Shown piece after piece: positions 1 through 64,000 of a stretch of 64,000 bases of DNA (its first letter is position 1; every line of letters begins with the position of its first letter). The stretch is from Bacteroidia bacterium (GTDB lineage: Bacteria; Bacteroidota; Bacteroidia; NS11-12g; UBA9320), in the NCBI GenBank assembly GCA_965216465.1, contig CBDCFW010000005.1:224001-288000 (forward strand), in the 5' to 3' direction. The notes beneath the pieces are model-generated. The model worked only from the letters and a program-made list of their open reading frames with translations, had not been told where the DNA came from and did no database searches. The translations under genes were made by a program, and so were the position numbers.

Positions 1-116
1 CGATAAATTTTTCCGTATTTGTGCTTCGAAAATTGTTCAGCAACATGTTCAATGGCAAGTTGGCCAAAGCCAAGTTGAGAAACCAGGAGAACCAAAATTA
101 TGAGGAATGTGCGCAT
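1..116 (-). CDS. N-terminus of a secreted protein (partial, runs off the window start)
   Basis: Manual translation from ATG at 116: MRTFLIILVLLVSQLGFGQLAIEHVAEQFSKHKYGKIY...; Sec signal peptide with Gln after the likely cleavage site. Not in the ORF track. Confidence 0.7.
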   Translation of the reverse strand, partial: MRTFLIILVLLVSQLGFGQLAIEHVAEQFSKHKYGKIY

Positions 117-128
117 ATGTATAAGAGT

Positions 129-857
129 TTAGTATTGATATTTATCATACTTGCGAAGCTGTTTAACGAAAACCCCAAAGTCTTTGGTATAATCGGCTTT
201 AACTTCAATTTCAGTTCCATCCAAATCTGAAAGCTTCATTGAATATGCATGCAATGCGAACCTATTGATCATGGGTTGTTCTTCACCTGTACGCGATAAT
301 GAAAATTTCCGTTTCAACTTCGAAAGAAAAGGGAAACTTCCTCCGTAAACCTCGTCTCCGGCAATCGGTGCTTGTTGAGATGCAAGATGTATTCTAATCT
401 GATGCAATCTGCCACTTTCAGGTTCACAAGAAACTAAAGAATAGTTGCCAAAGTTTTCAATGGTATTGAACACCGTTCGGCTTGCTTTACCGCGGTTATG
501 GTTGATGGAACTTCGTCCACTTCTGGTAACAACCAATGGTAGGTTAACTTCGAAATCTTCGAAGTTGTGCATGCCTTCGCAAACCGCATGATAAACCTTT
601 TTTACCTTGCGCTTCTCGAACTGAACCGCTGCTTGCTTGTAGGCATCATTGTGCTTTGAAATCAGCAGAATACCACTTGTGTCTTTATCCAAACGATGGC
701 ACAATTGGTAAGCTTCGTTCATGCGTTTTGCAGCTTCAAAAACAGATTCTGCAATGCCTATACGCTCATGCAAACTTGAAACGCCCGCAGGCTTATTGAC
801 CCCAATATAGTTGTCATTTTCAAAAACAATATGATCTTTTAATCGTAGTCTTTTCAA
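129..857 (-). CDS. RluA-family RNA pseudouridine synthase
   Basis: Motifs VNKPAG, HRLDKDTSG (catalytic Asp), GRLHQIRIH, LHAY. TTG start overlaps the hisS stop. Confidence 0.93.
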   Translation of the reverse strand: MKRLRLKDHIVFENDNYIGVNKPAGVSSLHERIGIAESVFEAAKRMNEAYQLCHRLDKDTSGILLISKHNDAYKQAAVQFEKRKVKKVYHAVCEGMHNFEDFEVNLPLVVTRSGRSSINHNRGKASRTVFNTIENFGNYSLVSCEPESGRLHQIRIHLASQQAPIAGDEVYGGSFPFLSKLKRKFSLSRTGEEQPMINRFALHAYSMKLSDLDGTEIEVKADYTKDFGVFVKQLRKYDKYQY

Positions 858-2227
858 GATTTCAGATAGGCTATAGCTTCATCAAAGGAGTATGTACTTT
901 GCTCTCCTATTTCTAAGTTTTTTATAGTTATTTGACCCGATTTCATTTCCTGCTCACCGATCACAATTGCATTTTTTATCCCCTTCTTATTGGCGAAATC
1001 AAATTGCTTGTAAATCTTCTTCTTATCTGGATAAACGATACAACTAACACCTTCTGCACGAAGCTGTTGAGCCAATTTCATTCCATAAACTTGGGTTGAT
1101 TTATCAAAGTGGCAGATCAATACATTTTCATTCGACTGAAGATTATCTGGCCATTTATTTTGACCTTCAAGAATTTCAAAGATTCGATCTATGCCAAAAG
1201 ATATCCCAACTCCTGAAACATCTTTTAAACCAAACACTCCTGTAAGATCATCGTATCGTCCACCGCCAGAAATTGAGCCTATTCCACTGTTAGGCACAAT
1301 TGCTTCAAAAATGCAGCCCGTGTAATAATCAAGGCCACGAGCCAAGCTTAAGTCAAGTTCTACTCGAATAGTTAGACTACTGTTTTTAAGGTAAGAAAGA
1401 ATATCCGCTAAATCATCTATGGCTTTTTGTGCAATTGCATTATTGTTAAATGCTGCACCAAATTTCTCGAGATTTGCTTTATTCAATTCCGCGTTTGAAA
1501 TGATTGAAAACAATTTCTTGCATTTTTCTTCGCTCACACCGTAGCCGGCTAGTTCTTTAAGTACCCCTTCTTCTCCGATCTTATCTAATTTATCAAGAGT
1601 TGAGGTAAAACGTGCCACTGGAAAATCCAATTGAAGCTCATCTACCAAAGCTTCTAAAAATTTACGGTGGTTTACTTTCAATACCGCATCGGGTAACCCA
1701 ACCGCTTGAAATGCTTCATCATAGATTAAGATTAAATCTGCCTCATGGATTAACGAATTTGACCCGATACAATCTGCGTCACATTGGGTGAATTCTCTAA
1801 ATCGTCCTTTCTGTGGCCGATCTGCCCTCCACACATTTTGGATTTGATATCGTCTAAACGGAAAGCTTACCTCATTTCTGTGTTGAACTACATAACGAGC
1901 AAATGGAACAGTTAAATCATATCGCAAACCAAGTTTCGACTTTCCTGGTATCCATCTTTCGGGAAGGATGTTTTCCAGTTTTTCACCGATATCAGCCGGA
2001 AGCTCTTGCTTAATTTCTTTATTGCTACGAATCTTGTATAGCAATTTATCGCCTTCATCACCGTACTTACCTGTAAGCATATCAAGGTTTTCAAGAGCAG
2101 GTGTCTCCAATGGCTCAAATCCGAACTTATGAAAGATTGATTTTATCGAATTGAGGAGGTAATTCCTCTTCCTCATTACTTCTGGACCAAAATCTCTAGT
2201 ACCTTGTGGATTAGACGGTTTTTGCAT
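854..2227 (-). CDS. hisS: Histidine--tRNA ligase
   Basis: GTRDF, LRYDLTVPFARY, WRADRPQKGRFREFTQCD, LARGLDYYTG, GGGRYD; C-terminal anticodon-binding domain. Confidence 0.98.
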   Translation of the reverse strand: MQKPSNPQGTRDFGPEVMRKRNYLLNSIKSIFHKFGFEPLETPALENLDMLTGKYGDEGDKLLYKIRSNKEIKQELPADIGEKLENILPERWIPGKSKLGLRYDLTVPFARYVVQHRNEVSFPFRRYQIQNVWRADRPQKGRFREFTQCDADCIGSNSLIHEADLILIYDEAFQAVGLPDAVLKVNHRKFLEALVDELQLDFPVARFTSTLDKLDKIGEEGVLKELAGYGVSEEKCKKLFSIISNAELNKANLEKFGAAFNNNAIAQKAIDDLADILSYLKNSSLTIRVELDLSLARGLDYYTGCIFEAIVPNSGIGSISGGGRYDDLTGVFGLKDVSGVGISFGIDRIFEILEGQNKWPDNLQSNENVLICHFDKSTQVYGMKLAQQLRAEGVSCIVYPDKKKIYKQFDFANKKGIKNAIVIGEQEMKSGQITIKNLEIGEQSTYSFDEAIAYLKS

Positions 2228-2247
2228 TGCAGCAAATGTAACATCTC

Positions 2248-4110
2248 CTATTTAAAATTATTGCTAATTATACGATCATTAAAATCTTGGATATAGGCTT
2301 TGAGTTTTGCATCCATTTCTGCTCTTTTTTGAAGCAGCGAATCTGATAAATCATCTTCATTTTCGGGGTCGATGATATTGTCATACATAGAATATTTATT
2401 AAACCGAATGGTTTCTAGGTTATACCTTGGCTCAATAATGTTATACACGTTACTCTCATAGTGAATAACATGCGATTGAGCAGTATCCAGCAAAGACACG
2501 CCAAGTGCAAATAATGTATCTTGATACCCAGCCATATGAGCCACAGTTGGATATAGATCCAGGTGTTGAACCGGTTTTTCAACTTTTTGAGGAGTAAAAT
2601 ATTTTGGGCTGTAAACCAAAAGAGGAATTTTATACTTGCCGGTATACGTTCTAAATTGGTCAGACTGATTTATCGAACTGTGGTCTGCCGTTATGATAAA
2701 AATCGTATTCTCAAACCATGGCTTGGTCTTGCACGTTTTTAAGAACTCGTTGAACGCTATATCTGCATAGCGAATCGATTTATGAATAGGGATACTTCCT
2801 TCTTCTAAATAATTATAAGCGGCAGGTACTTTGTATGGATGATGACTGCTTAGGGTAAAAACGCCACTAATCCAAGGTTGCTTTTGCTGATCAAGTTGTG
2901 TTACAGTGTAGTTTAAGAAGGGGCCGTCAAAAATACCCCAAGTACCATCAAAGTCAATGTCCTTAGGATAATCCTGCTTAGCGTAATAAGCATCAATTCC
3001 TTCCGCTTTAAGAAAGGCCTTAAAGCCCATTGATTGTTCATCTGCAGCGTGAAAAAAACTGCTGCTATAACCTAAGGGTTTTAATAATTCGAAAATGGAA
3101 GCCACTTCATTACTGGTGTAAAGCGAACCAATAAACGACTGATCCATTAGGCATGGTACTCCTGCAAATACAGAGGCAACTGCATCCATTGAACGCAGAC
3201 CATTAGCGTATGCATTTTCAAAAGAAATGGCGTGTTCTCGTAACGAATCAAGAAATGGGGTATAGCTTGGCCCTACTCCTTGGTTTAATCCGGTATATTC
3301 TTTCCCAAAACTCTCAAGCAAAACAATACAAATATTTGGTTTATTGATGCTATCTTGTTGGTATTGCTTATAGTGTTGTTGTGTCCATTCAGCAAGTTCT
3401 TCATCTGAAACAAAGTCCCAATCTGTTAGTTGATCTTTTCCATAGGATTCTAATAGGAAATACGTCGGTGACATTGCAGTTTTTGCCATTGCCGCTGGTA
3501 AGTCTTCGTAGGCATTCATGGCATTTAGCGGTTTGAGCGTAAAACTACCTCGTGCCGCAGCAACCAAGGCTACTAGACCAAAAATCACAATTAAAATCGA
3601 CTGTTTTCTTGAAAAGCCTTTGGTCAGTGCATTAAAACACCACAAGGCTCCGTAGGCCGTTGCAAGTATCACCAAAACAGCCCACCAATACTCTGCGATA
3701 TAGTTCCAAATAATACTAGATTCTTGTCCACCAATCATCGTAAAGAGTTCAAGTCCAGCTATGTTCTTACTAATTGGGAAGTAAAAAACATTAATAAAGT
3801 TAAAAACTAGTGAACCGATAAACAGAAGCACAAATGCTACTTGTGATATCTTTTTCAATAACTTGCTTTTGAGAAAAACATTTACTCCGAGCAGTACAAA
3901 TACAAGGCTAAACCAAATAGCAATGGTTTTGAAGTCAAATCGAAGCGAAGTGACTATGTAAGCTGACCATTTGTTAGCAGTTACGGCTAAATCTTTGTAC
4001 ATTGAAATCAGCATAATTCTGCTAATCCATAGCGGACTTGCAAGTAGAAGGATGAAGCCTAGTATTTTTATTAGATTTTTTATCAAACTATTTGCTTGAA
4101 TTGAATGCAA
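2248..4110 (-). CDS. LTA-synthase/sulfatase-like membrane protein (alkaline phosphatase superfamily)
   Basis: About 5 N-terminal TM helices followed by PNICIVLLESF, TLSSHHPY and ITADH metal-binding motifs. Confidence 0.85.
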   Translation of the reverse strand: MHSIQANSLIKNLIKILGFILLLASPLWISRIMLISMYKDLAVTANKWSAYIVTSLRFDFKTIAIWFSLVFVLLGVNVFLKSKLLKKISQVAFVLLFIGSLVFNFINVFYFPISKNIAGLELFTMIGGQESSIIWNYIAEYWWAVLVILATAYGALWCFNALTKGFSRKQSILIVIFGLVALVAAARGSFTLKPLNAMNAYEDLPAAMAKTAMSPTYFLLESYGKDQLTDWDFVSDEELAEWTQQHYKQYQQDSINKPNICIVLLESFGKEYTGLNQGVGPSYTPFLDSLREHAISFENAYANGLRSMDAVASVFAGVPCLMDQSFIGSLYTSNEVASIFELLKPLGYSSSFFHAADEQSMGFKAFLKAEGIDAYYAKQDYPKDIDFDGTWGIFDGPFLNYTVTQLDQQKQPWISGVFTLSSHHPYKVPAAYNYLEEGSIPIHKSIRYADIAFNEFLKTCKTKPWFENTIFIITADHSSINQSDQFRTYTGKYKIPLLVYSPKYFTPQKVEKPVQHLDLYPTVAHMAGYQDTLFALGVSLLDTAQSHVIHYESNVYNIIEPRYNLETIRFNKYSMYDNIIDPENEDDLSDSLLQKRAEMDAKLKAYIQDFNDRIISNNFK

Positions 4111-4117
4111 AAATTAC

Positions 4118-4125
4118 TAATTTTG
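4118..4125 (+). promoter_or_regulatory. Bacteroidota sigma70 -7 element (TAATTTTG) for rpmE
   Basis: Matches TAnnTTTG, followed by CAGTCC, about 80 nt upstream of rpmE. Confidence 0.6.
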
Positions 4126-4206
4126 CAGTCCTTTAAAAGAAAAAGCTAATATTAGTTTTGTATAAGACAGTATTAGTAGGATTAGAACTTATAGAAATAA
4201 AGAGAA

Positions 4207-4458
4207 ATGAAAAAGCAAATTCATCCAGATAATTATAGACTAGTTGTTTTTAAAGACATGTCTAACGGTTACCAGTTTTTAACCAAGTCTTGTGTAGAAA
4301 CAAAAGAAACTACCACGTTTGAAGATGGTAACGAATATCCTATTTACAAGTTAGAGATCTCAAGTGCTTCTCACCCTTTCTATACTGGAAAAATGCAATT
4401 CGTTGATACTGCCGGAAGAATCGACAAATTCAACAAAAGATACGCAAAAAAGAAATAA
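4207..4458 (+). CDS. rpmE: 50S ribosomal protein L31, type B (Zn-independent)
   Basis: MKKQIHP...[13 protein letters not shown]...DTAGRIDKF. Confidence 0.97.
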
Positions 4459-4477
4459 CATCTTACCGATAAATAAT

Positions 4478-4509
4478 AAAGGCTCTCTATATTTGGAGAG
4501 CCTTTTTTT
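4478..4509 (+). terminator. Intrinsic terminator after rpmE
   Basis: AAAGGCTCTC-tatatttg-GAGAGCCTTTTTTT. Confidence 0.8.
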
Positions 4510-5709
4510 ATGAATATTATTTTATTCGACGACGAGCAAAGATTCAACCTACTGCCTCTTTCCTATACGCGCCCTTGTGGTGATTTAAGACTGGGAATTT
4601 TAACCCTAGGCGAGAAATGGAGTATGTTTGATTCTGATAATCAGGTTTCGTTTCTGTCAGCTGATTATTTAGCTACCAAATTCCCAACTCAATACAGCGA
4701 AGCTAATTTTTTTATTAACGGACGATTATTAGCTGAATCTGAAATATTTGATGCGATTAAAGCATTACAGGCTAATCAAGCACTTATTAATAACGGAACT
4801 GTTCTAGCGGTTCACTCTGCTGCTCAGCTAAAGATTGATTTTAATATTGATGAATTTGAGTCAATAGAATATTCAGGCGAGGTTGTTATGGTAAATAATC
4901 CAAGCGATATGTTTACACTTAACGATCAAGAGCTTCGTAACGACTTTGAACGCCTTACAGCAGGAAGAGAATCTCAAAAACTATCTGATACCAACACAGT
5001 AATTGGTGACAATATCTTCGTAGAAGAAGGGGTTAGCGTTGAAGCAGCCACTATAAACACCACTACAGGACCTGTATATATTGGAAAAGATGCACTCATT
5101 ATGGAAGGCTCTTTGATTCGAGGACCGTTTGCGGCATGCGACCATTCTGTAATTAAAATGGGTGCCAAAATTTATGGTGCTACAACGGTTGGGCCTCATT
5201 GTAAGGTAGGTGGCGAAATGAGTAATGTGATGTTTCAAGCCCATAGCAATAAAGGCCACGATGGATTTTTAGGCAATTCGGTTATTGGCGAATGGTGTAA
5301 TTTAGGTGCAGATACAAATAGCTCTAATCTTAAAAATAATTATGCTCCTGTAAAGCTATGGAACTACACAGCAAAGCGTTTTTTGAATACAGGGCTTCAA
5401 TTTTGTGGACTTATCATGGGTGATCATAGCAAGTGTGGAATCAATACGATGTTTAATACCGGAACTGTTGTTGGAGTAAGTGCTAACATTTTTGGAGCAG
5501 GCTTTCCGCGAAACTTTATTCCATCGTTTACGTGGGGTGGATCATCAGGTTTTTCTACCTACACCATTGGCAAGTCTTTTGAAACCGCGTCAAAAGTTAT
5601 GGCACGTAGAAATCAAGAACTTACAGAAGTTGAAAAAGACATTTTAAAGCATATTTTTGAAGCCTCTTCCGAACACCGATTTTGGGAGAACAAACCGTTA
5701 AAAGCATGA
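4510..5709 (+). CDS. GlmU-like putative sugar nucleotidyltransferase / hexapeptide-repeat protein
   Basis: LLPLSYTRP N-terminus; left-handed beta-helix repeats; NKGHDGFLGNSVIGEWCNLGA. Confidence 0.85.
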   Translation: MNIILFDDEQRFNLLPLSYTRPCGDLRLGILTLGEKWSMFDSDNQVSFLSADYLATKFPTQYSEANFFINGRLLAESEIFDAIKALQANQALINNGTVLAVHSAAQLKIDFNIDEFESIEYSGEVVMVNNPSDMFTLNDQELRNDFERLTAGRESQKLSDTNTVIGDNIFVEEGVSVEAATINTTTGPVYIGKDALIMEGSLIRGPFAACDHSVIKMGAKIYGATTVGPHCKVGGEMSNVMFQAHSNKGHDGFLGNSVIGEWCNLGADTNSSNLKNNYAPVKLWNYTAKRFLNTGLQFCGLIMGDHSKCGINTMFNTGTVVGVSANIFGAGFPRNFIPSFTWGGSSGFSTYTIGKSFETASKVMARRNQELTEVEKDILKHIFEASSEHRFWENKPLKA

Positions 5710-6455
5710 GACAAAAAATTGTAGCAGGAAATTGGAAGATGAATCTGGACCTGGATGAGGGGAAGGAACTGTTAATTAACATTCTAGACAGTGAATTGAG
5801 TGATCAGGTGCAAACCATTATAATTCCTCCGTACATTCACCTAAGCAACTTCAAGCAAATGCTTTCTCATACTAAGCTTGCATTAGGTGCTCAAAATTGC
5901 CATCAGCAAGACTCTGGTGCCTTTACAGGCGAAGTTTCTGTTCAGATGTTGAAGAGTGTTGGGGTCGAATATGTAATTCTAGGGCACAGCGAGCGAAGAG
6001 AGTATTTTGCTGAAGATAGTTTATCGCTTTCTTTTAAAGTGAACAACGTTATCAAGCACGGTTTAAGACCTATTTATTGCTGTGGAGAATCATTAATTCA
6101 ACGTCAAGAAGGTGAGCATTTTGAGATTATTCGTTCGCAAATTAAAAACGGACTATTTCAATTAAATGAAATGGAACTTTTGAATTGTGTTGTCGCTTAT
6201 GAACCTATTTGGGCAATTGGCACTGGTGAGACTGCCAGTCCTGCTCAAGCACAAGAGATGCATGCATTCATTCGAAAAATAATCGGTCAAGAGTATGGCG
6301 ATATGGTGGCACAAAACATCTCTATTCTGTATGGAGGAAGTGTTAAACCAAACAATGCAGTAGAGTTATTCAACTGCCCAGATATTGATGGCGGTTTGAT
6401 TGGTGGTGCCGCATTATCTGCAGAAAGCTTTGCTGCCATCTGCAATAGCTTCTAA
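5706..6455 (+). CDS. tpiA: Triosephosphate isomerase
   Basis: AGNWKMN, GHSERR, AYEPIWAIGTG, LYGGSV. Start placed at ATG 5706 (ATGA overlap with upstream stop). Confidence 0.98.
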   Translation: MRQKIVAGNWKMNLDLDEGKELLINILDSELSDQVQTIIIPPYIHLSNFKQMLSHTKLALGAQNCHQQDSGAFTGEVSVQMLKSVGVEYVILGHSERREYFAEDSLSLSFKVNNVIKHGLRPIYCCGESLIQRQEGEHFEIIRSQIKNGLFQLNEMELLNCVVAYEPIWAIGTGETASPAQAQEMHAFIRKIIGQEYGDMVAQNISILYGGSVKPNNAVELFNCPDIDGGLIGGAALSAESFAAICNSF

Positions 6456-6461
6456 GTTAGC

Positions 6462-7040
6462 TTAAAACAAGAATCCTATATTTAAGGCTAAACGATCTAA
6501 GGTCGTGAAAGTAAATCGTGTGTCTTTGTCTACAAAGTCTCCTTCAGCTGTGTATTCTTGAAGGTTTACATTTATATTAGCTTGTGACTCTAAAGAAACT
6601 CTGATATTTCTAAATGGCTTGTAAGCGATGCCTACAATCGGTCGTGCCCCAAAATCCCAAAAATATCCATAATAGGTTTGCCCATCTTCTTGGTAAAATT
6701 TAGAATTCCAATAGCCATCCATGGCAACATATGCATTCACTTCATCAAGATCTGCAATAAACAGGTCTTTCTGTAGTCCTGCCGCTAATGTATAAGCAAC
6801 AGTACCCTGGTGATAGACTACGGTATCTGTTCTTACCTCTTTGTCGGTATCTGCATAGAAGCTTGCACCTAGCCTAAGGTGTTTATTGTTTTTTATAGAT
6901 CTTCTATACAGCAGGCTGTAATCGGTAGACTTATTAAATTTAAGCGGAGCAATAGTCAGCGCTAATTCATTTGGTCTAGTTTGCCCGAATGATGCAGCTG
7001 CAAAGGAGAACAATAGAATGATTAATGAAAGTTTCTTCAT
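6462..7040 (-). CDS. Secreted protein, probable small outer-membrane beta-barrel
   Basis: Signal peptide, amphipathic beta-strand pattern, C-terminal LNIGFLF. Confidence 0.6.
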   Translation of the reverse strand: MKKLSLIILLFSFAAASFGQTRPNELALTIAPLKFNKSTDYSLLYRRSIKNNKHLRLGASFYADTDKEVRTDTVVYHQGTVAYTLAAGLQKDLFIADLDEVNAYVAMDGYWNSKFYQEDGQTYYGYFWDFGARPIVGIAYKPFRNIRVSLESQANINVNLQEYTAEGDFVDKDTRFTFTTLDRLALNIGFLF

Positions 7041-7060
7041 ATGTCTTACAATTATAAAAC

Positions 7061-7092
7061 AAAAAAGGCTTCGATTTTCATCGAAGCCTTTT
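7061..7092 (-). terminator. Intrinsic terminator after the OmpA-family gene
   Basis: AAAAAAGGCTTCGA-ttttca-TCGAAGCCTTTT inverted repeat. Confidence 0.8.
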
Positions 7093-7121
7093 GTATTATA
7101 TATGAGTTGCCTCTCGTATAT

Positions 7122-8663
7122 TTATTTCTCAGATTGAGTAAGGTCAATTCTTCTAGTGCTGTATTCAACACCTGACCCTGTAGAGTAATCAGTAGTTACT
7201 CTGCTTCTTTCAATTCCGTAGTTAGCTTCTAAGTGATCAACAATTGCGTTAACACGTTTCCATGCTAATTGCTCACCGCTTTTGCTTCGCGTATATCCTG
7301 TAGCAGTAATTGCTAAACCTGGACATTGCTTCATTTTTTCAGCGATGCTGTAAAGAACACCATAAGATGCTGGGTTGATTTTTGAGCTACCGTTATCGAA
7401 GATGATAGTTGGTAATGAAACATTTTCACAATCGCAACATGCGTTCACATCAACTGCTTCACCTTTAACGTTAACCAAAGCACCTTCAGCACTGTTTGGC
7501 TCAATATCGATACAGTTTGGTACACCGTCACCGTCAGAGTCAATAGCAACACCATTCTCATCTACGTCGTCGCAGATAGAAACTAGCTCAAGGTCTTTAC
7601 AGTCAACAACACCGTCGTTATCTGTATCGATCGCTCGACCGTTACCATATACTCTATCACAATCAGTACTATCTTCAGCATCAAAGAAGTCAGATACACC
7701 ATCACCATCAGCATCTCCCAAAAGGATAGCCATTTTCTTTTCAAGTGTATCAACCATTTGCATTCTTTCGTAAACAGTCTCCATTGGATTTAACCAATCG
7801 TAGTGAGCTTCTTGTCCTTTCTTACCAAGCTTTACTGAAGCTTGAACACCAAGAAGAGAGTAGAAGTCAGCATATCTGTTTCTCCAAATTGGAAAAGAGA
7901 ATGCATCTAAGTTATCAGTTCTTGTCCAGTGAGATCTCCACTCAAGACCAATGTCTAACCACTCACCAAAGTTTCTTTTAACACCCATTCCAAAAGGAAT
8001 AGTAAGGTTACGACCTTTGTAGTAAGTTTCAGCAGTAACTACATCGTCTTTGTTGTCAACTACATTTCTGTTAGCATCTAAACCAAGAACATACTCACTA
8101 CCCCAGTCTTCAAATGCATTTTGAGCATCAACACCAGTGAACTCACCTGTAGCATCACTCCAAATAGTACCCACACCAAACATGGTGTACATTTGTAACT
8201 TTCTAAGTGGTCTTAAGAATGAGATGTTTCCTAAGGTGTAAACTGCAGTTAAGTTTAAGTCTTTAAAGTTGTTTGTAACTGTGAATTCTTCATCAGTTGG
8301 AGCTTGGTTACCACCGTTGAAACGCTCACCATCTTGGTGTTGTGTTACAACGTCAGCTCCCCAACGTCCTTTGTTTCTGTTTCCACTGAATTGGTGATCT
8401 TGACGTCCACCTTTTAAGTTCCCGATATCACCGCTTAATTTTAAGCCGAATGATTGAGAAACTGAGTACTTTACGTGCAAACCTCCTGAGATTCCCACCA
8501 TTGCATCGTCCGCGTCACCGTTTAAGTGAGTTGGGCTAATTTGTAAACCTACAGACCATTTTTTAGACGGCCTAAATTTCGAAAAATACCCTCCTACCTG
8601 TGCTTCTGAAGTTAGATAACCAAAAGTAGTAAGAAGTACTAGAATTAATTTCAAATTTTTCAT
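7122..8663 (-). CDS. OmpA-family outer membrane protein with thrombospondin type-3-like Ca-binding repeats
   Basis: Signal peptide, N-terminal beta-barrel, DADGDGV/DTDNDGV/DSDGDGV repeats, OmpA-like C-terminus (IIFDNGSSKI...RRIDL). Confidence 0.85.
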   Translation of the reverse strand: MKNLKLILVLLTTFGYLTSEAQVGGYFSKFRPSKKWSVGLQISPTHLNGDADDAMVGISGGLHVKYSVSQSFGLKLSGDIGNLKGGRQDHQFSGNRNKGRWGADVVTQHQDGERFNGGNQAPTDEEFTVTNNFKDLNLTAVYTLGNISFLRPLRKLQMYTMFGVGTIWSDATGEFTGVDAQNAFEDWGSEYVLGLDANRNVVDNKDDVVTAETYYKGRNLTIPFGMGVKRNFGEWLDIGLEWRSHWTRTDNLDAFSFPIWRNRYADFYSLLGVQASVKLGKKGQEAHYDWLNPMETVYERMQMVDTLEKKMAILLGDADGDGVSDFFDAEDSTDCDRVYGNGRAIDTDNDGVVDCKDLELVSICDDVDENGVAIDSDGDGVPNCIDIEPNSAEGALVNVKGEAVDVNACCDCENVSLPTIIFDNGSSKINPASYGVLYSIAEKMKQCPGLAITATGYTRSKSGEQLAWKRVNAIVDHLEANYGIERSRVTTDYSTGSGVEYSTRRIDLTQSEK

Positions 8664-8751
8664 AATTTTAATTTTAGCAACTCTGTTTTTAATCTTTTTA
8701 ATTAGTTGTATAGCTGCAAAAATAACCTAAATAAACTAAGTATCAAACGTT

Positions 8752-10335
8752 TTAGGTTATTATCAGGTTAATTAAATGCCCATTTTTGAGGCCAAAATGA
8801 CACAAAATATTAGGGCTAAATTGGCCTAAAATTCTCGCAAAGCCAATAATATGGTCATTCCTTTCCTGTATGTATTCGGGGTTGAAAAATGTAGTTTTGG
8901 TTTTGAACACCTTATCCAAAGCCTTTGAACCCAAATTATCTGTATTCATTCTAGTTTGAGCAATTTTTTTAATCTCCTCCAAACGCCCGTTGAGTTTAGC
9001 AAACTTAGAATCAAACGTAAATCCCTGAACATGAGAGTTTAACAACTCCCTATATTGCGTTAAACTTAAAAAAACTTCGCTCTCAGCCTCCGCTACTTGC
9101 TGCTGTATGGCCTCAAATTCATGACTATAGCGTGACATTAGCACTTCGTTGCTGTCAAACATCTCTTTTAAGCTTTCAATCTCTAATCCTCCTACTCGTT
9201 TTTCAGGAAGCACTATTGCACTGGTACGTAAAAACACCAACGGCATAGGCATGCTATAATTGTCAAAAATTCCTTTGAGTTGTAACCAGTATTTCACCTC
9301 ACTCCCTCCGCCAACATACACAATGTTAGGAAGCGTCCATTCTTGATAAAATGGTCTTAAAGCAGCATTGGGACTGAGGGCATGAGAATTTGCCGCTACA
9401 AAAGCTTCAATTTGATGCTCATCAGTAAGCTTTCTTTCATTCGCAAGTACCTCATTATCTGAAAGTTCAATCCGTGACCTTTTCCCTTCTTCTAAGTAAA
9501 ATAAATTACACTTACGAATAACCAACTGCTGTTTAATATTTTTAGAGATTAGTTCATCTGTACTTTGCTTTAATGCTTCAAAATTGTCACCTCGCAACTC
9601 ATCAACCAAAACAGGAGAAAATTGTTGCTTCAATCGTTGATCATCTGGTTCCAGTATAACCAAGCCCCATTGCTTCGTATATTGATGTAGAAGTTTTCTA
9701 AATGCCTGACTTAAATTTTGCTGTCTATAAGCATCTCGAGCTGCATCTACAAAATTTGCCATCTCAGCATCAAGATTGAATTTTTCTGATATGGTGTCGA
9801 AAATAGACTCAACTCCAGAGGTTGACATTCGCCCAACAGGCCCCGTTTGTTTGGTAGACCATGGTATGCGTTGCTTGAACAATTCTACATACTCTATTTC
9901 CTCTCGGTCATGGTCTTCGCTAGCCATCCAAAACACCGGAACAAAGTTGTACTCAGGATAAGCTTCTTTTAAATCAAGCGCACTTTGAACGGCATCTAAT
10001 ATTTTGTACCAAACATACAACGGACCAAGTCCAATATGAATTTGTTGTCCCGTCGTAACTGTAAAAGTCTTTTGATCAGCTAATAGCTTGATATTTTGAT
10101 GAACGGCATCTGATTTATTGAGTGAAATACCGTTAGATTTATACTGATCTAACAGCACTTGAACTAATGTATTTCTTTTCTCTTTTGGAAAATCAAGCTT
10201 TTGCTTAATGATCTCCTGTGCATTCTGAATAGATGGTTGAACGGTGACAAGATCGTTTAAACGACCATTCTTATAGTCTTCTAAGAAGGCATTACTAAAT
10301 AAGGTTACAGATCTATCTACTTGCTCTATTCTCAT
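8752..10335 (-). CDS. bshC: Bacillithiol biosynthesis cysteine-adding enzyme BshC
   Basis: VTTGQQ...GPLY, VPVFWMASEDHD, SPNAALRP, YVGGGSEVKYW, QER motifs. Confidence 0.92.
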   Translation of the reverse strand: MRIEQVDRSVTLFSNAFLEDYKNGRLNDLVTVQPSIQNAQEIIKQKLDFPKEKRNTLVQVLLDQYKSNGISLNKSDAVHQNIKLLADQKTFTVTTGQQIHIGLGPLYVWYKILDAVQSALDLKEAYPEYNFVPVFWMASEDHDREEIEYVELFKQRIPWSTKQTGPVGRMSTSGVESIFDTISEKFNLDAEMANFVDAARDAYRQQNLSQAFRKLLHQYTKQWGLVILEPDDQRLKQQFSPVLVDELRGDNFEALKQSTDELISKNIKQQLVIRKCNLFYLEEGKRSRIELSDNEVLANERKLTDEHQIEAFVAANSHALSPNAALRPFYQEWTLPNIVYVGGGSEVKYWLQLKGIFDNYSMPMPLVFLRTSAIVLPEKRVGGLEIESLKEMFDSNEVLMSRYSHEFEAIQQQVAEAESEVFLSLTQYRELLNSHVQGFTFDSKFAKLNGRLEEIKKIAQTRMNTDNLGSKALDKVFKTKTTFFNPEYIQERNDHIIGFARILGQFSPNILCHFGLKNGHLINLIIT

Positions 10336-11642
10336 TAAATTGGTATACCCATTAGATCAAATGCTTCCGCGGATTCAATCTTTACATTAACAAAGTCCCC
10401 AGTTCGAATATATCCTGAACTAATAGGTATTATCACTTCGTTATCAACTTCCGGGGAGTCAAACTGTGTTCTGCCGATATAGCTATCTCCTTCTATCCTA
10501 TCAATAAGAACTTTTTGATGGGTGTTGACTAACTCTTGGTTTAAACGATATGAAATATCATGCTGAAGGTTCATTAAGTCAGCTGCTCGTCTTTCTTTTT
10601 CTTCTTCTGAAACATGATCTTCTAATGTATAAGCATGAGTTCCTTCCTCGTGAGAGTAGGTAAATACTCCCAATCGGTTGAACTGGTAGTCTGCGATAAA
10701 CTCTTTTAGCTCTTCATATTCCTCCTCATACTCACCTGGATGACCAACTAACATGGTGGTTCTCAAAGCTATACCCTTAACCTCATCACGTATACGATCA
10801 AGCACTTCAATGGTTCTTCTTTTCGTAATTCCTCTACGCATAGACTTCAAAACGTTATCAGAAATGTGTTGAACAGGAATATCCAAATACTTACATATGT
10901 TGGGCTTACTGTTCATAATAGGAAGTACTTCAAATGGAAATTTAGATGGATATGCGTAATGTAAACGTATCCAATCTAATCCTTCAACATCACTTAATCG
11001 ATCGAGTAACTCATGAAGTCTGCGTTCACCATACAAATCAATTCCGTAGAATGTAGAATCTTGGGCAATCAACATAATTTCCTTAACTCCATCACGCACC
11101 AAAGTTTTTGTTTCAGCAACTAAATCCTCAATAGGTTTTGAAACGTGATTCCCACGCATCAAAGGAATTGCACAAAATGAGCAAGGACGATCGCATCCTT
11201 CAGATATTTTCATGTAGGCAAAGTGTTTTGCTACTGATGACTTTCTTTCGCCAAGAAGTTCTTTACGGTAATCTACACCAACCTGACTCAAAAGTTGAGG
11301 GAGTTCAAAAGTCCCGTACCACTTATCAACTTCAGGAATTTCGGGAGAAAGATCTTCTTTATACCGCTGGCTTAAACACCCGGTTACAATGAGCTTCTCG
11401 ATATTCCCTTCCTTCTTTTCTTCAGCAAACTGAAGGATGGTATCAATACTTTCTTGTTTCGCGTTATCAATAAACCCACATGTATTTACAATAATGGTAT
11501 CAGCTCCTTCTGTATTTTCATGTTCAGCATTTACATTTCCACTTCTAAGCTGAGACATAAGTACTTCAGAGTCAACAGTGTTTTTTGAGCAGCCAAGTGT
11601 AACTACTGCAACTTTATTGGGTTTATGACTTTTTGTTCTCAT
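10335..11642 (-). CDS. rimO: Ribosomal protein S12 methylthiotransferase RimO
   Basis: TLGCSKNTVDSE, NTCGFI, radical-SAM CDRPCSFC, C-terminal TRAM domain. Confidence 0.96.
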   Translation of the reverse strand: MRTKSHKPNKVAVVTLGCSKNTVDSEVLMSQLRSGNVNAEHENTEGADTIIVNTCGFIDNAKQESIDTILQFAEEKKEGNIEKLIVTGCLSQRYKEDLSPEIPEVDKWYGTFELPQLLSQVGVDYRKELLGERKSSVAKHFAYMKISEGCDRPCSFCAIPLMRGNHVSKPIEDLVAETKTLVRDGVKEIMLIAQDSTFYGIDLYGERRLHELLDRLSDVEGLDWIRLHYAYPSKFPFEVLPIMNSKPNICKYLDIPVQHISDNVLKSMRRGITKRRTIEVLDRIRDEVKGIALRTTMLVGHPGEYEEEYEELKEFIADYQFNRLGVFTYSHEEGTHAYTLEDHVSEEEKERRAADLMNLQHDISYRLNQELVNTHQKVLIDRIEGDSYIGRTQFDSPEVDNEVIIPISSGYIRTGDFVNVKIESAEAFDLMGIPI

Positions 11643-12589
11643 GAATTAAATAATGACTCTACAAAGCTTGTACTATCAAACAACTGAAGGTCATTCATTT
11701 GTTCACCAACACCTATATATTTTACGGGTACATTAAACTGATCGCTGATTCCAACCACAACACCACCTTTTGCTGTTCCATCTAATTTAGTTAGTGCCAA
11801 GGCATTAACTTCAGTTGCAGCGGTAAATTGTTTCGCTTGCTCAAAAGCATTTTGTCCGGTAGAAGCATCTAGCACTAGAAGAACTTCATGCGGTGCTCCT
11901 TCCACCTGTCGATCCATAACACGTTTGATTTTAGAGAGCTCATTCATCAAGTTCACTTTATTATGAAGACGACCAGCTGTATCAATTATTACCACGTCTG
12001 CATTGTTTTCTTTGCCATATTTCACCGCTTCAAAGGCAACGGCTGCAGGATCTGTGTTCATGCCTTTCGACACCACTTCTACTCCAACGCGATCTCCCCA
12101 AATTTTAATTTGGTCAACCGCTGCGGCACGAAATGTATCTGCAGCTCCAAGTACTACTTTTAAGCCTTGGCTTTTGAACATATTCGAGAGTTTACCTATA
12201 GTAGTTGTTTTACCAACACCATTAACGCCCACAACCATAATCACATATGGCTTAGTCTCAGTGTTTTTGACATTGGTTTCTGTTTCCGATAGAAGATCAG
12301 CAATTTCTTCTTTTAGCATTGTATTTAGCTCTGTTTCACCGAGATATTTATCCTTTGAAACGCGCTCTTCAATGCGATCAATAATTTTAACAGTTGTATT
12401 TACTCCGACATCTGAAGAAATCAATATTTCTTCTAGGTCGTCGAGAAAGTCGTCGTCAATTTTACTTTTACCTACAACGGCTTTTGATATTTTAGATATG
12501 AAAGATCCTCTGGTTTTTTCCAGACTCTCATCTAATCTTTCCTTTTGTTCTTCAGAAGGTTTCTTCTTAAAAAAATCAAACAATCCCAT
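11639..12589 (-). CDS. ftsY: SRP receptor FtsY
   Basis: [35 protein letters not shown]. Confidence 0.98.
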
Positions 12590-12600
12590 GGTCTTATAAC

Positions 12601-12633
12601 AAAAAAAGCTTCCAATTATACATTAGAAGCTTT
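12601..12633 (-). terminator. Terminator/attenuator between the DUF4295-type gene and ftsY
   Basis: Minus strand AAAGCTTC...GAAGCTTTTTTT hairpin with T-tract. Confidence 0.55.
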
Positions 12634-12656
12634 AATAATATCGTTTTTAGATGTAT

Positions 12657-12812
12657 TTATTTAGCCAATCGTTCTTTTACCGATTCTGTTGGCATCATTT
12701 CTTCTCTAAAAGTATATGCTCCAGTTTTCTCAGATCTTTCGCATCTAATTACTTTAGCCCAAGTTCTTCCTGAACCTGCTTTCTTTAACGTTGCTACTAC
12801 TTTCTTTGCCAT
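12657..12812 (-). CDS. Small conserved Bacteroidota protein (DUF4295-type), 51 aa
   Basis: Manual translation MAKKVVATLKKAGSGRTWAKVIRCERSEKTGAYTFREEMMPTESVKERLAK; usual position between rpmG and ftsY. Below the ORF-track cutoff. Confidence 0.9.
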   Translation of the reverse strand: MAKKVVATLKKAGSGRTWAKVIRCERSEKTGAYTFREEMMPTESVKERLAK

Positions 12813-12813
12813 C

Positions 12814-12996
12814 TTATTTTATTTCTTTATGAACAGTTACTCTTTTTAAGTAAGGATTGTACTTCTTAAGCTCGATACGCTCAGTAGTATTTCTCTTATT
12901 TTTCGTGGTAATATATCTAGACATACCAGGAACGTTGCTACCTTTTTGCTCGGTGCATTCTAAAATTACTTGAACTCTATTTCCTTTCTTCGCCAT
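12814..12996 (-). CDS. rpmG: 50S ribosomal protein L33
   Basis: [16 protein letters not shown]...[11 protein letters not shown]...LKKYNP...HKEIK. Confidence 0.97.
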
Positions 12997-12999
12997 GGC

Positions 13000-13233
13000 T
13001 TATATTTTTCCTTTTTTTAACAAACTATTTAAGCAAGCACTAATTCCTTTTTTGTTAATCGTTTTTAACGCAGAAGTGCTCACTTTTAATGTAATCCACT
13101 CATCTTGCTCAGGAAGATAGAATCTCTTGGTTTGAAGATTTGGATAAAATCTTCTTTTAGTCTTTCTATTCGAGTGAGACACTCGGTTACCGGTTAAGGC
13201 CTTCTTTCCTGTTAAATCACATACTCTAGACAT
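13000..13233 (-). CDS. rpmB: 50S ribosomal protein L28
   Basis: MSRVCDLTGK...GNRVSHSNRKTKRRFYPNLQ. Confidence 0.98.
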   Translation of the reverse strand: MSRVCDLTGKKALTGNRVSHSNRKTKRRFYPNLQTKRFYLPEQDEWITLKVSTSALKTINKKGISACLNSLLKKGKI

Positions 13234-13286
13234 ACCTCTAATTTTTAGGGCTGCAAAGATGTTATTAATTTTTTATATATCCAACA

Positions 13287-14495
13287 CTAAGGATATAAAA
13301 GATACAATTTTCTTTTCTGCTTGTAGGCCACAAGATCTTCTTGCCACGATTCTCGAATCTCGTCTTCTTGCAATCCGCTCTCTATCTGTGACTTAAGCTT
13401 ACTATTTCCGCTCAACTTAAGAAAGAAATCTCTAAAATACGGTCCATCAGCTAAGGTGTTTTTTGAATAAAATTCGAGCATCCATGATAAATTTAGTTTC
13501 GGATTCTCAAAAAACGAGCTGTCCTTAACAATTGTAATCACTTGTCCATAACAAACCTCTCCTTTATACTTTGGATTTTCCGAAACTCCAGGAATTCCTC
13601 TTGGTACAAACTTGAATACACCATCGTAACTTGGTTTTCCCACAATCTGGAATGGAGTTTCTGTGCCTCGACCAATACTGACGTTTGTTCCTTCAAACAG
13701 TCCTAAAAATGGATACAAATACACGGAATTCATGTTCGGTAAGTTAGGTGATGGTTTTATAGGCAGCTGATACAAACTTTGGTGCGTGTAGTTCTTGCAC
13801 GGCACCACTTGTAAATTACAAACTGCGCCCCCTCTCAACCAGCCTTCACCGTTAATCATCAAGGCTAATTCAGCCACGGTTAAGCCGTGAACAATGGGTA
13901 TGGGATGCATACCAATAAAGGATTTATACTCTGGGTCTAAAACCGGACCATCAACATAAAATCCATTTGGATTGGGTCGATCAAGTACAATCATGTTCTT
14001 ATCAAATTCTGCACATGCCTCCATTACATAGTGCATGGTAGAGATAAATGTATAAAACCGAACACCTACGTCTTGAATATCGAAGATTACAACATCTAAA
14101 TCATTCATCATTTCTGCAGACGGCTTTTTGTTTTTGCCATATAGTGAAACAACCGGCAACCCTGATTTTTCATCTATGCCATCTTTTATAACAGCTCCGT
14201 CGCTATGGTCTCCTCGAAACCCATGCTCAGGGGCAAAAACTTTTACAATATCTACCCCTAAAGATTGCAGCGTATCAACTAGATGAACATGATTAATTAC
14301 TGATGTTTGATTCACCACCAACCCTACTCTTTTATGTCTCAAATTTGGCAGGTACTCCATAATTTGTTCAGCCCCTAGAATTATGTCGCTAGATTGAGCA
14401 GAATTCTCATGATTTATTCCAGAATTTGTTTTATCGGCAGACTGACATGCAATAAATGCAGACATTAAAATCGTTATTACCAGTATTTTCCTCAT
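13287..14495 (-). CDS. DUF1343 / NamZ-like exo-beta-N-acetylmuramidase lipoprotein
   Basis: Lipobox FIAC; FAPEHGFRG, DIQDVGVRFYT, LDRPNP, PSPNLP, GRGT motifs. Confidence 0.85.
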   Translation of the reverse strand: MRKILVITILMSAFIACQSADKTNSGINHENSAQSSDIILGAEQIMEYLPNLRHKRVGLVVNQTSVINHVHLVDTLQSLGVDIVKVFAPEHGFRGDHSDGAVIKDGIDEKSGLPVVSLYGKNKKPSAEMMNDLDVVIFDIQDVGVRFYTFISTMHYVMEACAEFDKNMIVLDRPNPNGFYVDGPVLDPEYKSFIGMHPIPIVHGLTVAELALMINGEGWLRGGAVCNLQVVPCKNYTHQSLYQLPIKPSPNLPNMNSVYLYPFLGLFEGTNVSIGRGTETPFQIVGKPSYDGVFKFVPRGIPGVSENPKYKGEVCYGQVITIVKDSSFFENPKLNLSWMLEFYSKNTLADGPYFRDFFLKLSGNSKLKSQIESGLQEDEIRESWQEDLVAYKQKRKLYLLYP

Positions 14496-14522
14496 TTATT
14501 TTAATCTTGCGGCGTCAAAAGT

Positions 14523-15743
14523 ATGCAATTTGGATACTACATAGCTAAGAAACTGAGTTTTAAGCATCCTCAGTCATTCACCAAAACCATAACGCGTTTA
14601 GCAATAGCTGCAGTATCTATTAGCGTATGTGTTGTTATTCTTGCTTTTGGTATTCTACTTGGATTTAAAAAGGAAATTCAAGAGAAAGTATCGGGCTATA
14701 CCGGCGATATCACAATTACTAAATACCAACTCACAAAAGGAAACGAGAACAATCTTTTTCCTGTGTCACCTGGTCTAACCGATAGCTTGAATCGAATTGC
14801 AGGTATAAAAAACACATTTTCCTATATTAATAAGGCAGGAATTATTAAATCTGATTCAGTTCTAGAAGGCCTAATTTTTAAAGGTGTTCCTTACAATTAT
14901 GATTTTAGCTTTTACAACAAACATTTAAAGAGAGGTCAAATTCCATCATACTCTGATTCTACTGACAGTTATGATATCTTGCTTTCAGAACACAGTGCTA
15001 GTTTATTAGCCGTTGATACCGGAGATCGTGTAAACTTGTTTTTTATTGAGAACAATGATGTAAAAAGAAGAAGGCCAAAAATCGTTGGAATATTCAATAC
15101 TGGTTTGCAGGAATTTGACAAACAATTTGCCATCGCAGACTTAAGGATGTTACAGAGAGTAGTATCTACCGACTACACCCAAATTGGTGGCTATGAAGTT
15201 CTGGTGAGCAGTTTTGAAGAAGTTGAGCAAGTTCAAGAAGCGATTACAAAGCAAATTGACTACAATCTTTCGGCTCAAACTGTAATCGACCTCTATCCTA
15301 CCATGTTCCAGTGGCTCGAAATTGTCGACACTAACGTGGTAGTTATTATCGTTTTGATGTTTGTTGTAGCCATTATTAACATCATTACTGTTTTACTAAT
15401 CTTAATCATCGACCGAATTCCTATGATCGGCTTATTTAAATCGATGGGTGCCAACACCCCTAAGATTATGAGTATTTTTAACTGGCAAGGCTTATTTATT
15501 GTAATTGGAGGAATTATACTCGGAAATATTATTGGTTTGGGTACTGCTTTTCTTCAAATCCGTTACCAATTGATAGGACTCCCAGCAGATACGTACTATA
15601 TGGATGCGGTACCATTCTATCTGCCCGCGATGCACATAGTTCTTATCAATTTAGGGGCCTTAGTCGTGTGCTTTTTGTTTACCTATTTGCCTGTAAAACT
15701 GGTGTCAAACGTGAAGCCAACGCAAAGCATCAACTTCCAATAA
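14523..15743 (+). CDS. ABC transporter permease, LolC/E (FtsX-like) family
   Basis: TM1, large periplasmic domain, 3 C-terminal TMs; IGLFKSMGA; YYMDAVP. Confidence 0.85.
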   Translation: MQFGYYIAKKLSFKHPQSFTKTITRLAIAAVSISVCVVILAFGILLGFKKEIQEKVSGYTGDITITKYQLTKGNENNLFPVSPGLTDSLNRIAGIKNTFSYINKAGIIKSDSVLEGLIFKGVPYNYDFSFYNKHLKRGQIPSYSDSTDSYDILLSEHSASLLAVDTGDRVNLFFIENNDVKRRRPKIVGIFNTGLQEFDKQFAIADLRMLQRVVSTDYTQIGGYEVLVSSFEEVEQVQEAITKQIDYNLSAQTVIDLYPTMFQWLEIVDTNVVVIIVLMFVVAIINIITVLLILIIDRIPMIGLFKSMGANTPKIMSIFNWQGLFIVIGGIILGNIIGLGTAFLQIRYQLIGLPADTYYMDAVPFYLPAMHIVLINLGALVVCFLFTYLPVKLVSNVKPTQSINFQ

Positions 15744-15773
15744 TTTCCCATTTTTAGACTTTTTTGATTCATT

Positions 15774-15806
15774 TTTGGAATTTTGACAAATATTCTGTTA
15801 TATTCG
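15774..15806 (+). promoter_or_regulatory. Sigma70 promoter (-33 TTTG / -7 TATATTCG) for the downstream ncRNA
   Basis: TTTG at 15774-15777, 21-nt spacer, TATATTCG at 15799-15806 (one mismatch to TAnnTTTG). Confidence 0.55.
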
Positions 15807-15810
15807 TACA

Positions 15811-15906
15811 GTGTGTTTACTACAATTTACTCCCTAACCTAACGGGATGAGGTTTTACGCACCTAACAGTAATTGAATATTATCCAATTTTAGTAAAATT
15901 ATACAC
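15811..15906 (+). ncRNA. ssrS: Structured ncRNA, probable Bacteroidota 6S RNA (6S-Flavo-like)
   Basis: 5' GTGTG-TTTACTA-C-AATT pairs with 3' AATT-T-TAGTAAA-(bulge)-TACAC; internal hairpins TCCC/GGGA and AGGT/ACCT; own promoter and terminator; no ORF. Family assignment is from recalled motif resemblance only. Confidence 0.65.
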
Positions 15907-15913
15907 TTAGTTT

Positions 15914-15938
15914 AAAAGCGGTTCAACCGCTTTTTTTT
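15914..15938. terminator. Bidirectional intrinsic terminator (ncRNA / ion-channel gene)
   Basis: AAAAGCGGTT-c-AACCGCTTTTTTTT. Confidence 0.85.
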
Positions 15939-16758
15939 ATAGTTCATTTCCACAGTTATCACAAAACTTGGCATTTTTTTTATGATCTCTATTGCCACAG
16001 TTTGAACACTCTATCTTGCTTGAGGCTGTGGCTACTTCAACTGACACAATCCCCGTAGGGACGGCAATAACGGCATAACCTAAAATCATAAGTGCTGCAC
16101 TTAAGAACTGACCCAATGCTGTTACTGGTGCAATATCTCCATAGCCAACGGTTGTCAACGTTACAATCGCCCAATAAATGCTCCTCGGAATACTGGTAAA
16201 ACCAGCTTCTGGCGGCTCAATTGTAAACATGATGGTTCCCATCACGATAACGATAATTAAGATGACTGCGAAGAATACAATGATCTTAGCACTGGCTCTT
16301 TTAATCGCCTGTCCTAAGCTTCGAGCTTCAATCATAAAACTCTTTAGGCGCAAAATTCTAAAAATTCGAATTAGCCTGACGATTCTAAGAATTCGGAACA
16401 ATTCAGGTCCTTGAAAAAAGAAGCCAAGATACGTTGGTATAGTAGCGAAGAGGTCAATGATTCCCCAAAAACTTGTAACATATTTTCTTGGATTCTCGCT
16501 TACATAGATACGAATCAGGTATTCTATAGTAAACAAGATGGTAAAGAAGTATTCTAAATACTTAAGGTATTTGCCATAGGTGCGGTTAATATCTGGCACA
16601 CTTTCGGCCATAATTGCCAATACACTTAAAAGAATGGCCCAAAGCAGGGCAATATCAAACCTTCTTGCTTCAGACGTATCGGCACCAGAAATAATGTCGT
16701 TCCACTTTTCTTTTCTGGACTTATAATTACGGTCTTTGAGAGATGGGTATTTTGCCAT
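15937..16758 (-). CDS. Voltage-gated potassium channel-like ion transporter with C-terminal zinc ribbon
   Basis: S4-like RILRIVRLIRIFRILRL, TTVGYGD selectivity filter, CSNC...CDNC. Start may be 16758 (ATG) or 16764. Confidence 0.92.
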   Translation of the reverse strand: MAKYPSLKDRNYKSRKEKWNDIISGADTSEARRFDIALLWAILLSVLAIMAESVPDINRTYGKYLKYLEYFFTILFTIEYLIRIYVSENPRKYVTSFWGIIDLFATIPTYLGFFFQGPELFRILRIVRLIRIFRILRLKSFMIEARSLGQAIKRASAKIIVFFAVILIIVIVMGTIMFTIEPPEAGFTSIPRSIYWAIVTLTTVGYGDIAPVTALGQFLSAALMILGYAVIAVPTGIVSVEVATASSKIECSNCGNRDHKKNAKFCDNCGNEL

Positions 16759-16812
16759 TAGCACTTCAAAGATATAAAATCATACCTGCTAAAGCACTGA
16801 GTTTTAGAATTC

Positions 16813-17556
16813 TTACTCGAGGTCGTTGATCTTGTACTTGATTCCAAAATAAATTCCAAGAGCCGTGCCTTTATTTACAATACTTACCCCTGTTTCGGAT
16901 CGAGGACCTACATTTTGGGCATAAGCTACGTTGAACTCATTAATAGCCAAGTTAGATGCCCTAGCTGAACAGCCAAAATCAATAGCCATATCGTCGTTAA
17001 TGTTTCGGTAGAATCCAAAATCTCCGCGAAAAATTAAAAACCCTCCTTCAAAACCATTAGAATACAATGTTACGTCAACCGTTTCAACAGGCTCTTCCAA
17101 CCGCTGAATTTGCTCTGATATAATCTCTGTACCTGTCTGGTCAAGCTTTTTATTTAAAAACAGATTCATTCCGAAATTGGTATAGACCATCCACTTTTCG
17201 GATAAATACTTACGGTATGACCCCAGGGCAGCAATTTGATACGATGTATAAGTTGGATAAATTCTGTCCTTAAACACCAAAACCTCATCACCAGAAATAT
17301 TTTGTACCGGAATTTGAAACTTAACGGAATAATCATTCTTCAATATGCCTAGTTCGGCGCTTAAATTTTGATTAAACCTTCTTCCTAAATAAAAACCCGC
17401 TCCAACATCTACATGGGGCAATAACTCAAGGTGCTTTGCATTTTCCAGCTGGTGAAACTCCATCTTAGGACCCATATTAATTCTAAAGTAGTGAACGTTT
17501 TGAGCGTGCGCGATTGATGCAATAACAAGTATTAGAAAGATTGAAAAGATTCTCAT
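16813..17556 (-). CDS. Secreted hypothetical protein, probable outer-membrane beta-barrel
   Basis: Signal peptide (AHA-Q), beta-strand pattern, C-terminal GIYFGIKYKI. Confidence 0.6.
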   Translation of the reverse strand: MRIFSIFLILVIASIAHAQNVHYFRINMGPKMEFHQLENAKHLELLPHVDVGAGFYLGRRFNQNLSAELGILKNDYSVKFQIPVQNISGDEVLVFKDRIYPTYTSYQIAALGSYRKYLSEKWMVYTNFGMNLFLNKKLDQTGTEIISEQIQRLEEPVETVDVTLYSNGFEGGFLIFRGDFGFYRNINDDMAIDFGCSARASNLAINEFNVAYAQNVGPRSETGVSIVNKGTALGIYFGIKYKINDLE

Positions 17557-18149
17557 AAAAGCTTTAGTTGGAGTTCTTTCAAAGTAAAGCTTTTCCGATG
17601 GAAATCTTGATAGCCAAATTTCTCAATGGCCGCTCTGTGTTGAGCAGTGCCATATCCTTTATGCTTTTCGAAACCATATTCGGGAAAATCCAGTCCAAGT
17701 TTTTTCATGTACTCGTCTCGGTGTGTTTTTGCCAAAATACTAGCTGCAGCAATGGGTTTAAACTTTCCATCACCCTTAATCACAGTGGTATGGTTGTAAC
17801 CATCTAAAGGCTTAAATCGGTTTCCATCTATTAATAGGTGGTCTGGTCTTGTATTTAATTGCTCCACCGCTCGGTGCATTGCAAGTATGCTTGCATTTAA
17901 AATATTGATGCGGTCAATTTCGCGTTCAGTGCAAGAAGCAACTGCCCAAGCTATTGCCTTCTCTTCAATCAATTCTCTTAGCTCGTTGCGTACCGATTCT
18001 TTAATCTTTTTTGAATCATTTAAGCTTGGTAATCGAATGCCGGAAGGAAGAATAACCGCAGCTGCATACACGGGCCCTGCTAAGCAACCTCTTCCTGCTT
18101 CATCGCATCCCGCTTCAATTAATCCTTTATGCATATACGGCTTAAGCAT
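17553..18149 (-). CDS. rnhB: Ribonuclease HII
   Basis: GCDEAGRGCLAGPV, LNDSKK, IDGN, KGDGK, IAAASILAK, HKGYGT. Start moved to ATG 18149. Confidence 0.97.
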   Translation of the reverse strand: MLKPYMHKGLIEAGCDEAGRGCLAGPVYAAAVILPSGIRLPSLNDSKKIKESVRNELRELIEEKAIAWAVASCTEREIDRINILNASILAMHRAVEQLNTRPDHLLIDGNRFKPLDGYNHTTVIKGDGKFKPIAAASILAKTHRDEYMKKLGLDFPEYGFEKHKGYGTAQHRAAIEKFGYQDFHRKSFTLKELQLKLL

Positions 18150-18181
18150 TAGACAAAAATAACATAAGTTTGCGGCCACAA

Positions 18182-18907
18182 ATGCTCAAGTATAGAGACG
18201 TTATATACAACAACTATTTTTCGAACCAGGTTAACAAACTTGAAGTCGATCATCAGGCACTTCTTCTTCAACAAGCCGAACATAACCGTCGCGAATTAAT
18301 TCCACTTCTTCCCAAAGACAAATCATCAAAAATTGTTGATTTAGGATGTGGATTTGGGACCTTTGTTCGTGCTGCATTAGATGCTGGTTACCAAAACACT
18401 ACTGGCTACGACATTAGTCAAGAACAAGTAGCAGTTGCCAATAAGTTGGGTATGTCTCAGGTTAAGGAAAGTAGCATTGAAGCCTATTTTGAATTGAATG
18501 AAAAGTCGGACGTAATTATCGGCTTAGACATTATTGAGCACTTCACAAAAGATGAGTTAATGCAATTCCTTCAGCAAGCAAAGCAATCGCTCAACCCTGG
18601 AGGAAAGGTAATATTTAGAACACCTAACATGGATGCACCACAAACTTCTGTTTATGCCTATGGCGACATCAGTCACGAAGTGTTTTTAAATAAAAGTTCG
18701 GCTTTACAAGTTTTTCAAAGCAACGGCTTTAAAAACATTGAGGTATTTGGAGGATTGGTAAGAAACAGCAACCCCGTTAAAGAGCTTATCAGATATTGTG
18801 GCTGGAGCTTGTACAAATTCTGCAAAAAATTAGTCTTATTCTCGTCAGCTAGAACGTGGCACAACGTGGTATTTGAACCCAATTTAATTATTGTAGCTGA
18901 AGCTTAA
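18182..18907 (+). CDS. Class I SAM-dependent methyltransferase
   Basis: VDLGCGFG motif I, DIIEH, LNPGGK, RTPN. TAAGTTTG promoter just upstream. Confidence 0.88.
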   Translation: MLKYRDVIYNNYFSNQVNKLEVDHQALLLQQAEHNRRELIPLLPKDKSSKIVDLGCGFGTFVRAALDAGYQNTTGYDISQEQVAVANKLGMSQVKESSIEAYFELNEKSDVIIGLDIIEHFTKDELMQFLQQAKQSLNPGGKVIFRTPNMDAPQTSVYAYGDISHEVFLNKSSALQVFQSNGFKNIEVFGGLVRNSNPVKELIRYCGWSLYKFCKKLVLFSSARTWHNVVFEPNLIIVAEA

Positions 18908-19587
18908 GCAAAAAGTGGGTCCAACTCTACATTCCCTTCTTCAATTTTATATACCGATCCCGGAAATTTATTGATAATTCGATAGTTGTGGGTTGCTATG
19001 AGCAATGCTGTTCCATTTTCGGCAATGCTTAACAGCAAACTCATGATATCGTCGGCAATTTCAGGATCTAAGTTACCTGTCGGCTCATCAGCCAGTATTA
19101 ATTTAGGGTCGTTTAGCAAGGCTCTCGCAATAACCACACGTTGCTGTTCACCTCCCGACAATTGATGTGGCATCTTGTGCTTCACATCTAACAAGCGCAC
19201 ACTTTCAAGCACGTGCATTATTCTGTTTGCGATTTTAGCTTTGTCTTTCCAATCTGTTGCCCTAAGCGTAAATTCTAAGTTAGCCTCTACCGTTCTATCC
19301 ATTAGAAGGCGAAAGTCTTGAAATATCATCCCAATTCTTCTTCTCAGAAATGGGATATCATCTTTATCCAAATCCAGTAAGCTATAATCCGTTACGCGCC
19401 CTAATCCTTCTTTCAAGGGCAAGTCAGCATAAAGCGTTTTAAGCAAACTTGATTTTCCACTTCCTGTTTTCCCGATAACATAAGAGAACTCTCCCGTAGC
19501 AATCCGCATATTCACATCGCTCAATACCTTAACCCCGTTGTGTTGGATAACATTGGCGTGTTTTAGTTCTGCTACAATTTTATTCAT
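18904..19587 (-). CDS. ftsE: Cell-division ATP-binding protein FtsE-like ABC ATPase
   Basis: GKTGSGKSS, IPFLRRRIGMIFQDFRLL, LSGGEQQRV, ILADEPTGNLDP. Confidence 0.85.
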   Translation of the reverse strand: MNKIVAELKHANVIQHNGVKVLSDVNMRIATGEFSYVIGKTGSGKSSLLKTLYADLPLKEGLGRVTDYSLLDLDKDDIPFLRRRIGMIFQDFRLLMDRTVEANLEFTLRATDWKDKAKIANRIMHVLESVRLLDVKHKMPHQLSGGEQQRVVIARALLNDPKLILADEPTGNLDPEIADDIMSLLLSIAENGTALLIATHNYRIINKFPGSVYKIEEGNVELDPLFA

Positions 19588-20173
19588 CAAATGTTAGATT
19601 AAATCGAGATTCAAAGTCTTTTAAAACAGGATTGGTTTTTGCCATAACATCAAATTGCTGTTTAGGCGTAAATATTTTGTACTCACTCACTTTAACAGCA
19701 TTAACTTGAGCACGTATACCACGAATTGCATAGCCTTGTTTTGCCGCTGTTTGTTTGAGCTTTTCTGCCTCGTTCTCAATCTCTTGAGCTACAGTTTTTG
19801 ATCCGACTGTAAAAACAATCTGTGCGTCGTTCACTTCTAACAATGGATCTGCAAAAAAAGCGGCCAAACTGCGTTGTTTGTTTTGTTCGGCAATTTTCAC
19901 GTACGCTTTCACCAATGACTTTGCAGAACTAACTTCAATGTCTTTTAGGTTACTTGAGGCTTCATCAACCGATGCTTTCTTTTCTGTTTCAGGTTTAGTT
20001 TGTTGACGAACTAGTGCATTCCGCAAACCTCCAATACGCACAGTTTCCATTGGCTCATCAGCCAAATCTGATGCCTTTTTTTTCTTTTGTTTGGAATCAG
20101 CCAAGACTACCTCTTCTTCCGCAAAGAGCGATTCGAAAAATCCAGTATCAACAAGCTTTTTTAGCTTAGGCTT
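19580..20173 (-). CDS. dnaX: C-terminal (tau-specific) part of DnaX, in the -1 frame relative to the N-terminal part
   Basis: Frame is open from the A10 run (TAA AAA AAA AAG CCT AAG...) to 19580. C-terminus FTPKQQFDVMAKTNPVLKDFESRFNL resembles Bacteroidota DnaX C-termini. Confidence 0.75.
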   Translation of the reverse strand, partial: KPKLKKLVDTGFFESLFAEEEVVLADSKQKKKKASDLADEPMETVRIGGLRNALVRQQTKPETEKKASVDEASSNLKDIEVSSAKSLVKAYVKIAEQNKQRSLAAFFADPLLEVNDAQIVFTVGSKTVAQEIENEAEKLKQTAAKQGYAIRGIRAQVNAVKVSEYKIFTPKQQFDVMAKTNPVLKDFESRFNLTFDE

Positions 20174-21249
20174 TTTTTTTTAGAAACGTCTATTGCGTGT
20201 TGAAGCGACGCCAATTTAATCAAGCACAATTCGATATGGAGGCGCTGATTTCTACTAGCTTTATAGCTCATGTCGGCTTCTCCCAATAGATTAATGGCGT
20301 TGATTATAAACGAAGGACTAACTCGTTGAGCCTGATTGTGATAACGCGATGCAATTTCTTTCGATTTTTCAAGCAATTGTTGGCTCGAAGCATTTTGAGC
20401 AACCAGCAAATCACGGAAGTGATTAGCCAAACCGTTTAAGAATATCTGGCCATCAAAGCCTTTCCGTTGAATCTCATCGAAGGTCACAAGAACCTCGCTC
20501 AATTTACCTTCCAAAAAGAAATCAGTAATCTTAAAATAGTAGTCGTAATCAAGAATGTTTAAATTCTCTATAACTTCATTGTATGTGATTTTTCCCTCAG
20601 AACCAAAACTCGCCATCTGGTCGAAAATGGATAAGGCATCTCGCATTGCCCCATCTGCTTTCTCGGCGATTAGGTGTAAGGCTTCATCTTCAGCATTGAT
20701 TTCTTCATCTTTTGCAATGTTCTGTAAATGACTTACAATTTCTGGAATCTGTATGCGGTCAAAATTAAATACCTGACAACGTGAAAGTATGGTCGGTAGA
20801 ATTTTGTGCTTTTCTGTCGTTGCCAGAATAAAGATTGCATACTTAGGAGGTTCTTCTAAGGTTTTCAGAAATGCATTAAATGCACTTTGAGATAACATAT
20901 GAACCTCGTCGATAATATAAACCTTGTAGTCGCCTGTTTGGGGTGGGATTCGAACTTGCTCATTCAGTGACCTTATATCTTCAACAGAGTTATGCGATGC
21001 GGCATCAAGTTCAAAAATATTGAATGAGAAATCGTAGTCTGCAGGAACGCTTCCCTTGTTTATCTCTTTAGCAAGGATACGTGCACATGTGGTTTTACCA
21101 ACACCTCTAGGACCACAAAAAAGAAAGGCTTGAGCCAATCGATCGTTCTTAATTTCATTAACAAGCGTTTGGGTAATATGCTCTTGCCCCACTACCGAAT
21201 CAAATGATTCTGGTCTATACTTTCTTGCACTTACAACAAAACTGCTCAT
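20161..21249 (-). CDS. dnaX: DNA polymerase III subunit gamma/tau (N-terminal, gamma-length ORF)
   Basis: SARKYRP, GPRGVGKTT, ELDAASHNSV, IIDEVHMLS, TILSRCQ; ends VSKKKSLS* just after an A10 run. Confidence 0.97.
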   Translation of the reverse strand: MSSFVVSARKYRPESFDSVVGQEHITQTLVNEIKNDRLAQAFLFCGPRGVGKTTCARILAKEINKGSVPADYDFSFNIFELDAASHNSVEDIRSLNEQVRIPPQTGDYKVYIIDEVHMLSQSAFNAFLKTLEEPPKYAIFILATTEKHKILPTILSRCQVFNFDRIQIPEIVSHLQNIAKDEEINAEDEALHLIAEKADGAMRDALSIFDQMASFGSEGKITYNEVIENLNILDYDYYFKITDFFLEGKLSEVLVTFDEIQRKGFDGQIFLNGLANHFRDLLVAQNASSQQLLEKSKEIASRYHNQAQRVSPSFIINAINLLGEADMSYKASRNQRLHIELCLIKLASLQHAIDVSKKKSLS

Positions 21250-21401
21250 TGAAGTGCAAAGTATAATGCTACGACTGTGATAAACAAGCGGTGTTGAAAA
21301 CTATGGATAATGAAAAATACCGCCAGAAAAAGCCCCAAATTCTCCTGCCAAAAAATGAGTAAATAAATAAGCTAAAGCCTTTTGTTTTAAAGAGAATTTG
21401 T

Positions 21402-21420
21402 TACTTTTGCAGCCCTAAAA
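21402..21420 (+). promoter_or_regulatory. -7 promoter element and downstream motif of rpsF-rpsR-rplI
   Basis: TACTTTTG followed by CAGCCCTAAAA; TTTG at 21381-21384. Confidence 0.65.
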
Positions 21421-21439
21421 TTTTTAACAACATTTAAAA

Positions 21440-21862
21440 ATGGCAAAAACAAATTACGAGTCTGTAATCATTTTAACACCCGTGCTGAGTGAGAAGATGC
21501 TACAAGATGCAGTGGATTCTTACAAGAAGCTGATTACAGAAAATGGTGGAGAGCTCATCCACGAAGAAAATTGGGGCCTTACAAAAATGGCTTACCCAAT
21601 TCAGAAAAAAACTACAGGATTCTATCAAATTTTCGAATTTGCTGCAGAACCTGATACTGACATTGTAGACAAACTAGAATTGTCTTACCGAAGAGACGAG
21701 CAAGTACTTAGATACTTGACTATCAAATTGGATAAGCACGCAGTTATCTACAACGAAAGAAGAAGAAAAGGCGAATTCAACAAGCCTAAGGAAGTTAAAG
21801 AGGCAGCAGCTCCAACTACTGAAGCTAAAGCTGAAACTAAATCAAACGAAGAGGAGGAATAA
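21440..21862 (+). CDS. rpsF: 30S ribosomal protein S6
   Basis: YESVIILTP, ENWGLTKMAYPIQKK, RRDEQVLRYL. Confidence 0.97.
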   Translation: MAKTNYESVIILTPVLSEKMLQDAVDSYKKLITENGGELIHEENWGLTKMAYPIQKKTTGFYQIFEFAAEPDTDIVDKLELSYRRDEQVLRYLTIKLDKHAVIYNERRRKGEFNKPKEVKEAAAPTTEAKAETKSNEEEE

Positions 21863-21865
21863 GTC

Positions 21866-22126
21866 ATGGCAAAAAGAAGTAACTACAGATTTAAGAAAGC
21901 TCCAGTTGTAAGAGCAAAGAAATATTGCAGATTTAAGAAAAGCGGTATTAAGTACATCGATTACAAAAACCCAGATTTCTTAATGGCATTTATCAATGAG
22001 CAAGGAAAACTTCTTCCGAGAAGAATTACCGGAACTTCATTAAAGTATCAAAGAAAAGTTGCTACCGCGGTTAAACGATGCAGACACATTGCACTTTTAC
22101 CATACGTTGCAGATCAATTAAAATAA
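21866..22126 (+). CDS. rpsR: 30S ribosomal protein S18
   Basis: KYCRFKK...IDYK...GKLLPRRITG...ALLPY. Confidence 0.98.
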   Translation: MAKRSNYRFKKAPVVRAKKYCRFKKSGIKYIDYKNPDFLMAFINEQGKLLPRRITGTSLKYQRKVATAVKRCRHIALLPYVADQLK

Positions 22127-22146
22127 ACCCATAAAATTTATACGAA

Positions 22147-22587
22147 ATGGAAATCATATTAAAAGATTACGTAAAAGGATTGGGTGAGAAAAACGACATC
22201 GTTACTGTAAAGAACGGTTACGGAAGAAACTACCTAATTCCTCAAGGATTAGCGGTAATCGCAACCAAATCTGCTAAGAAAATGGCAGAAGAAAATATTC
22301 GACAAGCTGCACACAAGCAAGAAAAAATCAAACAAGATGCTGAAGCTATGGCTGAAAAAATCAACGGTTTGAAACTTTCTATTGAGACTAAAGCAGGTTC
22401 TAACGGAAAAATCTTTGGTTCTGTTACCACAATTCAAATCGCTCAAAGTCTTAAAGACAAAGGATTTGAAATTGATAAAAGAAAAATCAGCTCGCCAGAC
22501 ATCAAAAATCTTGGTGAGTACAAAGCAACTATTGCACTACACAAAGAGGTTTCAGCTGAAATCGATTTAGAAGTAGTTCAAGGATAA
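22147..22587 (+). CDS. rplI: 50S ribosomal protein L9
   Basis: VKNGYGRNYLIPQG, GKIFGSVT. Confidence 0.98.
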   Translation: MEIILKDYVKGLGEKNDIVTVKNGYGRNYLIPQGLAVIATKSAKKMAEENIRQAAHKQEKIKQDAEAMAEKINGLKLSIETKAGSNGKIFGSVTTIQIAQSLKDKGFEIDKRKISSPDIKNLGEYKATIALHKEVSAEIDLEVVQG

Positions 22588-22608
22588 GCTTAAACAAAAC
22601 CTAAACTT

Positions 22609-22644
22609 AAAAATCTCGATTCCTTTGGAGTCGGGATTTTTTTT
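22609..22644. terminator. Bidirectional terminator between rplI and the convergent permease gene
   Basis: AAAAATCTCGATTCC-ttt-GGAGTCGGGATTTTTTTT. Confidence 0.8.
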
Positions 22645-23872
22645 ATTCATGTCTTAGGGCTTCAATCGGATTAACTCTCGACGCTTTGAAAGCCGGCCAG
22701 ATTCCTGCAGCAAGTCCAACTACTGTACAAACGGCCAGTGACATCAAAATCCAATCCCAAGGAATAATAAAATTACCTCCGATATAACTCGAAATAACAT
22801 TTCCAATTAGGATTCCAAACACTACTCCTCCTAAGCCTCCGATCTGACAGATAGTGATGGCCTCAATCACAAATTGTTTAAGTACTGTACTACTGCGGGC
22901 TCCAATAGCCTTTCTTGTTCCAATTTCTTTTGTTCGTTCCGTGACTGAAACTAGCATAATGTTCATTAACGCGATGGCTGCCCCCAATAATGTTATACCC
23001 GCAATTACCATCGCACCAACCAAAAAGTTGTATAAGATTTCCATCAGCGATTCTGCTATGCTGTCTGATTTTACGAAACTAAAGTTGTTTGATTCCTTTA
23101 CCCGCAGTTTTCTAACTTGCCTGAAAAGGTTTTCTGAATATGCTATGGCATCATTCATTTCCATTACATCTTCAACCACAACACCTATATTATAACTTAC
23201 ATCAGATCGGGCAAATTTAGCTCGAGCCGTAGTAACAGGAACGAGAATAATACGATCCCCCCCAAAATCAAACGCTCCTCCTTTAGGTCCGAACAAACCA
23301 ACAACTCGAAGCTTAACCCCTCCTACCTTGATAAATTCGTTTATACAGTCTTTGTTGCCAAATAATGTTTGCTTTATTTCTTGACCAATAATGGCAACGT
23401 TTAAATTTCGTTCAACATCAGAAGGTGTTATGTTTCGCCCTTCCTCCAAATCATAACCTGCCACGGCAAAATAATTTTCGTCACCTCCGATAACCTGTGT
23501 ATTGGGATTGGTTTTTTCTGACCCTCTTTTGGCAACAGCTCCGTTTAAGTTATTTGAATTCACAGAGACCAAAGCGTCTAATTCAAAACGCTCTTTAAAC
23601 TCTTGTGCTTGCTTAAAATTAATGTTATCGAAACGAACTCTTTTTGAATTACGGTTCAGGTTAAAATTGGAAGACCTATTTTGAATGTTAAACGAATTTG
23701 ACCCCATGAAGGTAAAATTCTTAACGATACTGGTTTCAATTCCATCAATAGCAGTAAGCATACCTACCAACGCACTTATACCAATTGAGATAATAAGGCA
23801 AGTGATAACGGTTCGCGTTAAATTTCCGCGAATCGAATTCAATGCAATCTTAACATTCTGGTACAGCGTCAT
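22643..23872 (-). CDS. MacB/FtsX-family ABC transporter permease
   Basis: MNIMLVSVTERTKEIGTRKAIGA, NPIEALRHE; MacB-type periplasmic domain. Confidence 0.92.
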   Translation of the reverse strand: MTLYQNVKIALNSIRGNLTRTVITCLIISIGISALVGMLTAIDGIETSIVKNFTFMGSNSFNIQNRSSNFNLNRNSKRVRFDNINFKQAQEFKERFELDALVSVNSNNLNGAVAKRGSEKTNPNTQVIGGDENYFAVAGYDLEEGRNITPSDVERNLNVAIIGQEIKQTLFGNKDCINEFIKVGGVKLRVVGLFGPKGGAFDFGGDRIILVPVTTARAKFARSDVSYNIGVVVEDVMEMNDAIAYSENLFRQVRKLRVKESNNFSFVKSDSIAESLMEILYNFLVGAMVIAGITLLGAAIALMNIMLVSVTERTKEIGTRKAIGARSSTVLKQFVIEAITICQIGGLGGVVFGILIGNVISSYIGGNFIIPWDWILMSLAVCTVVGLAAGIWPAFKASRVNPIEALRHE

Positions 23873-23997
23873 ACAAGTTCAAAGTAAGCGTATAATAGCT
23901 TACGAATTACACCTATCTACCAACAAATGAAAAAAATCGATTTTATGGAATTATTTAATGGTTAAAATAAGTTTCCGTGTAAATTCGTTCGAAATTT

Positions 23998-24543
23998 ATG
24001 ATTCTTTACCAAGTAGATTTAGTTGAGGTGGTGGTTAACATATTGATGTTCATCATTCCTTCTGTAATTGTGTTTGCTGTTGCATACTATTTTGTTACGC
24101 GATTTTTAGAAGAACAACGAAAAGAGCGTTTATTAGAATTAAAAAAGGAGCACTCAAAACAGATCACTCCAATTAAATTGCAGGCCTATGAACGATTGGC
24201 ATTATTTCTTGACCGAATAAGCCCTGACAATTTGGTGGTTAGATTATCTAAATCAGGTCAAAGTGCTGAACAACTAAGGATTCTATTAATACGAACCATC
24301 ACTGATGAATTTAACCACAACATTTCACAACAAATTTATGTTTCTGATCAATCTTGGAATATGGTTAAAGCAGTAAAGGAACAAATTATTGGAATTGTCG
24401 AAATCAGCTACAAAGAGTGTGAAGAAAATGAGAGCGGACCTTCACTTGGTAAACGAATTTTAACGCGGTTAATGAACGAGAAACAAATTCCTACTCAAAA
24501 GGCAATTGAGTTACTGAAAAAAGAGATTGAGATTGTTTTTTAG
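23998..24543 (+). CDS. Conserved Bacteroidota membrane-anchored hypothetical protein
   Basis: N-terminal TM; LQAYERLALFLDRISP, EFNHNISQQIYVS motifs. Confidence 0.8.
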   Translation: MILYQVDLVEVVVNILMFIIPSVIVFAVAYYFVTRFLEEQRKERLLELKKEHSKQITPIKLQAYERLALFLDRISPDNLVVRLSKSGQSAEQLRILLIRTITDEFNHNISQQIYVSDQSWNMVKAVKEQIIGIVEISYKECEENESGPSLGKRILTRLMNEKQIPTQKAIELLKKEIEIVF

Positions 24544-24616
24544 CAAGAACGACATCGGTCTAATAAACTGGTCAACTTAAGCTTAAATTAATCTTAATAA
24601 GTCTCGAAATTACGGG

Positions 24617-24753
24617 TTGTCCACATATGGGATTTTGCCCAAATTTGGATTAAAAATTATTTGAAAATAAATGTTCAAACATCAAAAAAGTGTTGATGTG
24701 TTGATTATGAGGTCAATAGCCCAAATCACGCATTATTAAAGGGCTTTGGATAA
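24617..24753. promoter_or_regulatory. DnaA-box-like sites upstream of dnaA
   Basis: TTGTCCACA (24617-24625, +) and TTATCCAAA (24745-24753, -), each one mismatch from TTATCCACA; weaker sites at 24644 and 24699. Confidence 0.5.
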
Positions 24754-24889
24754 TAAAAAATAATTTAAAATCAAGTAATATTTAATTTTTTTAAGAACTT
24801 TTTTTGCCTCAACTTAGCGCCACGTTATCGAAAGATATCAGACCAGAAATATTATAATTGATTTAACTTTTTAATAACCAAAAACTTAT

Positions 24890-26326
24890 ATGAGCGAACA
24901 ACATGAAACTGTGTGGAACAACTGTCTTCAGACCATTAAAGACAATGTAAATCCACAAAGTTTTAAGACCTGGTTTATTCCTATTAAACCATTAAAATTA
25001 GAGGACAAAGTATTGACTATTCAAGTTCCTAGTCAATTCTTTTATGAATGGCTTGAAGAACATTATGTCGGACTTCTAAAAAAGACTTTAGAAAAAGAGT
25101 TAGGGGCAGGTTCTAAACTGGAATACAACGTAATTGTAGAAAACAGTGGAGGAACGAGTGCAAGACCTTATACGGTTAATATGCCTACCCGAAATGTCAC
25201 CCATAACAACAAAAATGAGATGGGTATGCCAATTAATCTTTCGAACAACATTCATAACCCATTTATTATTCCTGGTCTTAAAAAGTTAAATGTTGATTCA
25301 CAACTAAACTCGTCTTATACATTCGATAATTTTATCGAAGGCGAATGCAACAGACTTGCGCGCTCAGCAGGTTATGCAGTTGCAAACAAACCGGGTGGAA
25401 CAGCATTTAACCCGCTAATGATTTTTGGTGGTGTAGGTCTCGGAAAAACTCACCTTGTTCATGCCATCGGAAACAGAATAAAAGAAATTTCAAGCAACAA
25501 GTCGGTACTCTATGTATCTTCAGAACGCTTTATTAATCAATATGTAGATAGTGCAAAAAATGGTAACTACAACGACTTCTTGCACTTTTACCAAATGATC
25601 GACGTACTAATCGTTGATGACGTTCAGTTTTTTGCCAAGAAAGAGAAAACACAGGAAATATTCTTCCAGATATTCAACTACTTGCATCAAAATCAAAAGC
25701 AATTGATTCTTACAAGTGATCGTGCTCCAAAAGACTTAAAAGATGTTGACGAACGATTATTGAGTAGATTTAAATGGGGTCTTTCTGCAGATCTTCAAAA
25801 TCCAGACTTTGATACACGTGTTTCTATTTTAGAACAAAAAATGTATCAAGATGGAATCAAGTTTGCTCCAGAAGTAATTGAATATGTTGCCAATAAGGTT
25901 GACTCTAACATCCGCGAATTGGAAGGTGCTCTAATTTCACTAATTGCACAAGCTTCATTGAATAGAAAAGAAATCGACTTGGATATGACCAAGAAAATGA
26001 TGAAGAACTTTGTTAAGAATTCTTCTCGTGAGATTTCAATCGAATTTATTCAAAAGCTAGTATCGGATTATTTTGGAGTTAGCGTAGATCTTATGAAGTC
26101 GAAAACTAGAAAAAGAGAAATTGTTCAAGCTCGTCAAATTTCTATGTTCTTTGCAAAACAGCTGACTCAAGCATCGCTTAAAAATATAGGAATGTACTTT
26201 GGAGGTCGTGACCACTCAACGGTTATACACGCTTGTCAGACCGTTAATGATTTAATCGACACCGATAAGAAATTCAAATCTGATGTTGAAGAATTAACCA
26301 AACGCATCAAGATTAACACATACTAA
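24890..26326 (+). CDS. dnaA: Chromosomal replication initiator DnaA
   Basis: FNPLMIFGGVGLGKTHL, DDVQFF, LLSRFKWGL, RELEGAL, FGGRDHSTVIHA. Confidence 0.99.
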   Translation: MSEQHETVWNNCLQTIKDNVNPQSFKTWFIPIKPLKLEDKVLTIQVPSQFFYEWLEEHYVGLLKKTLEKELGAGSKLEYNVIVENSGGTSARPYTVNMPTRNVTHNNKNEMGMPINLSNNIHNPFIIPGLKKLNVDSQLNSSYTFDNFIEGECNRLARSAGYAVANKPGGTAFNPLMIFGGVGLGKTHLVHAIGNRIKEISSNKSVLYVSSERFINQYVDSAKNGNYNDFLHFYQMIDVLIVDDVQFFAKKEKTQEIFFQIFNYLHQNQKQLILTSDRAPKDLKDVDERLLSRFKWGLSADLQNPDFDTRVSILEQKMYQDGIKFAPEVIEYVANKVDSNIRELEGALISLIAQASLNRKEIDLDMTKKMMKNFVKNSSREISIEFIQKLVSDYFGVSVDLMKSKTRKREIVQARQISMFFAKQLTQASLKNIGMYFGGRDHSTVIHACQTVNDLIDTDKKFKSDVEELTKRIKINTY

Positions 26327-26348
26327 TTCAGTCTAAAATTCGAATATT

Positions 26349-26383
26349 AAAAAAGCCACTTGTTTGTTCAAGTGGCTTTTTTT
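26349..26383. terminator. Bidirectional terminator after dnaA
   Basis: AAAAAAGCCACTTG-tttgtt-CAAGTGGCTTTTTTT. Confidence 0.85.
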
Positions 26384-26399
26384 GGGTTGATTTTTAATT

Positions 26400-27026
26400 T
26401 TATTCCTCTCCTATTTGTCCGATTTCATCTTCTTGCTCCCCCATGTTTCTTTTGATTTCATCGTAGAACTCAGCCATGGTTACCTGCATAACAGGTAAAA
26501 GAAACAAGAATCCTATTCCAAGGGTTAAAAGACAAAGTAGAGAAAGTAAACCGAATATTAGAAGTAAGACAAAGTACTTTGTCTTGTTGCCTTTCATCAT
26601 TTGCTCGCTTTTTCTCAAGGCATCCATTGCATTAATATCAGGCTCATCCGCCAAAATATACATCGCTTGAGAATAAGCTAAAGACTTTATAATTCCAGGA
26701 ATAATTAGCAATAATGTCCAAAGTAGTACAAGAACCATCATCAAGAGATAAGTTCCTAAAGCGTTACCAAAATTGCTGAATCCAGAAAACAGATTTTCAA
26801 CGGCAAATTCACTATTTCGTCTAACCCTCAAGGCCCAAATGGCTACGCCAAGCATTAAAGGTCCAGATAAGATAATTGAGCCTATGCCAAAAGGAATAAG
26901 TCCAATGCCAAAAGCTACGGCCATGTATAGTAAAAAGGTAATGATTGCTTGTCCCCAATTCACAGCGACCTTGTCTTTGGCCATGCGGAGTAAATCGGTA
27001 TTTGGTGTAGTTACGAGATTGTTCAT
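26400..27026 (-). CDS. DUF975-family integral membrane protein
   Basis: LWTLLLIIPGIIKSLAYSQAMYIL, ALRKSEQMMKGNK. Confidence 0.88.
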   Translation of the reverse strand: MNNLVTTPNTDLLRMAKDKVAVNWGQAIITFLLYMAVAFGIGLIPFGIGSIILSGPLMLGVAIWALRVRRNSEFAVENLFSGFSNFGNALGTYLLMMVLVLLWTLLLIIPGIIKSLAYSQAMYILADEPDINAMDALRKSEQMMKGNKTKYFVLLLIFGLLSLLCLLTLGIGFLFLLPVMQVTMAEFYDEIKRNMGEQEDEIGQIGEE

Positions 27027-27121
27027 CTTCCAAAACTATTAAAATTTCTGAAAGATTAATCCACTCTTATTCTACCAAGTAATATTATACCTACCTTTGC
27101 AGCCATTTTAGCCTTACTTGT

Positions 27122-28930
27122 ATGCAAGACATTAGAAATGTGGCCATAATTGCCCACGTAGACCACGGAAAAACAACACTTGTAGATCGTATTCTTCAAG
27201 CTTGCCAATTTTTTAAAGACCACGAACAACCTGGTGAATTGGTGATGGACAACAATGATCTCGAGCGAGAACGTGGTATTACCATTCTTTCTAAGAATGT
27301 TTCAGTACACTATAAAGATGTAAAAATTAACATCATCGATACACCTGGTCACAGTGACTTTGGTGGTGAGGTTGAGCGGGTTATGAATATGGCCGATGGA
27401 GTACTCCTTCTAGTTGATGCCTTTGAAGGACCAATGCCACAAACGCGATTTGTTCTGCAAAAAGCATTAGAAGCAGGATTAAAACCCGTGGTTGTTATTA
27501 ACAAAGTAGATAAAGAAAATTGTACTCCAGACGAGGTGCACGAAAAGGTATTTGACCTCATGTTTGCACTTGATGCTACAGAAGAGCAATTGGATTTTGA
27601 AACGCTCTATGGCTCCGCTAAAAACAACTGGATGAGTACCGATTGGCAACAACCAACCGACAATATGTTCCCTGTTTTAGATGCAATTGTTGAGCACGTT
27701 CCCCCTCCTATTCAAGAACAAGGAACTCCTCAAATGATGATAACTTCTTTAGATTTCAGCAAGTATACTGGCCGTATCGCGATCGGTAAGCTAAAGCGTG
27801 GTGAATTGGTTCCTAATCAAGCAGTATCTTTGGTTAAACGTGATGGAAGTGTTGTTAAATCGAAAATCAAGGAGGTCTTCTTATACGATGGTCTTGCTAA
27901 AATTAAAGTTGATCGAGTTGAAGCCGGAGATATTTGTGCAGTTACAGGTTTGGAAGGGTTTGAAATTGGAGACACCATTTCTGATATTGAAAACCCTGAA
28001 GGCCTACCAACAATTGCAATTGACGAACCTACAATTAGCATGCTTTTCACCATTAACGATAGTCCATTCTTTGGGAAAGAAGGAAAGTTTGTGACCAGTC
28101 GCCATATTAAAGAGCGTTTAGAAAAAGAACTTGAAAGAAATCTCGCGATGCGCTTAGAAGAAACAAGCTCAGCTGATTCATTTTTGGTTTACGGAAGAGG
28201 AGTTCTACACCTTTCAGTTCTAATCGAAACTATGCGAAGAGAAGGATACGAATTGCAAATTGGCCAACCTCGTGTAATTATAAAGGAAGTTGACGGTGTT
28301 AAATGTGAGCCAGTAGAAGAATTGACCATCGATGTTCCTGAACACCATAGTGGAAAAGTGATTGAATTTGTTACCCAACGAAAAGGAAACATGCTCACCA
28401 TGGAACCAAAAGGAGATGGCATGCATTTAGAGTTCGAAATCCCATCAAGAGGTATTATCGGTTTGAGAAACCATCTACTAACGAGTACTCAAGGTGAGGC
28501 AATCATTTCGCATCGCTTTAAAGAATTTCAACCCCATAAAGGTGAAATTCCACAGCGAATTAATGGCTCACTCATAAGCATGGAGAACGGAACTGCAATA
28601 CCTTATAGCTTAAACAACCTGCAAGAAAGAGGTAAATTCTTTGTGAATCCAGGCCAAGACATTTATGAAGGGCAAGTGGTAGGTGAACACAGTCGTCCTG
28701 GTGATGTTGTAGTAAACTTAACCAAAGGAAAGAAGCTCAGTAACGTTCGTGCAGCTGGAACCGATGATAAAGTTAAACTTGCTCCAGCAGTAATCTTCAC
28801 TTTAGAAGAAGCTTTAGAATACATTCAAGCTGACGAGTATGTGGAAGTGACTCCTGAAACTATTCGTTTGCGTAAGATATTCCTGAAAGACTACGAAAGA
28901 AAGCGTGCTAAAAACGCAGCATTAAATTAG
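27122..28930 (+). CDS. typA: Translational GTPase TypA/BipA
   Basis: IAHVDHGKTT, ERERGITILSK, DTPGHSDFGGEVER, GRGVLHLSVLIETMRREG. Confidence 0.98.
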   Translation: MQDIRNVAIIAHVDHGKTTLVDRILQACQFFKDHEQPGELVMDNNDLERERGITILSKNVSVHYKDVKINIIDTPGHSDFGGEVERVMNMADGVLLLVDAFEGPMPQTRFVLQKALEAGLKPVVVINKVDKENCTPDEVHEKVFDLMFALDATEEQLDFETLYGSAKNNWMSTDWQQPTDNMFPVLDAIVEHVPPPIQEQGTPQMMITSLDFSKYTGRIAIGKLKRGELVPNQAVSLVKRDGSVVKSKIKEVFLYDGLAKIKVDRVEAGDICAVTGLEGFEIGDTISDIENPEGLPTIAIDEPTISMLFTINDSPFFGKEGKFVTSRHIKERLEKELERNLAMRLEETSSADSFLVYGRGVLHLSVLIETMRREGYELQIGQPRVIIKEVDGVKCEPVEELTIDVPEHHSGKVIEFVTQRKGNMLTMEPKGDGMHLEFEIPSRGIIGLRNHLLTSTQGEAIISHRFKEFQPHKGEIPQRINGSLISMENGTAIPYSLNNLQERGKFFVNPGQDIYEGQVVGEHSRPGDVVVNLTKGKKLSNVRAAGTDDKVKLAPAVIFTLEEALEYIQADEYVEVTPETIRLRKIFLKDYERKRAKNAALN

Positions 28931-28954
28931 TATTAAGCGATTTAATAAATTTGC

Positions 28955-29827
28955 GTGGTGAGCAAAGTTCTCTTTTATCTCATAATTAAACCACTATCCT
29001 TCTTACCACTTTGGATATTGTATCGGATTTCGGATGTTTTGGCTCCGGTTTTATTTTATCTTATTCCGTATCGTAAAAAAGTAGTAATTGGCAATATTTC
29101 GAGGTCATTCCCAGATAAAAGCAAGAAGGAAGTAAATCAAATTGCATTCAAATTTTACCGACATTTCTGCGATATAATTATTGAGGGCGTAAAGCTTTTC
29201 AGCATATCTAGAAAAGAGGTTTTAAAGCGATTTGTAGTATTAAACCCTGAGCTGGCAAACAACTATTTTAAGGCAGGAAGACCTATTGTTTTGGTTGGGG
29301 CACATTACAACAATTGGGAGATTCTTGCCAGTGGGTTAAACGACCAGATTGATCACCAAGCGGTTGGAATTTATGCTAAATTGGAAAACCCTTTTTTTAA
29401 CACCAAGTTTTTGGAAAGTAGAACAAAATTTGGTCTACGCATGATCCCAACAAAAGAGGTTGCTCCGTACTTCATTAGAGGATTTGAAACTCCTACTGCA
29501 ACTATTTTTGGGGCAGATCAAAGTCCAACCTATAACAAAGGTGTTCACTGGATGACCTTTCTTAATCAAGAAACTGCGGTGGCCAATGGAACTGAACGTT
29601 TCGCTAAGAAATACAATCTTCCAGTAGTGTATGGCAAAATCGAAAAAGTAAAGCGAGGCTATTACACGTTTGAAATGGAAACCATTTTCGACCAACCAAA
29701 AGATGCCAATGATGGTGAAATTAGTGAAGGTTTTACCAAGAAAATTGAAGAGCAGATAAATAACGATCCGCAGTATTGGTTATGGACCCACAAGCGTTGG
29801 AAACGTAAAAGACAGGAAAATGAGTAG
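28955..29827 (+). CDS. Lipid A late acyltransferase (LpxL/HtrB) family
   Basis: AHYNNWE (HxxxxE), GADQSP, PQYWLWTHKRWK. Confidence 0.88.
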   Translation: MVSKVLFYLIIKPLSFLPLWILYRISDVLAPVLFYLIPYRKKVVIGNISRSFPDKSKKEVNQIAFKFYRHFCDIIIEGVKLFSISRKEVLKRFVVLNPELANNYFKAGRPIVLVGAHYNNWEILASGLNDQIDHQAVGIYAKLENPFFNTKFLESRTKFGLRMIPTKEVAPYFIRGFETPTATIFGADQSPTYNKGVHWMTFLNQETAVANGTERFAKKYNLPVVYGKIEKVKRGYYTFEMETIFDQPKDANDGEISEGFTKKIEEQINNDPQYWLWTHKRWKRKRQENE

Positions 29828-30326
29828 ACTGAACAAACCTCTTAAAAAAGGCAAAGAAGTATTTGTGGCACCTGGTGCTACTGTTATCGGTGATGTTTCT
29901 TTAGACGACGAATCTAGCGTGTGGTTTGGAGCGGTGTTACGCGGAGATTCAGATAAGATTGAGATTGGTAAGCGAACCAACATTCAAGATAATGCAACCA
30001 TTCATTGCGATCCAGGGTTTCCTGCAATATTGGGTGATGATTGTATTGTTGGGCACAATGCAATTATTCACGGAGCTGAGCTTAAAAACAATGTTCTAGT
30101 AGGCATGCACGCCACCGTATTAAACGGTGCAGTTATAGGAGAATATTCTATTATTGGTGCAAATGCGTTGGTTACGGCAGGAACCGAGATTCCACCACGC
30201 TCATTGGTCTTGGGTTCTCCTGCAAAAGTTGTAAAGACCATTACTGAGCAACAAATGCAAGATATTCGTGAAAATGCTGCGGTTTATGTAAAGAAGGCAA
30301 AAGAGTTTATTGAATTTTATTCATAA
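29820..30326 (+). CDS. Gamma carbonic anhydrase family protein
   Basis: VIGDV, VLRGD, NIQDNATIH, VGHNAIIHG hexapeptide repeats. Confidence 0.93.
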   Translation: MSRLNKPLKKGKEVFVAPGATVIGDVSLDDESSVWFGAVLRGDSDKIEIGKRTNIQDNATIHCDPGFPAILGDDCIVGHNAIIHGAELKNNVLVGMHATVLNGAVIGEYSIIGANALVTAGTEIPPRSLVLGSPAKVVKTITEQQMQDIRENAAVYVKKAKEFIEFYS

Positions 30327-30351
30327 AAAAATCCCGCCTCGGCGGGATTTT
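30325..30351. terminator. Bidirectional terminator
   Basis: AAAAAAATCCCGCC-tc-GGCGGGATTTT. Confidence 0.8.
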
Positions 30352-30373
30352 GAAATATTCTTAATCAATTTGA

Positions 30374-30844
30374 TTAGTCGTTAAAGTCTTTCGAAGTTTC
30401 ATTTCCATCTTCATCCCACATTCTCCAAACACCTGTTTTTTGTCCTTGATTGTAGAACATTTCGAAGCGAATATTGCCTTCATCATCCCAAATAATCCAC
30501 TTACCGTGTTTAAGATCATTGTTGAAATTAGCAACACCAACGAGTAATCCAACATCGTTGAACTGTTGCCACTCACCAGTCTTATGGCCATTATTGTACG
30601 TTCCACTTTCTTTTAACTGTCCGTTCAGGTGAAAGTAGCTAGCACTTCCTTCTAACTCTCCATCTCTAACATTTAACTGTGAAACCAATTGGCCTTCTTT
30701 AAATTCTTCGTATACTCCAGTGAAGAGTAAACCATCAGCAGCATAATACTTTCCATTCTCAATGGTGACATCAGAATTTTGAGCACTTAACCCCATTACT
30801 ATGCCACAAACCAATATTGTCATTAAATTTCTCATAACTTTCAC
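30374..30844 (-). CDS. Secreted MORN-variant repeat protein (YwqK-like)
   Basis: Signal peptide; repeats G-x-Y/F-x-x-G-x-K-x-G-x-W. TATCTTTG promoter at 30860-30867 (-). Confidence 0.82.
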   Translation of the reverse strand: MKVMRNLMTILVCGIVMGLSAQNSDVTIENGKYYAADGLLFTGVYEEFKEGQLVSQLNVRDGELEGSASYFHLNGQLKESGTYNNGHKTGEWQQFNDVGLLVGVANFNNDLKHGKWIIWDDEGNIRFEMFYNQGQKTGVWRMWDEDGNETSKDFND

Positions 30845-30997
30845 TTAACAATTCCTTAACAAAGATAGTAGTTCTAAATCTAAAATGGTAACGATAGGGA
30901 TAATTTATATCGCTATACAATTAAAGAATGTTCTGAGTGCTTCTAGCCTCATTTAAAGCGTTAAATTTGCACCACGATAAAAAGAAAAAAACACATT

Positions 30998-31630
30998 ATG
31001 TCAGTATTAACAGGAAGAAAAGCCCCACATTTCAGCGAGAAAGCTGTAATTAACGGAGGCGAAATAGTAGACAACTTTTCATTAGAGCAATTTGAAGGAA
31101 ACAACTACGTGATCTTATTCTTTTACCCAAAAGATTTCACATTTGTTTGTCCTACTGAACTTCATGCATTCCAGTCTAAACTTGCCGAGTTTGAAGCAAA
31201 AGGATGTAAGATTGTAGCATGTTCTACAGACACTGAAGAAAGTCATTGGGGATGGTTGCAAATGCCAAAATCTCAAGGCGGAATTCAAGGTATTACGTAC
31301 CCTATTATTGCTGACACTTCAAAAACCGTTAGCATGAACTATGGCGTTCTAAATGGCGAATACGAATACAATGAAAATGGAGATATCATTGCTACGGGTG
31401 AAATGATTGCATACCGAGGTCTTTTCTTAATTGACAAAGATGGTATCGTTCGTCACCAACTGGTTAACGATCTTCCTTTAGGTAGAAATGTTGATGAGGC
31501 AATGCGTTACCTTGATGCATTAAAGCATCATGAAGAATTTGGCGAAGTATGTCCTGCAAATTGGGCTCAAGGTGAAGAAGCTATGGCTGAAACTCACGAC
31601 GGAGTTGCTGACTACTTGGCTAGTCACTAA
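30998..31630 (+). CDS. ahpC: Typical 2-Cys peroxiredoxin (AhpC)
   Basis: FFYPKDFTFVCPTE and GEVCPANW motifs. Confidence 0.93.
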   Translation: MSVLTGRKAPHFSEKAVINGGEIVDNFSLEQFEGNNYVILFFYPKDFTFVCPTELHAFQSKLAEFEAKGCKIVACSTDTEESHWGWLQMPKSQGGIQGITYPIIADTSKTVSMNYGVLNGEYEYNENGDIIATGEMIAYRGLFLIDKDGIVRHQLVNDLPLGRNVDEAMRYLDALKHHEEFGEVCPANWAQGEEAMAETHDGVADYLASH

Positions 31631-31659
31631 GCTTAAACATAACAAATTAGATTAATGAG

Positions 31660-31725
31660 AAAAGTCGTTTCAGCAATGGAGCGACTTTTTTTTGAGCACA
31701 AAAAAAGAGTTGCTTAGCAACTCTC
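31660..31725. terminator. Back-to-back terminators for ahpC (+) and the convergent gene (-)
   Basis: AAAAGTCGTTTCA-gcaa-TGGAGCGACTTTTTTTT (31660-31693) and AAAAAAAGAGTTGC-tta-GCAACTCT (31700-31724). Confidence 0.8.
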
Positions 31726-31746
31726 GCTCTTTTATTATTAACTCAA

Positions 31747-32040
31747 CTATTTCTTTTCTAGAACAACCCTGATTTCTTCATCATTGTTGGTTGGAACCAA
31801 CTTTACATAGCCCGTATTATAACCTGAATACTCAATTTTGTAAAGCACTGGCTTGTTTGTTCTTTGTAATTCACTTATTCCATCAAAGTCGGTGTACACC
31901 GTTTTAGAGACCTCAACAGCGGTAACCTTTGCACCTGTAACTGGTTCATGGTTCTCATCTAGAACCACTACTTTTAAAGGGTTATTTGCCATAACACTAA
32001 TGGTTAACAACAGGGCTCCTAGTAATGTGGTGAATTTCAC
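31747..32040 (-). CDS. Small secreted protein, stand-alone carboxypeptidase-regulatory-like domain
   Basis: Signal peptide; VLDENHEPVTGAKV...YTDFDG...IEYSGY pattern. Confidence 0.75.
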   Translation of the reverse strand: MKFTTLLGALLLTISVMANNPLKVVVLDENHEPVTGAKVTAVEVSKTVYTDFDGISELQRTNKPVLYKIEYSGYNTGYVKLVPTNNDEEIRVVLEKK

Positions 32041-32145
32041 ATTGCAATGTTATTGAGACTATGTTATGTTTATGTTAAGTGAATACTAAGTTAACCTAGA
32101 TAAAATTTCAAAATTTAGCTTCAATTAAATTCTAAATTTGCCTTC

Positions 32146-33792
32146 ATGAAATATTTAGCTGTGGTTTTGTTGTTTTTATTGGGATGTTCTAACAACAACA
32201 CCCCAAACAAAAACAACTTTGCTGATGAAAAGCTGGTTCACATTTATGAACTTCAGGATCAAAGAGATGCACAGGCATTAATACCATTTCTTAAAGCTAA
32301 AAAAGAAAGTCATCGCATAGCGGCTGCTCTGGCCTTTGCTAGTATGAAAGATACAGTTGCAATTCCTTATCTCAGTCAGATGTTGCAGATTGATCAAGAC
32401 GAATTGCCTCGACGTGCTGCAGCTCAAGCCTTGGGTCAAATAGGACACATAAAAGCATTGCAAATATTAAAGCCAGCATTTGACTCAGAATTATCTAAAA
32501 TCAATCAACGCTATATTCTCGAAGCAATAGGAAAATGTGGAGATGAATCGACCCTCGCTCTATTTGAACAAACTAATTACCAAGACCCTACTCTTCGATC
32601 GGGGTGGACTTATGGCGTTTTTAGGTTGAGCTTAAAAAGACATATCTCGGATAGTCTAGCAGAGCGCATGCTAACCACGCTAGAAAAAAATGAATCGGAA
32701 CAAGACCAAATTTTAGCTTCGCATTACGTGTACAGGGCGAGTAGACTAGGTAACATAGATTCGACTCGAATTCAAAAGATAATTGACCAAGCAACTTCAA
32801 ACCATGTTAAGGAGCGACTTAGCCTGATTTTCAAATCACCTTCAAATAGTGGGGAAACATTTAGCAAGCAATGGCTGATTGAATATGGCAAACTAAACGA
32901 CTACGAAAAAGCAGAAAAGATTTCGCGAATTGAAGAGCTAGAAGGCAATGCATCACTGTTTTTACACAACGTCGCTTTAACAGATAGCATGCCCCCTATG
33001 ATTCGAAATGCGGCGTTACAAAAGTTTTTCGATCTGTTTCCGAAAAGGAAGTGGGAAATGGTATACAAAGCCCTAAATTCAGGAGATATGGCAATGCAAA
33101 GTATTGCATGCTACCAAATTCATCAAACCGATAAACTGGTATTCGATTATGATTGGGCCAGCGAACCTTACTTTCAAAAGATTTTTGACGCTTGTCGATC
33201 AATAAGAGATAGCTTAGAACTTCCACGTGAGGCTGAAACATACATCGATGTCTCAAAAGCAATTGAACTTTTAAGCACCAGATTTACATATAGATCTGCC
33301 CCTCCCTTTAAGTATAATCCAGAATACAATCACCCTATCAACTGGGAGCTCACCAAAACCATACCTTCAGATCAAAAGGTTTTAATCAAAACTTCAAAGG
33401 GTGACATTACTTTGCAGTGCTTCGTGAATGATGCACCCGGCACGGTGACTAATTTTATTGCATTGGTCGATTCTGGCTTTTATGATGGTAAGTTCTTTCA
33501 TCGGGTAGTTTCACAGTTTGTAATTCAGGGAGGATGTCCTCGCGGAGACGGATGGGGAAGTTTAGATTGGAGCCAACGCAGCGAGTTTTCAAACTACCAA
33601 GAATACAGTGAAGGAACCGTAGGAATAGCATCCTCTGGAATGGACACCGAAGGCGTTCAATTTTTTATAACGCATTGCCCTACCCCACACCTCGATGGCA
33701 GATACACCATTTTTGCACGAGTTACTGAAGGTATGGATGTTGTAAATTCCATTTCAGTAGGTGATCAAATAATATCGATAAAACGGCTATAA
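32146..33792 (+). CDS. Lipoprotein with HEAT repeats and C-terminal cyclophilin-type PPIase
   Basis: Lipobox LLGC; RRAAAQALGQIG HEAT repeats; FHRVVSQFVIQGG, QFFITH, PHLDGRYTIF. Confidence 0.9.
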   Translation: MKYLAVVLLFLLGCSNNNTPNKNNFADEKLVHIYELQDQRDAQALIPFLKAKKESHRIAAALAFASMKDTVAIPYLSQMLQIDQDELPRRAAAQALGQIGHIKALQILKPAFDSELSKINQRYILEAIGKCGDESTLALFEQTNYQDPTLRSGWTYGVFRLSLKRHISDSLAERMLTTLEKNESEQDQILASHYVYRASRLGNIDSTRIQKIIDQATSNHVKERLSLIFKSPSNSGETFSKQWLIEYGKLNDYEKAEKISRIEELEGNASLFLHNVALTDSMPPMIRNAALQKFFDLFPKRKWEMVYKALNSGDMAMQSIACYQIHQTDKLVFDYDWASEPYFQKIFDACRSIRDSLELPREAETYIDVSKAIELLSTRFTYRSAPPFKYNPEYNHPINWELTKTIPSDQKVLIKTSKGDITLQCFVNDAPGTVTNFIALVDSGFYDGKFFHRVVSQFVIQGGCPRGDGWGSLDWSQRSEFSNYQEYSEGTVGIASSGMDTEGVQFFITHCPTPHLDGRYTIFARVTEGMDVVNSISVGDQIISIKRL

Positions 33793-33879
33793 GTCGCAAC
33801 TTGGTCATTTCTGTTTTTTCTTTTTGCATTTATCTGATACTCTGCCAATAAATTCTAACTTTGAGACGTTAAAACATCC

Positions 33880-34920
33880 ATGCGAAAACTAGTTTTACTC
33901 CTCTTTCTGGCTTGCAGTATTTTATCCTTTGCTCAAATTGGAGGATCTACGGCATTTACATTTGCGTTGATTGAAAACAGTGCACGGCATACGGCCTTAG
34001 GAGGCGTATCAATTGCAAATTCTGATCGTGATCCTGCAGCTGGATATCAAAATCCTAGTTTAATAAATCCTGAGATGCACAACAGTGTTTCACTTTCGTA
34101 TGCGAATCATGTAGCAGATCTTAATCACGGTTTTGTTAGCTATGGCTTAGACTTTGATAGCCTCGGAACATTTTTAATAAGCTCGGGCTATTTTGATTAC
34201 GGTGAGTTTGTAAGAACCAATAATGCAGGTGATATTGAAGGTGCATTTCGAGCTGCAGACTATACCTTTCAAATTGGTTATGCGCGACCTCTTAATGACA
34301 AGCTCAGTTTAGGAGCAAATGGCAAGTTTTTATATTCTGCTTACGAAGCATATGTAAGTACTGCAGGAGCCATTGATTTGGGGTTGGCCTATATGGATAG
34401 CTCTAAATTGTTGAGTGCGGGTCTGGTTATTAAGAATATGGGCTATCAATTTATACGATACAGTCCGTCAAGCCCGAGAGAACCGTTGCCTTTCGACATT
34501 CAAGCTAGTGTAAGTAAGAAACTTGAGCATAACCCGCTTCGATTTACATTAACGCTTCATAATTTACATCGCTGGAACAACTCTTATGTTAATATCAATT
34601 CTCGTAATAAAGAAATTGATCTAGAAACAGGAACGATTAAAAACCAAGAGTTATCATTCGGCGACAAGGCAATGCGTCACGTTATCTTTAACACGGAATT
34701 TGTATTTTCAGATAACTTTCAAATTCGTGCAGGATACAACCATCAACGAAGAGCGGAACTTTCCCCTGAGAATAGAAGAGCTTTAACTGGATTTAGCTGG
34801 GGATTTGGTATTGGAATCAAGAAATTCTTCTTGAGTTACGGCAGTGCAGGCTACTTCCCAGGTGTAGCAACTAAGTACTTTTCGGTATCTCGTGACCTCT
34901 CTACCTTCAAGAAGAAATAA
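33880..34920 (+). CDS. porQ: Type IX secretion system protein PorQ
   Basis: SARHTALGG, NPSLI, RAGYNHQRRAEL, GFSWGFG; porQ-cmk adjacency. Confidence 0.88.
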   Translation: MRKLVLLLFLACSILSFAQIGGSTAFTFALIENSARHTALGGVSIANSDRDPAAGYQNPSLINPEMHNSVSLSYANHVADLNHGFVSYGLDFDSLGTFLISSGYFDYGEFVRTNNAGDIEGAFRAADYTFQIGYARPLNDKLSLGANGKFLYSAYEAYVSTAGAIDLGLAYMDSSKLLSAGLVIKNMGYQFIRYSPSSPREPLPFDIQASVSKKLEHNPLRFTLTLHNLHRWNNSYVNINSRNKEIDLETGTIKNQELSFGDKAMRHVIFNTEFVFSDNFQIRAGYNHQRRAELSPENRRALTGFSWGFGIGIKKFFLSYGSAGYFPGVATKYFSVSRDLSTFKKK

Positions 34921-34985
34921 CCCGTGTGTTAAATCTTTTTCGCAAATCAGGGTAAATTAAAAAATAGTTATATGTTTGATGTGTC

Positions 34986-35681
34986 TTGACACGGAAAATC
35001 AATATTGCCATTGATGGTCACTCAAGCTGTGGAAAAGGAACACTAGCCAAAAACTTAGCTAAAGAACTAGGCTATACTTTTATCGATAGCGGTGCCATGT
35101 ACAGAGCGGTTACACTCTATCTGATTCAGAATGGATATACCTTAGATGATGTTCGAGAAGATCCTGCCCTCTTAGGCAATATCAAAATTTCATTTCATTA
35201 CGACCCCATCAAAGAATTTTACAAAACGCATTTAAACGGTGTTGATGTTGAAACTGAAATTCGAAGTCAAGATATCAATCGAAAAGTAAGTGCAGTTAGT
35301 GCTGTTGAAGAAATCAGAACTTTTTTATTGTCTCAGCAACAAAATATTGGAAAAGACAAGGGTGTTGTTATGGATGGCCGAGATATTGGAACCGCTGTAT
35401 TTCCAGAGGCAGAATTAAAGATCTTTATGACAGCTTCACCTGAAATTAGAGCTAAAAGAAGATATGAAGAGCTTACCAAAAAAGGAGTTCACGTTAATTT
35501 TCAGGAAGTGTTGCACAACATCAGAGAGCGAGACTACCTTGACTCAACCCGTGAGCTTAGCCCTCTAGCTAAAGCAGAAGATGCAATTACGCTCGACAAT
35601 ACTTCAATGACCAAAAAAGAGCAAGCTAAACTCGCCTTACAATGGGCAAAAGGAGTAATACGTGCTTTAGAAGTAATGTAA
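34986..35681 (+). CDS. cmk: Cytidylate kinase
   Basis: IAIDGHSSCGKGT, DSGAMYRA, VMDGRDIGT, RDYLDSTR. Confidence 0.97.
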   Translation: MTRKINIAIDGHSSCGKGTLAKNLAKELGYTFIDSGAMYRAVTLYLIQNGYTLDDVREDPALLGNIKISFHYDPIKEFYKTHLNGVDVETEIRSQDINRKVSAVSAVEEIRTFLLSQQQNIGKDKGVVMDGRDIGTAVFPEAELKIFMTASPEIRAKRRYEELTKKGVHVNFQEVLHNIRERDYLDSTRELSPLAKAEDAITLDNTSMTKKEQAKLALQWAKGVIRALEVM

Positions 35682-35684
35682 AAG

Positions 35685-38600
35685 TTAGCGTAAGATGGTG
35701 ACGGTACCTTTCTTGATGTATCGGCGGTTATCCCAACCTTTATAAATAACAACCCAAACATATACATTGCTGTTATGAAGGTTATCGTTTTTGTATTCGC
35801 CAGACCACTCTATGTTTTTATCTGTAGTTTCAAAAACCTTCTCTCCCCAGCGATTGTAAATTCTCATTTCAAATTCCTTAACAAATACATCACTCCAACC
35901 AAATTCATCGTTGAGGTTATTACCGTCTGAAGTAACTGCATTTGGCACAAACACCAACGGTGGTTGAATCAAGTAGATATCATTACTTCTACTGGTTGCA
36001 TTGTGGCTACCAGGACCTTCATAGGCCATCACACTATACCAATACCCTCCCCAGTCAAAGTCGAGGTTGGAATCGTCATAATCACGAACTCCTGAATTTA
36101 CACGAACAATTGGTCTTAGGTTTCCTGTATCTACCGATCGAAGTAATTCATATTCCGCTACACCCCCGGCCCAGCTTAGATATTCATCCCAATTGAGATC
36201 GAATAAGAATCGTGGCTTTACTTTTTCTCCATTGTCGACACTTTCTCCTCTGATTACGATGTTGCATCCATAATTACTAAGCTTACTCAGATGACCACAA
36301 TCGTCGCTGACTTTTATTTGATAACAGTAAGAGAGGTTATCTACATCAACATCTTCGTCAATGTAAATGGTATCGTTAATATCGTAGATAGATTTAATGT
36401 AGTTCAGTGTAGTCTTACCTCTTTCTGATTTATACAATTCGTAATGCCCAAAGTCATCTTCTTGAGACTTTAACCAGACTACTTTTAGAACGTCTTCTTC
36501 AACAGTAACAGTTTTGAGATATGTTGCTTCAACAGGAACTTCATGCTCCTTAACGCTACTTAAATCATAAGATTTATTGCCAACAATGCCGCATTTGTTC
36601 TCTACTATTAAGAAGTAGGTGTAATTGCTAGACCTCGGACTTATTACATCGAAATCTTCATACAAACCAGCTCCAGATGAATAAAATGTATCCAATACCG
36701 TAGTATTTCCATTTGGATCGACCTTATAAAGATACATTCTATGGAAATAACGCGTAGGGTTGGTTAAGGCTTCCCATTCTAATCGAATTCCATTTTGATT
36801 AATAAAATTGAGACATATTACCTCTGGAGGATCAATCGGAGGAGGTGGAAGTACAACTATTTTAAACAGCGATAAACTGTCTTTAGAACCTGGGCATCCA
36901 ATATCAACTGCATGTGCATAAACAGTAAACGTATCACCAATGTGCTCACAACCTGGATTTACTGTAAAGTTTGCCTCCACTTTTTCGTGGCCAATGTATT
37001 GATCTTGTCGATTTTGAAATGCATCTCTAATCTCATCCTGGTATGAGAAGTTCACGATTATTGTATCTTGATCAGGGTCTGTAATAACATAGGTAAAATC
37101 AAGCGTATCTAATGCTGTAACCGAGTATAATTCTTCTTTTAATCGAGGCTTTCTGTTCAAGTTTCCAAACGCCAATTTAAATGATGCATTACTACATCTC
37201 GGGCTTGGATTGTTTTCAGAGTAAGCACCTGGAGTAGTTGGGAAATCACTTACTCTTGAACTTTGTCCATCTGAAGAAGGTGGACAACTGCTGCAAACAC
37301 TTTGGTAGATAACACCACGCTTATCAAATCTACTCGTTCCTCCATCTACGTGGTCATCCGTTTTATCGCCTCCAAAGTAGGTTGCATATAGCAACTCTTG
37401 CATATCTCTTCTAAAAACACTGAGATGGAAATCATTTCCATCAGTCGTTTTCTGCAGTGCATCTTGCGTTAGTGGCATATCTTTAAGTGGCGATTGTGGC
37501 CCAGTATAAAGGCTGCTTCCCCACCCTGAAACGAAGATCTTTCCGCATTCATCAACCAAAAAGGCATTAACTGTAATGTCTGGGCTATTTCCTCCGCTAC
37601 CATAAACTGTGCTCAGTAAGACTTCGTCAAGATCGCGGTTAAATTTCGATATAAATTGTGAACCGTTGTCGTTGTGATAAACACTGCCATCAATTGGCAT
37701 TTCTCCGTCTGAGTGACCAACAACGAAAATGCTTCCAAACTTGTCGATATCAAGTGAAAGAATCTGGTCGTAAGTTGATGTACCCCAATATGCCGAGCGT
37801 TTTAAAGTTCTCCCGTCGTGACTAATTCGTGCCACAAAACCATCGGCTCTTCCGCCATTATAATTCTCTCCTAATGAATTAGAAACTTCAGGCAGGTTTG
37901 TACTTGTCGTTCCTCCACTGATGTACAAATCTCCATCTTTGGCTACGTCGACACTATAAATTGCTTCAGTACCTGTACCGCCATAATAACTGCACCATTT
38001 TACTTGGTCGATATTGGGAGAAAGACAGAACACTACTCCATCTTGACCTTGATTGTATGTACGCTGAAATACTCCAAGCGTAGTTGGGAAGTCAGTTGAG
38101 CGTGTACAAGTCGCAACGAAGATGTTGCCAGATGAATCTAGATTTACTTCACCTCTAAAGTCATCTGCATAGAAATATCGTGTACTTGCTCGTTCATTAA
38201 GTCCATCGTTTGAAGATCCTCCGATATAGGTTGATCCGATTAAGCTCGTACCTGAAGCATTAAACTTAGTAACTACAATATCAGTCCCTCCAGCATTTCC
38301 CCAATATGGTGCAGTGACTTCTGTAGGGTAGTTTCCAGAGTACGAAGTACCAAATACAATAAGGTTATTTTGAGCATCAACGACTAAACTGTGTGGATAC
38401 TCATCGCTACTTCCTCCGAGATAGGTAGCATACAATAAATTTGACCCAGATGAATCGTACTTACTAATCGAAATATCGCACGCAAGATTTGCCGGTTCAA
38501 AACCAGAACCGCCATTAAAGGTTTGGTCAAAAGCGCCAATTGTTGCAGGATAGCTCCCGGCAAAAGTGGTGGGGCTAGTCACAATTCCTCCTGCATATAG

Positions 38601-39449
38601 ATTTCCGCTGCTATCGAAAGTAGCTGTAAATCCAAAGTTATCTACCGAAGAGCCACTATAGGTTGAGAATATCAGCTCAGGATCAATGACTGTAGTCGAC
38701 CCTTCCAATTTATCAAGTGCTTTAAACCCAATCTTGCCGTCACGCTTTACATACTCCATGCGAACGGTTTGCTTCACTCCATTTTCGATGGTGTAGGATA
38801 TAGGCATTACTTCAGAGAACTTTCCAAATTCAGTTTCTATAGTTAATCGATCTGGTTTTACTTGATAATCTGACGCTCCTAAAATATCGATATTAATATC
38901 GTTGATGTCTGCGCCCTCTTTCAAAATGAAATTGTACTTAAATCGTTGATCTATTGCTTCGAATTCAAGATCGATATGGGGATAGATGTCTGAAAAGAGT
39001 ATGGTCGTGTGTTTTTTAACACCACTTGTCCATTTCGTTCGGTCTTTGCCTAGGTAAAAATTATAGTATTCGCTGTTTGTAGTAGTACCATAATGACGTG
39101 ACAAGTCTGCACCAACAAAATTGAATTTTACATGGTGAAAACGCAGCGTTCTTTCAGAAGCCACTTTTTGTTTAACATGATCGTGTTCGTCGTGATCGTG
39201 GGCATGGTATTCTTCGATCCAAGAAATCCATTTCTCATTGTCGTGTTGCAGGACTGAAAAACCAGTTTGATCAATGTAAATAGTTTGGTGGTCGAAATCA
39301 GCTTTATAGTTTACAATAGGGTTCCATTGACCCTTATTTTCTAAAAAACCAGTTTGACCAAAAACCCCTAAATCGCAAAGAAGAAAGAGAATTACATATG
39401 ACAACCAAGATTTGTACAAAACAGCCTGCTCTATTATACAGACTTGCAA
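35685..39449 (-). CDS. Large surface protein with beta-propeller (SBBP-like) repeats, Ig/Fn3-like domains and gliding-motility-type (T9SS type B) C-terminal domain
   Basis: FLENKGQW N-terminus, STYxGG repeats, HVDGGTSRFD, C-terminal VPNAVTSDGNNLND...IYNRWGE...KGTVTILR. Exact start uncertain. Confidence 0.85.
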   Translation of the reverse strand: MQVCIIEQAVLYKSWLSYVILFLLCDLGVFGQTGFLENKGQWNPIVNYKADFDHQTIYIDQTGFSVLQHDNEKWISWIEEYHAHDHDEHDHVKQKVASERTLRFHHVKFNFVGADLSRHYGTTTNSEYYNFYLGKDRTKWTSGVKKHTTILFSDIYPHIDLEFEAIDQRFKYNFILKEGADINDINIDILGASDYQVKPDRLTIETEFGKFSEVMPISYTIENGVKQTVRMEYVKRDGKIGFKALDKLEGSTTVIDPELIFSTYSGSSVDNFGFTATFDSSGNLYAGGIVTSPTTFAGSYPATIGAFDQTFNGGSGFEPANLACDISISKYDSSGSNLLYATYLGGSSDEYPHSLVVDAQNNLIVFGTSYSGNYPTEVTAPYWGNAGGTDIVVTKFNASGTSLIGSTYIGGSSNDGLNERASTRYFYADDFRGEVNLDSSGNIFVATCTRSTDFPTTLGVFQRTYNQGQDGVVFCLSPNIDQVKWCSYYGGTGTEAIYSVDVAKDGDLYISGGTTSTNLPEVSNSLGENYNGGRADGFVARISHDGRTLKRSAYWGTSTYDQILSLDIDKFGSIFVVGHSDGEMPIDGSVYHNDNGSQFISKFNRDLDEVLLSTVYGSGGNSPDITVNAFLVDECGKIFVSGWGSSLYTGPQSPLKDMPLTQDALQKTTDGNDFHLSVFRRDMQELLYATYFGGDKTDDHVDGGTSRFDKRGVIYQSVCSSCPPSSDGQSSRVSDFPTTPGAYSENNPSPRCSNASFKLAFGNLNRKPRLKEELYSVTALDTLDFTYVITDPDQDTIIVNFSYQDEIRDAFQNRQDQYIGHEKVEANFTVNPGCEHIGDTFTVYAHAVDIGCPGSKDSLSLFKIVVLPPPPIDPPEVICLNFINQNGIRLEWEALTNPTRYFHRMYLYKVDPNGNTTVLDTFYSSGAGLYEDFDVISPRSSNYTYFLIVENKCGIVGNKSYDLSSVKEHEVPVEATYLKTVTVEEDVLKVVWLKSQEDDFGHYELYKSERGKTTLNYIKSIYDINDTIYIDEDVDVDNLSYCYQIKVSDDCGHLSKLSNYGCNIVIRGESVDNGEKVKPRFLFDLNWDEYLSWAGGVAEYELLRSVDTGNLRPIVRVNSGVRDYDDSNLDFDWGGYWYSVMAYEGPGSHNATSRSNDIYLIQPPLVFVPNAVTSDGNNLNDEFGWSDVFVKEFEMRIYNRWGEKVFETTDKNIEWSGEYKNDNLHNSNVYVWVVIYKGWDNRRYIKKGTVTILR

Positions 39450-39477
39450 GATACTAAAAAGGTTGCTTAGTTACGCT

Positions 39478-41772
39478 CTAATTTTGGTTCGGATCGTAGT
39501 AAAATGTACGAACGGCGTAAGAATATTTACTTCCGTCTGACAATGTAACGTTCACCTCAAAAAGTGATTTGGGTGGAAGAGCGGATTTTTCGTACTGAGG
39601 CTTAAACACCAAAGTAGGCGCCCCATATCCTTCTACTAGCTTTTCAACCTTTACTTCTAAAGGCTTTCCGTCTTGTGAAACCTCAATTACAGCACTATCC
39701 AAATCTCGGTACATTGAGAATGTCCAATTTTCGAATAACATCATTTGTGGGATATCACCTTTTGGCGGCCAACAAACAGGATTTTCCATGTACATTGAAC
39801 TATCCGTTGAACCCGAGTCATCTAATGCCCAAATTACCGCAACATCACGTGTTGATCCATGTCCGTAAATTTGACCATTTGGATATAGCAGCCATCTTCT
39901 GTTTCCTGCACTTGGATTCTTATCATCCATAATGTAAGTCACTGCCAATGAAGTATTTGCATCCTTAATCAACAATGAATGCTTCGCTGCATATGCACCG
40001 TCTGCCGTATAACATCTCCAGCTTTTAGGTGGCTCATGTTCAAGTTTTCTATTTACCGTCATCATAAACGCAGCCTGTTGACAATATTCATTAGTTGCGG
40101 GGTCGAAGAATATTTCAGGAACACCAGCATTTCTTCTAAAATAGTTAATACGATTAGCTACTTTTTGCTGAATATCATCTTCGACAGTTCCGGCTTGGCA
40201 TCTACTGAGATCGCCGTTCCATTCAAAGGCGTCGATTACGTTTCCTTCATCATCTTTTCCTTTTGTTTTAGTTAAGAAATAGTTGTGATAAAAGTCTTCT
40301 TTGGCGATGTAGTGTCTTCTCTCAGAATAATCGGCATCTGGAGCATAGGCCATCTGCTCTGCAAAAACTTGATTTACTTCTGCAAATCGATTCGCTGCAA
40401 CTAAAAGGCCAAGATACTTGTCATTAATTGCCAAAATACGCTCAAGATCGTCTGCTGACTTAGTTGAATCGTATTCGTCTTTCATCAACATATAAATTGC
40501 TCCTTGTTCATCTACAGTGGTTCTTACCACTTCCTTTTCAGCGATAATTTTTCTTCTTAACTCTACTAAGCCAGAATTGTCTGGATAGCGCTTAATAGCC
40601 TGTTTTAAGATAAAGGTTGCAAAAGATAATCCCTTCGTTTTATATGCATAATCTGAAATCACAGCCCAACGTTCTGCTATGTCAGGTGCAGTGTCAGATT
40701 TCGCGGTGTTGTTAATGTATTTGTTAAGTACATGCTCTGCACTGATGTTATGATTATAGGTTTGGAAATACTCGGCAAGTTTCCAAAGCACATTTTCTGA
40801 TTTGGGTTCAACAAAAACATCGGTTCGTTTAATTTTCGATGCATTTTTTGACTTAGAGCGTTCAACTTTCTCACTAACAAATTTGGCAATGAGTTGATTA
40901 GCATCATCATGCAAGTCGTTCATCAGCTTGTGTTTGATTAGAAAGATATAAATAGAATTCTCTTTGTGTAGTAGGTCTTTATCAGCAGGAACGAATTCTA
41001 ACACTTCTTGAACGTAATCTAGCAGTTGCTGAGAAGGAGGCATCGTTTTAGCGATATCAAGTGTGATTCCCTTGTGATAGAAATTTAATTTGGCATGGTT
41101 TCCGAAAAATTCACGGCCATTTGCTATCATCAATTTAGCGCTATCGTATTTTCCTTGCTCCCAGTATTTATTAATGAAATAAATATGAGGCTCGGTTTCA
41201 TACTTATTGTCTTCTAGAACACCATTCTCTAAATCTTCATTATACCAAGCAAGTAAGTCTTTGTATTGCTTTTCGCACTTAGCTGTATCTTCATAAGCAA
41301 GGGCACTCTTAGCAGACATCATATAAGCAAAACGATTGCCATTCAGCATATACGACAAGTCAAACATTGCCGAAGCCTTAGACATTTTGTTAATGTTGTA
41401 TTTTGCCATTGCTTCTTCATTTTGACGTTCCGCTAGCTCATCAACAAATTCTTCAAATTCAGGACCAACTGTGCTGTCTTTATCTTTTTTTCTTGCCTTC
41501 TTAACAGCTTTAACTGCATCTTTTACTAGGTCTGGATCCTTTTCAAATGCCAGCGGATCTTTTGCAAGCTCCAATTGAGCCATTGCAAAGTAGTAATAGA
41601 GTTCTGGCATCTTCTTTAGCTCAGGATCGTCCATGTAAGCTAGACCCAGTTTCTGAGCACGTTTATAATTGCCATCTTCTAAGGCCCATTCCATCTTTTC
41701 TAATTGACCAAAAGATGTTAGGGTTATAACAACCAGTGTCAGGGTAAATAACGGTTTTGTTAATCTTGTCAT
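39478..41772 (-). CDS. Secreted helical-repeat (TPR-like) protein with C-terminal CAP/SCP domain
   Basis: Signal peptide from ATG 41772; helical repeats; RINYFRRNAGV, LEHEPP, AGNRRWLLYP. Confidence 0.72.
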   Translation of the reverse strand: MTRLTKPLFTLTLVVITLTSFGQLEKMEWALEDGNYKRAQKLGLAYMDDPELKKMPELYYYFAMAQLELAKDPLAFEKDPDLVKDAVKAVKKARKKDKDSTVGPEFEEFVDELAERQNEEAMAKYNINKMSKASAMFDLSYMLNGNRFAYMMSAKSALAYEDTAKCEKQYKDLLAWYNEDLENGVLEDNKYETEPHIYFINKYWEQGKYDSAKLMIANGREFFGNHAKLNFYHKGITLDIAKTMPPSQQLLDYVQEVLEFVPADKDLLHKENSIYIFLIKHKLMNDLHDDANQLIAKFVSEKVERSKSKNASKIKRTDVFVEPKSENVLWKLAEYFQTYNHNISAEHVLNKYINNTAKSDTAPDIAERWAVISDYAYKTKGLSFATFILKQAIKRYPDNSGLVELRRKIIAEKEVVRTTVDEQGAIYMLMKDEYDSTKSADDLERILAINDKYLGLLVAANRFAEVNQVFAEQMAYAPDADYSERRHYIAKEDFYHNYFLTKTKGKDDEGNVIDAFEWNGDLSRCQAGTVEDDIQQKVANRINYFRRNAGVPEIFFDPATNEYCQQAAFMMTVNRKLEHEPPKSWRCYTADGAYAAKHSLLIKDANTSLAVTYIMDDKNPSAGNRRWLLYPNGQIYGHGSTRDVAVIWALDDSGSTDSSMYMENPVCWPPKGDIPQMMLFENWTFSMYRDLDSAVIEVSQDGKPLEVKVEKLVEGYGAPTLVFKPQYEKSALPPKSLFEVNVTLSDGSKYSYAVRTFYYDPNQN

Positions 41773-41789
41773 TTCTTCTACAATTATAT

Positions 41790-42074
41790 TTACTTTAATT
41801 TCAAACTCCAAGCCATTGCCTTACTTGCAAACAATGCTTTCGTTTTAGGCCAAATAATGGAGAATGCTTCTGAATTTCTATAATTTTCCAAGCTTTCAGG
41901 ATTTAGCCACAAGCTGTGTGTAAAAATGATGTTTTTATCATTTTCATCTTGGTACAGTTTGAGTTTCAATATTCCAGGCATGGATTCAATCTGCGACTTA
42001 ATGGTTTTAAAATAAGCTAAAAAGCTATCTGTTTCTTCCGGGCGAAAATGCATTTTCACTAATCGTAATATCAT
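41790..42074 (-). CDS. Antibiotic-biosynthesis-monooxygenase (ABM) domain protein
   Basis: RLVKMHF...PG...FTHSLW...LENYRNSE...AWSL. Confidence 0.85.
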   Translation of the reverse strand: MILRLVKMHFRPEETDSFLAYFKTIKSQIESMPGILKLKLYQDENDKNIIFTHSLWLNPESLENYRNSEAFSIIWPKTKALFASKAMAWSLKLK

Positions 42075-42838
42075 CGTTTTTCAATAATAAGCGGTTTGTA
42101 TTTTCGTAAATTTAATAGCTGCTGAGCACTACTTTTCTTAATGGCCACAACTAAATAATCGTGATCAGAAAAGTAGCAAAGAGGATCTCCTTCTTGAACA
42201 TCTGCAAAGTTCTTGGAGATTGAATTGATACTTGAATGTCTACTCAGATTAATGGTGTATGGGTGCGATTGAACAAAGGTCTCAAATTCGTTCCGCGACA
42301 CATTGGTATAAGCGTTTCCAAAGTGATCTACAAACAGCACTGTTCCTCGTAATTCATTCTCATCTCTAACGGGAATAATCTTACTTTTGGTATTTACTTT
42401 ATCTGTCTTTTGAGCTACTTGGTCTAAATTGTAATTGGCGTTTACGAGCTTTTCAATAAACGGCAAATACACATTTTGAATCTTTACTTCGTAGTGCTCA
42501 GTGGGCAATAAATAGTAATCCATAAAATCTTCGCCAAAAATTAAACTTAAGATTCCGTTATCAGGAGCGATGAAAAAATGACCGTTATACTTAGCTGCAA
42601 GATGGCCTTCAAACGAGGTAGCAACTACATTGGTAGCCAGTATATGAACGCTTCCCTGTTCAAAGTCTTGATACACCATAGAAGACAAATACGCAGCTTC
42701 TACAATATCAAATGGTTCAATTCTACTTGTTATCTCAATAAAGGGCATTTTGACGTTCATTTGATCCATTGCACCTCTAAACGAGGCCAAATAATGCGAA
42801 TCAGCACCAAAATCACTTAAAAATGTAAGTACAGACAA
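42071..42838 (-). CDS. SAM hydrolase / SAM-dependent halogenase (DUF62) family protein
   Basis: LTFLSDFG, FIAPDNGILS, VDHFGNAYTN. Confidence 0.85.
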   Translation of the reverse strand: MSVLTFLSDFGADSHYLASFRGAMDQMNVKMPFIEITSRIEPFDIVEAAYLSSMVYQDFEQGSVHILATNVVATSFEGHLAAKYNGHFFIAPDNGILSLIFGEDFMDYYLLPTEHYEVKIQNVYLPFIEKLVNANYNLDQVAQKTDKVNTKSKIIPVRDENELRGTVLFVDHFGNAYTNVSRNEFETFVQSHPYTINLSRHSSINSISKNFADVQEGDPLCYFSDHDYLVVAIKKSSAQQLLNLRKYKPLIIEKR

Positions 42839-42902
42839 GTTAAAATTTACTTAATTTAGCCGACGAAAATAAGCACTGTACCTAACATTTTTATAAAATA
42901 CC

Positions 42903-43841
42903 TTGGCAGAAAGAAAATATTTAATTGAAGACATAAATCCATCTCGATTTTTTGGTCCGTACAACAGTTATTTTAAATTGTTTAAGGCCAAATATGAAAC
43001 CTTAAAAATCTCTTCTCGTGGAAATCAGATCACCATCAAAGGTGAAGATAAAGACATCGACGAGTTTATTACCGCCACCGAGTCAATTGTGAAATACCTA
43101 AAACTAAACGAAAATGTAAGTTTGGGAGATATAGAACGCGTGGTTGAAGGCGAAGAGAATACAGAGAAAAAAGAAAAGGGAATTATTATTCACGGACAAA
43201 GTGGAAGAATCATTTCTGCTCGAACGAAGAACCAGCAAGAATTAGTGGCAAAGGTTGAAAAAAACGACTTGGTATTTGCTATCGGACCGGCTGGAACAGG
43301 AAAAACATATACTGCTGTAGCTCTGGCAGTTAGAGCATTAAAAAACAAGGAAGTAAAACGTATTGTTTTGTGTAGACCTGCCGTTGAAGCTGGAGAGAGT
43401 TTAGGTTTTTTACCAGGAGATCTAAAAGAAAAAGTTGACCCTTATTTACGCCCCTTATACGACGCATTATTAGACATGCTTCCTGCCGAAAAATTTAGAG
43501 CCTATATGGAGAAAGGCATTATCGAAATAGCACCGATGGCCTTTATGCGAGGAAGAACACTGAACAACTGTTTCACCATTTTAGATGAAGCTCAAAATGC
43601 AACCGAAACACAACTCAAAATGTTCTTAACGCGTATGGGTCCAATCTCAAAAGTAGTGGTTACCGGAGACCTCAGTCAAATTGACCTTCCTCCAAAGGCC
43701 AAAAGTGGTTTAGCGACTGCTTTAGACATCCTTAAACCTGTAAAAGATATTGGCATCGTTCGATTAAACGAAAATGATGTCGTACGTCACCGACTAGTTA
43801 AAGACATCATTAAAGCTTACAACAAAAAGAAAAAGGATTAA
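42903..43841 (+). CDS. phoH: PhoH-family ATPase
   Basis: IGPAGTGKT, RPAVEAGESLGFLPGD, FMRGRT, LDEAQN, DVVRH. Confidence 0.93.
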   Translation: MAERKYLIEDINPSRFFGPYNSYFKLFKAKYETLKISSRGNQITIKGEDKDIDEFITATESIVKYLKLNENVSLGDIERVVEGEENTEKKEKGIIIHGQSGRIISARTKNQQELVAKVEKNDLVFAIGPAGTGKTYTAVALAVRALKNKEVKRIVLCRPAVEAGESLGFLPGDLKEKVDPYLRPLYDALLDMLPAEKFRAYMEKGIIEIAPMAFMRGRTLNNCFTILDEAQNATETQLKMFLTRMGPISKVVVTGDLSQIDLPPKAKSGLATALDILKPVKDIGIVRLNENDVVRHRLVKDIIKAYNKKKKD

Positions 43842-44039
43842 TGCGTTGAGTAAAAAGTTGCGATGGGGCATTTTTTGTACTGCTATAATTTGCAAAAAAG
43901 CGAATAAGTATCAATAAAAATAATCCACGCTCCTTTAGTACATCATCCTTCACAAAATCAAGCAGTTACATCGTTATTTGTATAGTTTCTAAATTAACAA
44001 ATTGTGAATATCTGAATCCAGTCGATTTTATGAGTCGTC

Positions 44040-44047
44040 TATATTTG
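44040..44047 (+). promoter_or_regulatory. -7 promoter element of the act operon
   Basis: TATATTTG followed by CAGCCGC, about 30 nt before actA. Confidence 0.6.
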
Positions 44048-44076
44048 CAGCCGCATAGATATATGCATATAATTGT

Positions 44077-45009
44077 ATGTACAAACCAAAAACCAACATA
44101 GTCCTAGTACTAATTTTTACATCAATAAGCACCTTATCATTTTCAAATAATAATATGTCATCATTTTATTCAGATTCTACGTTTCTCGCGTTAATGATTT
44201 TATCGCTAGTGTTAGTAGCCATCTCAGCCTTGTTGTTTGGGATTCAAAAACACTTGAAAACATTAAATCGTGAAAAGTATCCAGAGGAAGCAGAGCCTTC
44301 TTTGTACGAAAGAAAAATCAAGCCGGTTATTTCAAAATGGAATCCTACCGTAGCTACTTTGGTGATTACAGGAATTCTTCTTGTATTCTTCATTGGGCCT
44401 ATGGGTTACATGTATGGAATGAACGAGGTTGGTGTTCAGCAAGGATATGCTCCAGAACAACCAATCAACTTCTCGCATGAGATTCACGCTGGCCAGTATG
44501 AAATCGATTGTAAGTATTGCCACAGTACGGTAGAAAAGTCAAAATCAGCAAGTATTCCTTCATTGAACACCTGTATGAACTGTCACAAGTTTGTGAAAGC
44601 TTCTGACAAGTACAATGGAAATACTTCTCCAGAGATACAAAAAATCTATGATGCAATCGGATATGATGGTGAAAACATGGAGTACATCGAAGGTGCGGTT
44701 CAAAAACCAATTAAATGGGTGAGAATTCATAACCTTCCTGATTTGTCTTACTTCAATCACTCGCAACACGTTGTTGTTGGTAAGGTAGAATGTCAAACTT
44801 GTCACGGACCAATTGAAGAAATGGAAAGAGTTTACCAATTCTCTTCTCTTCAAATGGGATGGTGTGTTGATTGTCACCGCGAAAGAGGTATCGATTCAGA
44901 AAACAATAAGTACTATGAAGAAGTACATAAGAATATGAAAGCCGAAGGTAAGGACTACATTACCGTTGCTGAGAACGGGGGATTAGAATGTAGTAAGTGT
45001 CACTATTAA
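44077..45009 (+). CDS. actA: Alternative complex III pentaheme cytochrome c subunit ActA
   Basis: Five CxxCH motifs (CKYCH, CMNCH, CQTCH, CVDCH, CSKCH), PEQPINFSHEIHAG, N-terminal TMs. Confidence 0.92.
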   Translation: MYKPKTNIVLVLIFTSISTLSFSNNNMSSFYSDSTFLALMILSLVLVAISALLFGIQKHLKTLNREKYPEEAEPSLYERKIKPVISKWNPTVATLVITGILLVFFIGPMGYMYGMNEVGVQQGYAPEQPINFSHEIHAGQYEIDCKYCHSTVEKSKSASIPSLNTCMNCHKFVKASDKYNGNTSPEIQKIYDAIGYDGENMEYIEGAVQKPIKWVRIHNLPDLSYFNHSQHVVVGKVECQTCHGPIEEMERVYQFSSLQMGWCVDCHRERGIDSENNKYYEEVHKNMKAEGKDYITVAENGGLECSKCHY

Positions 45010-45034
45010 TTAAAAGTCTAGAGAATATACATAA

Positions 45035-48000
45035 ATGAAGTCTTCAAATAAATACTGGAAAGGAATCGAAGAGCTGGAGCAAACTCCTGATTTCGTTGAC
45101 GCAAATGTTAACGAATTTTCAGAAGGATTGCCGTTAGACAAAGTTTTCGGAAACGATGATGATGTTAGAGCGAATCGAAGAGACTTTCTTAAATTTTTTG
45201 GTTTCAGCCTTGGTGCGGTAACCTTAGCTGCGTGTAATAGAACGTCAGTTAAAAAAGCAGTTCCATATGCTGTTAAACCTGAAAACGTAACTCCTGGAGT
45301 ACCTTTATACTATGCTAGCTCATCGGTTAGCAACAGCGAAGGTTTCCCAATGCTTGTTAAAGTTAGAGAAGGACGACCTATTAAGTTCGAACCTAACAAA
45401 GAAGCGAGTTACTACGGTGGTGGTTTAGATGGTCTTGCACACTCTGCAATTCTTTCTTTGTATGACACCAACCGATTACAAGGTCCAATGCTTGCTGGAA
45501 ATAACCAATCAGTTGCATGGGATGAATTTGACAAAAACGTTGTTGCTGCTTTAGACAAAACTGCAGCCAGCGGTAAATCAATTGCTATTGTAACTGGATC
45601 AAATACTAGCTTAGTAAACAATCAAGCTATTGCCGATTTCAAAGCAAAATATGCAAATACCAACACGGTTGCTTATGAAGCGATTTCATACTCTGGAATC
45701 ACTCGAGCAAATAACAGCTCTTTTGGAAAAGCAGTTATTCCTGCGTACAATTTCGACAAAGCAGAAGTTATCGTAAGTTTTGGAGCTGATTTCTTAGGGA
45801 CTTGGATTAGCCCAGTAAGATTCTCTTCAGACTACGCTAAGAACAGAGTTCCTAAAAATGGTAAAATGTCTAAGCATTACCAATTTGAAGCCTTGATGTC
45901 TTTAACTGGGTCAAATGCTGACAGCCGTGCTCCAATGAAGATGAGTAACGTTGGTCAACACCTTATCGCATTGTACAATGCGCTTGGTGGATCTAGCTCA
46001 AGCAAAGGAATGGAGCTTGCCGGTAACGCAATTAAGAAAGCAGCCGCTGACTTAAAATCTGCACAAGGTAAATCGCTAGTTGTTTGTGGAAGCAATAACG
46101 AAGCTGACCAAATGTTGGTTAACGAAATCAATATGATGCTTGGTAACTATGGATCGACTATCGATCTTACCAACTATTATAAAGGTCAAAGTGCTGACGA
46201 AAGAGATTTCGCTCAGTTTGCTAAAGATGCAAAAGCTGGAAAATATGGTGCCGCAATCTTTGTAGATTGTAATCCAGTTTATTCTCATCCTCAAATTGCT
46301 GATGCTCTTGCTAAGATTGGTACAAAAATCAGTACAGCAATTACTATGGATGAAACAGCTAAAGGATGTTCGCACGTTGCTACCAACTTGCACGCTCTTG
46401 AAAGCTGGGACATTAAAGAGCCATACAACGGCAGATATGTATTCAACCAACCTACAATCTCTCCAGTATTTAACGGAAGACAGGCAGCTAGTTCACTAGT
46501 AGCTTGGGCAGGAGGTAATGTTGCTGACAATGGCGAATACACCCATGGATACAGCTACATGAAGTCTGTATTCGCTGACCAAATTGGCGGAAACTTCATC
46601 AAAACTATTGAGCAAGGATTTAAAGACAACGTAGGTGTTGCCTCTACTCCTGCCCTAGTTGGAAATGTAAACTTCGGTGACATTGCTAAGAAGTCTGACC
46701 AAACTGAAATTATCCTTTACCAAAAAGTGGGTGTTAGAGATGGTGCTTTTGGAAACACTCCTTGGGCACACGAAATGCCAGATCCAATCACTAAAGTAAC
46801 TTGGGATAACTACTTAACCGTTTCAATGCCAGACGCAAAAGCAAACGGATGGGTAGATGGAGACCTTGTTAACATATCAGCAGGTTCAGGTTCAATTGAA
46901 GCTCTACCTATCTTAATTCAACCAGGACAAGCTAAAGGTACATACGGTGTTGCTCTAGGATACGGAAGAGAATTACCTGATACCGTTAAGAATGACCTTA
47001 AAGACTTAGGTAAGAATGCCTTCCCTCTTGTAAATTACAAAGGAGGATCTGCTTCTTATACTATTTCAAACCCAAGCTTCGAAAAAGCAGAAGGTAGACG
47101 TCATGAGTTTGGACAAACACAAACACACTACTCTATTGAAGGTAGAGATATTGTAAGAGAAGCTAGCTTAGAAGAATACCGTAAAGATCCTCATGCTGGT
47201 GGACACTTCCATAAACCAAAACCAATTTCGTTGTGGGATGATCATGATTATAGCAAAGGTCACCACTGGGGTATGGCCATCGACCTAAACAAGTGTACAG
47301 GTTGTAGTGCTTGTATTGTAAGTTGTTCTATTGAAAACAACGTACCAATTGTAGGAAGAGATGAGGTTAGAAGAAGAAGAGAAATGCATTGGTTGCGTAT
47401 TGATAGATACTACAGCTTTGAAGTACCTGAAACTAAAGACTTGAGCTTAAGTCTTGTTAACGGTGGAGATCAGCACGTAGAAAAAGGTGACTACATGACT
47501 CAGGAGAAGGTAATGGAAGAATATTCTTCAGTAACAGATTCTACTGATTACTACCAAAATGTAAAAGTAGTTCACCAACCGATGTTATGTCAGCATTGTG
47601 ATAATGCTCCTTGTGAGACTGTATGCCCGGTACTAGCAACCACGCACAGTTCCGAAGGTCTTAACCAAATGACATACAACAGATGTATTGGAACTAAGTA
47701 CTGCGGAAATAACTGTCCGTATAAAGTAAGAAGATTTAACTGGTTTAAATACAATAACAACTCGAAGTTCGATTACCACTTCAGCAACGATCTAGGTAAA
47801 ATGGTTATTAACCCTGATGTTACTGTAAGATCAAGAGGTGTAATGGAGAAATGTAGTTTCTGTGTTCAAAGAATTCAAACTGCTAAGCTTACAGCTAAGA
47901 AAGAGAATCGTACGCTAGAAGCTAATGAGTTTACCACAGCATGTGCTCAAACTTGTCCTTCAGGAGCTATCGTATTTGGTGACATGAATGATCCAAACAG

Positions 48001-48130
48001 CGACATCTCTAAATTGTACAAAGACGAAAGAGCATATCACGTTATTGAAGAGTTAGGTACTAAGCCAAGTGTTAAGTACATGACTAAGATCAGAAATAAA
48101 GAAGCAAACACTAACCATAACGCGCATTAA
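45035..48130 (+). CDS. actB: Alternative complex III subunit ActB (TAT-exported molybdopterin-oxidoreductase-like plus Fe-S domain)
   Basis: RRDFLK TAT motif, LAAC lipobox, CTGCSACIVSC, CQHCDNAPCETVCP, CIGTKYCGNNCPY, EKCSFC...CAQTCP. Confidence 0.95.
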   Translation: MKSSNKYWKGIEELEQTPDFVDANVNEFSEGLPLDKVFGNDDDVRANRRDFLKFFGFSLGAVTLAACNRTSVKKAVPYAVKPENVTPGVPLYYASSSVSNSEGFPMLVKVREGRPIKFEPNKEASYYGGGLDGLAHSAILSLYDTNRLQGPMLAGNNQSVAWDEFDKNVVAALDKTAASGKSIAIVTGSNTSLVNNQAIADFKAKYANTNTVAYEAISYSGITRANNSSFGKAVIPAYNFDKAEVIVSFGADFLGTWISPVRFSSDYAKNRVPKNGKMSKHYQFEALMSLTGSNADSRAPMKMSNVGQHLIALYNALGGSSSSKGMELAGNAIKKAAADLKSAQGKSLVVCGSNNEADQMLVNEINMMLGNYGSTIDLTNYYKGQSADERDFAQFAKDAKAGKYGAAIFVDCNPVYSHPQIADALAKIGTKISTAITMDETAKGCSHVATNLHALESWDIKEPYNGRYVFNQPTISPVFNGRQAASSLVAWAGGNVADNGEYTHGYSYMKSVFADQIGGNFIKTIEQGFKDNVGVASTPALVGNVNFGDIAKKSDQTEIILYQKVGVRDGAFGNTPWAHEMPDPITKVTWDNYLTVSMPDAKANGWVDGDLVNISAGSGSIEALPILIQPGQAKGTYGVALGYGRELPDTVKNDLKDLGKNAFPLVNYKGGSASYTISNPSFEKAEGRRHEFGQTQTHYSIEGRDIVREASLEEYRKDPHAGGHFHKPKPISLWDDHDYSKGHHWGMAIDLNKCTGCSACIVSCSIENNVPIVGRDEVRRRREMHWLRIDRYYSFEVPETKDLSLSLVNGGDQHVEKGDYMTQEKVMEEYSSVTDSTDYYQNVKVVHQPMLCQHCDNAPCETVCPVLATTHSSEGLNQMTYNRCIGTKYCGNNCPYKVRRFNWFKYNNNSKFDYHFSNDLGKMVINPDVTVRSRGVMEKCSFCVQRIQTAKLTAKKENRTLEANEFTTACAQTCPSGAIVFGDMNDPNSDISKLYKDERAYHVIEELGTKPSVKYMTKIRNKEANTNHNAH

Positions 48131-48139
48131 TAATAAAGC

Positions 48140-49486
48140 ATGTATCAAGCAGAAATTAGACAACCATTAGTAACCGGAGGTAAAACGTACTCCGATGTAA
48201 CTGAAGACATCTGCAGGCCAATTGAAAACAAGCCAACTAAATCTTGGTGGCTCGGATTCACCATTGCTCTAATATGTTTATTCATCTTAGTAGCAACACT
48301 TACTTGGACTGTATGGGAAGGTATCGGAACGTGGAACGTAAACAAAACGGTAATGTGGGGTTGGGATATCACCAACTTCGTATTCTGGGTTGGTATTGGT
48401 CACGCCGGTACTTTGATCTCAGCTATCTTATTACTATTTAGACAAAAATGGAGAATGTCCATTAACCGATCTGCAGAAGCAATGACAATCTTTGCGGTAT
48501 TCTGTGCTGCAATATTTCCATTGTTTCACATGGGTAGAGTTTGGTTAGGCTACTGGCCTTTACCACTGCCAAATGCATTTGGTTCGTTATGGGTAAACTT
48601 TAACTCTCCTCTTCTTTGGGACGTATTTGCAATCTCTACTTATCTATCGGTTTCTTTAGTATTCTGGTACTTAGGTTTGATTCCAGATATAGCTACAGTA
48701 AGAGATAGAGCTAAAACTAAAGCTAGAAAATTCTGGTACGGATTCTTTGCAATGGGCTGGAACGGTTCAGCAAAGTCTTGGGCACGTTATGAAGTTGTTG
48801 CTTTGATTCTTGCGGGTATTTCTACCCCACTCGTACTTTCGGTACACACAATTGTATCGATGGACTTCGCGACATCTGTAATTCCTGGATGGCACACCAC
48901 CATCTTCCCTCCATACTTCGTTGCCGGTGCAATTTTCTCTGGTTTCGGTATGGTATTAACCCTTCTTTTAATTGCTCGTCACGTAATGAATTACCAAAAC
49001 TACATTACCACTGAGCATTTAGAGGCCATGTGTAAGGTAATCTTGCTTACAGGGTCATTAGTAGGTTTGGCATATATCACTGAGTTCGTTATTGCAGCAT
49101 ACTCAGGATACCAATATGAACAATACGCGTTCGCAAACAGAATGTTTGGACCTTATGCTTGGGCATACTGGACCATGATGTTCTGTAACCTCGTTGCTCC
49201 TCAAGTATTCTGGAGTAAATGGGCAAGAACTACACCATGGTTCATCTTCATCGTTTCGATCGTTGTAAACATTGGAATGTGGTTTGAGCGTTTCGTAATT
49301 ATCGTAACATCTCTACACAGAGACTTCCTACCAAGTTCTTGGGTAATGTACCACGCAACTTGGGTTGAGGCAGGAATCTTTATTGGAACATTTGGATTAT
49401 TCTTCACTTGTTTCTTCTTATTTGCCAAATTCCTTCCGGTAATCAACATGGCAGAGGTTAAAACAATTATTAAAGACAAAGAGTAA
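48140..49486 (+). CDS. actC: Alternative complex III NrfD-like quinol-binding subunit ActC
   Basis: [43 protein letters not shown]. Confidence 0.95.
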
Positions 49487-49487
49487 A

Positions 49488-50084
49488 ATGGTAGATAAAA
49501 GTATATTATTAGACGATAAGAAGTTTACCCTTGGAATCTTCGATGATTCAGATAAACTTTTACACGCGGTTGAAACCTTGCGTAACAAAGGGGTTAAAAT
49601 CTTTGATTGCTACACTCCATTCCCAGTTCACCACTTAGATAAAGCTTTGGGTTATGAAAGAACTAACTTAACAATAAGTGCATTTCTATGTGGGTTATTA
49701 GGTGCATTGTCAGGGTTTACCCTTGCCTACACCATGAACGTTATGGACTGGCCAATGATCATCGGTGGTAAACCAACAACACTTAACATGTTTACCAGTT
49801 TTATTCCGGTAATCTTTGAGCTTACCATTCTATTTACAGCATTTGGTATGGTAATCATGTTCTTCGCGAGAAGTCGAATGATTCATGGCATTAAAGAAGA
49901 TATCTTAGATGTTAAACAAACCGATGATAAGATGATTTTAGCCATTGACAATAGTGTTGATCAATCAATCGCTAACGCAGAAATCATTTCTACCTTACAA
50001 AGCGAAGGAGCTATTGAAGTGCGTGAGCAAGCTGAAGCATTTAACACTTCACATACAATGGAAGATGAGCAAGTTAACAATTAA
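49488..50084 (+). CDS. actD: Alternative complex III subunit ActD (DUF3341)
   Basis: YTPFPVHHLD, DWPMIIGGKP, IPVIFELTILF. Confidence 0.92.
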   Translation: MVDKSILLDDKKFTLGIFDDSDKLLHAVETLRNKGVKIFDCYTPFPVHHLDKALGYERTNLTISAFLCGLLGALSGFTLAYTMNVMDWPMIIGGKPTTLNMFTSFIPVIFELTILFTAFGMVIMFFARSRMIHGIKEDILDVKQTDDKMILAIDNSVDQSIANAEIISTLQSEGAIEVREQAEAFNTSHTMEDEQVNN

Positions 50085-50096
50085 TGAATTAGACCA

Positions 50097-50777
50097 ATGA
50101 AGCTTAACAATATAATAAAAGTAGGATTAGTACTAGCACTTCCATTAGCAGGAATGATGTCTTGTACAAGCTCTGGTGATAATCCAGGTATTGAGTACGC
50201 TCCTCAGATGTATGTATCTGATGCTTATGAGCCATTTTCTCAAGAGGCAGATGCACCATATGAATACAACGAGCATGGAATGACTATGCGACTTCCTGTA
50301 AACGGAACAGTTGCTAGAGGTCAAGTAAACTTTGTTTATCCGCATGCTAACAACAGCGAAGGATACGAAGCAAGTGCATCTTATACTTCATGGATTGCTG
50401 CTACAGAAGAAAATGTAGCCGAAGGAGAAAGATTATACAACATCAACTGCTGGCATTGTCACGGTAAAAAAGGTAAAAACGACGGACCGATTTTTAAATC
50501 TAAGAAAATGCCTGGTCCAAGTTGGCCTAGTTACAGTGCTGATTACATTAAGACCTTAGCTGATGGTAAAATGTATCACTCAATTACTTACGGTAAAGGT
50601 TTAATGGGGCCTCATGCTCCAATGCTTACACCAGACGAAAGATGGCAAGTAATTCACTACCTTAGAAAACTAAGCTTAGGCGATGATTTTGTTTATGCCT
50701 CTGAAGATGCTGTAATCGAGCCTGCTGAAGAAGTTGAGGAAGCTCAAGAAGAAACAAACGATAACGCAACACACTAA
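50097..50777 (+). CDS. actE: Alternative complex III monoheme cytochrome c lipoprotein ActE
   Basis: Lipobox MMSC, EYAPQMY, CWHCHG, YGKGLMG, RWQVIHY. Confidence 0.92.
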   Translation: MKLNNIIKVGLVLALPLAGMMSCTSSGDNPGIEYAPQMYVSDAYEPFSQEADAPYEYNEHGMTMRLPVNGTVARGQVNFVYPHANNSEGYEASASYTSWIAATEENVAEGERLYNINCWHCHGKKGKNDGPIFKSKKMPGPSWPSYSADYIKTLADGKMYHSITYGKGLMGPHAPMLTPDERWQVIHYLRKLSLGDDFVYASEDAVIEPAEEVEEAQEETNDNATH

Positions 50778-50782
50778 TTGAA

Positions 50783-52177
50783 ATGGGACATCATATAATT
50801 AAAGAAGTAACACAAGAAACATTTCAGTTCACTGGAAGATCAAAAATGATTGCTATCCTACTTTTTGTAGTAGGAGCTATTATGGCCGGAGTAGGTGCCA
50901 TGCAAGTACAAAACAACTGGGACAAGCCTGCACATGAAGAAGCAACTGAAGCTACTCACGAAGAAGCGGCTGTTGAAGAACACCATGCTACGCTTACTTC
51001 TGCTGAGTCTCCGTCTGAAGGAGCAGCAGAAGCAGATGGTCACCATGTAGAAGGAGAACACCATGAAACTACTTTTATGAGTAGAGTATGGGCTAACTTG
51101 CTTATGAATAGCTATTATTTCTGGCTATTTGCAATTGCATCTTTATTCTTCTTGGCCGTTAACTACGTTGCGAACGCTGGATGGGCAACCATGATAAAGC
51201 GTATTCCAGAGGCAATCAGTAGTTATACCTTAGTAGGATTTGTTATCTTATTTGCTGTAATTTTACTAGGACGTCACGATATGTATCACTGGGTACAATA
51301 TTTTGGAAGTTCAGCAGCAGGTGATGCAAATAGTGCTGGTTACGATGCCATTTTGGAAAGTAAAAGCTGGTTACTGAACAACGGTACCATCTTCTTCTTT
51401 ATTCCATTTGTATTCATCGTATGGTACTTTATCAGACATAAGTTAAGAACAAACAGTATTAAAGAAGATAAAGAAGGTGGTTTGAGCTTCTTCAGAAACT
51501 CAACCAGATGGTCTGCAGGATTCATCTTCTTCTTTGCATTTTCTTTCTCTGCTTTATCTTGGGTAATCATTATGAGTATTGATGCTCACTGGTACTCAAC
51601 CATGTTCTCTGTATACAACTTTGCAATCACCTTCGTTACAGGTCTTTCTGTAATGATGCTGGTATTGCTTTACCTTAAGTCAAAAGGTTACATGGAAATG
51701 GTTTCTGACGAAGTTGTTCACGATTTAGGTAAGTTCATGTTTGCGTTCTCTATTTTCTGGGGATACATTTTCTTAGGACAATGGTTACTTATTTGGTATA
51801 CCAACCTTCCTGAAGAAACTGTGTACTTTAACGCAAGACTTTCAGAATACTACAAGCCAATGTTCAGATTGAACATCGTTCTTAGCTTCTTAGCTCCTTT
51901 CTTAATCTTAATGATGAGAAACGCGAAGAGAAGTCCTAAGATTATCTTACTAGCGGCTGCAGCGATCTTAATTGGTCACTGGGTAGATGTTTATCTACTA
52001 GTTATGCCAGGTGTTGTAGGAGATCATGCAGGAATCGGAATGTTAGAAATTGGTACTACAATGGCATTTGCAGGATTGTTCATTTACATTGTGCTTAACT
52101 CGTTGAGTAAAGCCAACTTGTATCCAGCAAATCACCCTTACTTGTTAGAATCTGCTAACCACGATGTTGGACCATAA
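50783..52177 (+). CDS. actF: Alternative complex III membrane subunit ActF
   Basis: MSIDAHWYSTMF, HDLGKFMFAFSIFWGY, LIWYTNLPEE; about 10 TMs. Confidence 0.92.
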   Translation: MGHHIIKEVTQETFQFTGRSKMIAILLFVVGAIMAGVGAMQVQNNWDKPAHEEATEATHEEAAVEEHHATLTSAESPSEGAAEADGHHVEGEHHETTFMSRVWANLLMNSYYFWLFAIASLFFLAVNYVANAGWATMIKRIPEAISSYTLVGFVILFAVILLGRHDMYHWVQYFGSSAAGDANSAGYDAILESKSWLLNNGTIFFFIPFVFIVWYFIRHKLRTNSIKEDKEGGLSFFRNSTRWSAGFIFFFAFSFSALSWVIIMSIDAHWYSTMFSVYNFAITFVTGLSVMMLVLLYLKSKGYMEMVSDEVVHDLGKFMFAFSIFWGYIFLGQWLLIWYTNLPEETVYFNARLSEYYKPMFRLNIVLSFLAPFLILMMRNAKRSPKIILLAAAAILIGHWVDVYLLVMPGVVGDHAGIGMLEIGTTMAFAGLFIYIVLNSLSKANLYPANHPYLLESANHDVGP

Positions 52178-52196
52178 GTTCAACAGGAATAAATTT

Positions 52197-52228
52197 AAAA
52201 GCCACTGCTTGTCAGTGGCTTTTTTTTT
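52197..52228 (+). terminator. Intrinsic terminator ending the act operon
   Basis: AAAAGCCACTG-cttgt-CAGTGGCTTTTTTTTT. Confidence 0.88.
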
Positions 52229-52285
52229 GACCATTTGTTTTTATTCGTTCAAAACCCTACCCCTTCTTCAGCCTACCTTTGAGTT

Positions 52286-52684
52286 GTGAAAAAGAAATTC
52301 AGGCGAAGTTTAATTTTAGTTATTATTCTTTTGGTTGTTGCAATTCTGTATGCTCCTGCCCAATGGAAAACAACAGTACTTAGTGACAGTATAACAGAGA
52401 ATGGTATTGTGTCTCGCATAATGCCTGAAAACCAAATTTATCAGGAGCAATTGACGGCACGAAAAGGTTTAACTGGAGATTGGATTATCAATGGATGGTT
52501 AATTAATAGAAATGATTTTGTCGTTGAGGAGATTAAGATTCGTTTTTACTTCAGCAACGGAGTTGAACACCGTACAATATCGAAAGTGCTTAATCCTGGA
52601 GGTGCTGGGAAACCCTTCCGAATTGAAATTGCCGGTCATGAGGGTGCTGAATTTAAGCGATTCGAAGTCTACAGAGCTCGATAG
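52286..52684 (+). CDS. Membrane-anchored hypothetical protein (beta-rich C-domain)
   Basis: Basic N-terminus plus hydrophobic helix; TACCTTTG promoter 4 nt before the GTG start. Confidence 0.65.
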   Translation: MKKKFRRSLILVIILLVVAILYAPAQWKTTVLSDSITENGIVSRIMPENQIYQEQLTARKGLTGDWIINGWLINRNDFVVEEIKIRFYFSNGVEHRTISKVLNPGGAGKPFRIEIAGHEGAEFKRFEVYRAR

Positions 52685-53917
52685 CTACTTTTTTTTCTTC
52701 TTCTTGGGCTTAAGGTCTAATTCCATTAAAGCCTTCCAATTGTCTTGCCCATCGTCGGCAAGTTCTATCGTTTCCGAATAATCGGCTTTAGTCAACATGG
52801 CACGCGTAATAGGAACCGTGGTATAGGCTTCAATTGATTCTAACAATTCTTTTTCTCCTTTACTACAAAATGATAGGGCCTGACCTTTGTTTCTTCCACG
52901 TCCTGTACGCCCTACTCTATGCACATAGTTTTCTGGTTGCTCAGGAAGGTCATAATTCACCACATAGTCAACATCTGGAATGTCAATTCCTCGTGCACTT
53001 ACGTCAGTAGCAATTAGTACAAGGCATTCGCCAGATCTGAAGTTGCGCATGGTATTTTCTCTATCTTGCTGATCCTTATCTCCATGTATAGTTTTGGCAA
53101 TAATTTGAAGACGCTCAAGTGCTGCTTTAACACGTTCAGCTCGAATCTTTGTTCTCACAAAGACCAAGAATTTCAAACTATCATTTTCATTAATTAATCG
53201 TTGCAAAAAGAATCGCTTATCGTCCATCTCTACAAAAATTACCTGGTGATCTACATTCTTGCTAACCGGGTCTTTAGGAGAAATTTGAATGCGAATAGCA
53301 TTACGCACTAAGCTATATGCCAGTTTCTTTATTTTTTTATCGATAGTAGCAGAGAAAAACAGGGTTTGTCTACGCTTAGGCAGAAAGCGAATAACGTCTT
53401 GAATATCCTTATAAAAACCAAGATCAAGCATGTGGTCTGCTTCATCAAGAATAAGGGTCTCTACTTTACCCAGGTCGATATATCCTTGATGAACTAAATC
53501 AAACATTCTTCCTGGTGTTGAAACAAGTATATCAACTCCTTTTAATAAGCGCACGATTTGAGGATTTTGATCAACACCTCCATAAACACTCAAAGTTGCA
53601 ACCTTCGTGTTTTTACCGATTTGGTTAAAAACAGAAGTAATTTGCACTGCAAGCTCTCGAGTTGGCACCATAACTAATGCCCGTATGGCCTTAGTTTTGG
53701 TCTTACGTTTAATTTGCTGAATCTTATCGATAACAGGTATGGCAAATGCCCCTGTTTTACCAGTTCCTGTTTGTGCGATGGCAAGAAGGTCCTCTCCTCG
53801 TTGAATATGCGGAATACATTTATATTGAATATCTGTTGGCTTTCGAAACGCCAATTCGAAAAGATTGCGTTTTATTTCTTCAGATAGTCTGTACTCCGTA
53901 AACTTCATTCTGCTCAC
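52685..53917 (-). CDS. DEAD-box RNA helicase (RhlE-like)
   Basis: AQTGTGKT, PTRELA, STPGR, LDEAD, FSAT, ARGID, HRVGRTGR. Start may be ATG 53908. Confidence 0.95.
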   Translation of the reverse strand: MSRMKFTEYRLSEEIKRNLFELAFRKPTDIQYKCIPHIQRGEDLLAIAQTGTGKTGAFAIPVIDKIQQIKRKTKTKAIRALVMVPTRELAVQITSVFNQIGKNTKVATLSVYGGVDQNPQIVRLLKGVDILVSTPGRMFDLVHQGYIDLGKVETLILDEADHMLDLGFYKDIQDVIRFLPKRRQTLFFSATIDKKIKKLAYSLVRNAIRIQISPKDPVSKNVDHQVIFVEMDDKRFFLQRLINENDSLKFLVFVRTKIRAERVKAALERLQIIAKTIHGDKDQQDRENTMRNFRSGECLVLIATDVSARGIDIPDVDYVVNYDLPEQPENYVHRVGRTGRGRNKGQALSFCSKGEKELLESIEAYTTVPITRAMLTKADYSETIELADDGQDNWKALMELDLKPKKKKKK

Positions 53918-53939
53918 AAAGGTAGGCCATTATAAAAGA

Positions 53940-54218
53940 TTATAGTTCAGATGGTTTGTATGTTATCTTACAATTGTTGCAAACTACTTCGCTTCCCTTT
54001 TCCACCAATGCAATTTTATAGAGGTGTTTGTCTGCATAGTCCTGAATCCACCCTTTTTTATGATCAACTTGATCAATACTAACATTATTGTTTTTGGCCG
54101 CCTCATAAAAGTGCTTTCCATACTCTTGCCGGCCCCAACAATTTGGACAAAGACCTTCAGGTGTTTCAGTGCTGTTGTTAGTTTTTTTCAGTGCTGAGAG
54201 TAAATCATTTAAGTTCAT
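53940..54218 (-). CDS. Small Cys-rich hypothetical protein (CPNCW...CNNC)
   Basis: PEGLCPNCWGRQEY, GWIQDY, CNNC; likely metal-binding. Confidence 0.75.
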   Translation of the reverse strand: MNLNDLLSALKKTNNSTETPEGLCPNCWGRQEYGKHFYEAAKNNNVSIDQVDHKKGWIQDYADKHLYKIALVEKGSEVVCNNCKITYKPSEL

Positions 54219-54327
54219 AAGTTAACCCTTTAAACGAATGTAAGTTCTATTTCTGACAGATGCATAATATTGACCTAGACTTGATTATTCAAAACAATAA
54301 TTAATGTATCTTTATCGGCGATTTTCT

Positions 54328-54753
54328 ATGTTAAATAAAGCTTCAGAGTATGCAATAAAAGCAATGATTTACTTGGCCACACATCAAGACCATCAACGTT
54401 ACATTCGTATTCCTGAGGTGGCAGAAGCAATCAATTCTCCGGCCGCATTTACCTCCAAAATCCTCCAACAATTAAGAAGTAACGGCTTAGTTTTATCAGC
54501 TAAAGGAGCTAAGGGAGGTTTTAAGATAAATGCTGAAAAGAAAATTAGTCTTCTGCAAATTGTTCAATCCCTAGAAGGAAAAGAAGTCTTTACACGATGT
54601 ATTCTTGGACTCGACGAATGCTCATCTTCAAAACCATGTCCTGTGCACGAGCAATATAAATCCGTTAAGGCCCAGCTGCTTGAAATTATGACACGATCAT
54701 ACATCGATGACTATATCCCTGAAGTCGTTAGTAGAGCAATGAATCTAAAATAG
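54328..54753 (+). CDS. Rrf2-family transcriptional regulator (Fe-S binding)
   Basis: MLNKASEYAIKAMIYLA, SAKGAKGGF, C-x6-C-x5-C-x2-H (CILGLDECSSSKPCPVH). Start 54328 preferred over 54304. Confidence 0.92.
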   Translation: MLNKASEYAIKAMIYLATHQDHQRYIRIPEVAEAINSPAAFTSKILQQLRSNGLVLSAKGAKGGFKINAEKKISLLQIVQSLEGKEVFTRCILGLDECSSSKPCPVHEQYKSVKAQLLEIMTRSYIDDYIPEVVSRAMNLK

Positions 54754-54903
54754 CATCCGTTGCTCGACATACTTGATCTCAGGAGAGAATATAATTGTTA
54801 GATTGGTACAAATCCGAATTGTCTAACCCGTATGCTTTTTGATTAACAATTGTTTTTTTCTGGTCAGAAACAAAGAAATAGCTCTGCCCAATTTCTTGAT
54901 AGT

Positions 54904-54911
54904 TATATTTG
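54904..54911 (+). promoter_or_regulatory. -7 promoter element of the T9SS/multicopper oxidase operon
   Basis: TATATTTG 20 nt before ATG 54932. Confidence 0.6.
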
Positions 54912-54931
54912 TTGCATAAAAGAATTAAATC

Positions 54932-55624
54932 ATGAAGTTATTATTTACCTCATTAGCCCTTTGTATGTTTTTAATTGGTTCTGCACAAAACTTTGTATAT
55001 AGTACTGATCAAGATCTTCGACTAGAAGAAACCAACTCTAACTACCTTGGCGGTGAAGTTAAATTCACTACACCTGAACCTGAAGATATTACCTTCAAAT
55101 GGAGAAAGTTGAAAACAGATGTACCTGCAGAATGGTCATTTTCTCTTTGTGGTTATGGTACTTGTCATGTTGGGTTGCCTAGTAGTGGAACGTTCCTTCC
55201 AATTACAAAAACGCAAATGGAAGATGGTAAAGAAGCTTACTTCATCTTAAACACAAGTCCAAAAACTTTTGACTCAGCTTACCTGCAGCTTTATGTTTAT
55301 GATCAAAATGACCAAGATCGTGGTGATACAGTATCTATAACGCTTGTAAACAAAGGTGTATCGAGTATTTCAATTGCACCTAATAAAGCTATTTCAATCT
55401 ACCCAAATCCGGCTAAAGACCTAATCAACATCCGTATTCCAAACGATGGACAAACGTATACAGCATCTATGAGTAATCTTTTGGGAGAAACCATCCTAGA
55501 AATTGGTCAACTTAATTCAGGTGTTAACGGTGTTGATGTTTCTACGCTTAGTAAAGGAATTTACTTTGTTCAGCTATCTTCGACCGATGGAAGTACAAAG
55601 ACCCAAAAAGTAATTGTAGAATAG
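54932..55624 (+). CDS. T9SS type A cargo protein (small beta-sandwich domain plus CTD)
   Basis: Signal peptide (GSA-Q), WSFSLCGYGTCH, CTD IYPNPAKD...LSKGIYFV...TQKVIVE. Confidence 0.85.
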   Translation: MKLLFTSLALCMFLIGSAQNFVYSTDQDLRLEETNSNYLGGEVKFTTPEPEDITFKWRKLKTDVPAEWSFSLCGYGTCHVGLPSSGTFLPITKTQMEDGKEAYFILNTSPKTFDSAYLQLYVYDQNDQDRGDTVSITLVNKGVSSISIAPNKAISIYPNPAKDLINIRIPNDGQTYTASMSNLLGETILEIGQLNSGVNGVDVSTLSKGIYFVQLSSTDGSTKTQKVIVE

Positions 55625-55627
55625 CCA

Positions 55628-56503
55628 ATGACCACCACTTTGGGTAGAAGCTTATCGCTATTTTTTACCTTCATTCTTCTTGGTTGTTTATGCAATGTGC
55701 ATGCAAGCCAGCAAACGATTTATATTAATAAAGGACATTTAATCACCAGTGATAGCCTATCACTGCCTTACTACACATACAATTCTTCTAGCAATTTTGA
55801 ATCAAGTAATACATTAATCAAGCTTGCTGTTAATGACAGCTTGTACCTCACAATTGTAAATAATGATAGCTCAGATCATGGCTTTACTATCAAAGAAATG
55901 TCACTAGGTGACACTATTTCGGCCTTTGATTCGATAACAATTGGACTGAAATTTAATGAAATTGGAACGTTCATCATGTTTGACCATTTGAACAATTCTC
56001 GATGTGCAAATATGGGCCTCTCTGCAATTCTGCATGTTTATGATCCTAACGCAGAACTTCCTTCATTTTATTGGAATATTAAAGACCATCAAAAAGAGGT
56101 TTATCATCAATTAGAAAATGAATTAGTAGTGGACTGGTCTCAATACTATCCCCAATATTTTACACTAAACGGAAGGCATAATCCGCATATCAACAAAGAC
56201 TCAATAGCTCGAGTTACAGGAAGCGTTGGTGACAGCATTCTTATTCATATGGTAAACACAGGAAACTCAACACATTCCATTCATTATCACGGATATCATG
56301 CTGAAATTGTTCAGTCTTCAAAATACCCGAGCCATGTTAAAAGAAAGAAAGACACTTTTGCCGTTCTGCCTTTTGAAGTTGTTGTCGTTCTCTTGGTTCC
56401 TGATCAAGTTGGAGAATATCCGGTTCACGATCATAATCTAGTGGCTGTAACAGGTGGAGGAATATACCCCAACGGAATGTTTTTGACCCTAAAGATTCAA
56501 TAA
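55628..56503 (+). CDS. Two-cupredoxin-domain multicopper-oxidase-like protein (His ligands in domain 2 only; no T9SS CTD)
   Basis: Signal peptide; domain 2 has HSIHYHG and GEYPVHDH; domain 1 motifs are degenerate (DHGFTI, FDHL). Confidence 0.85.
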   Translation: MTTTLGRSLSLFFTFILLGCLCNVHASQQTIYINKGHLITSDSLSLPYYTYNSSSNFESSNTLIKLAVNDSLYLTIVNNDSSDHGFTIKEMSLGDTISAFDSITIGLKFNEIGTFIMFDHLNNSRCANMGLSAILHVYDPNAELPSFYWNIKDHQKEVYHQLENELVVDWSQYYPQYFTLNGRHNPHINKDSIARVTGSVGDSILIHMVNTGNSTHSIHYHGYHAEIVQSSKYPSHVKRKKDTFAVLPFEVVVVLLVPDQVGEYPVHDHNLVAVTGGGIYPNGMFLTLKIQ

Positions 56504-57714
56504 TGAAGTACTATTTAATCCTGATTATATCGCTCTTTTCGAGCTTGTCTTATGCTCAAGATGATGTGGATGTATTTCTTATTGCTCGAAATACTGGAGA
56601 GAAAGTTTTGGCCAATAACGACACTATTCGTGTTTTTGGATTTGCAGAAGATCTTTCTTCCCACCCTAGTATTCCTGGACCTACTATTTATGCAAAGGAA
56701 GGAGACTCAGTGCACATCGATCTTTGGAATGTATCGCAAGGTGCTCCGCATACTATTCACTTGCACGGATTAGATGTTGATCAACAAAACGATGGTGTTC
56801 CTCATTTATCATTTGAAGTTGAACACATGGATCATGGATTCTACCACTTCAAAGCACCGCATGCAGGCACCTACTTGTACCACTGTCATGTGGCATCTAC
56901 AGTTCATGTGCAGGCGGGTATGTATGGTTTGATTATTATTAAGCCCACAGATGGAACCAAGCAGACTTGGAATGATGGATATACCTATGCCAATGAGTTT
57001 GCTTTTATGACTTCTGAAATTGACACCGTTTGGCATCATGACAGTGTTTTGAATCACGGGCACGGACCGAATAGCGATCCAGTTAAGATTCCTATTTACA
57101 ACCCACAATTTTTCTTAGTAAATGGCCACTCAGACCAACAAATTATTGACCAAGATGTAAAAGTAAAATCTGGCCAAAATCAAAATAGCTATTTGCGTTT
57201 TGCGAATATTGGTTTTTTCGCCAATGAGGTAATTTTCCCTTCGTCACTTAATGCAAAAATTGTTGCTTCCGACGGACGGCCTCTGCCCGAAGTGGAGGTT
57301 TCTGACACCTTGACCTTATTTCCAGGAGAACGTTATGGGGTTCTGATAAACAATCCGGCAATAGGCACTGATAGTATTCTTTTGAATTTCAGAGATCTGA
57401 ACACCAATAGGCTTTGGAACACGCAGTTTATTCCCTATGAAAATGTTGAAGTCCTGAACATCGAACAAACTTTTGATTCTGAACTAGTGGTTTATCCCAA
57501 TCCATTCACAAAAACAATCGATGTGGTGAGCAAGGTGGTGTTTGATGCCATCACCGTAATTGATTTAAACGGGAGAATGGTGTTTGAACAAAAAATTGAA
57601 AGCAAAGTCTCAACGCTTCAACAAATTGATTTGGCTTTATCACCAGGATTGTACAATCTCGTACTGTGGAACAACGACTTACAAGTTGGCCAAAAGAAAA
57701 TAGTGCGACTTTAA
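56503..57714 (+). CDS. Two-cupredoxin-domain multicopper-oxidase-like protein with T1 Cu site in domain 1 and T9SS type A CTD
   Basis: Signal peptide; PGPTIYAKEGD, HTIHLHG, TYLYHCHVASTVHVQAGM; domain 2 (ASDGRPL, FPGERY) lacks His motifs; CTD VYPNPF...GLYNL...KKIVRL. Confidence 0.88.
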   Translation: MKYYLILIISLFSSLSYAQDDVDVFLIARNTGEKVLANNDTIRVFGFAEDLSSHPSIPGPTIYAKEGDSVHIDLWNVSQGAPHTIHLHGLDVDQQNDGVPHLSFEVEHMDHGFYHFKAPHAGTYLYHCHVASTVHVQAGMYGLIIIKPTDGTKQTWNDGYTYANEFAFMTSEIDTVWHHDSVLNHGHGPNSDPVKIPIYNPQFFLVNGHSDQQIIDQDVKVKSGQNQNSYLRFANIGFFANEVIFPSSLNAKIVASDGRPLPEVEVSDTLTLFPGERYGVLINNPAIGTDSILLNFRDLNTNRLWNTQFIPYENVEVLNIEQTFDSELVVYPNPFTKTIDVVSKVVFDAITVIDLNGRMVFEQKIESKVSTLQQIDLALSPGLYNLVLWNNDLQVGQKKIVRL

Positions 57715-58625
57715 AAACTGAATGTTCCTTTAAACTCTTGCAACACTTTTCGAACGTCGGGTTGACTTACGTTCATCATCTGAGAAAGTTTCGTAGGAAC
57801 ATGAACATTTACGCTTTGTAGCGTTGAATTTTGCTGCAATGTAACAACCTCCAAATTGGGGTACAGTTCGTAGTACATATCAATAATCTCATTGATTTTA
57901 AAATTGGTATCGGCCAAATTATAAACCCCAGGGTGTACATCGCCAAACAGAACAAATGCTAGCTGGCTACTAAAACTTTCTAAACTGATAAACGCCCTTG
58001 ACTGCTCCCCATCTCCTATTCGCTTGATCTTACCCTTGTGATGGGCCTCAAACATAAACCGGTTAAATACAGAATCTATTCGCATTGTGGGTGAATAGCC
58101 GTATGCGTTAGCACAACGCAATACATAAACATCTTTACCATCTATCCGCTGAAAATGCTTTTCTCCATGCAGTTTTGACTGCCCATACGAGGTTTGAGGA
58201 TCGGGATTACTCTGTTCTGTAACCATCTGATCGTGAGAACCGTATACCGTCATTGAACTTATGTAAATTGCTGTTTTAACGTCACTATCTTGAATGGCAT
58301 CAGCCACATTAGAAGAACCCCAATTGTTGATTTGATCAAACTGATGCAGTTCAATATCAGAATAAGGCTTTATAATTTTTGCTGCCATATGAATAACAAC
58401 ATCAATTCCTTCCAAAGCCTTGAGTAGGTTCCTTCGGTCTAGAATATCATGTTGAGACAGGGTAATTCTTGCCTTTCCAAGTTGCTGACCAAATAGAAAG
58501 GCCATATCGCCTCTCGACAAATTATCATACACTCGAATTTCTTCAACCTCTGGATATTTTTGGCTGAGGTATTTGATGAAATATCCTCCTAAATATCCGC
58601 AACCGCCTGTTATTAATATTTTCAT
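57711..58625 (-). CDS. NAD-dependent epimerase/dehydratase (extended SDR)
   Basis: ITGGCGYLG, HMAA, ISSMTVYG, YGQSK, GDGEQSR. Confidence 0.9.
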   Translation of the reverse strand: MKILITGGCGYLGGYFIKYLSQKYPEVEEIRVYDNLSRGDMAFLFGQQLGKARITLSQHDILDRRNLLKALEGIDVVIHMAAKIIKPYSDIELHQFDQINNWGSSNVADAIQDSDVKTAIYISSMTVYGSHDQMVTEQSNPDPQTSYGQSKLHGEKHFQRIDGKDVYVLRCANAYGYSPTMRIDSVFNRFMFEAHHKGKIKRIGDGEQSRAFISLESFSSQLAFVLFGDVHPGVYNLADTNFKINEIIDMYYELYPNLEVVTLQQNSTLQSVNVHVPTKLSQMMNVSQPDVRKVLQEFKGTFSF

Positions 58626-59287
58626 TTCTTGACTAAATCAATATGAAGTCCGCATTCGTCTTTATTTTGACCGGCCCAGCGTGCCGATCTTTCTGAACTC
58701 AAGAATTTTGAAGTGCACGGTTCACATCCAATACTTAGATAGCCTTCTTTCTCCAATGGATGAAATGGCAGGTCAAATTTCTTTTGGTATTCCAAAACCA
58801 TCTTGCTGTCCCAGCTTAATATGGGATGATATCTTTTTGTACCATAAGGTCCATCCATTATCTTATCAAAACCACTTCTTGTAGCCGTTTGACCCTTTCT
58901 AACGCCCACTATCCAAACATCGCTCATTTTAAGTACATCGTCCATTGGAAGTACCTTGTTTATATGACAGCACGTTCCGGGATCACTGGCAAACAGAAAA
59001 TGATCACTCGAATCCTTTTGGTGAAGCTTATCAATGTTTGAAGTAAGGCTGAAGGTGTTTAATCCCAATTTCTTTGTAACTTCATTCTTAAAAGATATAC
59101 TCTCAGGAAAATGAAATCCCGTATTTAAAAAATACACCGGTATATCATGATTCATTCTGCTGATGACATGAAGAAGTGGAATGCTGTGAGATTGAAAAGA
59201 AGACGAAGTCACAACCACCTTACCCGCATCAAGAAATTCCTTAATTTCAGCATGTATACGTTCTATTTCTGATTCTATCCAATCCAC
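58622..59287 (-). CDS. cysH: (Phospho)adenylyl-sulfate reductase, Fe-S (APS reductase) type
   Basis: SSSFQ, LNTGFHFPES, CCHINK, GYLSIGCEPCT, ECGLH. Confidence 0.9.
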   Translation of the reverse strand: MDWIESEIERIHAEIKEFLDAGKVVVTSSSFQSHSIPLLHVISRMNHDIPVYFLNTGFHFPESISFKNEVTKKLGLNTFSLTSNIDKLHQKDSSDHFLFASDPGTCCHINKVLPMDDVLKMSDVWIVGVRKGQTATRSGFDKIMDGPYGTKRYHPILSWDSKMVLEYQKKFDLPFHPLEKEGYLSIGCEPCTSKFLSSERSARWAGQNKDECGLHIDLVKK

Positions 59288-59378
59288 GTCAACAAATTTA
59301 GAATAAATGGGGAACCGCGATTATGATATTGCACCAAAATAAGGCAATAGTTACATAAAATTAACGTTATTGCAACCG

Positions 59379-60368
59379 ATGAGAATACTCTGCATCTTGC
59401 TACTCATAGTTGGCTTCTTTAATCTATCTGCTCAAAACAATTTGCAGGTATCGCTTGATAGCTTGATTAAAGAGATTGAAGCCCGAAAAAATCTGCACGG
59501 AGTGGTTAGCATCAAGCATCAAAATGAAGTAGTGTATAGCTCACCCATCGGCTATAGCAACATTAAACTAAAGCAAAAAGCAGATACCTCTACCCTCTTT
59601 GCAATTGGTTCAATAACAAAAACGTATATAGCTACTATCATTCTTCAATTGGTAGAGGAAAAAAGCATTAAGCTTACCGATAAGCTTGTCAAATTTCAAC
59701 CCGATATTCCTTTTGCAAGTGACATTACGATTAATGACCTCCTAAAGCATCAAAGTGGAATAAGTGACAACAATTATTTTAAATGGAAGTATGGCGGTAA
59801 ACGTTTTAAACGGGTAGATAAGCCAACATATTCTAATGTTAACTATGGTCTGCTTGGTTTAATCATCGAACAATTGGAAAACAAAACACTAGACCAAGTA
59901 TTACAAGAGAGAATTGTTGACCCACTCGGTTTGCATCACACCTATTACTTAACTCAAGGTCAAGACTCTTTGATTGCCAAGAGTTACAGTTTTCAAAACA
60001 AGAAATGGACCGAACAAAGCTTTGGGAATTTAGAAAATGCGGGAGGTGCAGGTGGTATGATAAGCTCAGCTGAGGATGTCAATCGTTTTTTTAGCGCCTT
60101 GTTTCAGGCAAAATTGATTTCTCAAGAATCATTGGATATAATGCGTTCTATGGATGCACATTACGCCATGGCCTTGTTCCCAGGAAACTTCTTTGCACAT
60201 CAAGGGTATTGTAACTCAGGTCAATATGGCCATTACCATTCTACGGTCGTGTACTTTCCTAAGAGTGAGCTATCAATTACCATTCTGAGCAATGGAACAA
60301 ACACATCACTCAATTTAGTGCTCAGGCAGGTACTTGACATTCTTGATGCAGAAGGCAGTTTAATCTAA
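59379..60368 (+). CDS. Serine hydrolase, beta-lactamase class C / D-Ala-D-Ala peptidase family
   Basis: FAIGSITK (SxxK), LLKHQSG, YSNVNY, GAGGMISS; signal peptide from ATG 59379. Confidence 0.88.
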   Translation: MRILCILLLIVGFFNLSAQNNLQVSLDSLIKEIEARKNLHGVVSIKHQNEVVYSSPIGYSNIKLKQKADTSTLFAIGSITKTYIATIILQLVEEKSIKLTDKLVKFQPDIPFASDITINDLLKHQSGISDNNYFKWKYGGKRFKRVDKPTYSNVNYGLLGLIIEQLENKTLDQVLQERIVDPLGLHHTYYLTQGQDSLIAKSYSFQNKKWTEQSFGNLENAGGAGGMISSAEDVNRFFSALFQAKLISQESLDIMRSMDAHYAMALFPGNFFAHQGYCNSGQYGHYHSTVVYFPKSELSITILSNGTNTSLNLVLRQVLDILDAEGSLI

Positions 60369-61633
60369 AGTTTAATGTCCAATCCAAATGTAAGACGATC
60401 AATTTTGGGCGTTTGGTTATAAGCATTGAGCAATGAATTGTGATAATACAACTGACCAAAGGACACATTCAATCCAATTCTTCTATTTACATCATAACCT
60501 AGACCTACATCGGCAGATGACCTAAATAAAACTTTATTAAGGTCCTGATTTCCAGCTATTCGCGGATAAGGTAAATTCTCACTAGATGGTTGATCAAATA
60601 CATAATTCCCGCTGTTGCGTTGAAGTATCGACACCCCTAATCCTAACTGCACGTAAGGTCTAAACCTTCCATATCGAATTGACCGTTTAAGATTTAGAGG
60701 AATATCGACATACGTAAAACTAACCTGCTGATTTGGTTGCCTCACCAGTCTTGTTGTATCTATTTCTGTATCAATAATTCGTTCAACTTGGGCCGTAACT
60801 TTTCCGTGCTCCGTTATTTCGTAGTTTCTAGTGATTAACCTATAACTTGTATCGTAACTATAGTTAAATCCCTCTTCAAGATAGTTTGTAAGTTCTTTTA
60901 AATTAAGAATTTGTAATCCTGAAGATACCTCCCAATTTTTTCTGGCAGCCGATAGACTAATCCCATATGCCATACTGTTTATAGTCTTTTCTTGTTCAGA
61001 GTAATACGGTTTTGTTCGAGAATAATCAAGCACAGACAAGTAGGGTTGAATAGACCATTGAACAAATTTTTGGTCTTGCTCCAGATCGGCTAGTAAATTG
61101 CTTTCAACATTAATCGTATATGGAATCGCATACAACCCTAAAGAGTATGGTGCCCCAATAAATTCCGGTTTGCTTATAGCTTCAAAAGGCTCTACCATCA
61201 TTTCAACAAGCGAATCTACTTGAGAAGTTTCAACTTCAAGCAACTGGGGAAGAGCCTCTTCGACTCTTCTGGGTGAGTAAAATTCTTGAACTGCGTACAC
61301 TTCTTCTGACACCTCAGGTCTCGCTATAGGTTGTTCAACCTCGACTTGTTCTGCATCATTAGGCTCTATTTCAGTTTTTTCATCTGGAAACGTAGCAACT
61401 AGATTTGATTGACTTTTATCAGGTGAGTTTTGACCCAAAAAGACCCATAACGATGCAGACAGTCCGAACAACAGTAAAAGCAGTATATAATATTTTCTTC
61501 TAGCCCAAAATCCTACAGGTTCATTCTGATCTAAGAGGGCTTCCATTTTTTCCCAATCTTGTGCGTGATCGGCTTTTTGATAAGTCGAAAACGAATCTTT
61601 AAAATACTGATCTATGTTCTTCATGTCTTTCAT
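60365..61633 (-). CDS. Putative dual-membrane-spanning anti-sigma factor (N-terminal anti-sigma domain, TM, acidic linker, C-terminal beta-barrel)
   Basis: IDQYFKDSF...DWEKMEALLD N-terminus, one TM, E/P/Q-rich linker, YVDIPLNL and LTFGLDIKL barrel strands; overlaps the ECF sigma gene. Confidence 0.72.
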   Translation of the reverse strand: MKDMKNIDQYFKDSFSTYQKADHAQDWEKMEALLDQNEPVGFWARRKYYILLLLLFGLSASLWVFLGQNSPDKSQSNLVATFPDEKTEIEPNDAEQVEVEQPIARPEVSEEVYAVQEFYSPRRVEEALPQLLEVETSQVDSLVEMMVEPFEAISKPEFIGAPYSLGLYAIPYTINVESNLLADLEQDQKFVQWSIQPYLSVLDYSRTKPYYSEQEKTINSMAYGISLSAARKNWEVSSGLQILNLKELTNYLEEGFNYSYDTSYRLITRNYEITEHGKVTAQVERIIDTEIDTTRLVRQPNQQVSFTYVDIPLNLKRSIRYGRFRPYVQLGLGVSILQRNSGNYVFDQPSSENLPYPRIAGNQDLNKVLFRSSADVGLGYDVNRRIGLNVSFGQLYYHNSLLNAYNQTPKIDRLTFGLDIKL

Positions 61634-62196
61634 TTCGCTAATTCAATCGTTTTTTTTTCCTCATTGGCCTTGAGTACAAGAATTTCTTGTAGTCTCTTTC
61701 TGGCTGAGTTTAAGTGCCAACGGCTAGTACTTGGGTTGATGTTCAGCATCTCTCCTATCTCGTTATGACTAAACCCATCAATAGCATAGAGATTAAATAC
61801 CGTTTTAGCCATAGCAGGGAGTTCGTTTAAAATAAGCAACAAGTCTCGTTGTTCGAGGTGCCTGAGCCCGTCATTGTATTCTACTTCTACTGGAACTTCT
61901 TGTAAATCTTCCATGTGAACATCCCATATGCGCCTCTGAGATTTTCTAAACTCATCGATGCAGTTATTAATGACTACATTTCTGATCCAGGTAGCTAAGC
62001 TGTACTTCTTATTGTATTTCGTGATGTTTTTAAGCACCTTATAAAAACCAGAATTGATAAGCCTAGACTTATCATCTTCTTGGAATTCATACCGAGAAAC
62101 AACATTCTTCATCAACGGATAATAGGCCTCATACAAAGCACTCTGACATCGCCTGTCATTCTTTTTACAGCCTGCTATGATTTCTTTTTCCGTCAT
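61630..62196 (-). CDS. ECF sigma-70 factor
   Basis: IIAGCKKNDRRCQSALY, WIRNVVINNCID, VFNLYAIDGFSHNEIGEML, SRWHLNSARKRLQ. Confidence 0.93.
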   Translation of the reverse strand: MTEKEIIAGCKKNDRRCQSALYEAYYPLMKNVVSRYEFQEDDKSRLINSGFYKVLKNITKYNKKYSLATWIRNVVINNCIDEFRKSQRRIWDVHMEDLQEVPVEVEYNDGLRHLEQRDLLLILNELPAMAKTVFNLYAIDGFSHNEIGEMLNINPSTSRWHLNSARKRLQEILVLKANEEKKTIELAK

Positions 62197-62199
62197 GTT

Positions 62200-62221
62200 A
62201 AAAGGGGAGCATTGCTCCCCT
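62200..62221 (-). terminator. Terminator-like hairpin between the PKD/T9SS gene and the ECF sigma gene
   Basis: Minus strand AGGGGAGC-aat-GCTCCCCT-TTT. Confidence 0.7.
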
Positions 62222-62240
62222 ATATATTCAAGAGCTTGTC

Positions 62241-64000
62241 CTAGTTCTCAATGTTTATTTTTCTTACCGTTGTATAGCCATCAATCGTAATTTTTGCGAT
62301 ATACATCCCTTGCATTTGGTTGTTTAATTCAACCTGTAATTCCGATCCTGTACCTTCAGCGTTGTGTACTAACATACCTAAGGTGTTGTACACCTGAACG
62401 TTTATGTCATGATTTTGTGCATCGTTCATGCTCACTTTGAAGTTTCCATTGTTTGGATTCGGGAATACCTGAATTTGTCCTTCAATTCGTTCTTGAATAC
62501 TTAGAATGTCTCGTTCGTCTAAGACATTGATACTGAAGCCATCTGCCTTGTAGTACTTTCCATTCTCATCCATGCCAATGGTATCACAATATTGGCTGTT
62601 ACAGCTCGATGCCTCATCAGTAATGGTTAAACACAACTCATAATTTCCGAAATCAGCATAATGGTGCTCAGGAGTCGGAGATGTTGATGTAGACCCATCA
62701 CCAAATTCCCATAAGTACTTAGCCTTTTTTGCTACTTTGGTACTATTGTTCACAATAAACATGGTGAATTTAATTGAGGTATCTTTTGCTACATAATAAG
62801 AAGCAGAACAGAAGTTGGCTTCGTTCGTACTTATCTCTTTACAGAGTGAATCGCACACCACTCCGTCTGCATTCAGCACATATAAGCATGCTGTAAATGT
62901 TGAAGCACTAGAATAAGTATGACTAACACTGTTTGAAGTAGTGGTGTCTCGTGAACCGTCACCAAAGTCCCAAATTCTTGAACCACCAGCACCAACAGAG
63001 TCGGTAAACGTTACCTGTGTTCCATTCACTTGAGCAGAGAAAGCTGGTGTTGGACAAGGAAGTATATTGATGCATAATGGTAATGCATTGGTCAGGTAAC
63101 CGGAATAGTCAACTAGACCATAAACATTGATATTATCAGCATAATCAGAGATAAATGAATCAATTTTTGAGGTATCGGTAGTATTCCAGTAGTTTGAAGT
63201 TAGGTCAATAGAAACATGCGTCGCAGGATCTGAATTGTATCCATAAACACGCACTTTTTGATCGCCAACTAAGAAATTATTATTGCTAATATTCAGCGTA
63301 GGGTTTACACTTCCGTTTCCAAAGTTTTGAATGGTAAGCATGTGATCATAGCTGATTCTAGCTGTAAATGAATCGAGAGTATTGTCTGTAAAGTCAAGCG
63401 TATAACTGTTGCTATTACCTCTCAAATCAAGAACAATACCACTTCTGATGTGCTCATAAAGATTACAAGATATTTCAGCGTCTTTTTGTTGCATGTAAAC
63501 AATATCTTCTAAATGCAGATAGTGATTTTTGTGCACATAATAAGTCCCTCCCCGAATATCGGCGGCACGAGCATAACTTAGCTCAGAATTTGTAATATTG
63601 GTATGTGTAAGATTACCAGATACATGCAATATCGTGCCTTGATAATAGTTGCCAGATCCAATTACTCCAGATAGTGTAGAGTTATCGATGTCAAGTGTAT
63701 TCGCTTCTGTACTCGACCCTCTAAAGTATATCGCATAGTAGCCATTATACAAATAAGAGTTTGTCACTTTTAGAGATGTAGTAGTTACGTCGATTGTCAT
63801 TTTTGCAACCCCTTCTCCTTTAATGTCAGCATAATTGATAAACGCTCCTTCACCAGTAGCAGAATTATAGTCGACTGCCTCTTTAGTATACTTTATCAAT
63901 AAGCCAGACACGTATACAATAGAATCTGCGTTACCAAGTAGCTGAAACTCTCCATCAACTTGAAGTTGAACACTGCTTCCTTGAATTTCTGCCCCTGGCA
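62241..64000 (-). CDS. T9SS type A cargo protein with beta-helix-like region and two PKD domains (5'-partial)
   Basis: Frame stays open upstream of 63911 to the window end (PGAEIQGSSVQLQVDG...); WDFGDG and WEFGDG PKD motifs; CTD VFPNPNNG...GMYIAKI...RKINIEN. Confidence 0.88.
   Translation of the reverse strand, partial: PGAEIQGSSVQLQVDGEFQLLGNADSIVYVSGLLIKYTKEAVDYNSATGEGAFINYADIKGEGVAKMTIDVTTTSLKVTNSYLYNGYYAIYFRGSSTEANTLDIDNSTLSGVIGSGNYYQGTILHVSGNLTHTNITNSELSYARAADIRGGTYYVHKNHYLHLEDIVYMQQKDAEISCNLYEHIRSGIVLDLRGNSNSYTLDFTDNTLDSFTARISYDHMLTIQNFGNGSVNPTLNISNNNFLVGDQKVRVYGYNSDPATHVSIDLTSNYWNTTDTSKIDSFISDYADNINVYGLVDYSGYLTNALPLCINILPCPTPAFSAQVNGTQVTFTDSVGAGGSRIWDFGDGSRDTTTSNSVSHTYSSASTFTACLYVLNADGVVCDSLCKEISTNEANFCSASYYVAKDTSIKFTMFIVNNSTKVAKKAKYLWEFGDGSTSTSPTPEHHYADFGNYELCLTITDEASSCNSQYCDTIGMDENGKYYKADGFSINVLDERDILSIQERIEGQIQVFPNPNNGNFKVSMNDAQNHDINVQVYNTLGMLVHNAEGTGSELQVELNNQMQGMYIAKITIDGYTTVRKINIEN

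Follow-up and report, generated by a model that had tools for sequence, protein, structure and literature searches.

Two adjoining genes, here designated A and B, in the 64,000-nucleotide stretch of DNA that we analysed (the window) likely each encode one subunit of a heteromeric multicopper oxidase that descends from a type-C two-domain enzyme, and, judging from the distribution of copper ligands between the two sequences, this enzyme probably works only as a mixed A-B complex. Gene A (55628..56503, + strand; 291 aa) and gene B (56503..57714, + strand; 403 aa) code for two-domain multicopper-oxidase paralogues, each with a Sec signal peptide, and B additionally ends in a T9SS C-terminal sorting domain. 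They are preceded by gene U (54932..55624, + strand), the first gene of a U-A-B operon, which encodes an Ig-like N-domain followed by a T9SS C-terminal sorting domain. The coupling of A and B by a stop/start overlap, described in the initial annotation, was confirmed in the open reading frames of the window: the genes adjoin in the sequence TAATG (56501..56505, + strand), where the stop codon TAA of A occupies positions 56501-56503 and the start codon ATG of B positions 56503-56505. With reading frames called from the first start codon, a 4-nt A/B overlap was found in 50/77 related pairs. The neighbouring genes in the window, encoding an Rrf2 regulator, a zinc-ribbon protein, a DEAD-box helicase and an epimerase, are not kept beside the pair in related loci, and a promoter/terminator scan yielded nothing above shuffled sequences.

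Both proteins belong to the multicopper oxidase superfamily according to their domain profiles. In B, Pfam searches identified Cu-oxidase_3 (PF07732) on residues 56-149 (62.6 bits vs a cut-off of 21), Cu-oxidase (PF00394) on residues 191-284 (24.6 vs 21) and PF07731 (37.3 vs 20.4). Domain 1 of B had been claimed to contain a full type-1 copper site plus cluster histidines, and both are present: the motif H83-T-I-H86-L-H88 (56749..56766, + strand) comprises one type-1 and two cluster histidines, and the motif H127-C128-H129-x5-H135-x4-M140 (56881..56922, + strand) comprises two further cluster histidines together with the type-1 cysteine, histidine and axial methionine. A type-1 site in the N-terminal of two cupredoxin domains is a type-C feature, found in B and absent from A. 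Domain 2 of B is free of ligands. In the phmmer alignment with 3g5w, the segment NEVIFPSS of B faces the domain-2 ligand block HAIHTHGH, and alignments of B homologues, including those of a distant metagenomic clade, contain no conserved histidine at the domain-2 ligand columns. The earlier statement that this domain has no histidine motifs therefore holds at the ligand positions, but an H185-G-H187 does occur in the linker between the domains, off the ligand positions and conserved only in 81% and 60% of sequences, respectively. Although ligand-free, domain 2 of B retains a mean column identity of 0.57, compared with about 0.3 for signal peptides and tail. The best solved sequence relatives of both proteins are the type-C enzymes 3g5w (Nitrosomonas europaea blue copper oxidase; E 5.5e-20 for B, 1.9e-8 for A) and 2zwn (metagenomic mgLAC; E 6.5e-18 and 2.3e-9, respectively). 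Scores of B against profiles of other copper enzymes stayed far below the cut-offs, namely 67.2 bits vs 296.3 for copper-containing nitrite reductase (TIGR02376; A scored 18.5), 70 vs 478.95 for the CopA/PcoA-type copper-resistance oxidase (TIGR01480) and 48 vs 525 for CueO (NF008205), the last two matching domain 1 only.

Protein A matches Cu-oxidase_2 (PF07731) on residues 185-272 (40.7 bits vs a cut-off of 20.4), and its domain 1 yielded only a sub-threshold Pfam match to Cupredoxin_1 (22.4 bits vs 27). The initial annotation had presented A as the mirror image of B, and for domain 2 and the missing type-1 cysteine this description is accurate. Domain 2 contains the motif H216-S-I-H219-Y-H221-G-Y-H224 (56273..56299, + strand), aligned to the domain-2 block of 3g5w and 2zwn and with H219 and H221 taken as cluster ligands, and a second ligand pair, H267-D-H269 (56426..56434, + strand), aligned to the HDH of the same two enzymes. 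Thus, two HxH ligand pairs, which in type-C enzymes reside in domain 2 of the chain that also carries the type-1 site, are missing from B and carried by A. There is no HCH and no type-1 cysteine in A; in the profile alignment its position is occupied by D119, and domain 1 reads F-D-H where B and 2zwn read H-C-H. Domain 1 is also the least conserved part of A (mean column identity 0.47 vs 0.68 for domain 2). However, this ligand-poor domain is not wholly degenerate, as H84 (99% of sequences) and D119 are conserved, and both were found in 59/59 sequences of the distant metagenomic clade. In current annotation, A appears as ‘hypothetical’ or ‘multicopper oxidase domain-containing’, and either A or B taken singly resembles a broken gene.

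The complementary ligand pattern, which the initial annotation had proposed to survey, turned out to be conserved. Among 78 Bacteroidota pairs, H216, H219, H221, H224, H267 and H269 of A and H83, H86, H88, H127, C128, H129, H135 and M140 of B are kept without exception. The distant metagenomic clade provided 59 complete pairs, and the ligands are complementary in all of them: H219, H221, H224, H267 and H269 of A, as well as H83, H86, H88 and the H, C, H and H of the second motif of B, occur in 59/59, and the axial residue of B is methionine in 52/59 and leucine in 7/59. Because the eight cluster histidines and the type-1 His/Cys/His are invariant across both families, the pattern is far beyond chance. 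In none of the 78 + 59 pairs does A or B unite a type-1 site and all eight cluster histidines in one chain. The same division was seen among the best database homologues: 120/120 relatives of A contain H..H.HG and H[DN]HN and lack HCH, and 120/120 relatives of B contain H..H.HG and HCHx5Hx4M, so that no single chain with all ligands was found among close homologues.

The two genes are also strictly associated, as had been proposed for checking. A profile search of genome contigs found a B-like gene directly after the A-like gene in 80/80 loci with A (77 full pairs, two at a contig end and one read-through reading frame); at one locus beyond those 80, A was cut off at the contig start. Within the order, A is present in 18/191 genomes, the same 18 contain strong B matches (E up to 5.5e-80), and the genes adjoin at 19/19 places in these carriers. 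The next-best B match in the order had an E-value of 8.6e-16 and was a three-domain oxidase, and a search of the order for complete two-domain oxidases gave candidate regions with three-domain oxidases or no motifs. Searches with the Pfam families and with profiles of A and of B revealed no third paralogue in the genome of the window itself (100% complete). A scan of metagenomes, using a profile from a closer set of A-like sequences, returned 80 loci, 67 of them with a B-like reading frame directly downstream; in the other 13, at most 629 nt remain past A. In a tree of 55 rows, the A-like group (27 rows) and the B-like group (18 rows) obtained SH-aLRT values of 100 and 88, respectively, and lineages branch off in a parallel order in both. 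Identity between the profile of A and that of B is 18%. The notion of a Bacteroidota-specific pair had to be abandoned, as the same pair occurs in the distant metagenomic clade and in other phyla, e.g. in Indioceanicola; a search for relatives yielded 470 representatives with E up to 1e-10. Cultured bacteria that carry it include Lishizhenia tianjinensis (locus L012) and Aureispira anguillae (protein P0070). Plasmid pTC1 of Paenarthrobacter aurescens carries an A-like gene with no B-like gene adjoining, and a plasmid search with P0360 recovered only generic oxidases of ~28% identity. Fused sequences were considered separately as Rosetta-stone evidence. Two of them (P0231 and L055, 689 aa) were rejected, since an internal B signal peptide and an altered A C-terminus point to a frameshift allele or an error, and their 90% cluster also contains separate 285-aa and 403-aa forms. 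In another (P0241, 686 aa), A, a linker and B are cleanly joined in frame and the T9SS tail stands at the end, but as a single record on one 7.9-kb contig this fusion constitutes weak evidence.

The interface between A and B that the initial annotation had called for was obtained by structure prediction. The predicted complex of B residues 19-322 and A residues 27-291 had an ipSAE of 0.95, with 0.00 for the best of three controls, although this score may reflect likeness to solved two-domain oxidase homotrimers rather than binding; the ipSAE mark applied is reached by 58/80 solved complexes and by 2/110 mismatched pairs. In all three A+B runs, domain 1 of B was placed against domain 2 of A. 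At least 98% of contacts are shared between the runs, with a partner pLDDT of at least 94. The modelled interface comprises residues 86, 88-102 and 131-137 of B as well as B domain 2, facing only residues 153-287 of A. With the ligands excluded, the interface is more conserved than the rest of the protein both in A (0.759 vs 0.536, 0/5000 permutations) and in B (0.705 vs 0.605, p about 0.014); for B domain 2 alone the difference was not significant (0.625 vs 0.541, p about 0.08).

The ligand split, the co-occurrence of the genes and the A+B model together support the earlier proposal that neither protein builds the O2-reducing cluster alone and that the enzyme is an obligate hetero-oligomer, and we inferred the following arrangement. 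Domain 2 of A would pack against domain 1 of B to give a single catalytic unit, in which the type-1 (blue) copper site of B (H83, C128, H135 and M140) would take electrons from the substrate. The trinuclear cluster, reducing O2 to water, would be held by eight histidines, four supplied by B (H86, H88, H127 and H129) and four by A (H219, H221, H267 and H269), and neither protein would be able to form it alone. The two genes probably go back to a single old duplication, after which complementary ligands were lost from the copies, and would since have been passed on together in several phyla. The three-subunit ring seen in known two-domain oxidases, however, cannot be closed by two subunits unless orphan half-sites are left, and the model leaves the invariant H84 and D119 of A domain 1 unaccounted for.

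An improbable alternative is that B is the sole enzyme and A a non-catalytic partner that serves as a pseudo-enzyme scaffold, in copper delivery or in assembly and binds copper transiently through its four histidines. B alone could not reduce O2 in the known way, because in all 78 + 59 sequences it lacks four of the eight cluster ligands. The histidines of A, moreover, lie exactly at type-C ligand positions, are invariant across phyla, and in the modelled interface are set against H86 and H88 of B. A partner role would nevertheless agree with the missing type-1 site and the low conservation of domain 1 of A (0.47 vs 0.68), with the T9SS tail being on B and not on A, and with the copper chaperone genes (HMA, SCO1) near related loci.

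In a homotrimer, H84 and D119, kept everywhere in A domain 1, would face domain 2 of A, and copper nitrite reductase demonstrates that a site other than a trinuclear one can sit at such an interface. A and B could assemble separately into homo-oligomers whose interfaces hold smaller copper sites of a non-classical kind. They would then be two enzymes sharing an operon, B with a type-1 and a four-histidine site and A with a four- or five-histidine site including D119; the lone A-like gene of Paenarthrobacter pTC1 would fit this arrangement. We consider it unlikely, given that A would then be devoid of an electron entry site, that A and B are strictly adjacent and co-inherited, that only A has a Tat signal in Indioceanicola, and that three of three complex runs gave the B domain 1/A domain 2 interface.

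The pair had been regarded as T9SS-exported, which by sequence is true of B, and also of U, but not of A. B combines the two features of type-A cargo, a Sec signal and a C-terminal sorting domain (residues 330-401; 57490..57705, + strand), the latter recognized by Por_Secre_tail (PF18962; 37 bits vs 27) and TIGR04183 (31.3 vs 23); A has the Sec signal and no sorting domain. The host genome contains a gene for SprA, and the sorting-domain family gives 131 matches in it. In U, the tail is found on residues 156-229 (Por_Secre_tail 53.3 bits vs 27; TIGR04183 47.4 vs 23), the N-domain is an Ig-like beta-sandwich with invariant W68, C73 and C78, and the AF2 model (pLDDT 91.8) consists of two beta-sandwiches. 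A U-like reading frame precedes A in 65/71 A genes having at least 750 nt of upstream sequence. By these searches U is not a cupredoxin: Pfam and NCBIfam recognized nothing but the T9SS tail, the Atlas contained no match of 0.9 or more, and Foldseek returned generic Ig-like folds only, e.g. the PorA N-domain (TMt 0.61).

In Bacteroidota, A and B would both enter the periplasm via Sec, and the T9SS tails of B and of the co-transcribed Ig-like U would direct the second step. As A has no T9SS tail, an enzyme acting at the cell surface would require A to travel bound to B; alternatively, A and B might end in different compartments. We know of no demonstrated case of a tail-less partner carried through the T9SS, and our literature search recovered no case of partner-carrying export by this system. 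Since the T9SS passes folded proteins through a very large barrel, as stated in a section of PMC9251779, the transport of a bound partner is conceivable. Outside Bacteroidota, two loci of Indioceanicola profundi encode an A-like protein with a twin-arginine signal and, directly downstream, a B-like protein with no signal peptide. In the Tat hitchhiker mechanism, a signal-less partner is exported in complex with the signal-bearing subunit (outlined in part of PMC4273604), and by analogy the Tat signal on the A-like protein only implies that these proteins would be exported as an A-B complex.

If the complex were transient and confined to the periplasm, B would subsequently be exported alone via the T9SS and act without a trinuclear cluster, e.g. 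as a blue-copper electron carrier. The sorting domain on B only, and the definition of T9SS cargo as proteins that combine a Sec signal with a folded C-terminal domain (given in a section of PMC9251779), are in line with this scenario, to which we assign a very low probability. A plain electron carrier would have no need of the four cluster histidines, which are invariant in B, the transport of folded proteins through the very large barrel leaves room for the complex, the natural in-frame A-linker-B protein P0241 (a single record) has its tail at the end, and the same pair is found in lineages without a T9SS. That A and B are decaying remnants of duplicated oxidase genes with no joint function, as the loss of ligands from half of each protein might suggest, is virtually discounted by open frames and invariant ligand sets over hundreds of sequences in several phyla and by ligand-free domains still at 0.47 and 0.57 mean column identity vs about 0.3 for signal peptides and tail.

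The surroundings of related loci hint at copper as the substrate of the heteromeric A-B oxidase. Scanning one representative per cluster, we found MbnP-like genes beside 26/77, MbnH-like genes beside 29/77 and an HMA-domain gene beside 9/77 Bacteroidota loci, and SCO1/SenC downstream in 18/80 metagenome loci. MbnP binds copper and undergoes maturation by MbnH, according to a passage of PMC11951088. Such neighbours accompany only about a third of related loci, and none is present in this window. We inferred from them a putative role in copper handling at the cell envelope, where the enzyme might, for instance, oxidize Cu(I) or some other metal ion. The MbnP/MbnH, HMA and SCO1 neighbours point to an unstudied cell-envelope copper module in abundant marine and freshwater Flavobacteriales.

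If these readings hold jointly, A/B would be one lineage within a class of obligately heteromeric multicopper oxidases that is old, widespread and undescribed, with members in Bacteroidota, Alphaproteobacteria, Actinomycetota and uncultured clades. Each assembly of this class would have a single O2-reducing cluster, left after one duplication and complementary ligand loss, and in Bacteroidota A would ride on B through the T9SS; for this complete picture, we put the chances at slightly below even. The claim that the arrangement is undescribed agrees with our literature searches, which found no description of it. Two-domain multicopper oxidases are treated as homotrimers with three identical sites. 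If the proposal is true, the annotation of such genes would change, as one cluster would be made from two different gene products, and biotechnological expression would be affected, since expressing a single gene would give inactive protein. The pair would also show cleanly how complementary degeneration can lock paralogues into a heteromer. It would represent, in a living and non-covalent form, the transition from two-domain trimers with three sites to three- and six-domain oxidases with a single site, and would offer a testable model for the origin of the latter. Should A accompany B out of the cell, one would have to ask whether the T9SS exports complexes, and this would be the first example of partner-carrying T9SS export.

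Compared with known systems, A and B are most similar to type-C enzymes, with which they share two cupredoxin domains and, in B, the type-1 site in the N-terminal domain. In two-domain oxidases the trinuclear cluster is held by residues of two protomers within the trimer, as described in a passage of PMC13151041. The enzymes 3g5w and 2zwn are homotrimers of a single chain with the complete ligand set. In the present pair this set is split over two paralogous chains, and therefore each A-B contact can contain at most one complete site. Among the records retrieved by a literature search for ‘heterodimeric laccase’, only the fungal enzymes POXA3 and NLAC with a small subunit appeared. That subunit, in the account given in part of PMC10443355, is not a copper oxidase and has no copper ligands; the large subunit is complete alone, unlike A or B. 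A trimer of non-identical chains does occur in the two-domain oxidase Nmar_1354 of Nitrosopumilus maritimus, termed an ‘alpha-alpha-alpha-prime heterotrimer’, but in the portion of PMC11761707 describing it, the chains come from one gene and differ only in whether an additional cupredoxin domain is present, and a full cluster is found at each interface. With regard to export, the A-like protein of Indioceanicola resembles Tat hitchhiker complexes such as E. coli PaoABC, which carry the signal on one subunit (part of PMC4273604). Unlike in PaoABC, both A and B in the genome of the window carry a Sec signal, with the T9SS as the presumed second step. NirK is, like B, built of two cupredoxin domains, with a type-1 site in domain 1 and, in its trimer, catalytic copper at the subunit interface. 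This copper is, however, a mononuclear type-2 site with a histidine spacing unlike that of oxidases, and B has the oxidase motifs HxxHxH and HCH and a TIGR02376 score far below the cut-off. Finally, ceruloplasmin-type six-domain oxidases are cupredoxin rings with one trinuclear cluster and several ligand-free scaffold domains, formed by a single polypeptide, whereas A and B are separate subunits.

Genes A (window 55628-56503, 291 aa) and B (56503-57714, 403 aa), which encode two-domain multicopper-oxidase paralogues, are the second and third of three co-directional genes on the forward strand with almost no spacers between them. The first gene, U, lies at 54932-55624; A starts three bases after it, and the stop of A and the start of B have one base in common (TAATG, 56501-56505). 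A convergent gene overlaps the 3′ end of B and thereby marks the end of the unit. Pfam and NCBIfam searches assigned Cu-oxidase_3 to domain 1 of B, Cu-oxidase to its domain 2 and a C-terminal type IX secretion (T9SS) sorting domain to its end, and Cu-oxidase_2 to the C-terminal half of A, the N-terminal half of which gave only a sub-threshold cupredoxin match. In U the sorting domain was the sole match; alignment, modelling and a fold search predict for U a simple Ig-like sandwich that contains a conserved cysteine pair; a U-like ORF is found upstream in 65 of the 71 A genes with enough upstream sequence. An Rrf2 regulator gene (54304-54753) lies upstream of the unit, and no conservation of this gene beside the pair was found at related A-B loci. 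The element TATATTTG (54904-54911), 21 nt 5′ of the U start, fits TAnnTTTG, the -7 element of Bacteroidota promoters, and suggests that U-A-B has its own promoter, apart from the Rrf2 gene. Between the DEAD-box helicase and Rrf2 genes, a reverse-strand ORF of 92 aa (53940-54218) contains two CxxC pairs and is zinc-ribbon-like. Upstream, a co-directional run of ORFs of 310, 1031, 448, 198, 226 and 464 aa (44077-52177), the last of them a polytopic membrane protein, looks like a respiratory complex operon.

The closest solved relatives of both A and B are 3g5w (blue copper oxidase of Nitrosomonas europaea) and 2zwn (metagenomic mgLAC), which are type-C two-domain multicopper oxidases. Domain 1 of B carries H83-x-x-H86-x-H88 and H127-C128-H129-x5-H135-x4-M140, and in its domain 2 NEVIFPSS is aligned opposite the domain-2 ligand block HAIHTHGH of 3g5w. 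In A, H216-x-x-H219-x-H221 and H267-D-H269 of domain 2 align with the ligand-bearing blocks of 3g5w and 2zwn, and profile comparison (A profile versus B profile, E 2.2e-23, 18% identity) places F-D-H of domain 1 at the position of the B H-C-H. The mirror-image ligand split proposed in the initial annotation is thus borne out by the motifs and by the alignment to 3g5w and 2zwn, and, judged by sequence, the full ligand set of the O2-reducing trinuclear copper cluster is exactly domain 1 of B plus domain 2 of A. PMC13151041 describes two-domain oxidases as trimers in which the trinuclear site is held by residues of two protomers, and places the type-1 (blue copper) site of type C in the N-terminal domain; according to a preprint (10.64898/2026.07.28.741245) the eight ligands are split four plus four between adjacent monomers. 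Given this published division and the ligand split, neither A alone nor B alone could form the cluster. Domain 1 of A retains H84 and D119 in all clades, and H178 in the linker of B is kept in 99% of the Bacteroidota alignment and in 59 of 59 metagenome pairs.

Both the strict co-occurrence and the conserved ligand pattern expected in the initial annotation were seen in Bacteroidota. Database searches at E ≤1e-3 returned 369 relatives of A and 1810 of B; among the best 120 of each, every A-type relative had both domain-2 motifs and lacked HCH, and every B-type relative had the domain-1 motifs. When loci were scanned with one genome per species, a B-like gene was found directly 3′ of the A-like gene at 80 of 80 loci. 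These held 77 full A-B pairs, including one locus with two; the incomplete loci comprised two with B cut by the contig end, one with A cut at the contig start and one read-through ORF. The A/B junction is a 4-nt overlap in 50 of the 77 pairs (ORF calls), and all the ligands listed for A and B are invariant in alignments of 78 sequences each. In a test anchored on B and run on 191 genomes from the window's order, A was present in 18 genomes, strong B matches occurred in the same 18, and the two were adjacent at 19 of 19 places; the B matches dropped from E 5.5e-80 to 8.6e-16, the latter being an ordinary three-domain oxidase. Searches with the Pfam families and the A and B profiles found no further A or B paralogue in the window's genome, which is 100% complete. 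A genome of the same genus (G044:C4, locus L098) contains a three-domain T9SS multicopper oxidase split into overlapping ORFs of 246 and 367 aa, owing to either a frameshift or a faulty assembly; the intact 569-aa version lies in L097. Two tandem A-B pairs on the same strand occur in one Parvicellaceae genome (L036:5229-12183); the metagenome locus L107 also has two pairs.

The A profile, compared with 1.84 billion representatives, gave 1669 matches at E ≤1e-3, 470 at ≤1e-10 and 140 at ≤1e-30; among the best 150, the type-1 motif was absent in 141 and present in 9. Many A-like proteins came from outside Bacteroidota, some with twin-arginine signals and some with long N-terminal extensions, and in 17 diverse ones domain-2 HxHGxH and HxH were invariant, as was the Asp matching D119 of A. 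One A-like clade was scanned in metagenomes, with 80 of 230 confirmed stretches kept. A B-like ORF lies directly downstream of the A-like one in 67 of these 80 loci, and in the other 13 at most 629 nt remained after A. All 59 complete metagenome pairs retain every ligand column, the axial residue being the sole variation (M in 52, L in 7), and the ligand columns of B domain 2 are never His. Indioceanicola profundi (Alphaproteobacteria) has two A-B pairs, annotated as 'hypothetical protein' and 'multicopper oxidase domain-containing protein', and in Arthrobacter sp. FW305-BF8 the A-like gene runs into the B-like gene. Frequent single homologues, which the initial annotation had considered as evidence against the pairing, were absent from the 80 Bacteroidota loci; among the named organisms one exception was seen, Paenarthrobacter aurescens pTC1, with an A-like gene lacking a B-like neighbour. 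Judging from this distribution, the A-B pair reaches far beyond Bacteroidota and is much older than that phylum. The Tat-type A-likes L182:4968-6122 and L185 (both Indioceanicola profundi) and P0385 have H-C-H as the second domain-2 ligand pair, without a downstream His/Met; this motif may have been left over from a type-1 site that domain 2 once had.

A quick, unrooted maximum-likelihood tree, with SH-aLRT as its only support, was computed for 55 rows, comprising the window pair and 8 of the 77 from Bacteroidota, 7 of the 59 pairs from metagenomes, 10 A-likes of the Tat type, the named examples and the complete forms. One branch (SH-aLRT 100) set apart 27 A-like rows and another (SH-aLRT 88) all 18 B-like rows, the latter beside complete type-C enzymes; in this unrooted tree the lineage branching order was the same in both groups. 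Two more A-like sequences, P0352 and the C-terminal half of P0344, were placed among complete enzymes, and in them a loss of this kind seems to have happened again independently, for P0344 because its two halves are mutual nearest relatives. P0344 (745 aa, labelled 'manganese oxidase' by one source) and P0348 are natural single chains in which a complete type-C two-domain oxidase is followed by an A-like unit, the first domain of which lacks ligands, and by a C-terminal cupredoxin. P0352 (641 aa), whose nearest relatives are complete oxidases like P0355 and P0359, has a type-1-like Cys/His motif in its C-terminal cupredoxin domain.

B and A, trimmed to their mature parts, were modelled as a complex with paired alignments. 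The ipSAE score was 0.95 in three runs, versus 0.00 for the best of three controls; this mark is attained by 58 of the 80 solved complexes and by 2 of the 110 mismatched pairs. The runs share at least 98% of contacts, with partner pLDDT of at least 94. The predicted interface is the one anticipated earlier: all contacts of A fall in domain 2 (residues 153-287, including H219, H221, H224 and 268-272), which touches domain 1 (including H86, H88 and 131-137) and domain 2 of B, and the alternative interface of A domain 1 with B domain 2 was not chosen by the model. Since homotrimers of related enzymes have been solved, the score may stem from likeness, and the model supports, but does not show, that A and B bind each other. 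Non-ligand interface residues were conserved above the rest in A (0.759 versus 0.536) and in B (0.705 versus 0.605); for B domain 2 taken by itself, the difference was not significant. Known two-domain oxidases are three-subunit rings, and any closed ring of A and B only would leave orphan half-sites.

Both A and B start with Sec-type signal peptides (read by eye), and T9SS sorting domains end B and U. SprA is encoded in the window's genome, where the sorting-domain family has 131 matches. None of the 78 A sequences has a sorting domain, so that T9SS export, initially proposed for the pair, holds by sequence for B and not for A. According to PMC9251779, T9SS cargo consists of folded proteins that carry a Sec signal together with a folded domain at the C terminus. 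Either A would ride on B, or the complex would act in the periplasm, or A and B would part; no relevant case of partner-carrying T9SS export was found in the literature searched. At both Indioceanicola profundi loci the export signal, of the twin-arginine type, is confined to the A-like protein, and the B-like protein has none. This pattern, which does not depend on any model, is the signature of Tat hitchhiker complexes (PMC4273604).

The substrate is not readable from the A or B sequence, and we tentatively regard oxidation of copper or another metal ion as the most likely role. The hint towards copper comes from the neighbour genes, scanned with one representative per cluster. Of the 77 Bacteroidota loci, 26 have an MbnP-like gene nearby, which also encodes a T9SS tail, 29 an MbnH-like di-haem peroxidase gene and 9 an HMA-domain gene. 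MbnP is copper-binding and its kynurenine is made by MbnH (PMC11951088). In the metagenomic clade, the gene for a 200-aa protein lies downstream of the pair in 18 loci and SCO1/SenC likewise in 18, and a Crp/Fnr regulator lies 5′ of it in 11 to 14. The copper neighbours could, however, merely load the enzyme with copper, and the MbnP/MbnH-like genes of the window's genome lie elsewhere, not beside the pair. Another contig of this genome (G000:C6:209806-217487; L084, L085, L087, L088, L090) has an 8-kb cluster of two MbnP-like genes, one with a T9SS tail, and three that are MauG/MbnH-like. The conserved secreted protein of ~200 aa ahead of SCO1/SenC in the 18 metagenome loci (L101-L180, e.g. 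L142:3088-3690) has the motif DPFDYxYCGG...CGPRNQ, and no Pfam family was found for it.

After conservation, synteny, the interface model and the Indioceanicola export signals, the hetero-oligomer put forward in the initial annotation is the best-supported reading: A and B would constitute a heteromeric variant of the type-C two-domain multicopper oxidase that has its one catalytic site where A domain 2 meets B domain 1 and is encoded by a gene pair inherited as a pair across phyla and combined here with T9SS export. The literature searched, mostly outside subscription journals, yielded no description of such a split pair, in agreement with the earlier claim, and only two kinds of case for comparison: fungal laccases that have a small subunit, which is a non-oxidase, and the Nmar_1354 trimer, in which the chains differ by proteolysis.
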